Positions 1 through 64,000 of a DNA stretch of 64,000 nt are shown piece by piece (the stretch's first letter is position 1; each line of letters begins with the position of its first letter). The notes below the pieces were generated by a model that was not told the origin of the DNA, did not search any database, and saw nothing but the letters and a program-made list of their open reading frames with translations. The translations under genes were made by a program, and so were the position numbers. The DNA comes from the human T2T-CHM13v2.0 reference genome, Homo sapiens: NCBI RefSeq assembly GCF_009914755.1, contig NC_060938.1; one strand, 5' to 3'.

Positions 1-3000
1 AGTCTCCAGAGCATTCCATGAGGTGAAAGTCCCTTAACTTCCAACCTGAACTTTTTGACCATCAGTTCCCTATTCATAAAGTAGTTTTCTAGGATGGGGA
101 TTCTTGGGACATTGCATATGCATTTTTTTTTTAAAGAGGATCTCCGCTGGACATAGTGGGCTCCTGCCTGCAGTCCCAACTGTTTGGGAGGCTGAGGCAG
201 GAGGATTGCTTGAGCCAGTTTGAGGCTGCAGTGAGCTGTGATCTCCACTGTACTCCAGCCTGGTGACAGAGTGAGACCTCATCTCTTAAAAAAAACACAA
301 AATAAAGACGTTCTCTTTATCCTGTGAAAGCTTTCTGTGACCCAAGAAAGGTTTAGAATCACTATTTTAGGAGATTCTTATCCCATAAGGTATTTGTATT
401 GAATCTCAAAAGGCATTCACATCTCACATCCTCTGTGATAGCCTCCTAATTCACATTTATCAAGGTCCTAAATAAGTATCTAATTACCCTACTGTGGGAT
501 GTTGTATATTTCTTCAGATCCGGGCTCGAAATCCAGCATTTCAGCCACAAACTTTGATGGACTTTGGCTCAGGTACTGGTTCTGTCACCTGGTGAGTAAC
601 TTTCTTCAGCCCTATCTTGGTCAATTTTAGCTCTAGAAAGCCATACTTACACCACTCCAAAATTAACAGACTGGAAAACCAGAGGGAGAATAGGCAAGTT
701 GGGAATCTATAATGTTTCTTCCATCAGATTAGGCAAGGCAGAAGAAGGTATATGGATTGGGGCCAGAACTTAAAAGAAATGTCAAGTAAAAAAAGGCGCA
801 TGTGTAGAAAAATTAAAAAGAAAAGGAATTATCAATCAAAGTTGTTTTTGCCTACAAATAGTATTTTGAGTCTACCTTTTTTTTTTCTTTTTTGAAACGG
901 TGTCTCACTCTGTCGCCCAGGCTGGAGTGCAGTGGCACAATCTCGGCTCACTGCAGCCTCCTCTCCTGGGTTCAAGTGATTCTCCTGCCTCACCCTCCCG
1001 AGTAGCTGGGACTACAGGTGCACGCCACCACACCCAGCTAATTTTTGTATTTTTAGTAGAGACGGGGTTTCACCATATTGGCCAGGTTGGTCTCTAACTC
1101 CTGACCTTGTGATCCGCCCACCTTGGCCTCCCAAAGTGCTGGGATTACAAGCATGAGCCACTGTGCCCAGCTGAGTCTACCTTTTTTTTTTTAGGAGTTG
1201 TAAATAAAACAAGAAAATAACACTATTAGTTATTTTATTACTAACTATACAACTACTTTAACATAACACTCTCTTTTCCCAGGGGTGGGGTTGGGTGTAA
1301 ATGGGCCTCTTGTAGAGATGACTCTTGGTCATGGGAATTGGTGATTTATAATAATTTTGCCATCTTAGGGCTGCTCACAGTATTTGGGGCCAGAGCCTAC
1401 GTGAATATATGTGTGTGGACAGATCAGCTGCCATGTTGGTTTTGGCAGAAAAACTACTGAAAGGTGAGTGCAAGAGCACTTCCAAAGTTGAGGGAGTTAA
1501 GAAAGCAAAGGGGTACTAGTAAAAGTGTTTTACTGGGAAGTAGAGAAGAGGGTAAAAATTAAGATGAATCTGGTTTACTTTTAAAGTTATAGTCAAGCAA
1601 AGGGTGGTATTAGAGGTTTCTGCTGGACTGAGGATGGGTTGGGTAAGAATCAAAGGACAGGAGGCCTAATATTCTCCCTGCCCTTTTTTTTTTTTTTTTA
1701 ATTAGAGGTAGGGTCTCCATATGTTACCCAGGCTGGTCTCAAACTCCTGGCCTCAAGCCATCCTCCCACTTCAGCCTCTAGGGTAGCTGGGATTACAGGC
1801 ACGCACCGCCATACCTGGCTCATCCCTGCCCTTTTTGATATACACTTTACCTATTCTTGGGGCCATGTTTCTTATCTGGATATCTCTTCAGTTTATACCT
1901 AACTTCCTACACACTCACAGTTGCCTCTTCTTTTCTCCACAGGTGGTTCAGAATCTGGGGAGCCTTATATTCCAGGTGTCTTTTTCAGACAGTTTCTACC
2001 TGTATCACCCAAGGCAAGTGGCAGTGTTTAGAATATTCTAAATGTGGAATGTGGCAGATGGAAAACTATGGCTTGAGCTTTGCAGCCCAGCACTGAGTGT
2101 TAGAAGATAAAAGAAATTTAGCGGCTAGGACTTTGTTGTATTCTTGGGATGTAGAGATGTTGAGTCTGTCATGTTCCTTGTCTTGGTCCTCAGGTGCAGT
2201 TTGATGTAGTAGTGTCAGCTTTTTCCTTAAGTGAACTGCCCAGCAAGGCTGACCGCACTGAGGTAGTTCAAACCTTATGGCGTAAGACAGGTCATTTCCT
2301 GGTGAGTTAAAATTCCTTGTTCTCCTTAAGTCTTGAAGCAGCTTCATGGATTTCATGCCTTTGCTCCTCTCATTGTCTTTATTCTTCACCATTTTTCTCC
2401 TTCATGGGTTTCTTTATCCCTCTTTGAGGGTCTCCATCCTGATTATGTAATGCCTATTTCTTTTTAGGACTCCTTCTCCCTCTATGATTGCTCTTACACA
2501 GCTACTGACATTTATACTTTCGTGTAATTCAAGTCTTCTGCATATTTTCCCCTTTTGTGAACAGGTACTGGTGGAGAATGGAACAAAAGCTGGGCACAGC
2601 CTTCTCATGGATGCCAGGGATCTGGTCCTTAAGGTAAGGCTTCTTCTTCCCTCACTCCCCCACCCATATGTCACCAATTACTGTTACTCTCTTGAAAACG
2701 AAAGAGACTGTCATATATTGACAAGGGTGGCTCTCAGGAAACTGGGCGTATGAAGTCATTATGATACAGAGCAGTGGTTGGCAAATGAGAGCCTGTGGAT
2801 CAAATCCGACCTGCCACCTGTTTTTATATAAGCCATGCTTATCTGTGCCTCTGTTGTCTGTGACTGCTTTCACACTACAAACAGCAGAGTTGAGTAGTTG
2901 GGACAGAGATAGATTTTGCCTACTCTCTGGCCCTTTAAAAGAAACTTTGCGGACTCCTAATCTAGGGCATTGCTGAGCTAAGAACCTTGTCACTGGGGGA

Positions 3001-4290
3001 GAGTATGAGCCAGTGTATAATCATAAATTTAATTGTCCTGGAGTGGGATTTTTTTGAGAGTGGAGGTTGCTGACAAGGGAGAGCACCGTACTATGTGCCA
3101 AGTTCTTGCCTTTCTCCTGCAGCAAAGAGAAAGTTCTTTGTTTGGAGTATTAAAGATGCAGCCAGCTTAATTCAAAGGACATAGTCAATCGTTATTAGAA
3201 TTGAGTGTTAAAGGAGTCCTCAGTTTACTGAGTGCAGAGATTGAATTATGAAAATAGACCCTTGGCCCAGCTTTATTTCTTTTATTTCCTTTGATTTCAG
3301 GGAAAAGAGAAGTCACCTTTGGACCCTCGACCTGGTTTTGTCTTTGCCCCGGTGAGTATTACTTCTGCCTGTCCCACCACACGGATCTGAACTTAGGCGT
3401 GGCCGGGAAATGTAAGATGGTAAAGCTAAGCCACTCTCCACTACTTTGTGTTCCTATCCAGTTCCTACCTAATGATTCCCCTGGCTCTTCCTACCCACTG
3501 CTCCTGTCCTCCCTTCTCCCTGGCCCCTTTTGACTCTATTATTCTCAGTTTTTAAGTTTTGTGATTGATGGCTCTTTTGTCTTACCTCATTTTTTTATGT
3601 GTTCACAGTGTCCCCATGAACTCCCTTGTCCCCAGTTGACCAACCTGGCCTGTAGCTTCTCACAGGCGTACCATCCCATCCCCTTCAGCTGGGTAGGTAC
3701 CTGGGGATATTGCAGCAGGAAGCAAACATCCTGGAAAAACAGGAAGAAAAAGAATCAGAGTTAGGAGGAGTTGGATAATTTGTAGAATAGCCTGGAGACT
3801 TTAGGGCCTACATGTATATGATTTATACATTGTAAAAAAGGACTGCAGGAATGGGGAAGAAGGGACTGTACAAACTTTTTTCCCATATCTTTTTCTTCTA
3901 AACAGTCTCTATGTTCCTTATCTTAGAACAAGAAACCAAAGGAAGAAAAGTTCTCTATGGTGATCCTTGCTCGGGGGTCTCCAGAGGAGGCTCATCGCTG
4001 GCCCCGTATCACTCAGCCTGTCCTTAAACGGCCTCGCCATGTGCATTGTCACTTGTGCTGTCCAGATGGGCACATGCAGCATGCTGTGCTCACAGCCCGC
4101 CGGCACGGCAGGTATGGGGGGTGTGACCAAAATCAGTGGGATGTGGCAGGAAGCTGCAGCCCACGCCAGCATCTGTTTCCACAGGGATTTGTATCGTTGT
4201 GCCCGTGTCAGCTCCTGGGGAGATCTTTTACCTGTGCTTACTCCGTCTGCGTTTCCTCCATCTACGGCTCAGGATCCCTCTGAGAGTTGA
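1..4290 (+). CDS. METTL17: Methyltransferase-like 17 (mitoribosome small-subunit assembly factor), 3' part; coding exons 1-22, 518-591, 1369-1463, 1943-2013, 2194-2301, 2565-2633, 3301-3351, 3609-3692, 3927-4111, 4185-4290
   Basis: Exons join in frame at GT/GC-AG junctions to give [32 protein letters not shown] (SAM-binding motif I)...CPHELPCP...HCHLCC...QDPSES*. The gene start lies upstream of the window. Confidence 0.97.
146..305 (+). mobile_element. Old Alu monomer (FRAM/AluJ-type)
   Basis: ggaggctgaggcaggaggattgcttgagcc...actccagcctgg...A-tail. Confidence 0.8.
877..1171 (-). mobile_element. Full-length Alu (AluS-type)
   Basis: Antisense dimer with poly-T; TSD tgagtctacc on both sides. 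Confidence 0.92.
1684..1820 (-). mobile_element. Alu monomer (FLAM-like)
   Basis: Poly-T then antisense Alu monomer; TSD tccctgccctttt. Confidence 0.8.
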
Positions 4291-4406
4291 TGAGGATGTG
4301 TAACAAGTATTTTCTTCTATCGTGCCTGCCAGGGCTGAAGCTGCCTGGTATCCAGGAGGGGAATGCTGGTATCCCCATATGTCTGTGTTTGTTTGAGATT
4401 TTTAAT

Positions 4407-4419
4407 AATAAATAATAAA
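4407..4419 (+). terminator. METTL17 polyadenylation signals (two AATAAA)
   Basis: AATAAA at 4407-4412 and 4414-4419, about 120 nt after the stop codon. Confidence 0.8.
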
Positions 4420-4466
4420 TTTTTGAAGAATGGAAGTGGATTTTGTGATTCTTAAAAAGTGTAGAA

Positions 4467-4636
4467 GCTGGGCACGGTGGCATGTGTCTGCATTTCCAGC
4501 CACTCAGGAAGCTGAGGCAAGAGGATCACTTGAGCCCAGGTGTTAAGGCTACAGTGAACTTTGATTGTAACACTGCACTTCAGCATAGGTAACAGAGCAA
4601 GACGTCCTCCCTTAAAAAAAAAAAAAAAAAAAAAAA
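4467..4636 (+). mobile_element. Alu monomer (FRAM/AluJ-type)
   Basis: gctgggcacggtgg...gaggatcacttgagcccagg...long A-tail. Confidence 0.8.
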
Positions 4637-4743
4637 CATGTAAAAGGTATAGTTAATTATCCTGGCCTATCCTGTAATGAAGAGCTTCCTCAGATTTTTG
4701 GTGCCAGGCTTCCCACACAAATCTCAAGCTCGCCCTCTCCTAT

Positions 4744-5615
4744 TGTGGCAGTTCAGAGCTCCATAAGCTCTTCGCTGTAATGATGAATGTGTAAGCTGAT
4801 CATTAAAGCAGAAGTAGAAAAACCAGATTTCCATAAGCCCTTTGCTATAATGATGAATGTACAAGTTAAACATTAAAGCAGAAGCAAGAAAAATGGATAA
4901 GGAATCGGGGGAAACTGGTGCCTGAGTACGAAAGCCAGAATACAAAAAAAGCAAGCCCTTTAAAGCCCCACCTATACTTTCTCTACCTCAGATCTAGCTG
5001 AGTGATAAAAGCATTCCTGCACATACAACCCATCCCAGGACCAACTTAAGATTAAGAAACTTCTGTCTGCAAGTACTCACTCACTATGGTGGGATCAGCT
5101 GCAAAGCGAACTGTCCCATGCTCATGTTGATGGTTTTCTAGATACTGCCAACATGTTAGCTCTTTCTGGTGCCGATGAATTTCAAACGCGAACAGACACC
5201 CTTGATGTGGGTTTGCTAAGAAAATAGAAGAACAGGAAGAAAAGTTGCCAGGTTCAGACATCCCAGGGAAAAAGAAGCGTAAACAGCATTAGCAATCAGT
5301 GACTGATGATAATGCTGCAATAATGGGAATGGTTTTATTTCTAAATCAAATCGTTTATTGCTTTGTTTCTAAAAAACAAAAAAAAACTTCTACCTGCAGA
5401 CCCCTAGTTTAGATTAATTAGGAAACATTCCCGCAGGTAGTCATAGAGCTTGAATTGTATATAAAAGCTAAAGAAAAGCTTGTAACTTTGAGTTGGTCTG
5501 GTGTGCTACTCCGACCTCCCTGTAATCAGTTGCAGAAATAAACTCCCGTCTTTCCCAGTCTGTCTGTCTGCATCTCATTACCGGACCACAAGAACAAGCA
5601 GCAGGACCAGTAACA
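4744..5615 (+). mobile_element. Solo ERV1-class LTR related to the PABL LTRs downstream, interrupted by a retrocopy at 5072-5383
   Basis: Begins TGTGGCAG and ends ...TAACA; flanks ctat/ctgt. The 3' part (gtatataaaagc...tttgagttggtctggtg...gaaataaactc...gcatctcatt) aligns by eye with LTR 11145-11290. It contains a 70-bp-period internal repeat at 4760-4893. Confidence 0.7.
5072..5383 (+). pseudogene. Candidate processed (retrotransposed) transcript fragment of unknown parent
   Basis: About 310 nt unrelated to the LTR, ending in aaaaaacaaaaaaaaa; flanked by aaacttctgtctgca (5057-5071) and aaacttctacctgca (5384-5398). Confidence 0.6.
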
Positions 5616-6846
5616 CTGTAAGAATCATCCAGTAACACTGTAAGAATACTGCTTCTACCAGAGGCCAGGACTTCCCTAGGAAGATAATCTGGAGTAGCAA
5701 GGAAAGCTGCCTCCAGAGCTCTGAGAACTGGCTCAACAGGTCTCAGGGTTGTTATGTGGGCCACCTGAATAGGGGAATCAGCAGCTGCCTGGCCTCTTGT
5801 ACTAACGCCTTCCCTTCTGTCTTTCCCAGGGTCCCTCAGCTACCCTAGAGTATGTATGGGAAATGCCCCAGACATTTCCATCAAGAGTGATTCCCATCAG
5901 AACTGAATCTTCTACCCCCACCTCTCTATATCCAGGTAGAATCCTCCCATTCACTCAGTTCATTTCTGTTTTCCCCTAAGCCTTGCTGTTTCAGGGCTAG
6001 AGCAGCTTCCTTTGTCTTAAATCTTAAATGTCTTTTTTTCCACAGTTCTTACCAGGAAACAGGCACAGTCAGAAGTTGTAACAGTATAAATGTTGTAATA
6101 CCAGACATCTCAACTCATTCCTCTCAAAACTGATCCCAATCAAAAGAGAAAGAAAAAAAACAAATCAACTTACCACTAGACATTTCCATGCCTGGAGCTA
6201 TTTTTCTGGGGTTACAGGAAAGGGTAGTTCCCTCATGTGGGTACTAGTTCCCACAGAGTAGCACCAGCACCACCTCTCAGCCCCACCTCTTTACCTCCAG
6301 GTGGCCCCAAATCTCTGAAAGCGGGTGGTTCAAGTATCAGCATTGCAACCTATAAGACTTGGGATGAGGTGGAGAGGGTATGGAAGGCTTAGATCAAACG
6401 TCCTGAGTGAGACAGGACCAGATTGTCCCCAGTACAAAATAGCTGGGAAGCAGCTACCATAGACTTTCCTATTTTGGATTAGACCAACCCCAAGCACATG
6501 AACTAAGACTATCCGTAGCTCTTGGATTAGTCATGCCATTGAAGAGGAGGAGAAGACGCCACTGGGCTGTGCCTGGCAGGGAGTCTGGAGTTTCTGGTTT
6601 CCAAGCTCAGGAAGGCGTGAACCAGGGGAGGGGCCTCCATGCAGGGGGAGGGCTAGAAGCTGGGGCAGGATCTGTCAGCTCTGCAATGCTGCAGAAGCAG
6701 AAGCAACACAGAAAGAAGATACCAACAGCCTCCTGAAACTCACGAGAGTGGACACTCCAGTGTTGACCACCTAAGATACCACTCCTGCTCCAAAGATTAC
6801 AGCTCCCTTGTCATTCTGACTCCTGGGCTTACCCTACACCCCAGAG

Positions 6847-8979
6847 ATGGAGCAACTACTAGGAATAAAACTTGGCTGCCTGTTTGCCCTGTTGGCTCTC
6901 ACTCTGGGCTGTGGCCTTACTCCCATCTGCTTCAAATGGTTCCAGATTGATGCAGCCAGAGGTATAGCCCTACCCCATCTTTGTTCCATAGCCTGAGTCT
7001 CACCTCAACCCTGTCCTGATACCTTGCTCTGATTCTCTCACCATCCCCAACCTTGGGATATTGAGTGCTGCCTGCTGCTCTTTACTCACCTTTGTCTGTC
7101 TCCTCAGTGTCAAGTGGGTTGTAACTTCTGCTTTTTATTAGGTCATCACCGGCGAGTCCTCAGACTCCTGGGCTGTATTTCTGCTGGTGTTTTCCTGGGA
7201 GCAGGGTTCATGCATATGACTGCTGAAGCCCTGGAGGAAATTGAATCACAGATTCAGAAGTTCATGGTGCAGGTGAGAGCAGAGATTTCAAGCCGCAGGT
7301 CTATGAGGCCAAAATGATAAACAGGACAAAGGGAAGAGAGCGGGAAAGTGATGGAGCCAAGGACATGGGTGGAACGACAAGGAAAATGACAGCTCTGGTG
7401 TGGGATGGTGAAAGCAAGTCAGATTAGGCTTTAAGGAAAACAGAATTGCTGAAGGGACAGCACAGGAAGCTGTGCTGCTCCATCCCACATCTAATTTCTG
7501 CTGCTTTCTTCTTAGAACAGATCAGCAAGTGAGAGAAATTCTTCTGGTGATGCTGATTCAGCTCATGTAAGTACCTCCCACCATCCCCTATCTGGAGAGT
7601 GAGGAGAACCAGAGAGGCCTTTCATATCCAGACCCTTTTGAGAGGAATACATGAGGAGTACCAAGAATCCCTTCTGCTCCCTAGCTCAGACATCGTAGAG
7701 GAAAAGAGGAGCAAATCCAATCCTTTTGAGTTTATAGAATGCCAGGGAAAGCCCTTGTTTTACTCTTTCATTCTTTCCCTGGATCCTCTGATATACCTCA
7801 CATCATTTGCCCATGTTTTTAACTCTATTGAGATTCTGTCCCTTAGCCCCTCTGGCAGTCTTTTGTTGTTGTTGTTTTTCGTTTGTTTGTTGAGATGAAA
7901 TCTCTCTGTCGCCCAGACTGGAGTACAGTGGCACAATCTCGGCTCACTGCAACCTCTGCCTTCCGAGTTCTAGTGATTTTCCTGCCTCAGCCTCCTGAGT
8001 AGCTGGGATTACAGGCACGTGCCACCACACCTGGCTAGTTTTTGTATTTTTAGTAGAGGCGGGGTTTCATCATGTTGGCCAGGCTGGTCTCAATCTCCTG
8101 ACCTCAAGTGATCTGCCCACTTCAGTCTCCCAAAGTGCTAGGATTACAGGCATGAGCCACTGTGTCCGGCCCACTCTGGCATTCTTGTTGTTGCACGGCC
8201 ATGTCTACTCTTGGCTTCATTTCCCCTACCCTTTTTTGTGTTCTGTTACCACATTTTCTCATTCTCTTCAATCTCCCAATTCCATGTCCATCCAATGTAT
8301 TGCCTACCCTTCCTTTCCATCTCACAGCCCTTCTTTTTGTTTCTAGATGGAGTATCCCTATGGAGAGCTCATCATCTCCCTGGGCTTCTTTCTTGTCTTC
8401 TTTTTGGAGTCGCTGGCATTGCAGTGCTGTCCTGGGGCTGCTGGAGGATCGACAGTGCAGGACGAAGAATGGGGTGGGGCTCATATCTTCGAACTCCACA
8501 GCCATGGACATTTACCCTCACCCTCAAAGGGTCCCCTCCGAGCCCTTGTCCTCTTGCTGTCACTCTCCTTTCACTCAGTGTTTGAAGGGCTAGCTGTGGG
8601 GCTGCAGCCGACAGTAGCAGCTACCGTGCAGCTCTGCCTTGCTGTCCTGGCTCATAAGGGGCTTGTGGTGTTTGGTGTAGGAATGCGGCTAGTGCATTTA
8701 GGTACCAGCTCACGATGGGCAGTGTTCTCCATACTATTATTAGCTCTCATGTCCCCCCTGGGCCTAGCCGTAGGGCTGGCTGTGACTGGAGGGGACTCTG
8801 AAGGAGGGCGGGGCTTAGCCCAGGCTGTGTTAGAGGGTGTGGCAGCTGGTACCTTCCTGTATGTCACCTTCCTAGAAATTCTTCCACGGGAGCTAGCTAG
8901 TCCTGAGGCCCCTCTAGCTAAGTGGAGCTGTGTAGCCGCTGGTTTTGCCTTCATGGCCTTTATTGCCTTGTGGGCCTGA
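6847..8979 (+). CDS. SLC39A2: Zinc transporter ZIP2 (309 aa); coding exons 6847-6961, 7142-7272, 7516-7566, 8347-8979
   Basis: [13 protein letters not shown]...; ZIP TM4 signature [15 protein letters not shown] and TM5 AHKG; all junctions GT-AG and in frame. Confidence 0.98.
7861..8171 (-). mobile_element. Alu (AluS-type) in SLC39A2 intron 3
   Basis: Antisense full-length Alu; TSD ctctggca(g/t)tc. Confidence 0.9.
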
Positions 8980-9248
8980 GAGATTCCTGGCTTTTCTGAT
9001 GGACCTATTTAGGACAACCTCTCTATCCCCAGGGAGACCTCCCAAATGGCTTTGACCCTCAGACATTTCTTTACTCAGACTAAATAGCATTCAGTAGGAC
9101 TGGACTGGACCCCAGGTTTCCTTTACATGAGATCCCATTTCTCACCCTGGACTAAGACAAAGATATTTAGGTTGAGCAGCTATTAATTGGAGAATTGGTA
9201 CAGAGACGCTCCAGATTTTATTCTTATCCCATTTATGCTACTGTGTGT

Positions 9249-9254
9249 AATAAA
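9249..9254 (+). terminator. SLC39A2 polyadenylation signal
   Basis: AATAAA about 270 nt after the stop codon. Confidence 0.75.
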
Positions 9255-10457
9255 ATGCCCATTTTACCCTCCTTCAGCCATTCTGGATTTCATTTCTCCT
9301 GGTTGCCTAGATGCTACCTGGCACAGGAAGTGGTGGAATGGGGAATGGGAAGGATGAGTGTTGAATGCAGTATTTTATTCTGGAATTAGGGCTCCTAGCC
9401 ATCCTGTCAGTTGCAGCCACACCCCTAGACATGGCACCTTGCTAAAATTCCCCTCCCACCTTACCCACTGTAGTTGAGAAAATGAGCCAGTTCCCAGCAT
9501 TTAAAAGGAAAGAAAGTTAAAAGCCAAAATGACGTGGATCGATTATGTTCCTACACTTACCATAACCACCCCATTCCCAGTACCCATTATCAGCCACCGA
9601 TAACATGTCCAGGCTAAATGGAGATCAGGCAGAATGGAACCTATCTCCATTAGGTTCCTGTTTTTTCACACCGAGCCCTGTGTGGCCTCAGGGACACTAT
9701 TGCTCTTCTTTGAGCTTCTATCTCCTTCCAGCTGCCTTGTGTTGAGGGATTAAAAAGCAGTGTGCTTGGAGAGGGAGAAAGGTGCTAGATATTAAAATAA
9801 ATGCCTGGGATGATTACTTGGCTCTTGCAGGACTCACTGGCTTTTCTCCTGCCTGTCTTACCAATTGTCTTTCCATCTAAGTAACCCCTACAATGTGTTG
9901 TTTCTCTTAAAAACTGCTGAGGACAAATACGAAAGCAGGTTAGCTGGAATTGGTAGGAACAGGATGGCTATTGCATAGCCCCCAACTCATGAGGTGGAGG
10001 AATATCTCAAACTTAGTGGAGAAATGGGGAAAGAGAAAGTGTGCCCTGTGAGTTCAGTTACCCTCACAAGTTGGCCCTTTCTAGTATTTTCAGCATGGAA
10101 GCCCAAGTACCTTAACATGGACATTCATTCTTCTTCTCAGTCTCTGTCTCCTTTCCATCCTGTTCCCCTTCCTACAAAGTAAGAAATACAAGCCTCCTCA
10201 TAAGCCCAGTTTACACACCCAGAGATCAGTGAGAAGGCCAGCTTCAGGCAAAAATGATACAGAGAGAGAGAGAGGGAGAGATGATAGATATGTCTAACGC
10301 AGGAAATCATTTCCCTAAAGCACCATAGTATTGTGTTTTCTTTCCATTTAGCGTTAAATGCAGTAACATGTAATACACTCAGAACAGTTGTCCAGTGTGT
10401 AGTAGTTTCTACTGTAATAGTTTCTACACTGAACAATGGCTATGTGCCAGGTACTAT

Positions 10458-11316
10458 TGTGGCAGGCCAGGTTTCACTAACGCAGGCCTCCATCACATTT
10501 TCGTCTCACAGCCCTTCTTTTTGTTTCTAGATGGAGTATCCCTGTCACGGGCTTATTTTGTTTCCAGTCAAGCAAAACAAGGGGCTTATCTCCCTCACAG
10601 ATCAGCATATGAGATATGCTTCAGATATGTTTGCCTGTCAGACCCATAAACACAACAAGATATGCCAGCTGCAATGGAAGAGAAGCCCTGTTTCAGTTCG
10701 TGGATTACAGACTGCAACTGGTTAGGTTAAATATTAAAAGCTAAAAAAAAGCCGGTGCCTATACAAAGGCCGTCATGTAACAAAAGCCCATCAAGAGTTT
10801 TGATTAGGCCTTTCCTGGCAAAACTTAAAGCATGACAAAATAACGAAGGAATTCTTACCAGGACCCATTTAGGATTACACAAGTTTTATTGAGGGTCTGA
10901 AGAAACTCCCCAGGCCTCCACAAACAAGTTTACTGGGCATCTGAAGGAACTCCCCAAACCTCTGTGATTTAGCAGAAGACAAGATAAGGGTAACCACCCC
11001 AGCATCTAGACCCATTTAGATTAAGCTTACTGAGGCTCCAGGAGTAGGTCTTCCAGACTCAGACCTTAGTTATAGATGAAAAGAAGTTAATCACTTATGT
11101 CTTTAGATGAATGCACGCTTACACGTAGACATATAGCTTAGAAGGTATATAAGCTCTGAAAAACTTTGTAATTTTGAGTTGGTCTGGTGATAATTTCCAG
11201 GCCTTCTCCCTGTAACCGATGACAGAAATAAAAACTCTCTTTCTGCCCAGTTCATCGGCATCTCATTATTGGGCCACGAGAAATAGCAGCGTGACCCTCT
11301 GTTTGGTCTGGGAACA
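10458..11316 (+). repeat. 5' LTR (carries a 190-nt foreign insertion at 10498-10687)
   Basis: Aligns with 17069-17719; TATA (gtatataag) near 11145; AATAAA 11227-11232. Confidence 0.92.
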
Positions 11317-11321
11317 AAATT

Positions 11322-11339
11322 TGGAGAGCCAGCCAGGAG
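11322..11339 (+). other. Primer binding site complementary to the tRNA-Arg 3' end
   Basis: tggagagccagccaggag matches TGGCGAGCCAGCCAGGAG (complement of tRNA-Arg(ACG) ...CTCCTGGCTGGCTCG-CCA) at 17 of 18 positions. Confidence 0.8.
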
Positions 11340-13481
11340 ATAAGGATAGTGCTGCCTTCAATGGCCGGCAGCTTGCGACGAGACAGTCTTCAGGAGGATC
11401 CCAGCAGCTGTGGGGTGAGGTTTCCCCCGGGGACCCTCCAGAGGGCTGGTCCATGTGCAAATCTGCACATCCCTTTCACTACTGGCGAAGAACAGAGGTC
11501 AGGAGCGGAGAGGCTCAAAGGGTGAGTTAACTGGATCATATGCCAGGAGCCTATTGTTTTCCTATCTGGGCTTGTGAAGCCATTTGTCCGGTACCACCAA
11601 GGGAAGCAATAGGGCTCGTTCATACGCCTGCTTTGCATTTTGGTCGAGATCAGGTTTTGAGTTAGTTTTGAGTCTCTTTTGCCTGACTGCACTCCCCCTT
11701 GAAATCTGTCTCCACTTGTTTGTGTGTCTGTCTTGTTCCTTTTGATACCATGTAAACTTGAAAACGGGAAGTATTGGGTCCATTCCTGCTGGGAGGCCTC
11801 TGGGAAGGAGAAAGGTTTTTTTTAGAAGCTCAATAGTTGAGAGTCAGCTTAATTAAAAGCTACCATCCAAAATGTGTATGCGTATATATGTGTGTGTGCA
11901 TGTTTGTATTTAAAAGGCCTTCATGTTTTTGTTTATTTCTCACCTAGGACCTTGTTTTTTTGAGCAAAAGTTTTTTCTTCACAGTTGACTGAATCCTGTT
12001 TTCTTCATTAATGGCTAGTACAACAGAACCTACTCTGAGATTTTTAAGATAAATGTAATTTAGATGCTAGAAATGTCTTTGTTTGAAAAAAAAATTAAGT
12101 GCACTGTAAAAGCATCAAATGGTCTAGCCTCATAATAATTCTCCCCTTTTGAAAACCCAGGATTCAGTGTGGGGTCTGCCCAGAGCTCAAAGGTCCAGTT
12201 AAAAAATAGGAAAAGGAAGGCTTATGAATTTATAAAATATACTTCTATTGGCATGCCTAATACGTGTAGGTATTTATGTCTTGTGTACACCATGTTTCAC
12301 TACTGAAAAATATAAAAGAGTTCTAATTTACTGACTCAAAGAAAAAATAAAAGCACTTACAAACTTTAACAGAAAAAAGGAAAGACTAGTCAAGTGCTTT
12401 TTCAAGTTTATGTGACTTAAGTAAAATCCTTAATAAATAAGCTAGCTTTAAAAATTATTGGTAAAGTAATATTAGAAATCTTAAGAGTTGCCAGCATACA
12501 TTTTTGTTTGCATTTATTGATCAAGCAATTTCATACTTATCTCTGCCAAATACTATAAAGTGTCAAAATTTGGCATGGAGGCTACAAAACTATAACCCAG
12601 CCCAAAACAGAATGATCTTTGCTTGTGTAGTTTTTAAGAATAAAACATTAATATTGGTTTAATGAAGATAGCTACATCTTGAATTATTTAGTAAAATACT
12701 GTAACTTCTGATCTTGTGGCCTTAGGCAGTCTAGTCCACAGACATGAAGAAAGTTTGTTCTGGGAAAGGACTGTTATCGTCTTTGTTTCAAAGCTAAACT
12801 ATAAACTAAGTTAATAAACAAGAATAGCTTGTAGATTAGACGCAAAATGGAGTCAGGTCAGATCATTTTCACTGTCTCAGTTATAATTTTGCAATGGCGG
12901 CTTCAAAACTTTAAATGATGACTATCGTAGTTTTCATAAATAATCCAGGTAAACGATTAAAATAATTAGATAAATGCAATTGGATAAATACTTGTAAATA
13001 ACTTGTCAAAATTTAGAATCTAAAATTATATTAAACAACAGATATCTCATTATTTGGGTATTTTCCAATAACAATATATTGTAGGAAAACATTCTTTCTA
13101 AAGATTGTGTCTTTTTTAAAGGGTAACTAATTTTTGTCTAATTCAAAGCTTATTTAAAGATTATATACAAAACAAGGTAAAAGAAACCAGGGAATAAAAG
13201 AAATATAAAGAAAGCTATAAAAATAAATAGAGTTTTAAAGATTATTGGTGAAATAAAAATATTTTCAAAAATGTAAGCCTTTGGTCTAAATTATGCAGGT
13301 CAAATATTACGTTTGCGAAATGCTTTAGTCCATAAACTGCTTCTTTGACTTAAAAATTGTTCAATTTATTTTGGCGGGTTAAATTCTAGATAAGGCCTGG
13401 GGACATGTAAAATTAGCCATGCCCCCTAGCTGTGCAAAAAGGTATTAAAGAAAAGAGAATTTATATAAGAAAGGATCTTGT

Positions 13482-13548
13482 TCGTGCCACTGCACTCCAG
13501 CCTGGATGACAGAGCAAGACTCCGTCTCAAAAAAAAAAAAAGAAAAAA
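13482..13548 (+). mobile_element. Severely 5'-truncated Alu inside the provirus
   Basis: Last ~47 nt of Alu plus A-tail; TSD aaaggatcttgt. Confidence 0.85.
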
Positions 13549-13657
13549 AAAGGATCTTGTATGGTACATTCTTGTCCTAAAGTAAAATAACTGCTTGTTT
13601 AAAGAGAGGGATGTTTAGGACAAGTCAGAAAGTCAAGACATGTCAGAGATTGTGTAA

Positions 13658-13970
<313 letters not shown>

Positions 13971-14939
13971 TGTGAAAGATTTATGAAAGGGAATTTATGC
14001 AAGAAATGTTGTACAATTTAAAGGTGATTAGGCCTCCTAAATGCTTTATAAAATGCTACTATGGCTCTTAGCTGTACAACTTGCCTGCTTTACACCTAGG
14101 TAAGGCCTGGGACACATGGAGTTAGATGCTGGAATAAGTCAGACCTTATCTGCACTTCTGTCTAGGTCCTAGGCTCCACACCTAGTACACAGTTAAAATC
14201 CCAGACTTACCAAGGTTTTCACCAAAAGTAAAGGTTGCTAAGAGTTAACGGTGTAACATGTATTTTAAGACTACTGAAGAAACAGTTTACATGCCAGGTG
14301 TGTAAGGAAAGTAAAATATACTTTTGGTAAAAGATTATAAGGATGCATGAGATTGTGGATTTCTGCCTAGATTAAAAGGTTAAAGGATTGTTTTAAATTG
14401 GATACAATAAAGATAAAGGTTTAAGCAAGTTGTGGAAGGTTAATTGTAGAGGAAATTCTGTGTGTAAAATATTGGCTAAAGTTAAAAGGGAATCATCCAG
14501 TTTTTTCTGTAAATCGAGCATTGAAATAAAAGCACAATGGGATTCTCTTAGAGCACTAACTTGCTCTTTAACAAAAATTGTAAAGGGTTATAAAAAGTCT
14601 ATAAAAATCTTACCTTGTGGTGAAACATTAAAATTGGGTAAACATGTCTATAAGGATTTATTAAGAATTGGGTTTAACATCCATAGTACACTAATGTAAA
14701 GGTGAAGTTTGGCTTATTTGGTATGAAAATTATACAGGAAGCATTGTCAAATATGAAATGGTGTTTGGCTTTCTTTGGGTTATATTTGTGTAAATATGTT
14801 ATTGGTATGTGTTCCAAAGTTATGGGAGACTCCTATAATTCTGATATATCTTAGTGTATGTTATCAGTAATAATTATAATTGTTATGTTAAATTATTGTG
14901 TGCCACAGAGGTAACAGATTTTCTTGTCAGTTGTGTCTC

Positions 14940-15244
14940 TTTTTTTTTTTCTTTTTTTTTTTTTGAGGCAGAGTCTCACTCTGTCACCCAGGCTGTAGTG
15001 CAGTGGTGAGATCTCGGCTCACTGAAACTTCTGCCGCCCAGGTTGAAGCAATTCTCCTGCTTCAGCCTCCTCAGTAGCTGGGACTACAGGCACATGCCAC
15101 CACGCCCAGCTAATTTTTGTATTTTTAGTAGAGACAGGGTTTCACCATGTTGGCCAGGCTGGTCTCGAACTCCTGACCTCATGATCCACCCACCTCAGCC
15201 TCCCAAAGTGCTGGGATTACAGGCGTGAGCCACCGCGGCTGGCC
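14940..15244 (-). mobile_element. Alu (AluS-type) inside the provirus
   Basis: Antisense Alu; TSD gtca(g/a)ttgtgtct. Confidence 0.9.
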
Positions 15245-15362
15245 GTCAATTGTGTCTTTAACTATGGCTACCCTAAACATTTTTGTTATCTGTAAGCAAT
15301 TGTTGTCTTGTTTTCATCCTCTTTTGAAGGTGGTTTTATAATCAGCTATAAAGCTCTAACAA

Positions 15363-15683
<321 letters not shown>

Positions 15684-17068
15684 CTAGGTGCTCTTGATTG
15701 CAGATTTCTGATAACTTTTGAGATTGTGACATCAGAATAGAGGAAAACGTTCAGGACTCTTGAAGAGCTAAAATTTTCATTAATATCAAGCAGGATAGGA
15801 ATTAACTGCATGAACTGAACTAAGAGGAGACTGGAGTGATTTTGTTGACATTTTGCTTAGAATATTGCTAATCTTTTGTTTTGCTTTTCAAAGTCGAAGA
15901 AACTTTTCTTTTGAGCTATTGACAGCTTTTAACAATTTAGTATACTCCCATGAACAAAATTTAGAGCATACTTTTTTCTCTCTACTTGATTTTCTCCAGA
16001 ATTTGGAAACTGTCTGTGAGTATTCTTAAGTTATGGCAATAGAGTTATTCGCATAAGTGTAGTAAGAATCTGTTTTCTTTTGTAACAGGCCACAATTGGA
16101 AAAACGTTATTTTTACCAAGGCTTTGACTGGAATGATGCGCTTTCCTTTAAGGAATCAAACCTGACTTATGAACCCAATAAAGCCCTTGGGAAACTGCCC
16201 TCATATTTTGTGTACACAGTCCTTGTACAGGGTTTCTGACCTGTAGTAAGTAAAAAATGTCACTTTCTGACAGGGCAGGAACCCTAAGGTATCTTGGAAC
16301 CTCAAGAGGAGAGGAATTCACCCAACTCATAGGTATTTGATGGTACAAATCCATGGCTGGGTTTGGCTTTAAAAAGGTCTTATGTCAGATTCCTTCTATG
16401 GAACAAAGTTCCATGAAAGCCAGTTCAAAAGGCCTATGTGAAAAATAATTATTCTTGCTGCACTTTATGCAAATAATCTGGCCAAGTATAATAAAGCTAA
16501 CCAGTCCTATCATGATTTGTCTTTTAATAAAAATGGGAAACTGGAGAAAGAAAAATTGTTTCAAAACTATAGTACACCTGTTGTTAAATTCTAGTGTTGC
16601 CTGGTGTTTTTCAGTTTTTATTATTTTCTACAGTTTGGATTAAATTCTAATTTTTCTGACTACAAGTCTGCAGATAATGTTTTCAATTTTTTCCTTTTGC
16701 TTTTCCTTTGTCCCCATTTTTCCTAACTGAAAATCATTGAAACCTAAGCTGTGCTTTCTTAAAGCCCTGTGAACGGAAGACTAGACAACTTACATTTCAG
16801 AAGAAAACAGCAGCAACCTATTTATATGTATTGCTGTTGCATACTATTATGTTTCATCGGGCACTGCCTCTAATCCCCCCAAACAGAGAGCGCTACTGGG
16901 AACAAATCGACCTCTTCCACCCCAGTGCTGCGTTCAGTGCCCCATAACGATGACCCTCTCTCAGCAGGAAGTAGCCAGAAAGATTACAATGCCCCATCTC
17001 CCTACGATTCTCATGATAAATAAATATACAAGCATGATAGAAATCATGCACAAATTGACAGTGGGGAT

Positions 17069-17719
17069 TGTAGCAGGCCAGGCTTCACTAATGCAGGCCT
17101 CCATCACAACTGTTTCAGTACTGACTGGGTAGTTAAGTTAAATATTAAAAGCCAGTGCCCTTATACAAAGGCTGTAATGTAACAAAAGCCCATCAAGAGT
17201 TTTGCTTAGGCCTTTCTTGGGCCTTAAAGCATGACAAAATAACGAAGGAATTCTTAACAGGACCCATTTAGGATTAAACAGGTTTTATTGGATGGCTGAA
17301 GAAATTTCCCAGGCCTCCACAAACAAGTTTATTGGAGGTCTGAAGGAACTCCCCAAACCTCTGTGATTTAGCAGGAGACAAGATAAGGGTAATCATCCCA
17401 GCATCTAGACCCATTTAGATTAAGTAAACTTACTGAAGCTCCAGAGGTAGGTTTTCCGGACTCAGACCTTAGTTATAGATTAAAAGAAGTTAATCACTTA
17501 TGTCTTTAGACGAATGCATGCTTACACGTAGACATATAGCTTAGAAGGTATATAAGCTCTGAAAAACTTTGTAATTTTGAGTTGGTCTGGTGATAATTTC
17601 CAGGCCTTCTCCCTGTAACCGATGACAGAAATAAAAACTCTCTTTCTGCCCAGTTCATCGGCATCTCGTTATTGGGCCACAAGAAATAGCAGGCCGACCC
17701 TCAGTTTGGTCCAGGAACA
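17069..17719 (+). repeat. 3' LTR (651 bp)
   Basis: tgtagcaggccagg...ggtccaggaaca; direct repeat of the 5' LTR. Confidence 0.92.
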
Positions 17720-17776
17720 CTATAGTGTTGCTTTCACATACATTATCATTAAGAATGACACCAAACCAGGTGCTTA

Positions 17777-18104
<328 letters not shown>

Positions 18105-19623
18105 CGAAAGGAGGGGATGACCCCCTGTGTATAGAATGCTAAATACCACACAGCTACACACTCCCATTTGTTGCTTCTAGTTCTAGTCAAAGACTACTTG
18201 AAACTCCTAGAAAGCAATAATTTCCTTAGACAATCCACAATCCCTGGGGGCTTGGAATGTAAATGGATGAACAAATGCCTGAAGGTACCTGATAAACTCA
18301 ATATTTCATAACCTCAACAGGTAGACATTATCTCCACAGTAAGTCCAGGGAAACTGGCATTCAGAAAAGTTAAATAATTTGATCACAGAGCTAGCTGGGT
18401 TTCAAGCCCATGTTTCCGTGATTCTAAGAAAACTTCAATGTATAGATTCTCTTCTCCCTCATTACCTTTTCCTTACCACATCCTCCCATCTCCCCAGCCT
18501 ATATGTTAGGATCCCAGAAGAAAGCAGATAGTACATTAGATGATTGAGGTGATATTAATAAAGGGAGTATTTAGGAAGGTGTGGGTTTGAACAAAGCAAC
18601 AAATCATGGGGCAACACCCTGGGACTGAATAAAAACAATGCTATTACCTAGGCTGAAGAGAAGGGAGCAGTTGTCAGAAACTAGACAGGGCCGTCCAACA
18701 CGAGCTGTGGCCTTTGGTGGAGGGATGCAGCCAACTTGCAGGGACCCAACAAGGAGGAACCAGGGGAAAAAAATTTACTCTCCTACTCTTTGATCTCCTG
18801 CCAAACCCAAACAGAAGCCAGAGGACAAAAATCTCTGTTGGTGCATTGCAGCCAGGTAAGCCTCATGGGGCACAGAGCATAATACCCAGATGTAAAGGGG
18901 CAAGCAGGTGTTCCACATACCATCCATTCTCTGCTACTTTCAACTTGAGTGATCTTGCTAGGACTTTGGGAGGGGTGAATTGAAAGGTACAAATGTATGT
19001 GAAAGCTAGAGAGCTATTTCTAGTACAGAGGATTTGTATGGCTGCAGAAAGGAGACTTAAGGAGAAGTACATTAGACTGTTGGAGCTCCTCACCATGTTC
19101 TGGGTCTCTACCGGCATTTGAGGTAAATGAGGTAGAGCTTGGGATATGTCAGGCATAGGTGGATGAGTCCTGAACTTTCTGCCTCCTTCTATCCCAGGAG
19201 CCCTTGGATTCCTGCTTTAGTCTCCTCTGTCCTCAGCCATCAATGCTTTCTTTCCTTTCCATGGCTATTTCCTTTCCTTTTTCCAAAATTCTTACCAACC
19301 AGGAACAGAACCATCTTTAGTTTGAACCATATTGTTTCAAGAGCTAGAATAAAACTAGAGAATGGCTCATGTAGAGAATATCAGGGAGAACATCAGGACT
19401 AGGAAACTGAAATAACCTTTTGATTGTTTTCAGAAGATATGAATTCCCAGCAAGGAGCCAGAGAGGGTTATACGGAAGCAGAAGATGAATGTGATTTCTG
19501 AATGAGATTAAAACAAGAAAGGCTGGAATAAGAACAGGCATAAGAACCCTAGGACAGGAAGGAGAGCCGAGATGCCCAGGGCATGGTGACTGCAAACCTG
19601 ATTCAGGAGTAAGCCTTGATTCA

Positions 19624-20226
<603 letters not shown>

Positions 20227-21050
20227 CTAGAGCCAGCATTCCATTTCTGCCACCAGTACATTTTTCTCTAAAGTAACCCTTTGGAACTCATCTTTCCTTT
20301 GCTTTCAAGCTGAGGGTTTGATTTGAATATTGCAGTTGTAGGATGACAATGTGTAAAGAAAGAGAGATGGGGAATAGCATCAGAGAGAAACCAGAGTTTT
20401 GGGAGTAGTGTGGGAGGTCAGTCAGAGATCAACACACAAGGACAAGACACATCCAGGAACAAAAACCAAAGAGCTCCAGACAAACTCTTACAAGAGTTTG
20501 TGCCACTTCACCTCACCCTGAAGGACAATTTTAGAATGTCTTGCCACCCTCACTGCAAGAAACAGTCCCTTGCTCCTGCCTCTGGTCTGATAAGGTACAA
20601 GGAACAGCTGCCAGAGTGTGAGTGGGTTTGTATGTGTGAGTGTGACAACCAGCCAGACACCCTCACGTTCCCCCTGACTGACCTGAGCGGGGAGCCCATT
20701 GCCACTAGCAAGGGGGAAGCCAAAGAGGTGCAGAGAGGAATGACACCTGAAACCCCAGGCACCAGTGTGGGAATGCTTATAAAATGCTGGTTGTTGATTT
20801 TTAAAAATTTTAAATTGTGTTCTTTGTTACTGTCTTCACAGTTGTTGAATGTCAAGTACACAGGACATTCAACTTTTACTATGTATTTATCCAATTAGTG
20901 GGAAATTCTGATGTTAGTGAGGAGAGAGGGTACAAACAAATGACATTGCTCTGGGCACTATTTGCCCTCACCATACCCTGGCCTCTAGTCAGAACTGACT
21001 CTCACTTTCTAGTTAGTCCTAAAATTGCTCTAGAAAGGTGGTGTCTCCCA

Positions 21051-21753
<703 letters not shown>

Positions 21754-23477
21754 TTACCATTCATATACTCTCTTATGGCTAACATCCATCCCTCCTACTG
21801 CAGGTTCAGTGTACCATCAGAGACTCACCCTTTAAAATCTCTTCGTGAAATCCAGAATTTTCAAGCTGAAACCATAAGGCTCTTTTCACTCTGTTCCGGT
21901 TTTACTCTCTTTCCCATTGAATCTTCTCTTAGCTATCTTGGGATTTTGTCCCTAAAGTCTGGGAAGTACTCACGTTCCTTGACAATAAGGGGAAGAGAGA
22001 AACAGGGGTCCTAAACCTGAAGCAGAGACAAAAAGTAGGGAGTCTGTGGTTCTGCTTCTGTAAAATCACCTCTCCTCTCCTCTGAGAGGAGACCAGCTCT
22101 GATCTTGAAAATTTTGAAAATGGTCAAGATCAATGGCCAACCATGATATTAGGACCTCCTTCCTATAGAGCTACTACACAGAACCACAAAGCACAATGGA
22201 GCTGTAAGACCGAGGAAACACCAAGGGACCTGGGAACTGGGGAAAGTTATTAAGAACCATGTCAACCACAAGGGGGCACTGTGACCCCATGGGCTAAACT
22301 GGAATGTTTAGCTGATTGACATGGAAATGGGACATGGAATATGCTCTTGATTCTTGAGCTTTTCGTCGCTCTCCAACAGAGTAGAGAGGTCAGTCAAGGA
22401 CAAAACCCCCACCCCACGACTAGCTCCCAGCAGAGGGCATCTTTCTCTCTACCAAACTCAGATTTCTTATGCAGAGACATCTATGGGAAAGACACACAGT
22501 CATCACCCATTTGACACACCCACCTACATGATAGATGTGTATGCACACACTCACCTATCTACACATACATGTAATGTGCTCCCATTTGTAGAGATTGCCC
22601 TGCTGACAGTGTTATCTATGTAGGCAGATATGCAGAAAAGACTTGCCTTCCCATCCATAATACACAACAGCAGCTATTGCCAGTAAAGATTGATGCTGGT
22701 TATAGGTTTTTGCCTTTTCCTTGTGTTTTTCCGAGAAGCTAGTTGGTCCCCACTGATTCCAATTATGCCGCTTCTTTTCTTCAGTGTGGTGCTTCGCACT
22801 CTGCTGCCTGCCCTGCGTGTGGTCACCCAACACCCTCAGCATCCAATAGCGAGCTCCATAACCCTGTTTGTTACCCAATACCTCCGCTTCCCCTTCTGAC
22901 CCTGGCCTACCACATTTAAAATAGACCCAGTTCTATGAAGGACAGTGATGAAATGCTCAAGAATCAAGGGCATATTCCATATCCTATTTCCATGTCAATC
23001 AGTGTGTCAGCACCAGACATCAAGTGCATTAGTCCTCAGCTCAGTTTCATTGAGGAAAGGGTATAATTGCCTGTGGAGTTTCTGTAAAGCAATCTAGCAA
23101 AAGACCTTGTAATAGTCCATCACAGTAGTGTTGTCAATAATGCTACAAGGTGCCTCCTCATTTTTACTTCTTGTGCCTCAAGACCCTAAGAATCAGCCTG
23201 CAACAGCTGCAAAATAAGAATTCCTCTTCATTGTTCATAGTTGTGAAAAAGCTTCCTAATAAACCACAAACATAGACTTAATTAGCTCCCAGATCCCTTG
23301 GATTCCATGAGGGAAGAGGAATTCTCAAGGTAAATCCTCCTTTTTGCTGCACCCCTCCTGAAAGAGTCTTCAGATCAGAATGAACTATGAGCAGCCCACC
23401 CCTTACAGTTAAGTTCATGCACCCTGATCTACTGATTGCACTAAAACATCCAAAATGGAATCTAGGTGACCCCCTAG

Positions 23478-23861
<384 letters not shown>

Positions 23862-24190
23862 TAAAGGTGGTGATGTTGGTGGTATCTCTGAAATCCTGTG
23901 GCCTTTCTCAGTTACCCATAGTTGATAAGGAAGTCTCCTAAGATCTAAATGGTTCCTCTCTCCCAGGCTTAAAAATACTACAATATCAAGGCAACACCGT
24001 TGTATTGGAAAAGAGCCAGTTTCTATGTGGTCATATTTTGTGAAGTGCCTATGCCACAAAGGCCCTCTCCCAGGGTTTATATCACTTTGAGAAGAGAATA
24101 TGAGACGTGGACAGGGAGAAGATAGGAAGAGGAGCATGATGCAGGCACACCTAGACAAAGAATAATAACGGTACTCAGATTCCTCTACAG

Positions 24191-24196
24191 TTTATT
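24191..24196 (-). terminator. NDRG2 polyadenylation signal
   Basis: tttatt (AATAAA on the - strand) about 800 nt past the stop codon. Confidence 0.75.
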
Positions 24197-24998
24197 GTTA
24201 TAGCAGAAGTTGTGGGAGACGGGAGGGCACCCTCCACACATACTACAGTGTGGTCAGAGCCCCAGGGTAGCCCTTTCCACCCTATGCCAAGCCCCAAGCA
24301 GCCCAGCCCAAGCTTAGCTCCCTCCCCAGTCCCACTCTAGATGCACACTGAGCTACCAAAGTTAGTGCAGCCAAACGGCCCCAGGCCCCTTCCTGTTGCC
24401 CCAGCACCAATCCTTCCCCACACTCGTTCACTGCCCGCCAACTCCCATTCCAACTTCCTTTTTACACTGGATGTTTCTATCACATCCTGAGGACCACTAA
24501 CCCACCAGCAAGTCTCCCCCTGACACACATTCACGTAGGTCCATACCCTTCAGAGTCCTAAAGGGTTAATGAGAAGCCACCTCAGCTTTGGTGAATGGAG
24601 CCCCAGCCCCAAATCCCCTCCCCTTGCAAATATGGGACAAGTAGGGAGAGTCTGATGGAGGCACCAGGACAACTACAACAACCTCTTACCCCTCAGCTAT
24701 AGACACCTAGATCAGGACAGAGGATGCATATGCCCTCTCCACCTTAACACCAAAATGGGGGAGGAGGAGAATTTAGGGGTCTGGGTCCCTAAGAGATATT
24801 AGGACATCTCTTCCAGGAGCTGGGGGGAATCACGGGTTAAAGGTCAAGGTTAGGGTAGCAATCAAAGATCAAGGTCATCTCCCCGCATGATCTGCCCTTT
24901 TTCCCTTGCTTACGGTGGCCCAATGCCCCTTCAGCACCTCCCAGGTTAGCTCTGGGGGAGGTGAGGGCTGGGTCCCACTCTAGGGCAACAAGGGCCAT

Positions 24999-30715
<5,717 letters not shown>

Positions 30716-30717
<2 letters not shown>

Positions 30718-30788
30718 GGTGGCCTGGCAGGATGAGGAAATGAGACTGGGAAGTTGTCTCTACATCCCCACATCGCCTCAAACACCAG
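30716..30788 (-). ncRNA. MIR6717: microRNA hairpin mir-6717 (5p arm 30778-30757)
   Basis: Minus strand reads CUGGUGUUUG-AGGCGAUGUGGGGAUGUAGAGA-CAACUUCCCAG-UCUCAUUUCCUCAUCCUGCCAG-GCCACCAU; recognised from recall; the arms are partly complementary. Confidence 0.8.
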
Positions 30789-31432
30789 GCTTCCTCTCTC
30801 AGCACAGGAAGATGCAGGGAACAGAGGGACCCAGGGGTTGAAGACTACTCTAGAACACACAGAGGGCCTTTCCTGCCCCCAGCTCCGTTTCCAGGCTGAT
30901 CGGTGGAAGCTTTGGAAGAGGAATCAGGACAGCCCTTCTCTTGATACTCACCATCCCCACTGCCACCCTCAACACCACACCTCCAGACCCCCTCCCTCCT
31001 CTGCCCTGGACCAAAATACCAGGGTGGGGCAGAAGTGTAGCTCAGATTTCTCGGGCTATATTTAGGGGCCACCCCACACTCTCAGGTAGGGAGTGAAACT
31101 TGTAGCTCAGTGACTGAGTATTCTAAAGGACAGGGTACCAAAAGACGGGACTGTGAGAGTTCACAATTGACCATGACCTTCAATTAAAGCCCCAAAGTCG
31201 GCAGCTCAAAGGGGGCTAAAAATGACCAAAGCAACATGACCAATGGGGGAGGTGGGGAAAACAACATAAAAGGGACATCTGTCCAACCAACCCAATGCCT
31301 CCCTTCCTCCCAAGACCCTTCCTCCCAACTCTGAATAAACTCCGCAAGTTCAACATTAGTGGGTGAGGAGCAGAGCACCTGGACAGACCTGCACAGGAAG
31401 GAGCCTGCAGCCTGCGGGGTGGGGTCACTTAC

Positions 31433-31499
31433 TGGGCTCCTATTGGCTGGATGCAGTGGGATTAGGGGTCAGGGTTCTCACTCCTTCTGACTCTGGGGT
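31433..31499 (-). other. NDRG2: NDRG2 5'-UTR internal exon
   Basis: Acceptor tgttttctcAG and donor GTAAGT on the - strand. Confidence 0.7.
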
Positions 31500-32431
31500 C
31501 TGAGAAAACACAGCAACGAGGTGAATGACATGGGAGACAGACCTGGGGTCTTTTAGGGACGGAAAGCCTCAGCCAAGACCCAGACTCCCAGGGTCATCAA
31601 CCTCCTCGGGTCACTAACCCTCCCCAGTGTCTGTCTACCCCTAAGTCCAGAGAACACGTCCTCTCTAGGCTCGAGCCGGAATCAATATAGGCTACAAGGG
31701 CATCAGTTCAGGCTGCGCGGAGGAGAGAAGGAAGTGCTGATGTGGAGGTAAGAGGGTGGCCCTGTCAGAACCTCCGGATTCGAATCCCGGCTCTGCCACT
31801 CCCAGTGTGACCTTGCCCCAGTTAGTTACTACATTTGGCCTCAATTTTCTATCTGCAGGGGGACTAAACGCGGGGGAATAGGGGATCCCCAAAATTTTTG
31901 ACAGCTCTCCAGTAAGAGGAGGGTAGCAGAGCATGGCTGTTTCCCTCCACAATTTAAAAACAAACACAAAGATTGGTGCCGTCGCTTCTCTCCTCTACTC
32001 AGTCTCCGTGTAGGTCCCACGAGTGGAGAAAGGGAGAGGAGAGCGGTCCCACAATCTTCTCCCGTTCTCCCCCGACGGCCCGCGAAGGCAAGCGCCATCG
32101 GGAAGGGATGGGTAGGACAGAGGAGACCGGCCGGGCCCAGCACCCGGAACCCGTCCCTACGAGTCCCTACGCAGCCCGTCCGCGTGGAGACTGACACCCT
32201 TGCGTGGCCGGTGCCAAGCGCCCCGGACCTTGCACACAACCTCGCGCGCACCCCAAACACGCCCTGCAGCTCTTGGAGCCTCAGCCTTTGTGCGCAGCAA
32301 CCGAGCGCCCGCTCCGTGCTGGCCCTTTCCCCCGAGCCTCCAGCTCCAGGGGACGCGGATCAATCACACCGCCCGCCGGCCCGGCTGGCGCCTTCCAGGC
32401 CCTACGGCCCCTCGCCTGCCCCTCCCCCTAC

Positions 32432-32500
32432 CTGCTGCCGCCGCGGCCGCTTCCACCTTCACTTGCCTTTGACTCGGGCCCGCCCCGGCTCGGGCTTCCC
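32432..32500 (-). other. NDRG2: NDRG2 alternative first exon (5' end approximate)
   Basis: Donor CAG|GTAGGG at 32431, downstream of a GC-box array in the CpG island. Confidence 0.65.
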
Positions 32501-33079
32501 GCAGACCCGCCCCCGGCCCGCCCCAGCCCGCCCACGGGCGCTAGGCTCCCCGCAGACCCGCCCCAGACCCCCAGTAAACACGCCCCCCCTTTCACCCCGC
32601 CCAGACTGCCGCTCAGGAAAGGGTTGTGCTGGGGCCGGGGGGCGAGGGGCGGGCGGCTGGACGCTTCCAGGCTCTGCTCGGCTCACCAAAACATTCCACC
32701 ACCCCCTCCCCGCATTGGGGCGGTGTGGGGAGTGCGGGGATCCCTCAGCCCTGAGAGGGATCCCTCGGCTGCCCTCAGCACCGCCCCATCCACGACCTGG
32801 ATCTGCAATTGCACTCTGGCTCCTTCCTTCGCCCCCAGACTCAGTGGTGGGAACCGGTAGTGGGGAGACGAACCCGGGATACTGACACCCCACGAGTTCG
32901 ACTCCCCCCGCCCGAACACAGAGAACTAGATTAAGAAAGGAGGAGGTGGGCGGGACCGCCGCTGAGGAGGCGGGGGTCTCGCCGGCTGGCAGGGGCAGGT
33001 GTGCTGGCGCCGAAAGGGGGCACGGGGGAACGTCGAGGGCGCAGGAGTTCCGACTCCCTCGTGCCCAGAGTCCTGGTAC

Positions 33080-33155
33080 CTCTCCTCTCTTTGCTGCGTC
33101 CCGACGCCTGCTCTCCGGCTGCTCCGGGAGAAGTTGGACAACAAGGCGGGGAGGT
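33080..33155 (-). other. NDRG2: NDRG2 alternative first exon (5' end approximate)
   Basis: Donor GAG|GTACCA at 33079; AT-rich box at 33180-33189. Confidence 0.6.
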
Positions 33156-33538
33156 GGGGGCGGGGAATGCGGGGGGCCGCTATAAATAGAGGGCGATCGC
33201 GGGCAGGCGGGGGGTGGGGAGAGGATGGCCAACAGGGACTCTGGGGTCAATGCCTCAAGGGGCGCGGGGGAGGGGCCGGGGACCCCCAGAGGCTCTGACT
33301 CCTGGGTAAACAGGCGCAGGGGCGGAGTTAACCCTGCGGGGGTGGAGTAGGGGCTTGGGGAGGACGCAGTGTCCTGGGCTGGGACCCAAGAGACCCTGTG
33401 GCTTCGCCGCTAACCCCTCCCAGTCCGGCCCAGAATAGGAGACCAGCTCAGGCCCGCTGAATCGCAATGCCCGGGGGATGGTCTCAGGGTCTGCCGCGTC
33501 CCTCTCGGTGCCCGAGTGGGTTTGCCACTGTAGACTTT

Positions 33539-33572
33539 ACACACACACGCACACGCACACACACACACACAC
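33539..33572. repeat. (AC/GC)n alternating purine-pyrimidine microsatellite
   Basis: acacacacacgcacacgcacacacacacacacac. Confidence 0.9.
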
Positions 33573-35642
33573 CCTGGAATGAGCTCTCCTTGTGCCCCTC
33601 GGAGGAAGGCTCCCTGGAATGAGTTAGTTGATTAAAAATGTGGCTTAAGGGAATTCGAAGTTGTTTAGGCAAAAGGAAACCTGACTGAATTTCTCCCCAC
33701 CTGCCCCCCTTGTAGCTCCCTCAATCCCAGGATCATATCCACCCCAACCCCCTTCAGACTGGTTCCTGAGTTGCCATTTCGGGGGCTGGGCGCCAGGCCA
33801 GTCAGGAACAATGGCCAATGGAACTTGAGCTGCCAACTGCAACACCAGCACCGACTGCCCCCCCAAGACCCCCAAGTTTCCCTGCCCCCTCCTGCCTGGG
33901 AACCACCCTCCCACCACCACCCTCACCACCCGCAATACCCCTCCCATCCAAGGAACATCAATGCCCCTTTCATCCCCACTTGGCAGGGTCTACTGGAAAG
34001 AAGGAGAGGCCAAGAGGGAGGAGGTGACCCACAGTAGGAAAACTGGTCGGGCTAAAACCCAGCCTTCAACAACCCCAAATCTAAGGAGCTCCCCCTACAT
34101 CCCCCAATTTGGAGCACCCAACTTTTCTTCTGTTCCTTTCTCCCACTCCCTTTATAACTTTTTCCCCAGAAACTGGCACAGAAGCTGGGCACCCTGGCTC
34201 CTCTCCTAGTCCCCTCTTCCCTCTGGATGCCAGTTTAACACTCTCCTGGACAAGGAAAAGCCTGCTGGAATAAGGGTCACAGCCAAAGGTGCGCAAGACA
34301 GGAGAGATCTCATCAGCACCAGAGGAACCTGGGGAGAGGGAGAGCCTCGAGTGAGAACTTTTGCCTGCAGGCTTTTCTTTGTCAAAAGTCGTCTTACTTG
34401 GAGTGGGGGAGGGAAGGACCTGAAGGTTCCAGCATCTAAATTCGTCTCTGGGTCAGGATGACTCAGGGGGAACCTGATAAGGGGCCTACGCAGGGGCGCA
34501 GGGCAGGCAGGAGATGGGAAATTTCCACTGACATCCATTGGCTTCCTAGACCTTGGGGTCCCACCCAGCCTGCTGCAGGCAGAAGTAAGGCTCGTTCTAC
34601 CCTAAGATATGGTTCTTCCATGTCAGGGCAGCTCCCAGCCCAACCAGGGTGTAAGTGTTGCAAGGACAATCTCTGTCTAAACTCTTTCCCTTTGGCCAGA
34701 GCAGCTTCACACTATACCTTCAAGTAAGCAACAGTTTTAAGTATCTGTTATGTGCAAGCCACCGTGTAGATGAAATTCAAAGTGTGCATCTGGTCACACC
34801 CTCTCTAGACATTTGTGATGAGAAATGACATTTTGACATTTGTCAAGAGAAGGTACAAACACAGGACAAGTTATATATAAGATCAATCATTTGGACAGTA
34901 AGTCCTATAGCAGTAGTTTCCCACCCTTCTCAAGTGGGAGATTAGAGATTTCCAACCCCACATAATAGGTATAGTATCCCCTGATGGAGAAAATGCAAAC
35001 TATGAATTCATCAATACTTTGAAGTAAGTTTCTGTCACAACATCTGTAAATGCGGTAATACCTACACATGCAAGGCATATTATTTACTCAGTTCACACTC
35101 ACTCTTTATACATACAGATTCTAGGGCCCTTTGCAAGATTTCAGAAATCCTCATGCCAGGAGGCTGTGGCCCACAGTCTAGAAATCATTATCTTACTATA
35201 ATTCAGAGAAGGAAAAGGGCTTTGTTCCTAGGATGAACCACCAAATGAGAAGTGCAACCATGGAGTACTTGAGTGGGAGTGAGGGGCATTCTATCCAGGC
35301 ACAGAGAGAGCATGAAGGACAGTTTGGAGGCAGAAACATTCAGGTTACTTTGGAGAACTGAATAGTAGCTTCCCATGTATTATCCCCTAATACCGTAAGG
35401 TTAGTGTTATCGTCCTCACTGTACAGATGAGAAAATTGAAACTCAGAAATGTTTAGTGAGTTGCCCAAGTCCACTCAGCTAGTAAATGACATATCTAGGA
35501 TTCATTTCCCCACCCCGGTCCATTCCACTCCAGGGACTATGCTCCTTCCACTCCCAAGTAGCCTGTCAAGTGTATAGCAATTAGGCCATATGACCCCAGC
35601 TGCAGAATAATCTGGTTCTTAGGTTTTTTGTTTCTTGGGGTT

Positions 35643-35643
35643 C

Positions 35644-35674
<31 letters not shown>

Positions 35675-35916
35675 GAGATGGGGTCTCTCTGTCAGCCAGG
35701 TGGGAGTGCGCTGACACAATCCTAGTTCACTGCAGCCCCAAACTCCCGGGCTCAAGCAATCCTCCCACTTCAGCCTCCTCAGTAGCTGGGACTACAGGTG
35801 CATGCCACCACTCCCAACTAATTTTTTTATTATTATTTATTTATCTAGAGACAAGGTCTCACTTTGTTGGCCTCCCAAAGTGCTGGAATTATAGGCATGA
35901 GCCACTGTGCCCTGCC
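35643..35916 (-). mobile_element. Alu (AluJ-like, internally deleted)
   Basis: Antisense Alu with (TTTTG)n tail; left arm shortened. Confidence 0.8.
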
Positions 35917-36663
35917 CAAGAATAATGTTGATGAGAGGTGGGTGATGTTTGGTAGGGTAGATTGGGGCCTAGTTAGTTGTATAGGTCCTTGAATGCTAAG
36001 CAAAAAGATTTAGCAATGAGAAGCTATAGTATATCTTGAGCCACAGAATATTCTTGAGCAGGAGTAATAAAAAATACTGTTTTGTGAAAATTAATCTGAT
36101 GGGGAGGAGGTAATAGAGATGGATTATGGGTGGGTGGGAGTGAAGAATTAGATTTAGAAAAGAGATCATTTAGAAACCAGAGTAGTCATCCAACTATGAG
36201 ATGATAAGAACTTGAATAAGGGTGGAAGCAATAGGAATGGAAAGAAAGGCATAGATTTGTAAGACAAAGAAAAAAAATAGAAAGTGGTGGCATTATTAGA
36301 TGGGAAAAGGAGGAAAGTCACCAGTCTCGTTGCTCTGTTTTAGGATCCGTGAGGTTCATCTATCTGTAGTGCTTCTGGCCAGAGAAAAGGCCGAAGAGAG
36401 AAAACCCTGAGGAACATCTTTGACCTGCATAGAAACTTATCTGAAGATTTTCAGAATCTGAGCCTCACCCTCAGTCTATCCCAGTTTTATCCTGACCTGT
36501 CCACATCTGTTATACTCCAAGGCTTGCTGGGCCCAACACTGGAAGCTATTTAATGTTTCTATTGCGACTGGCCTTTTAAAGCCAGTGGGATTCTCCATGC
36601 TACACTTGAGCCTGGAGACTAGAAAACATGACAGCCTGTTTTCATTAATCCGTTTTCATTAAC

Positions 36664-37349
36664 TGCTGTGGTCTGAATGTTTATGTTGTCCACAGATTCA
36701 TATATTAAAATCCTAACTCCCGGCTGGACGCAGTGGGTCACACCTGTAATCCCAGCACTTTGGGAGGCTGAGGCAGGTGGATCACTTGAGGTCAGGAGTT
36801 CGAAACCAGCCTGGCCAACATGGCAAAACCCCGTCTCTACTAAAAATGCAAAAATTAGCCAGGCATAGTGGCTGGGCTAATCCCAGCTACTGGGGAGGCT
36901 GAGGCATGAGAGTCGCTTGAATCCTGGGACTGGAGGTTGCAGTGCCCCAGGATCATGCCACTGCATTTCAGCCTGGGCAACAGACAGCGAGACTCCATCT
37001 CAAAATAAATACGCAAATAAATAAAATAAAATCCTAACTCCCAAAGTCATGGTATTAGGAGATGGGGCATTTTGGGGGGTGATTAAGTTTTATGAGGGCA
37101 GAGCCTTTCTGAATGGGATTCATACCCTTATAAATAGGCCCAAGGGAACTCATTCACCCCTTCTACCATGTGAGGACACAGCAAGAAGGTGCCATCTATG
37201 GACCGGAAAGCAGCCCTCACCAAACACTGAATCTGCCAGCACCTTGATCTTAGACTTCTCAGCCTTCAGAGCTCTGAGAAATAAATGTCTGTTGTTTATA
37301 AGCCACCCAGTTTGATATTTTGTTCTAGCAGCCCAAACAGACTACAACA
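36664..37349 (+). mobile_element. MaLR solo LTR (MLT1A-like) interrupted by an Alu
   Basis: tgctgtggtctgaatgt...ccatgtgaggacacagcaagaagg...gagaaataaatgtctgttgtttataagccacccag...gactacaaca. Confidence 0.8.
36722..37027 (+). mobile_element. Alu (AluS-type)
   Basis: TSD aaaatcctaactccc. Confidence 0.9.
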
Positions 37350-37984
37350 CCTTCCCTGGGCTCGCCTCAGCTTCTGTTGTGGGGCAGAGCATAAGGCAAT
37401 TTGACTAGGACCCAGAGGATGGGTAAGCTTGGCTGAAATGATGGAAATGTGATCATCTGAAAAGGTCAGAAAGTTGGCAGTTTGCTCAATTCGGCATGCA
37501 AGGTAGGGAGACCAAAAGCCCCCTCCTTTGAAGGCAATGGCTGTAGCTGGGGCCAGAAGTGATGTCACATAACCACTGCTGAGGTCATAGAATCTTCCCT
37601 CTCCTCCCTCTGTCTCCTCATTGCCACAGCCAACCGGCTCCCACATATCTGCACACACTTAAATACAAAGGCCGGGAAGGGTCAGACCACCATCCGGGTA
37701 CTCTAAGGTACATAAAAGAGGTAGGGGAAAGAGAGGATCATTCAGTAGGTAGGATCCACACTGGTATCTCCAATGCTGGGAATGGGAGACTCATGCTGTA
37801 GTTGCGTAGGTGCAATGGGAGCTGGGAGGGAGAAAGGAGAGAGCAACAGGGAAGAGGGGAGCTGTTCCTGTTGCTGACTGATTTTACCATAACACTCATC
37901 CTCATTACTCCACAGTCCTCCCTCCCCCTTCTCCTTCACCCCCAAGTGTCTCCCACGACTGCCCTCCCCGACCTCTAGCTGACC

Positions 37985-39480
37985 ATGGCATCAGAGGCAG
38001 AAAAAACATTCCATCGGTTTGCTGCGTTTGGAGAATCATCAAGCAGTGGCACTGAAATGAACAACAAGAACTTCTCCAAGCTGTGCAAAGACTGTGGCAT
38101 CATGGATGGCAAGACAGTCACCTCCACGGACGTGGACATCGTGTTCAGCAAAGTCAAGTGAGGAGCCAAAAATATGGAGGTGGGGGTGAGAAGAACCTGC
38201 GAGGTAGTTGGCCACGGAAGGGTTCACGTGGTGGAACATTTGCAGTGGGCCTACCAAGCACCACAGGGTACCTGGCGCTGTGCTATCCTTTGTCTTCAAG
38301 ACACTCACTGATTGACAGGACAAAAGAGGCCAAATCTGAGTGAGGCAAGAGTTGGACCTTGGAAGGTAATGCATTCATGCTCCAAAGTTTCTGGATTTCT
38401 GTCTAACTGACCAGGGCCAAGAACGCCCGAACCATCACGTTTCAACAGTTCAAAGAGGCAGTGAAGGAACTGGGCCAGAAGCGCTTCAAAGGGAAGAGTC
38501 CAGATGAAGTCCTGGAGAACATTTATGGACTCATGGAGGGCAAAGACCCAGCCACCACTGGCGCTACTGTGAGTGACAGCCTTCATCCCCTTGACCCTAC
38601 TTCCCTAAATCCCCATTGTTCCAGTCTACCCTCCCTAACCCTGCCAACTGTGTGACTGTAGAGACAGGGCCGAAACAGACTTTAGAGATCATCTAGACAT
38701 TCCAGAAGTCAGGAAAATGTGGCCCAGAGAAGGGAAGTGACTTGCCCAAGGTCCATGGCTATTTTAATAGTAGATTTAGACTAATTTCCAAGTGTCTAGT
38801 ATCTGAGCCAGGCAATTAGGGCTTGGTAGCTTTTGGAGGACATTAGTGTAGAGAATTTGGTACCTGATGCCCACTCCTCTTCCAATTCTTATTTAGGGTT
38901 TAATCTCAGGCCTCCTGCCTCTCACCTACTCCCTTTTTTAATTGTCCTGTCTGAACTAAAAGCTCTTTCTACAGTGGATATTGAGTCGGGGAGTGGGAGT
39001 GAAGTCCTCAGGCAGCAGCCTAGTCAGAATAACTCCTCTGGAAACAAAAAACCTACCCTCCCTCTGCACACGCCACACTCATTCCCACACCACACTCCTC
39101 CTCCCCCATGAGTGAACGGCTCTTACCGGAGTACCTGCCCACAGCTGTATCTGGGCCCTAAGAAAGCAGCACCCCATGCCAGTGGCAGAGCAAGAGCTCC
39201 AAGCACTTGTTCTAAGTATCTCGGGCCATCTTTGGGGAAGGGATATGACAGCGTAAGGAAAGGAAGAGAGCTCAAATCCATCCCTGGCTTGCAGAAAGCA
39301 ACAACAGTGGGTGCAGTGGACCGTTTGACAGACACCAGCAAGTACACCGGCACCCACAAGGAGCGCTTTGATGAGAGTGGCAAGGGCAAGGGCATTGCGG
39401 GACGGGAAGAGATGACTGACAACACAGGCTATGTGAGTGGTTACAAGGGTTCTGGCACCTACGATAAGAAGACCAAGTAG
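37985..39480 (+). CDS. TPPP2: Tubulin polymerization-promoting protein family member 2 (170 aa); coding exons 37985-38157, 38415-38568, 39295-39480
   Basis: [16 protein letters not shown]...KLCKDC...[17 protein letters not shown]...GKGKGIAG (p25alpha domain). Probable non-coding exon donor at 37707; AATAAA at 39549-39554. Confidence 0.97.
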
Positions 39481-40232
39481 AGAGGAGCTTCATCTCAGCC
39501 TGCTAGCCCCCTGACCCTGCATGTTTAACACCAGGGAGCTTGGAAAACAATAAACATCTGTGTGTGCAGCAGCCAAAATCTCTGTCTGTGAGGGACAGAT
39601 GAGCCTACTAGTGTAGAGAGAGGGAGAAGAGGCAGCACGGGAGGGTGGGTTCTCAACCACACACCCTTCACTCTGCTTAGCCTTATGCCTACCAGCCAAC
39701 AGTTAGCATTCCTCCTCAACAGCTGCTTCCAAGAACAGGATGGAAGAATATATTTGGAGTAAAGAGATGAACCAGATGTGGAGGTAAAAGTATCTACTAC
39801 TTGTGTTCACACATTACTGATATCCACCTCTCCACCCCCATCCCTCAAAAGGGTGTAGCAATTCCTCACGTGATGGACTATGACTATATCACATATTAGA
39901 TCCTTCCCTGTCCCTCCACCTTCCTCATCTGTTGCAATTCAGGTTTTTTGGGTGGAGGAGTAGAAGCCAGCTAAGGTTGCCTGACTTCTATTACAAATTT
40001 GTTCCAGAGCTGGGGTAAGGGGAGAGTCTATTTTCAACACCCAGCCCAGAACTAAGTTTTACCCCACATCACCTCCATCATGGGGCACATGGGACAGAAG
40101 AGCTTACTGACTGCTAAGGGTAGCTCAGGAAGATGGCCAGATGAGGCAGGCTGCCAGGATTCCAAGAGCAGGAGTTCTGGTGCACTGAAGAAAAAGCAAT
40201 TAAATCACAACAGAGTCAGATGTGTGTTATTA

Positions 40233-40342
40233 ACTTTTTATTTTGAATTGATTATGGGTTGACAGGAAGTTACAAAAAATGGTACAGAGGGGTCTCGTGT
40301 GCCCTTCACCCAGTTTCCCCCAATGGTTACATCTTACATACT
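40233..40342 (-). mobile_element. Ancient L1 (L1M-type) 3'-end fragment
   Basis: ttttattttgaa...acaggaagttacaaaaaatggtacagag...cccttcacccagtttcccccaatggttacatcttacata resembles the reversed L1M 3' terminus. Confidence 0.65.
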
Positions 40343-41220
40343 CAGATGTGGTTTTAGAAATTTATGTTCGATTAGAGCCGGGCCTGCCTCATTCGCTGCC
40401 TGGTCAGGGGCAGACTCTGGAGTCTGGGGGATTTGGGAGGAGCTTCTGGAAGAGAAGGGAAGCAGGAACCTCTGGGGAATGGGTGAGAGAAGATACCTTG
40501 AAATGCCAGTGAGCCAAGGTAAGAAGACTGGAAGAAAAAGAGGTTGGAAAAAGGAAGGCAGGGTGACTACGGTTGTTGGGAGTGTGGGGGAGACAGTCCT
40601 AGGCTCCATGGTAAGAGGAAGCAGGAGAGGACAGTTATATGAAGGGAGAAACCATGATTTCACAGAGAGAAGCAGGCTGGAAACTGGGGGTTGTGGGGAA
40701 GTGAGGCTAACATGAGTCTGAGGGCCTCAGGGAGGTTCCTATAGCTAGCCATATCCCCTGAGTAGGTGGGTGAGTGGAGGGAATTATAAGGGAACTGGGG
40801 GAGGCTGACATGAGAAGGCTGGTGGGGATGGGGAGGTGAGACTCGGAGCTGGTGCCTGTTGCCATGGTGTGAGCTGAGGCCCTGGGCCTCCATCCAGGAC
40901 TTAGGATCTGGCCCAGTGGGTGGACAGTCACTGCCAACTGGACACAGTCAACTTCTTGGGTGGGTTTTACTGTCTCTGGGAGAGGAAGGATGATGAGGAG
41001 GTGGGGGCGAAGAGGGGGTAAACAAGCTGGAAAGAACCTAGAAGATAGCACCACTTTGCATGGTGATCAAAGCCCTGGACATTTTCGCACCCACCTGGTC
41101 TCTTGGGAGGGGACCCTGCCTGCCTCGTAAGTCAGGAAGGAAGTCTTGTTACAGGGATCAGAGTGTTGGAAATGGAGACAGCTGGCCTGTGGTGGTAGAG
41201 GTTGGGGAGTGGCTCAGGAA

Positions 41221-41691
41221 TTAAATTCCCGAATAGAGACCAGCGATACCTATTGGATCAGCTTCATACTTGCGGGAGCAGAGTAGGTAGAGCTTCTGGT
41301 TGGTTAGGGTGCTATTGTAGTAGCAGCTAGTGGGTGGCTGTTGGTGGCTCAGGGAGCAGACCGTGATGGGGAGGGAATCCTGGGTGAGTGTGCAGTATTC
41401 ATTGTAATTCTCACAGAAGCTGTCACTATACTTGCAGAACTTCTGGATGGCCTTCCAAGGGGCATGTATCACATAATGGATCTTTGGGCAATCTGAATTT
41501 TGCATCTTGCCTCGCATATAGGACATCAGACCATTACAATAGCCCCGGAAACCCTTTGGGTAGTTAACCCTGGGATAGTCAATGCTTAAGGTATAGAAGT
41601 TCCTGCTGCCAATCTGCATCTTGATGTCCATGACCAGAGTTGGCCCCAGAACAAGCTGGAGGAAAAGGAGCCGGGTCACAGCTGGTGCCAT
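41221..41691 (-). CDS. RNASE13: Ribonuclease A family member 13 (probably inactive), 156 aa, single coding exon
   Basis: MAPAVTRLLFLQLVLGPTLV signal peptide; RNase A cysteine spacing; no CKxxNTF or catalytic His; tandem CAGCAG acceptor just upstream; probable 5' exon donor near 42058. Confidence 0.95.
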   Translation of the reverse strand: MAPAVTRLLFLQLVLGPTLVMDIKMQIGSRNFYTLSIDYPRVNYPKGFRGYCNGLMSYMRGKMQNSDCPKIHYVIHAPWKAIQKFCKYSDSFCENYNEYCTLTQDSLPITVCSLSHQQPPTSCYYNSTLTNQKLYLLCSRKYEADPIGIAGLYSGI

Positions 41692-43737
41692 TCCTCCTGC
41701 TGGTAGAGTTAAGGTGGTTGGGGGCAGCAGTGGGCCTGAAGTGGCTGTCTGCCACATCCCAGAGCCTCCAGCATTCCCAACCCAACAGTACTTTAGAGAT
41801 CATCTCACCCATAACCAAGTTCTCATGACCCAGAAAGAGGAGATGCTTGCCCAAGGCCACCCAGACAACCAGCCACCTTCAGCCAGCCCTGCTCCCCTGG
41901 TCCACCACAGAATCTCAGCCTCTGCAGAGTCCGTGAGCTACATTTGCAGAATAAGAGCTCTAACTGGTCCTTGGGTGAGAGACTCTTCCCAAGAGTCCTT
42001 GGGCCCCTGGCACTCCTGCTAGTAAAAAATGCAGAGAAGAAAGAAGGAGCAGGCTGACCTGACAATTCTCTGGCAGCTGGGAGGAAGGACAGGAGCTGAA
42101 GATAGCTGGGTAGGGACGTGTATTCTTCTTGCCAAGGCCAAGACAGTCAAGAGATGAGGAGAGGCTAGAAAGGTTTCTAGGTAAAAATCAGTCTGGGAGG
42201 AGGGAATGTCCCCGAGTTTGATGAGCCCCTGTGCTAAGAGGGTTGGATGGGTGGGAGGAAAGAGGCATTACTATCTGGTCTCCTCCTCTACAGTGTCATT
42301 GGAACACTTACTTCCAATCTCCTTGCCAAAAGTTCCTAAGTGCCTGGGCTTTCTTTGATGTTTTCTCTGTTCCATAGCCTGTGCTCTCGTGGCAAGGTGA
42401 GTAGGAAAGCACTGTTATGTTTCTGAGGAACAAAGTGCTTCTTATTCCTGACCCTCAGAGAACAGAGCATTCGCCACTTTGTCATCCCACTCACGGGAGC
42501 CCAGGAGGGCATGTACTCAGGGGCCTCCCACCAAAGTGCTGGGCTGAGAATCAAAGACCTCCATGTGGACTCCCCACGGTCCCTATCAGCCTTACTCCTG
42601 TCACACCCACAGCCTTCACCTGTGACCTCAGGCCCTGTCAGAGTTTGAGCACTACTGGAAATCTCTGCATGCTGACTCTGAAGCCTCAAACTTGGCAGTT
42701 TGGATTTGAAAGCATAACCTGAACATGAAAAGCTGTGGATGCCAGAGCCTGGCATGATCCGTTTCGTACTGTTGGTTGATCTCTGAGTGGTTTGCCATGC
42801 TGGGGAAAGGGCCACGCTCCTATCTTTTTCATCAACATCTTCCCTTTCATCAGAATCAAAGAGCCAGCTCCCTGGAAACTGCTAGCTCTTGCCCTTGACT
42901 TCCACAGGTCACTCAGCCTTGTTAGTCTGCAAGGTGTCTTCCAGATTTGGGGCCTCCTCTTAGGAGAGCCTTTTTACCTTTGCTGGACAGCAGAAAAGGG
43001 GAGTCAGAACACAGAAAGCTGAGTGCTCCAACACCCTCAGTATAGCTCAGGAGGAGGGAGTAAGGCCGCAGAGAGAAAGATTGGTGTTCCTCATGTAGAG
43101 CCCCCTAAACTGGCACTTTCTGACAGCACAAACCACAGTCCAAAATGGAATCCATCCTCCCCATAACTTGTTTCTCTTCCTGTTTTGTCAACTCAGTTTC
43201 CCTGGTTACCTATGCAAGAAACCTGAAAGTGATCCTAGACCCCTCCACCTCCCCAATCCCAGCTACGGGGAGGCGGTCCTGCATGGTGGTTAAGATCAAG
43301 GCTTTTGAGTGAAACAGACCAGGAATTGAATCCTGCCTCTGCAGCTTACAAACTGCACACCATCTATCTGTTTACGAAACCACTGAAAGCTTCCTTGTTT
43401 CATCTGTTCATGAGGACAGTATTTTTTACCTCACGGCAGTATGAGGATCCATTAAGATGTATATCAAGAGTTTTTAGACCAGTGCCCGGCACATGGTGAG
43501 TCCTCAGTATGAGCCTGAGTCCATCAGTCACACAGCCCTGACAATCTTAAACTTTTCCCAAGCCCATCTCTTCCATTCTTATTTCTTCCTCAGTGGATGC
43601 TCTCGTCTCGCCTGGACAGCACACACACTCCAACTCCAGTAAGACTCAACTCAAATATATCTCTTATACAACTTCAAGAGAAAAAGTGTGGTCCCTTCTT
43701 TCGTCTAAAAGTCTGCAATAGCTTGTTTCTCATAGGG

Positions 43738-43953
43738 TAGGGGTGCCCAGTCTTTTGGCTTCCCTGGGCCACATTGGAAGAAGAATTGTCTTGGGCCACA
43801 CATAAAATACACTATCACTAACGACAGCTGATGAGCTTAAAACATGCAAAAAAATTCATAATGTTTTAAGAAAGTTTACGAATTTGTGTTGGGCTGCATT
43901 CAAAGCCATCCTGGGCCACATGTGACCCGCGGGCCATGGGTTGGACAAGCTTG
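43738..43953 (+). mobile_element. MER30 (hAT non-autonomous DNA transposon)
   Basis: taggggtg...ttggacaagcttg with 8-bp TSD tc(a/g)taggg. Confidence 0.88.
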
Positions 43954-44867
43954 TCGTAGGGTATAGTCCAAACTACATCTCACAGGACATAAGACTTCCC
44001 ATGATCTTGCACCTGCCCATGTGTACAACTGCATCTGCATCCCTGCCTGCTTCCCACCTTGTCCCCCACCTCCTCTATGCCCTATCTGCTGCTGTCTCCT
44101 CTACCTGGAAGCCTGCTGCTGCACCGTTCCTCGCCCCCATCTATTCCATGGTGCTAGCTCATAGAAAGACTCAACCCAGAGGTCCCACTTAGAAAGCCTC
44201 TGCTGGGAAGACCTCGCCAAGGAAGTGGGCACCGTCAAGCAAGTGAGGATAGAGCCCACATGGGCAGGTGGCTCATCTGTATTCTTCAGGCTGCTCAACA
44301 AGACAACACTGAGCGGGTGCCAATGCAGGGTGTCGCCTGAGCCTGGCTGACTCAGGCCTTTGCTTTGAGGAAGCCAACCACATTGTGGTCCCTGCCTTGA
44401 ATCATGCCACCTCTTCCCTGGTCCCTCAAGGCTGCAGCTTCCCTGAGAATAGAAAGGGACTTTTTATACCTTTTGTTCTTCCTCTTCCTTCATTCCCCAG
44501 CCACCCATCACCGCTCTTCGCTCCCCCCACCCAACACCACTCACTTCTGCCGCACAATTACAGAAACTGAACAGCACATTATAGAGGAAAGCATTCAGGA
44601 CTTAAATGATTTAATGATGATGAGCCTTCGGCTTCCCAACTGCAATCCTGGTGATCTGTTCCCTAAAATCCTGTCCTAGAGGTGCTGATGCATAAGATTA
44701 CTTCATCCATTCTGACAACCTCATCATGGTGTCATGTGCTCCGTAAGCCTGAGATTAGTGGGATTGTTACCCCATTACACCGGGTTTTACATACACAAGC
44801 ATTTCCCTAGGGATGAAAAACTAAGTTCTAGAGTGACAGTGGCTTGCTCAAGGTCATATGTCTAATT

Positions 44868-45045
44868 CAGTAGTTCCAGGGACAATTGGATAATGTCTGG
44901 AGACATTTTTGGTTGTCACAACCAGGAGTTGCTACTGGCCTGTGGCCAGGGATATTGCTGAACATCCCACATTTCACAGGACAGCTCCCATAACAAAGAA
45001 TTATCCAGACCAAGATGTAAATAACACTGAGGTTGTGAAGCCCTG
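44868..45045 (+). mobile_element. MER20 (hAT)
   Basis: aatgtctggagacatttttggttgtcacaac...acaaagaattatcc...gaggttgtgaagccctg. Confidence 0.8.
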
Positions 45046-47884
45046 GTCTAAATAATTAGCTAATCAAATTTCTTAACCAAAGCAGACTTACTTGTATCTT
45101 ATGTATTAAAAAAATGATAAACATCTGGGACATCAAAATATTTTTGTTAAACAAATGTTGATTGTAATGGTGCTGATTCTACCAGAAAAATGTGTATTGA
45201 GAGTTCACCATTGAAACAATAACTGAGTTGTTTTTCCTGTAAAGATGACCCTCTGCATGTAATCATTTACACATTCTCTCCCTTCCCTCCCCAATGGTAA
45301 GCATTTATAGAACAACTGGCTAGGGTGGCAGGTGCAAGGGTGACTCCCTATGACTGAGGAGAACCCCAAAATTTTGCTCTGAGTGGGCTCACCATGATCT
45401 CATTGGCATTATCTTTTGCCCTGTCCAATTCAAGTTGCTCAAACAATATACTGTGTCATGGACAGTTCCTGGGCTGTCCTTGAACCTGAAGGATTGCCTC
45501 AGCCATCTCAACCTTCTTCTCATAGCATCACCTCAAACCCAGGGCTGAAGTCTAGAAGCCGCATTGTCACTTCCTCATCTGTTAACCATCTCTGTGGGCT
45601 GGAGGCAATCCCACCTCAGACTGGGATCATTCAGGAGCAGACGGAATGCCTTCTAAAAGTTGAATCAGTTAGGGTCACTTATATGCAAGGCATTATGCTA
45701 TATACTGTGAAATGTGCAAAAGAAATGTAACGGGTGGTCCTCATCTTGTGGGAATTGACAGTCTAAGAGAAAAATAATACATACACATGAAGAAATAACC
45801 AGTGATTCAAGGCAGAAAATTATACATTCTGAAGACAGTAAATGCTGTAGGAATTTAGAGGTGAGAAAGATGTCTCTGAATTGGGAGGGTCAGAGAAAGT
45901 TTTCCTGAAGGGTCACCCTGGCTTGGAAATGGATCTCATGGTGAAGTTAGAAGTTCAGTGGAGATAAAGAGGATTATGAAAGACATGCTTGAAAAATGGG
46001 GGGAAACCGGTCTGGCTGGGGTTGAGGCACTCAGTGGGAGAAAAATCAGAGATAAAGTTAGAAAGACAGGTTTGCCCGATTGTGACAGACCCTGATTACC
46101 AGGCTAAGGAAATGATACTTTGCTCTGTAGATAAATGGGGAGCTGGGAGGGCTTGTGAGACAAGGCCCCAGTGAACCCCCAAATCAGTTTCCTCTTTCCT
46201 CCATCCTGGCTTGTCTAAACGCATTGGTCTGGGAGCCAAGGATTCCAAATTTCTGTCAGTGCTGCCTCCTCCTGACCCACAGCTGTTCCAGGAAAGGTCA
46301 TGGGAATTCAAGGACCTGAAGAAAGTCCCACATCTGACCTCAACTTGCTGTATGTTTCACTTTCTCAGTCTACAAAAATGAGCCCATTACCTTTATTTAT
46401 CAAAGGACCAACAAAATTAGGATAACAGAACTTGGATCTGCTTTTGCTTGGAAGGGAACTCTCACGGGCTTTCCATTGGTATCCAGAGGCTGTGTGGAAC
46501 TCCGGAAGGCAGAGAGGCTTGGCTCTGAAGGGTAGGCACCAATCCAGGCCCGGCCCTCCTCTCTCCCTTCCCCCTTCACTCCCTCCCAGCACAGGCGAGA
46601 GGAAGCAGCAGCTGTTGTCCTGTGGGGAAGACAGGCAGAGGTCCACCTGGCACTGTTGGGATTTTCACAACACCCGCCCCAACTTAAACACACACACAAC
46701 AGCCTAAGGAGAAGCTGGGCCAACAGCAGTGACTTCGACGATAGAATGAGAAGGAAGCAGGGGTAGAGATTGCTGGTGTAAGGGACTTTTTCTTCCCTTC
46801 TGTCTTCTCTCCCACTGTTTTGTCTTCTGCTCTTGCTCTCTCTCTCAGAGTCTTTCTTCTCCTCCTGTGAAACTCCTGAACCAGTCCCTGGCCTGATGCC
46901 TGAATCTTTTTGTTCTTCCTAAACTTGTCCCCCTTCCTCCATCTTTTTCTGTTGCCCCATGAATGCAGTGAAGCCAAAATAGCAAAATCAGCCTACCAAG
47001 TACAAGGTGAAGCAGATCTTGGAAGCTGGATAATTTGGGCACACAAACAAAATCACCTCCCTTATCCAAATAATTGAGGCAAAACAAAGATTTCAGTTGA
47101 ATTGCACGTATGGTAGGTACGACTCAATTTCGATTTTCATGTGCAAACTTAAAACCTTACTCTCTTTTCCCTTTGGACTGAAGCAGCAGGGCCATGTTTA
47201 TTTCACTTTCACACAGTCCTAAGGCAGCCTTCTACGCAGCCCAGCATACTCGAGTTGAAGAGCAAACTAGGATAATTATAATATCAGGAAAACACAAGTG
47301 TAGAGGGAAATTTAAATCATGGCTTGAAAACATCCCACTCTAGGATAATGAGAAGTAGAAAGGAGACCAAGCTAGGCATTCAAATGAGCTTGCAGCCTTC
47401 CATCCAGCCTCCACTCCAAAGGCTAGACTGGCCTGTGCTGATACACATTTGATACACAGCCTGGTTTAAACCGTGGATTTTATCTCCTAACATTCATGTT
47501 TCTACGGCAGCAGGGGCATAATTCTCTATCCAGAACTTCTATCCAGAAGTTCAGCCTGCAAAGTTTGGGATACCTTAACAAAGAAGTGAACAGCTGCTCC
47601 CCCAACCAAGGCCTCGCTGAGGACAAACCAGAAGAGCCAGAGGCCTGTGTGAACTTGTTCTTGATTCTCTTTTGCCATCTAGTGGCATTTCTCATCTCCA
47701 GCACCACTTTTGCTTCTAAAGATCCTTCATCCTGACCCCCAACCCACAGCTGTGCTGTCCAGCTACTAAAATAATGTCCTCCTGGCCTCAAAACAAACTC
47801 CCCATCCTCCTGACTTAGAATCATAAATTCTGGACCAGAACACAAACTTTATGATCAGGATGGGTTGTGCGACTTCTCCACAGT

Positions 47885-48790
<906 letters not shown>

Positions 48791-50399
48791 CATGCCCAAG
48801 ATTCTGAGATTGCCTACTACTTACAGGTAAATTCTGAAAACAAAAATATTCCTCATCTCAGTTTTACAGGCCTTCTCACCCACAGAGGGTGATGCTTCTC
48901 TGCCTTGGTGTCTCGGTTCTCCTGAGTGTCATATTCCAAGCTCACAAGAGCTTGGAGTAGCACTGACCCAGATGCTCCACACAGCTGTAACCACCACAAG
49001 GAACAGGACATACAAGGTGAAGGAAGCACTAAGGCAGGATGTCGAGAGCAGCAACAGCATTTTAAACACAAACATTTGGGCAGTATTAAATTTTTGCAAT
49101 TTTCAATAAAAAAGGGAGGGAACAAGTGAAATTGAGAGGTGTTGGCTGCCTTCTCCAGCTAAAGCCATGTGGCCTTGGTTGGTACCTGGAACTGGAGAGG
49201 CCTGTGAATCATTGTGGAATGGCTTCGCTATTGGGGATGGTGCCAGGCCTCGTGACAGTGATGATTCATTCACCCACTTCCCTCGTGTCTGTTCCATCTC
49301 CTCCGAAAGATAACCAGTATCTCCAGATGACAAGGAACCAGACAAAGCATCTTTCTAGGCTGTCCTATCTGTGCCTCAGGTCAGAGAAGAAGCAACCCTT
49401 AACACCACAGTGATTGACTCTTCCCAGGATCAAGGGCCAGAAGTGTATATGAGAGGATATGAATGACAACTCTTCCTGAAATTGATTTCAGTTGACACCT
49501 GGGTCAGGTGCTCTATTAAAGAGTCATTAAAATCATGTGGCCAGGGAACAAATACAGTCTTCGAATGTGACGATTCAAGCTTCCTCATTGCTGAACATGT
49601 TTAGGCAGGTACAGGCATCCTTAGGTGTCCACGTATTTGGGACATGTAAGTGGAGAGGCATGAACCTGATTCATTTCCTGATCCAGTGATGCTCCCAGCC
49701 CACCCCCAAACAGACACAGCGTAGCCCGGGCCAGCTCTTAAGGAGTTCAGGAGTGAGAAGAGGCCCTCAGAGATCTGACAGCCTAGGAGTGCGTGGACAC
49801 CACCTCAGCCCACTGAGCAGGAGTCACAGCACGAAGACCAAGCGCAAAGGTGAGGCTGTGGCAGGATCTGGGGAGGAGTGAGGACAGAGAAGGAGGGATG
49901 GGTTCTGATCCTGAGAGTACACTCAGGTGAGCGATAAAATGGATAAAGGAGGGACTGGATTTAGGGGAGATGAGGACACGCATTGGGGAAAGGGGAGAGT
50001 GATGTTGGGGATGGAGGCAAAAAATGAAAAAGAATGGGAACACAGACGAGATGGGAATCGGGAGAGGATGAGACACAGACACAGGAACATGGAGACACAA
50101 AAGGGATGAGACTTAAGGGAAAGGGGAGAGGACAAAGAGTGACAGGCAACAGGGACAGAATGAAGGGAACAGAAATACAAGATGAGAGATGGGGCCACAG
50201 GGTTGTTGTTGGGGCTGCAGTGGATGTGGACACACAGAAGAAGAGGCAGAGATGAGACACAAAGTGAGGAAAGGAGACAACCGAGTAGGGAGATGGGTGA
50301 CTAGCTCATATGAGCAGGTATAAGAGGACTAATTTCTCAACTGAACACCTCTGTCCCAGCGACCCCTGCCCTCCATCCTGACTGCTCCTCCTAAGAGAG

Positions 50400-50870
50400 A
50401 TGGCACCGGCCAGAGCAGGATTCTGCCCCCTTCTGCTGCTTCTGCTGCTGGGGCTGTGGGTGGCAGAGATCCCAGTCAGTGCCAAGCCCAAGGGCATGAC
50501 CTCATCACAGTGGTTTAAAATTCAGCACATGCAGCCCAGCCCTCAAGCATGCAACTCAGCCATGAAAAACATTAACAAGCACACAAAACGGTGCAAAGAC
50601 CTCAACACCTTCCTGCACGAGCCTTTCTCCAGTGTGGCCGCCACCTGCCAGACCCCCAAAATAGCCTGCAAGAATGGCGATAAAAACTGCCACCAGAGCC
50701 ACGGGCCCGTGTCCCTGACCATGTGTAAGCTCACCTCAGGGAAGTATCCGAACTGCAGGTACAAAGAGAAGCGACAGAACAAGTCTTACGTAGTGGCCTG
50801 TAAGCCTCCCCAGAAAAAGGACTCTCAGCAATTCCACCTGGTTCCTGTACACTTGGACAGAGTCCTTTAG
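50400..50870 (+). CDS. RNASE7: Ribonuclease 7, antimicrobial RNase A family member (156 aa), single coding exon
   Basis: Signal peptide; [22 protein letters not shown] and PVHLD motifs; 8 Cys in the mature chain; non-coding exon donor at 49849, acceptor at 50359. Confidence 0.99.
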
Positions 50871-53649
50871 GTTTCCAGACTGGCTTGCTCTTTGGCTGAC
50901 CTTCAATTCCCTCTCCAGGACTCCGCACCACTCCCCTACACCCAGAGCATTCTCTTCCCCTCATCTCTTGGGGCTGTTCCTGGTTCAGCCTCTGCTGGGA
51001 GGCTGAAGCTGACACTCTGGTGAGCTGAGCTCTAGAGGGATGGCTTTTCATCTTTTTGTTGCTGTTTTCCCAGATGCTTATCCCCAAGAAACAGCAAGCT
51101 CAGGTCTGTGGGTTCCCTGGTCTATGCCATTGCACATGTCTCCCCTGCCCCCTGGCATTAGGGCAGCATGACAAGGAGAGGAAATAAATGGAAAGGGGGC
51201 ATATGGGATTTGTGGACACAGCTGTTTCTGTTCCTGAACTAGAAGTCTTCCCCAGCTCTGACGTGGCAGTGAGGTGACCTGAAGGAAAGAAAAATATAAA
51301 TAAATACCACTTCATATTTGTATAGAATCCTCTAATCCCTTGTGACATAGACTTGACAGGGATTGTATGCCTTCTTTATGGATGAGGAAATTAAGGTTTT
51401 AGAAAGCTTAATGAATTAAAGAGCTTGTCTAATTAGTTAGTAGCAGAACCTGGACTTGAACCTAGGTCTCCTTGCTCTAAATACAGTGTACCTTCTACTC
51501 TACCAGTTGCGCAAGAAAGAAGTCACTGTTACAGAGGCAAGCGGTGAACTAGGTAAGAGTTCACTCATGAAGAAACGAGTGCTCTGAAGAGCCAGTTACC
51601 CTGTGTTGGCTGCAATAAAGGTCATTACCTCTCTAGCCAAGAGATTGTTTATGAGGTGCTCTGGCATTTTATTCCTTCTCTCTCTTCCTCTCTAACTGCC
51701 CCTCCCGTTTCTCTAGACCACTGCTCTTCCAACCTAGGCCCTGGACCTGGCTCTGGCCAGATCCCCTTGGCCTGAAGACATAAGGTAAAGGGAGTGTCTG
51801 AGCTTCATCCCCCAGATCCAGGATCACATTTCCTTTGACCTTAAGGGACTTCCGTGGCCCTGAGCCTGCTTGTCACAAACAGGCTGGTGGGAGCTGCCAG
51901 AGCTTCCTTCCTCCTGATAATGATCTCCCCTGCCTCATTGCTACCCTGGCTCTCCACTCTGGCAGTCTGCCCAGGCCTGAGGGGTTGAGATGCGAAAATG
52001 CCATTTCCCTGTCCCCCTGGGCTACAGATACCATTTCTCTCGTTCTGGGGACTGGAGCTGGAGAAGGTATGGCTTGGTATTGGCCAGTCCTGATGGTCTC
52101 TCCAACATTGCTTGACCAGCACCATCCCCTTCTTTCTTCCTTTATCTCAGTCCCAAACAAGCTGCATTGTGTCCCATGCCTGTTCTATTTCAAACCCAAA
52201 TTCATTATAAGACATTCCCAACCCTGCTGAGGATTCCACTCTACCTATCCCTCCCCATCAACTCCTGTGCTTTTTTACTACTGACCAGAGTCAGAGTAAG
52301 CTTTGGAGCCAGACAGAATCAGGTGTAAATCCTGACTCCCGTCTACATGACCTCGAACAATTGGCTTGTCTGTTTCTCTACAGCAAAATGTGAGGAATCC
52401 TACCTGCCAAATAGGATTCCAGGTAAAGATGTGGAAATGCTATCTATGAAACGCTTGTCAGCCCCAAGTACTGACAGGTGTTAGATCATAACTAGTAGTA
52501 GCAATATCCATCTTTGGAAAACACGCAGACCAAGGCAAATACCCCCACTAAGGTCTCCCGAGAGACTTCCTTCTGCCAGAGTGATGATCATGAGTGGGTT
52601 AGAGGACAAGCCCGCAGGCAGAGTCCTGGGAGGGCAGCCAGGTTGTCTGAGATGATGGGGAGAGAAAGTAAGGAAAGGATGATTAAAGGAAAGGAGAGCA
52701 GATCATTAAACAGTTCTAACAGAATGAGGGCCAATAAGTGGATGAGTTGGTCACAACAGCCAAACGACTGAGTGTAAAAACAACTGTTACCTGAAAACAG
52801 AACATTGCCATCATCGAATGGACTTCTGGGATTCTTGAATAAATCTGAAGTTTATCCAAAATCTGAATTTGTTTTGAACTCTTGTGGTCAGTATACTACA
52901 TTTACCATCCTAAAGAGATGATTTTCACTTGTGGTGCACAGAAAAGCAAGATACTTGGGGCAGCCGATTTTTCTCTTCATTTTATTCTTTTTTCACAACT
53001 CTATCTTCTTTATTGATGATCTTTCTTATGGATAATATGGTTTTAGAGACATTCTCCTCACAAAATTTAAAGTGGCTAAAATTATGCCTTCAATGCATCC
53101 TCCCAAAATAAGAAGAATTTCCAACTAAAACTTTTTCTTGAAACTTGACCTAATATAGCATTAAAAGTTGACCTAAATAGCATTAAATAACTAGAAAGTT
53201 CTGAAGTAACCTGTGGTGATACAGGTCAGAATAGTTGTAGCCTTGGGGAAGTATAACTGTGAAGGGGCATGGGGGAGCCTTCTGAGGACCTGGAAATATT
53301 CTATTCTTGGTCTGGATATGTTTCCTATGTGAAAGCTCATTGAACTGTATACTTAAGATTTGTTTCAAAAGGCAGCAGGTGGTCATAAAAATAAATAAGA
53401 AAAAAAGATTTGTGTATTTTATGTAAGTTATATCTCATTTTCAAAAAAGTCTTTCAAATATGTATACTTCTTAAGGGATTATTTTATTTACATAATAAAT
53501 CATAATACACCAATCAATTCTAAAAAGAGTAATTAAATCATAGATAGAATTATGATATAATCTAATTTCTATTGTTCTGTTCTGTACTATTTGTTAAATT
53601 AAATACTACTTGTGGTGTTTATTAAATTGTTGTAAATACATTGGGCTCA

Positions 53650-54025
53650 GCCAGGCACAGTGGCTCTCACTTGTAATCCCAGCACTTTGGGAGGCCTAAC
53701 CAGAGCAGCTTACTTGAGCCCAGGAGTTTGAGACCAGTCTGGGCAACATAGTGAAACCCCATATCTACAAAAAATACAATTAGCTGGGTATGATGACACA
53801 TGCCTGTAGTCCCTGCTACTCCAGAGGCTGAGGTGGCGGATCTCTTGAGCCCAGAAGGTTGAGGCTGCAGTGAGCCATGATCTGCACTCCAGCCTGGGTA
53901 ACACTCCAGCCTGGGCACCACTGCACTCCAGCCTGAGTAACAGAATGAGAGCCTGTCTCAAAACAAATACATACATACATACCTACATACATACATACAT
54001 ACATACATACATACATACATACATA
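53650..54025 (+). mobile_element. Alu (AluJ-like) with (TACA)n tail
   Basis: TSD atac(a/c)ttgg(g/t)ctcag. Confidence 0.85.
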
Positions 54026-54043
54026 CCTTGGTCTCAGAAAGTA

Positions 54044-54478
54044 CAGTTGGCTTTTGAACAACATGGAGGTTAAGGGTGCCTAGTGTACAGTCGAAAATCC
54101 AAGTATAACCTTTGACTCCCCCAAAACTTAACTACTAATAGCCTATTGATCACCTGAAGCCTTACCAATAACATAAACGTTCAGTTAACATATATTTTGT
54201 ATGCTATATATATTATGTACCATATTCCTACAATAAAGTAAGCTAGAGAAAAAAAAGGTGTCATTAAGAAAATCATAAGGAAGAAAAAAATATTTACTAT
54301 TCGTTTAGTGGAAGTGGCTCATCATAAAAGTCTTCATCCTCATTGTCTTCACGTTAAGGAGGCTGAGGAGGAGAAGGAAGAGGAGGGGTTGGTCTTGCTG
54401 TCTCAGGGATGGCAGAAGCAGATGAAAATTTGAATGTAAGTGGACTTGCACAGTTCAAATCATTGTTGATCAAGGGAC
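54044..54478 (+). mobile_element. Tigger2a/MER28-like Tc1-mariner element
   Basis: TA|cagttggcttttgaacaac...gaaaatcc...tgactcccccaaaacttaactactaatagcct...gttgatcaaggg. Confidence 0.78.
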
Positions 54479-57191
54479 ATAAGGTTCTCCCTAAAGTTAT
54501 CTAGCTAACACACTCTCTCCTATTATTTATATTATCGGTCAACTAATTTCCTATTTTTTAACCATGTGGAAATTTTAAATAATTGTTTCATATATAAGCT
54601 TTCACAACAATTAATAATAGCATCTTTCTTAAAAATAATAAATAATAATAAATACCCATTTATACTTCCACTGGCTGGTAGAATTTCAATATAATAATTT
54701 TTTTTTAAGCTCACAAGGAAAATTTCACTCCAGGTTACATCTAGAGTGCTCACCAATATTTGGAAGTAACTATTCAGATATTAACAATAAATCCAAATGG
54801 CCTGGCCTATTCTTATTAGTGGTGCCCTACCTGAATAGATTTGTCACTCAATCCTTCGTGTGACCTTGATCACAGCCAAGTTAAAGGATGCCAGGAATAG
54901 TGATGAAATAGGAATTTGACTATTCAGCCTTCCAAAAGCCAAAGCTGAGATACAAGAAGATAATAATTTGGGCCAAATACCAAGGCTGGCTGAACTGTGA
55001 TGCATTCCTACTTGAAAGCTGAAGAATGGGAAAAGGAGAATGCTTAATTATGAGATATTTATGTTTCTAGGGCTGGGAGCTTGGAGAGAGGAGGATGGTG
55101 TCCAGGGGAGCTTTGCCCAGTCTTGTGCAGATGGACTTAAATTGTTTCAACATGGAGTAAAGGAGCGGAAATGGAGTTCAGTAAAGAAAGTAACCCAAGA
55201 ACTGGAGCTAGATGAGCTGGCTCTCCTAGAAGGGAGACTATCTGAGGTAGACTGGGGAGGAGACTTTTCTACATGACTCTGGTTCCCAGAAGTCTCCACA
55301 CACTGAAGTAAATGAGCCCTAGACACCATGAAGAGGGCCAACAGAATCACTGTGAAGAGAAGGATCCTCAGCTCCAGGGATTTCCTCTGCCTACACCCTG
55401 CCCTTAAGATCAGGACCCTTTGGCCCTCTTCATAGTGTCTGGGGCTCTGGGGGATAACCCTTGAGCTATGGCACCAAAAAACATACCAGTAGCAACAACA
55501 TCCAGGGGGCCTTCTCTTCTCCTTGTGAGAGCTTCAACTCATTTCATCACATTTCTTCCATGCACCTGCACAACTGGGCTTCCAAAAGTGCTTCAAAGAC
55601 TTCAGAGCTTCATTCTAATGTCCTCCCCCTACCCCCACCCCACCATGAATGGGCAAAAAGAAGAGCAGTTATAGCTCTTATCAGGATGCTTACCTGTGCA
55701 AGACTCCAAAACCAGTAAGCTTGGGAACATCCACGGAGCCACAGGGACATGAGAAAGCCCACATTGCTAATGAGATCTTGTAAGAAGTCCACAGTTCATA
55801 AGAGGAAAGGTAAATAAAAATGTGTGCTCGTGATGAAAATACACACTGTGATAGAACGCCTCTTAGCTTAGGGAGGTGGGAGTTTCCCCATCTATATAAG
55901 CTGATCTCAAACTCCTGAGCTCAGGTGATCTACTCTCCTCAGCCTCCCAAAACTGCTGAGATTACAGGTGTGAGCCAATGCGCCTGGCAATAATGTTACC
56001 AACAGATGGTTTTTGGGCTTGAATACCTTCAGGGACATGGATCTTCACTACCACTTCACAAGAGTATAATGTGGATTAAAAGTAACAATACATATAAAGC
56101 ACTTAGTACAGTGACTAGCATGTAGGGAAAGTTTGAATGGTGTTAGCATTTCTATTTATCATTGTGGTGTCAAATGTTGAGTGGTCAAACCTGTGATGAA
56201 TGGAGCAGGCCTGACTTCCGTGACAGAAGAACAAAGGATTTAAACAAGGGAGGCCAAACTCCTCCTCATCCGCCTCTTGCCAAAAAGCTCCTAGCCAAGA
56301 GTAGATAAGGGAAGGTTCAAGGTCAGACAAAAAGGACAATATGTATTAGTTTCTGTAGATAAGGTTATTTGGGAGGAATGGATGGGTACTTTGAGTTGAA
56401 GGAGAAGTAAAAGGGGGCTTTGGAGAATTTCTGTTAAGATTACTTAAGGGAAGTTTTTCTCCTCTGCAACCTCTGTGAATTTATGAATCCAAAGATATGA
56501 AAATAAGTTGGAGGACTTAGGACCACTAACTTTTGAGGGTGCCCTCTGTATTCCCTCCCATCCAAAGGATTTGATTATTGCAGCAATTGATGGAGACAGG
56601 GCTCTAGTGACATTTCCAACTTCCCCTCCTGAGATATTTAAATTAGTCCTTAGGAAGGCTTACTATCCCCTCACTTCCATCGTGGAAGCCTCTTATATTT
56701 TTCCCACCCTCTGATTCAGCTCCATTTTCTGGTTCATTTTTCATCACTCAAAACCTCCACCAACGCCTGTGACTCATGTCCAGTGGATTGGTTATAGCAG
56801 AAAAACATTGTGGTCATTACTTTCTATGGTTTTTTCATAGAAACTTAGTTGAACTTACACATTTAAAACATAAACTAACTGTGGTGTGAATTAGTACAAA
56901 TTCCTGCTTGGGTCGTGGCATTTAGCACAAGATGAAATTTCCTATCTCCATGGCTTTAGGGCTCTCCCAGTAGTAATCATAACATTATAATGCTGCAAGA
57001 CATCTTGTCCAGTGTTCTCGGAGATCATCTAGTCATGCCTTCCTCATGTTGCAAATGAGCAAAATAACCCTGAGGACTTAAACACTTTGCCCAAGATTAC
57101 ATGAATAATTTAGGCAAGAACTCGGGCTTTTTTGAACAAGCCTTGTGATATTTACAAAGTGGCATTCAATATCAAATGGATCTCAGACATC

Positions 57192-57504
57192 TTTCTTCTT
57201 TTTTTTTTTTTTTTGAGATAGAGTCTTGCTCTGTCACCCAGGCTAGAGTGCAGTGGCACGATCTCGACTCATTGCAACCTTGTTGAGCTTTTTGGCCTCC
57301 CAGGTTCAAGCGATTCACCTACCTCAGCCTCCTGAGTAGCTGAGATTACAGGTATGCACCACCATGCCCGGCTAATTTTTGTATTTTTAGTAAAGACTGG
57401 GTTTCACCATGTTGGTCAGGCTGCTCTTGAACTCCTGACCTCATGTTCTGCCTGCCTTGGCCTCCCAAAGTGTTGGGATTACAGGTGAGCCACTGTGCCC
57501 AGCC
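57192..57504 (-). mobile_element. Alu (AluS-type)
   Basis: TSD caga(c/t)atctttc; 14-nt non-Alu patch at 57281-57294. Confidence 0.88.
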
Positions 57505-60500
57505 CAGATATCTTTCAAGATCAAATCATACATGGACTGGCAAATCAATCTGCAAATGGGCAGACCCCCGGATTTGAGACAAAAGCATGTTCATCCAAAA
57601 GAGTATTAAGTGCCCGTAATCCTGACACGTTGCATTTCTGACCTTCACCTGAATGCTCATATTGTATCATTGAGATGGGAAAAAAACAGTACATGAGGAA
57701 TTGATGGCAAACTAGTCAAGCATGTCCCTGGCCGTGCCATTGGCTGCTGGAAACATAAATAAGGATATGCAACAAGAAAAAGGGCCTGGACCTCCCATCT
57801 GCTACTCCAGACCAGGGTGAAAACATTACAGAGATCCTGTTTGGTGGAGCTCCGGGTGGGCCTGAGATATCCCAAGCATTTATCTTTGGTAAGGGTTACC
57901 ACTTTTTACCCTTGAATTTGGCATATCCAGAACAGGATCTTCATGGTCAACTAGAACCTGCAGAGCAATGCTTCCCAGAATTTCCCCTGAAGTGCTAGTA
58001 ACCACAGAGGAAGATGAACTAAAACACCTAAAGTAGTGCCCAATGAGCTTGGGCTTTCTCTGAAGCTTCTTTCACTTAACTAATATTTATAAAATAGCCG
58101 TGCATATGAGTGTTTTATATGCTATCTTTAAATTTCATTTGTGGTAATAATAATAATGGATCAATGTCAATTTCCCCTTTTTGGTGGCTGTACTGTGGTT
58201 ATGCACACGAGAGTACTTGTAATTAGGAAATAGTCACTGAAGTATTAAGGGGTAATGAGCATCATGTCTGTAACTTGTTCTGAAATAGCTCAGAAATGTT
58301 AATAATTGGGGAACTGGGTGAAGCATATAGGGGAGCTCTGTGTATGCTTTCTGAAACTTTTATATACGTTTTAAATTATTTCAAAGTGAAAATGCTAAAA
58401 AAATTTAATGTAACTCATTTGAATTTTTCTATCATACAAAGTTATTTTCTGTAAAAATAATGCCTTAAATTACTCCCCATCCCCTAAAAAGATGGTTTTA
58501 GTAAAATTGTAAAGAACACATTTATCTTGTGACTTTGTGTACCCTCTGCACACATCTGTGTTCCACCTGGGGTAGCAGTACACTGGCTCTAATGTTTTCC
58601 TTAACTTGCTCTTTGTGGATTTCTGTCTCTGACCAGTGTTTCTTTTCAAGAACTGGTTGAGGAAGATAGGGTAGTCATGGGGCTAGGGCATTGGAAAGGT
58701 CCTTTTCATGCTGAAAAATGAGAAAATAGACATAGAGCACTTGGAACAGTGACTGGAACATAGAAAAGCCTCAGTAAATGTTAACTATGATTGTTTTTAT
58801 CGTTATGACCCCTATCATTCCTAGCAGGGCTGAAGGCTGCACGCAGCCTTGTTGTGGTAAGTCAGAGGTCTCAGGAGGGCAGCCGGCCTATGAGGGGAAC
58901 TGGCGTATCCAGGGAGCCATATGCCTCAGCTCTGGTTGGGTTGAAGACTACATCCTCTCCCTCATGAAGATGAATCCAGGAGTGAGGAACAAAGGGAGAC
59001 AGTCCTCCCGCAGAGACAAGCTCATAGTGCAAATGGGCACCATAGGAAGGCCTCAAAGAACTACATAGAAAAGAAAAATGGACCTGGCAGGAGACAGGGT
59101 TAGCCACTGGAAACAGAGGAGGGCTTCCCAAAAGGAATGTGGCCACTGGATTCCATGTGATGGAGCTCTGCTTCTCAGAGCCATAAACCAGGGCCCAGAC
59201 CACAGGTCTGTCACCACCAGGAGGCTGTTTGAAGGTTGAAGCTTGAAAAACCCTATGGGGGTGGCACTTGTAGTTCAAAGACGACCCTCGTGGTACTGCT
59301 GTCCTTCAGGCCAGCAAACCAGGCAAACTTCTCTGGCACCCTCGCTCAGCCCTCCTGGGGTATCCTGAAAGAATGGGTCTTTGGGAGATAGTTGCTTATT
59401 CTCTGCTCCCCTTCTTTCAAGGCACCTTCAGAGTCTACTATTAGGCCTCTCCTTCATACTAGTAAGGTGCTGGCTACTTACTAGCACTTTGATGTTTTTT
59501 CTTGTGTCACACAAGTGTCAGAACCAGGGGGCATTTTAGACATTATTCAACTGAAACTCCTTGTGTTATAAATAGTAAGAAGACTGAGAGGATCAGAGTG
59601 ATGACTGAGTTCAATGCACGGTTACTGAGTGCTCCTGTGAGCTAGCCATGTGCCTGGCACTATGAAGACAGAGAAGCACGGAAGGACCTGATTCCTGTCC
59701 CACGAGTTTACCGTCTAGTTGGGAAGACTGGATGCTCTTACTGGATGAAAGAGTTAAATAGCAAAACAAGGTAGTACACGATTTAGAACCCAAATGAGTG
59801 ATACTATGAAACAGTTAATGCTAAAGGAGGTTAGGATTTGTACGGCAAGGTTCGTAAATGTGATCCTGAGCAAACTCATATGGTCAAGATGAGTTCTAAA
59901 GGATGGATAATATTTGAGGGAGGACTTGCAGGGAAGAGGGAAACAGAAGCAAAGCTGAAGAGAGCAAAACATGTGCTGGAGACAAAAGGAAAATCAGGTT
60001 ATTAGGATAGAATTTGGTTAGAATAGTTTGTGTTCGGAGGGAAGATAGGGAGGCCACTCATACGGAATGGGTAGACTGGACGCAAGGTGAGTAGGAGAAG
60101 GCTTTGATTCCAGGCTGGGAAGGCTGGATGTTACCTTGCAAGCAAGAGAACCACTGGAGATAAACAGATGATCTTTAGAGAAATGATGCAGGAAAAGGAA
60201 TATTTTAACAAGATCCATCCAACATTATTATACATGCTCAATTAAACTCAGGAGAAAGGGTAGGCAAGGAGGCAGTTAGAAGGTGGTGAGAGTCATCCAG
60301 ACAGGCAGTGGAAAGGGAGAGAAATACGTACAAGAGAACCAATAAGACTAAGTGACTCAAGTGCCCCTCCATACTTTGATCATGCTAAGTATTCAGTCTG
60401 TTAGCCTACTAATCGATATGGGGATGAAAGATTAGAAACAGTCAAAGGAGACCAGTATTTTCAACTGGAAGCGCCAAAAACAGAAACAGGGGCCTTACAA

Positions 60501-60633
60501 GGGGATAATCAGGTTTTGAGAAAAGTTGAATTCTCAGACAACAGAACTGGGTGCCTGATATAACTGGTAGGTAGTGAAGATTCATGTCACTGAAGGTATT
60601 CAAGCCCAAAAACCATCTGTTGGTAACGTTATT

Positions 60634-61252
60634 GCCAGGTGCATTGGCTCACACCTGTAATATCAGTACTTTGGGAGGCTGAGGCGAGTGGATCACTTGA
60701 GTCCAGGAGTTTGAGACCAGTGCTGGCAACGTGGCAAAACCCATCTCTACAAAAAATAGAAAAATTAGCCGCACTTTGGCCGGGCGCAGTGGCTGACACC
60801 TGTCATCCCAGCACTTGGGGAGGCCGAGGCAGGTGGCTCATGAGGTCAGGAGTTCGAGACCAGCCTGGCCAAGATGGTGAAACCCCAGCTCTACTAAAAA
60901 ATACAAAAATTAGCCAGGCGCGGCAGTGGGTGTCTGTAATCCCAGCTACTCAAGAGGCTGAGGCAGGAGAATCGCTTGAACCCAGGAGGCAGAGTTTGCA
61001 GTGAGCCGAGATCTCGCCACTGCAGTCTAGCCTGGGCGGCAGAGCAAGACTCCGTCTCAGAAAAAAAAAGAAAAGAAAAAGAAAAATTAGCCACACGTGG
61101 TGGTGCAGGCCTGTAGTCCCAGCTACTCAGGAGGCTGACGTAGGAGGACCACCTGATCCCAGGATGTAGAAACTACAGGGAGCCATGATCGTGCCACTGC
61201 ACTCCAGCCTGGGTGACAGAGCAAGACCCTGCCTTAAAAAAGAAAAAAAAAA
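60634..61252 (+). mobile_element. AluJ-like element with a younger Alu (60778-61085) nested in its A-rich linker
   Basis: Left arm, complete second Alu, then right arm; TSD gaaaaattagcc(g/a)cac. Confidence 0.88.
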
Positions 61253-61767
61253 TACACTTCTGATCAGAGCAAGAGCTAAGATTCAATGAACTCGGAAGTG
61301 CCTTCCTGCTTTGATATTCTATGAAACTGGGTCCATGTAAGCTAGTGAAGAGCCTTGCCCAAGGTCATGCAGCTAATTAGTGAAAGAGGTGGGACCAGAA
61401 TTCAGGGCTATTCATGTCTGGTTCAGTATTCTTACCACTAGACTATTTTAACTTTGATTGTAGTCTGAGTTGTACTCTCAGGGGTGACCAGAAACCCCAT
61501 ATAAAAACAAGATCAGTAAAAATTGGCTCTGAAATGAAACAAAGCTGCAGCACGGCCTGACACAGTGTACAGAGTGTAAATTTGAGGATCAGATCGAAGT
61601 GGCTCTGTCACTCACTCCTGTATGGCTGTGGGCAAGTTACTCAACTCCCACACACACAGACATTGTTTCCTTACCTACAAAATAAGCATAAATATTTCTA
61701 TCTCATGGGGATGCTGCAAGATAAGTAAGGAGATGTTTTTAGATAGATTGATCACAAAAGAGATAAT

Positions 61768-61795
<28 letters not shown>
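61768..61795. repeat. (AC)14 microsatellite
   Basis: Direct reading. Confidence 0.95.
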
Positions 61796-61798
<3 letters not shown>

Positions 61799-64000
61799 TG
61801 AGTTCAGTGTCAAGAACATAGTAGACATTAGAGATGGCATTCAGTCTTCTTCTCTTGTGATCTGGTGGGAACAGGCATTGACCAATCAGAGCCAAGACTG
61901 GCTCATCTCCATACCAGTGCACACAAGGTGACTCTTAGCCCACAAGAGGAGGAAATGTTTAGGCCAGCCCTGGGCTCCTGCTGCCATCCCCACTCTGTCA
62001 CTTCAAAGGCTGGCAGCTTGGGTCTGTAACTGTTAATGAATTATCAATAAACAGGAAAGCAGTGTGGCAAGGAAAGATAACATGAACTTTGGAGCCAAAC
62101 AGAACCGAATTTCAAATCCCGGCCCTGCCACTTACTAAATCTGTGGATCTTAACCTGCCAGAACCTTAGTTTCCTTTTCTGTAAAATTGGGATAATATTG
62201 TGGAACACACAATACAGTTTATATATAAAGTTGTACACAAAGCACAATGCTTTGGCTCGTGAAGCACCTTTTAAAATGAGGTTCTTTACTTTCCACCAAG
62301 AACCTAGAACTGTACCGAGCACATTTTAGATGCTAATTAAATGATGCTTGGTAGCATCTCTTTCCTCCTGCTGCTGCTGTACAGCCCTGTGCTGACCTGA
62401 ACCATAAGCAATGCGGTGTATGTTATCCTGGCTGCCTTTAGTAGGTAGTAAATAGTATACTCTATCCTACCATACTCCTAAGCATTTTACCACTCGCCAC
62501 ACTACTTTGAATATGTAAGATATATATTCCTCATTCAATATTGTTTCTGCAGAAATGTATCTGAAAAGATTTTTAAAGTTTTACTTTTGAAATTATTTGA
62601 CTGCAAGTAAGTTGTGACTGGCACTGTTCCTTCTGCATTCAAGGTTTCCAGGTACTTAGGAATTCCTACAAAATTAGAAAACTAACCAAAGATTGTTTTC
62701 CAATGTAGTGAGATTTTTATGTGTCCCAAATTTCAAAATAAGTGAAATCAACTTCATGCTACTTTAGTAGCAGGTAAGTAAATATTTTTTATTTGATTCT
62801 ATATTTGACTTTTCCTGTATTGGAGCCAATATATTTTTCCCAGTCTCAAATGTTGTAGGCCCTTAGAAACCTCCCAGATTCTAAGCACTGAGCCTCAAGT
62901 GCTTAATGGATAAAACAGCCCTGAGGCTGTGGCAGTGGGGAAAACTCATGATGAATGACTAGGATCAAAACACACAATCAAAGGAACCCCATTCCCAGGC
63001 CTCCCTGAGTGAGGCTGGCCAGCTGCATGGGCCAGTACCTACTTCAGGGAAAGCATGTTTGCAACGTATTTGGAATCAGAGCTTGCAAAGTCTCTGGTCA
63101 GTCATCTTGGTTGGCAGTAAACGTTTAGGCCAGCCCTGGGCTCCTGCTACCATCCCCACCCTCTCATTTCAAAGCTTGGCAGCTTGGGTCTGTAACCGTT
63201 AATGAATAATCACTTGGTAACCCTTCCATCCCAATGGGAGAGGCTCAGCTGAGGGCCTGCAAGAGAGAAATGACTTCCTGGGACAGGGTGGTGGGAGGGA
63301 GTAGTGCAGAGGGAGGGAAAGATTTGTTCCCTGCTGCCCAAGTCAACTGCTTTCTGGGTAATGTTTTCCTGGGTTCAAAAATCAATGTTTTGTTTGCTTT
63401 GTGGGGAGGAGTGCACGAAGGGATCCCTGCTGTGGAAAAGGTGAGTTCTACTGGCAAACAAGGCTCCTCCACCATGTTTGCCTGAGATGACAAACATCTC
63501 AGAATTTTTACATTCAGAAATGCAGATACTAGGAGCCTCGGCAAATTTTGCCATTTTGGAGAGCACTTTATCCCAAAGGTGGAGAAGTTACACAAATCCC
63601 AGAGGTTGAGAGACTGAGGGGAGTCCAACACACTATCGCCGACCTGAGAAACTGCAGTGCAGAGCCAGTTCCCCAACTGCAGTCATTTGCTTTAACCCTT
63701 GACAATTTTCACAATATCTGCTTACCACCCCTATTATTTTAATAATACGCTAAATATATATTTACTCATTTATTTTAAATAATTCTTTTACAATGAAACT
63801 GAGTAATGCCATCTTTCAAAGAATACTAGTGTTACTTTGTAAACAGAAGTAAAAATAAATGTAATGAATATCATCTAACTTTTAAAAATTCTATCCAGAT
63901 ATTGTTTTCAGCTGAAAACTCAGCCTGAGGCCTGTTGTCGTTATTGAAAAGGAGGAGAAACAAACACGGGAAAGTGTAAAAGAATTCACCTTCTTGCTCT

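What the first reader, a model, noticed from the sequence alone, without database searches (positions are those of the whole stretch)
10498..10725. SLC39A2 splice acceptor copied into the downstream ERV LTR: candidate alternative last exon for ZIP2
Seen: the 5' LTR has ~190 nt (10498-10687) that the 3' LTR lacks (the 3' LTR reads catcaca-a-ctgtttcagt). Within it, 10504-10543 is 40/40 identical to 8320-8359, i.e. the CTCAC branch-like motif, polypyrimidine tract, AG and first 13 nt (ATGGAGTATCCCT) of SLC39A2 exon 4, on the same strand 2.2 kb downstream. The LTR adds CACTAAC about 50 nt upstream of the copied AG. The frame stays open for 64 codons (MEYPCHGLIL...TATG*, 10531-10725) and the LTR AATAAA lies at 11227. 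Inference: splicing exon 3 (7566) to 10531 would give a 163-aa product with ZIP2 residues 1-103 but no TM4/TM5 metal site, ending at the LTR polyA site. This could act as a decoy or dominant-negative switch. It must compete with the normal exon 4 and the polyA signal at 9249.
Basis: partly seen in the sequence, partly recalled or inferred. Interest (0 to 1): 0.8.

Follow-up and report, generated by a model that had tools for sequence, protein, structure and literature searches.

The report
Two-donor repair patch in an LTR
The extra DNA in this LTR is an old repair patch stitched from two places on chromosome 14, one of them the ZIP2 exon 4 splice acceptor, and nothing yet shows that cells use the copied acceptor.

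Summary
Window 10504-10543 matches 8320-8359 at 40 of 40 bases. This covers the last 27 bases of SLC39A2 intron 3 and the first 13 of exon 4. The 64-codon frame and the 163-aa arithmetic also hold.

Bases 10542-10718 copy, inverted, a single-copy site at G000:C14:73283187-73283362 (171 of 176 matched, one 1-base gap). The extra DNA is therefore 221 nt (10498-10718), made of two copied tracts. It replaces 21 nt that the 3' LTR and 5 of 5 other family copies examined still carry. It has no target-site duplication and no poly(A) tail.

This fits a templated insertion laid down during break repair, a known kind of event (passages of PMC5110952 and PMC8421209). The copies differ from their donors by 1-3%, against 7% between the two LTRs. 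The event is therefore old, and not an assembly copy-paste.

Use as an alternative ZIP2 last exon could not be tested here. The supplied RefSeq table has no such exon. The identical true acceptor and the gene's poly(A) signal both lie upstream. Interest is low to moderate.

The parts
8314..8359 (+). Donor 1: the last 33 nt of SLC39A2 intron 3 (CTCAC branch-like motif, pyrimidine tract, AG) and the first 13 nt of exon 4. It is intact in place.
   Evidence: exon bounds come from the gene table supplied with the finding.
10458..11316 (+). 5' LTR (859 nt, TG...CA) of an LTR retroelement. It carries the patch.
   Evidence: It is about 93% identical to the 3' LTR outside the patch (579 of 623 aligned bases). 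The 4-nt flank CTAT is repeated after the 3' LTR.
10498..10543 (+). Patch tract 1: copy of donor 1 (44 of 46; core 10504-10543 is 40 of 40). The copied AG lies at 10529-10530.
10542..10718 (+). Patch tract 2: inverted copy of G000:C14:73283187-73283362 (171 of 176 matched, one 1-base gap). It overlaps tract 1 by the 2 nt CT.
10531..10725 (+). Open frame of 64 codons plus a stop, starting at the copied exon start. It is in phase with SLC39A2 exon 3. It is hypothetical, with no transcript evidence.
10733..10738 (+). ATTAAA, 8 nt after the stop of the open frame, in native LTR sequence
11227..11232 (+). AATAAA of the LTR
9249..9254 (+). AATAAA of SLC39A2 itself. It competes with any downstream exon.
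   Evidence: the supplied gene table puts the gene end at 9271.
17069..17719 (+). 3' LTR (651 nt), without the patch
17109..17129 (+). The 21 nt of LTR that the patch replaced in the 5' LTR. They include CTGTTTCAGT, which donor 2 also holds near its end.
8250..8258 (+). CACATTTTC in SLC39A2 intron 3. The same 9-mer spans joint 1 at 10494-10502. It may mark a very short extra copied tract, but it is close to what chance allows.

Best explanation
After the LTR retroelement had integrated, the U3 part of its 5' LTR broke and lost 21 nt. The gap was filled by copying from two other places, not by cut and paste.

- **Tract 1.** 40-46 nt came from the SLC39A2 intron 3/exon 4 junction, 2.2 kb upstream, in the same orientation.
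- **Tract 2.** About 170 nt came, inverted, from a single-copy site 58 Mb away on the same chromosome. That site lies inside a large neurexin-like gene.
- **Result.** A 221-nt patch at 10498-10718. Both donors remain intact.

This is a multi-template templated insertion. It could have arisen by end joining of copied patches or by microhomology-guided template switching.

As a side effect the patch placed a full copy of the exon 4 acceptor (branch-like motif, pyrimidine tract, AG) 1.26 kb beyond the SLC39A2 poly(A) site. It lies upstream of the LTR's own poly(A) signals. The most likely state is a neutral scar with little or no splicing into it.

Shown: the make-up of the patch, its donors, its uniqueness, and its absence from the other LTR copies. 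Inferred: the break, the order of copying, the enzymes, and the lack of function.
For: - **Two donors account for the whole insert.** They are 10498-10543 from 8314-8359 (44 of 46) and 10542-10718 from C14:73283187-73283362, minus strand (171 of 176, one gap).
- **Uniqueness.** The 162-nt core has only 2 matches in the assembly at E up to 10: itself and donor 2.
- **Donor 2 is single-copy.** A 1001-nt query around donor 2 matched only its own locus and, over 176 nt, this LTR.
- **The LTR family lacks the patch.** The 3' LTR and 5 of 5 other copies (L004-L008) run from CATCACA through 17-21 nt to GTTAAGTTAAAT (L007 has GTTAAATTAAAT). In one search all LTR-family matches align only to the flanks of the insert. 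These 5 copies are the loci that one search kept out of 157 first-look candidates.
- **No retrotransposition marks.** The patch has no target-site duplication and no poly(A) tail. The A-run after 10740 is native to the family.
- **Direction of copying.** Likeness to donor 2 starts exactly where likeness to SLC39A2 ends, with a 2-nt overlap CT. This is expected if both are donors. It would be a coincidence if the distant site had been copied from the LTR.
- **Shared motifs.** Donor 2 holds CTGTTTCAGT and then ACAGACTG near its end. The replaced LTR stretch holds CTGTTTCAGT and then ACTGACTG. 18 of 5000 shuffles reach a 10-nt shared word.
- **Mismatch clustering.** 5 of 7 mismatches lie within 10 nt of the left end of a tract (binomial 0.003, post hoc). 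Filler bases or error-prone copying would give this.
- **Age.** The patch differs from its donors by 2 of 207 (cores) to 7 of 222 (all). The two LTRs differ by 44 of 623. The event is therefore old but younger than the element.
- **Known kind.** Class 2 templated insertions are described with microdeletion, microhomology, filler bases and intact donors (PMC5110952, passages). Germline multi-template insertions are also described (PMC8421209, passages).
Against: - **Little microhomology at the joints.** Joint 1 has 0 nt, or 4 nt (CACA) if the 9-mer at 8250-8258 is a real micro-tract. Joint 2 has 2 nt. Joint 3 has 0 nt. The template-switching version is therefore not clearly favoured over plain end joining.
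- **Homology not at the joint.** The 10-nt shared word lies 21 nt inside joint 3, which no simple annealing model explains.
- **No outgroups.** No other assembly, ape genome or read set could be searched. Age, fixation and direction of copying rest on this one genome.
- **Function not excluded.** The copied acceptor is intact from -27 to +13. It lies on the sense strand, is followed by an open frame in phase with exon 3, and has two poly(A) signals downstream.
Confidence: 0.8

Rival explanations
1. One reading: the copied acceptor is used. Exon 3 (ending at 7566) is spliced to 10531 and the transcript ends at an LTR poly(A) site. This would give a 163-aa ZIP2 that lacks the exon 4 transmembrane and metal-binding part and acts as a decoy or switch.
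For: - The acceptor is identical to the true one from -27 to +13, so any score based on that span is equal for both.
- It lies on the same strand, and the frame is in phase with exon 3 and open for 64 codons.
- ATTAAA at 10733 and AATAAA at 11227 follow.
- Only 523 of 20000 shuffles keep the frame open.
- ZIP2 does undergo a regulated splice switch to a truncated form, though through a different event (PMC5828551, passages).
Against: - The supplied RefSeq table shows no exon there.
- The identical true acceptor is transcribed first, and it is followed by the gene's AATAAA at 9249 with the gene end at 9271. The copy needs both exon 4 skipping and read-through (inference).
- The frame reaches 64 codons only because of one extra G at 10676/10677. 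With the donor's sequence it would stop after 48 codons.
- The rest of the would-be exon is a random intronic piece from another gene.
- The published truncated ZIP2 did not interfere with the wild type.
- The two paper searches run for a link (SLC39A2 + LTR, 5 listed of 6 found; ZIP2 + SLC39A2 + splice variant, 9 listed) gave no title or abstract start about such an exon.
Confidence: 0.07
2. Reversed direction: the 176 nt at C14:73283187-73283362 were copied from this LTR, and the LTR got 10544-10687 from a source now lost.
For: Part of the shared stretch (CTGTTTCAGT ... ACAGACTG) resembles native LTR sequence. A copy taken out of the LTR could therefore include it.
Against: - The shared stretch starts within 2 nt of the end of the SLC39A2 tract, which would be a coincidence for a copy taken from the LTR.
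- The LTR would also need a 9-nt insertion and further changes within 31 nt, against about 7% divergence elsewhere.
- A second, unknown donor would still be needed for the other 144 nt.
Confidence: 0.03
3. Assembly chimera or artificial insert: the patch is not in real human DNA.
For: Only one assembly could be searched, and its copy of the locus is identical to the window.
Against: Both tracts differ from their donors: 2 of 46, and 5 of 176 plus a gap. A mis-join or copy-paste of present-day sequence would be identical. At 221 nt the patch is short, and its flanks are ordinary LTR sequence.
Confidence: 0.02
4. LTR subfamily difference or recombination between two proviruses: the 5' LTR comes from a variant of the family that carries this stretch.
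For: The two LTRs differ by about 7% and by several small gaps.
Against: The 162-nt core occurs nowhere else in the assembly apart from donor 2. 5 of 5 other copies examined and the 3' LTR lack it. Part of it is a gene's intron/exon junction.
Confidence: 0.02

Closest known systems
Class 2 templated sequence insertions (TSI/TSIP; Onozawa and Aplan; PMC5110952, passages read)
   Same: A patch copied from distant unique loci while the donors stay intact. No target-site duplication and no poly(A) tail. A microdeletion at the recipient site, little microhomology, and possible filler bases. Both donors lie in gene bodies (the SLC39A2 pre-mRNA region, and between exons of a neurexin-like gene).
   Different: There are two donors in one patch, one only 2.2 kb away. 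It looks old and probably fixed, but whether it is polymorphic could not be tested. RNA templating could not be tested either. If RNA was the template for tract 1, it was unspliced pre-mRNA, because the tract spans an intron/exon junction.
Multi-template insertions attributed to microhomology-mediated template switching (MMBIR/FoSTeS; MMB-TI; PMC8421209, passages read)
   Same: Several copied tracts in a row, one of them inverted. 2 nt of overlap at the inner joint. A 10-nt shared word plus a 7-of-8 match between donor 2 and the replaced recipient stretch. Mismatches cluster at the tract starts.
   Different: Microhomology at the two outer joints is 0 nt by the strict definition. One template is 58 Mb away, whereas the yeast events that paper built on copied a template within 100 bp of the insertion. 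The tracts (46 and 177 nt) may also be longer than usual for that class, but this last point is recalled and comes from no call.
LTR-supplied alternative terminal exons and poly(A) sites of human genes (for example a leptin receptor short form and HHLA2/3; recalled, not looked up here)
   Same: A sense-strand acceptor and an LTR poly(A) signal downstream of, or within, a gene could make an alternative last exon.
   Different: In the known cases the LTR's own sequence supplies the acceptor and transcripts are documented. Here the acceptor is a copy of the gene's own exon 4 acceptor, it lies beyond the gene's poly(A) site, and no transcript is known.
Delta-C ZIP2, the published truncated ZIP2 isoform (PMC5828551, passages read)
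   Same: A C-terminally truncated ZIP2 made by alternative RNA processing.
   Different: It arises by intron 1 retention and a frameshift, not through a downstream exon. It was reported to have no zinc-importing and no WT-ZIP2-interfering activity.

Membership tests
Class 2 templated sequence insertion | The inserted DNA is copied from another unique genomic locus and the donor stays intact | tested here: met
   Both donors were found and are intact. The SLC39A2 acceptor at 8347 is in place.
Class 2 templated sequence insertion | No target-site duplication, no poly(A) tail, no L1-type insertion site | tested here: met
   The flanks are CATCACA and TGGTTAGG with nothing duplicated. The patch ends in GCAAC. 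The nearby A-run is native to the LTR family.
Class 2 templated sequence insertion | End-joining marks: microdeletion, short microhomology, filler bases | tested here: met
   21 nt of LTR were lost. There is a 2-nt overlap at the inner joint. 6-7 poorly matching bases lie at the start of each tract.
Class 2 templated sequence insertion | Polymorphic among humans (the P in TSIP) | not testable with these tools
   Only one human assembly is held. Divergence from the donors of 1-3% suggests an old, perhaps fixed, event.
Class 2 templated sequence insertion | Template is RNA (reverse transcribed) | not testable with these tools
   Both donors lie in gene bodies (supplied gene table), but this is weak evidence.
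Microhomology-mediated multi-template insertion (MMBIR-like) | Two or more consecutive template switches | tested here: met
   Recipient to donor 1, to donor 2, and back to recipient.
Microhomology-mediated multi-template insertion (MMBIR-like) | Microhomology of 2 nt or more at each joint | tested here: inconclusive
   Joint 2 has 2 nt. Joints 1 and 3 have 0 nt at the joint itself. A 9-mer at joint 1 and a 10-mer 21 nt inside joint 3 (18 of 5000 shuffles) hint at homology-guided pairing.
LTR-derived alternative terminal exon | Sense-strand splice acceptor and downstream poly(A) signal | tested here: met
   The acceptor is identical to that of exon 4 from -27 to +13. ATTAAA lies at 10733 and AATAAA at 11227.
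LTR-derived alternative terminal exon | Transcripts that join an upstream exon to it | not testable with these tools
   No RNA data are held. The supplied RefSeq table lists no such exon. The listings of two paper searches showed nothing on it.
Endogenous retrovirus / LTR retroelement | Two direct LTRs with TG...CA ends and a short target-site duplication | tested here: met
   LTRs at 10458-11316 and 17069-17719, with CTAT on both outer flanks.
Endogenous retrovirus / LTR retroelement | Recognisable gag, pol or env domains inside | tested here: not met
   No retroviral Pfam family at E up to 0.01 in any of three tests. 12 plus-strand open frames of 55 aa or more gave one sub-threshold non-retroviral match. 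All three plus frames read through with X gave 0 families. A full-length relative, L015, gave 0 families. 'LTR retroelement' is therefore safe, and 'ERV' is by architecture only.

The most novel reading that the evidence does not exclude
A break-repair patch carried a complete working copy of a gene's own last-exon acceptor to a spot just beyond that gene's poly(A) site, next to LTR poly(A) signals. In some tissue or state, read-through SLC39A2 transcripts splice exon 3 to 10531 and make a 163-aa truncated ZIP2. That would be exon birth by templated insertion. A second bold variant is that tract 1 was copied from nascent unspliced SLC39A2 RNA tethered 2 kb from the break.
Probability: 0.07. 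Interest if true: 0.6.

Novelty: new member of a known kind. Interest (0 to 1): 0.3.

Why it matters
It is a clean, fully resolved germline example of a two-donor templated insertion. Both donors still lie on the same chromosome, so the joints can be read base by base and the event can be dated against the LTR pair. Such cases help to separate end joining of copied patches from template switching. If the copied acceptor were used, it would show a new route by which a gene can gain an alternative last exon. As it stands it is most likely a neutral scar, and the ZIP2 isoform idea rests on sequence alone.

Tried and rejected
- **Chance or repeat origin of the acceptor copy.** Rejected: the 46-nt stretch has only the SLC39A2 site as a second match in the assembly.
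- **LTR subfamily variant.** Rejected.
- **Donor 2 as a repeat.** Rejected: it is single-copy over 1 kb.
- **Naming the retroelement family.** Failed. No retroviral Pfam domain was found in the window copy or in a full-length relative. No repeat library is held.
- **Local templates for the poorly matching bases at the tract starts.** The search gave one 9-mer at joint 1 (about 0.05 expected by chance) and only chance-level 7-mers at joint 2.
- **Is donor 2 coding?** In its home locus the equivalent frame stops earlier, and nothing suggests an exon.
- **Paper searches linking SLC39A2 to an LTR or to a downstream exon.** SLC39A2 + LTR: 5 listed of 6 found, titles and abstract starts only. ZIP2 + SLC39A2 + splice variant: 9 listed. 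They led only to the intron 1 retention isoform.
- **Splice-site scoring programs.** None are held. The only statement made is that the two acceptors are identical from -27 to +13.

Full report
**1.

Window 10504-10543 equals 8320-8359 at 40 of 40 bases. With two transitions at the left end, the likeness runs over 8314-8359 and 10498-10543 at 44 of 46. The stretch holds the last part of SLC39A2 intron 3 (CTCAC, pyrimidine tract, AG) and the first 13 bases of exon 4. It lies on the same strand, 2184 nt downstream. The 23 bases from -20 to +3 are identical at both sites.

The other details also check out.
- CACTAAC lies at 10475-10481.
- Exons 1-3 hold 297 coding bases, so exon 4 starts in phase 0. 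The frame from 10531 is open for 64 codons, to a TAG at 10723-10725, which gives 99 + 64 = 163 aa.
- Poly(A) hexamers lie at 9249 (the gene's own), 10733 (ATTAAA) and 11227 (AATAAA).

In the whole assembly the 46-nt stretch has only the SLC39A2 site as a second match.

**2. What the rest of the insert is**

A search of the assembly with 10440-10760 split the query into four parts.
- Positions 1-58 and roughly 267-320 matched many LTR copies.
- Positions 59-104 matched SLC39A2.
- Positions 103-279 matched one place, G000:C14:73283187-73283362, on the minus strand, at 97%.

The 162-nt core alone (10544-10705) has just two matches at E up to 10: itself and that place. A 1001-nt query around the distal place matched only its own locus and, over 176 nt, this LTR. 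Base by base, 10542-10718 equals the inverted distal site at 171 of 176, with one 1-base gap.

The extra DNA is therefore 10498-10718, 221 nt, made of two copied tracts that overlap by the 2 nt CT.

**3. What it replaced**

The 3' LTR and 5 of 5 other copies of the family examined (L004-L008) run from CATCACA through 17-21 nt, beginning ACTGTTTCAG, ACTGTCTCAG or ACTGCTTCAG, to GTTAAGTTAAAT (L007 has GTTAAATTAAAT). These five are the loci that one search kept out of 157 first-look candidates. In the 5' LTR those 21 nt are gone and the patch stands in their place.

The lost LTR stretch holds CTGTTTCAGT and then ACTGACTG. A shared word of 10 nt is reached by 18 of 5000 shuffles of donor 2.

The patch has no target-site duplication and no poly(A) tail. 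The A-run near 10740 is native to the family, and the 3' LTR has a small deletion there.

**4. Direction and reality**

Likeness to the distal site begins exactly where likeness to SLC39A2 ends. This is expected if both are donors of one patch, and would be a coincidence if the distal site had been copied from the LTR.

Both tracts differ from their donors, by 2 of 46 and by 5 of 176 plus a gap. A present-day assembly mis-join or pasted sequence is therefore unlikely. Only one assembly could be searched, and this remains a limit.

**5. Joints**

- Joint 1 (10497/10498) has no strict microhomology.
- Joint 2 has 2 nt (CT).
- Joint 3 (10718/10719) has none, though the 10-mer and a 7-of-8 match lie just inside it.

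5 of the 7 mismatches lie within 10 nt of the left end of a tract (binomial 0.003, chosen after seeing the data). These bases (10498-10503 and 10544-10550) may be filler, error-prone copying, or later CpG decay.

A 9-mer, CACATTTTC, spans joint 1 (10494-10502). It also occurs at 8250-8258 in SLC39A2 intron 3, about 60 nt before the main tract. By my estimate about 0.05 such hits are expected by chance, so it is only a hint of an extra very short switch.

**6. Age**

Outside the patch the two LTRs differ at 44 of 623 aligned bases (K = 0.074). The patch differs from its donors at 2 of 207 (cores only) to 7 of 222 (all), so K = 0.010-0.032. The patch is therefore roughly 0.13-0.43 times as old as the element.

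With recalled primate neutral rates of about 1-2 x 10^-9 per site per year, the element would be some 17-34 million years old and the patch a few to about 15 million. The counts are small and the rates are recalled.

**7. The donors' settings**

Donor 1 lies in the SLC39A2 transcription unit and spans an intron/exon junction.

Donor 2 lies between plus-strand Laminin_G_2 exon matches at C14:73175832 and C14:73873727. These belong to a row of 8 such matches from 72.45 to 73.87 Mb. The same pattern appears at two other places, on C2 and C11. By recall this is NRXN3, and the tract is antisense to it.

Templated insertions are said to be enriched for transcribed sequence (PMC5110952, passages). 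As much of the genome is intronic, this is weak support.

**8. The host element**

It has two direct LTRs with TG...CA ends and CTAT on both outer flanks. Its inner part matches at least 70 places in the assembly.

No retroviral Pfam family was found in three tests.
- 12 plus-strand open frames gave one sub-threshold non-retroviral match.
- The three plus frames read through with X gave 0 families.
- A full-length relative on C4 gave 0 families.

It is an LTR retroelement by architecture. I could not name its family.

**9. How it most likely arose**

A break in U3 of the 5' LTR after integration was repaired by copying, first or last, from a site 2.2 kb away and from a site 58 Mb away on the same chromosome, with loss of 21 nt.

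This matches class 2 templated sequence insertions: intact donors, a microdeletion, little microhomology, filler bases, no target-site duplication and no poly(A) tail (PMC5110952). In having several tracts it also matches the germline multi-template insertions ascribed to microhomology-mediated template switching (PMC8421209). I cannot tell these two routes apart, nor DNA from RNA templates.

**10. The exon idea**

The sequence supports it in these ways.
- The acceptor is identical to the true one.
- It lies on the sense strand, in phase with exon 3.
- The frame is open, and poly(A) signals follow.

Against it:
- The supplied RefSeq table has no such exon.
- The true acceptor is identical, nearer and transcribed first.
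- The gene's AATAAA and end (9249, 9271) come 1.26 kb before the copy.
- The rest of the would-be exon is a chance piece of another gene's intron.
- The frame owes its last 16 codons to one extra G at 10676/10677. With the donor's sequence it would stop after 48 codons.
- 523 of 20000 shuffles keep the frame open, so the open frame is only mildly unusual.

The one truncated ZIP2 in print arises by intron 1 retention. It was reported to have no zinc-importing and no WT-ZIP2-interfering activity (PMC5828551, passages). The supplementary files of that paper were not looked at.

Two paper searches were run: SLC39A2 + LTR (5 listed of 6 found) and ZIP2 + SLC39A2 + splice variant (9 listed). Judged from titles and abstract starts, neither gave anything on a downstream LTR exon.

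**11. Verdict**

The origin is a two-donor templated insertion, a new member of a known kind. The alternative last exon is a fair hypothesis that needs RNA data. I put detectable use at about 0.07.

Noticed in passing
window 11317-17068; L015 (G000:C4:165904200-165910700): The LTR-flanked element and a full-length relative show no retroviral Pfam domain, even when read through stops with X. The family has at least 70 internal matches in the assembly and an LTR-to-LTR spacing of about 5.4 kb in the relative. It may be a non-autonomous or very decayed LTR element.
   Followed up: partly
window 10676-10677: The patch has GG where donor 2 has a single G. This one extra base moves the frame past a TGA and lengthens the open frame from 48 to 64 codons.
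   Followed up: yes
window 10740-10752 vs 17150-17156: The 3' LTR lacks about 9 nt of an A-rich stretch (GCTAAAAAAAAGCCGG in the 5' LTR) that other family copies carry in some form. This is a small deletion in the 3' LTR, unrelated to the patch.
   Followed up: partly
window 13661-13976, 14930-15263, 15367-15685: Alu-like repeats lie inside the LTR element. They account for most of the extra 1 kb of LTR spacing compared with the relative on C4.
   Followed up: no
window 21461-21728: A long purine-rich GAAA/GGAA-type simple repeat follows an Alu-like copy.
   Followed up: no
G000:C14:72452330-73874011: A row of 8 plus-strand Laminin_G_2 exon matches marks a very large neurexin-like gene (NRXN3 by recall). 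Donor 2 of the patch lies in its roughly 700-kb gap between the matches at 73175832 and 73873727.
   Followed up: partly
window 10494-10502 and 8250-8258: The 9-mer CACATTTTC spans the left joint of the patch and also occurs in SLC39A2 intron 3, about 60 nt before the main copied tract. It may mark an extra very short template switch, but it is near chance level.
   Followed up: partly
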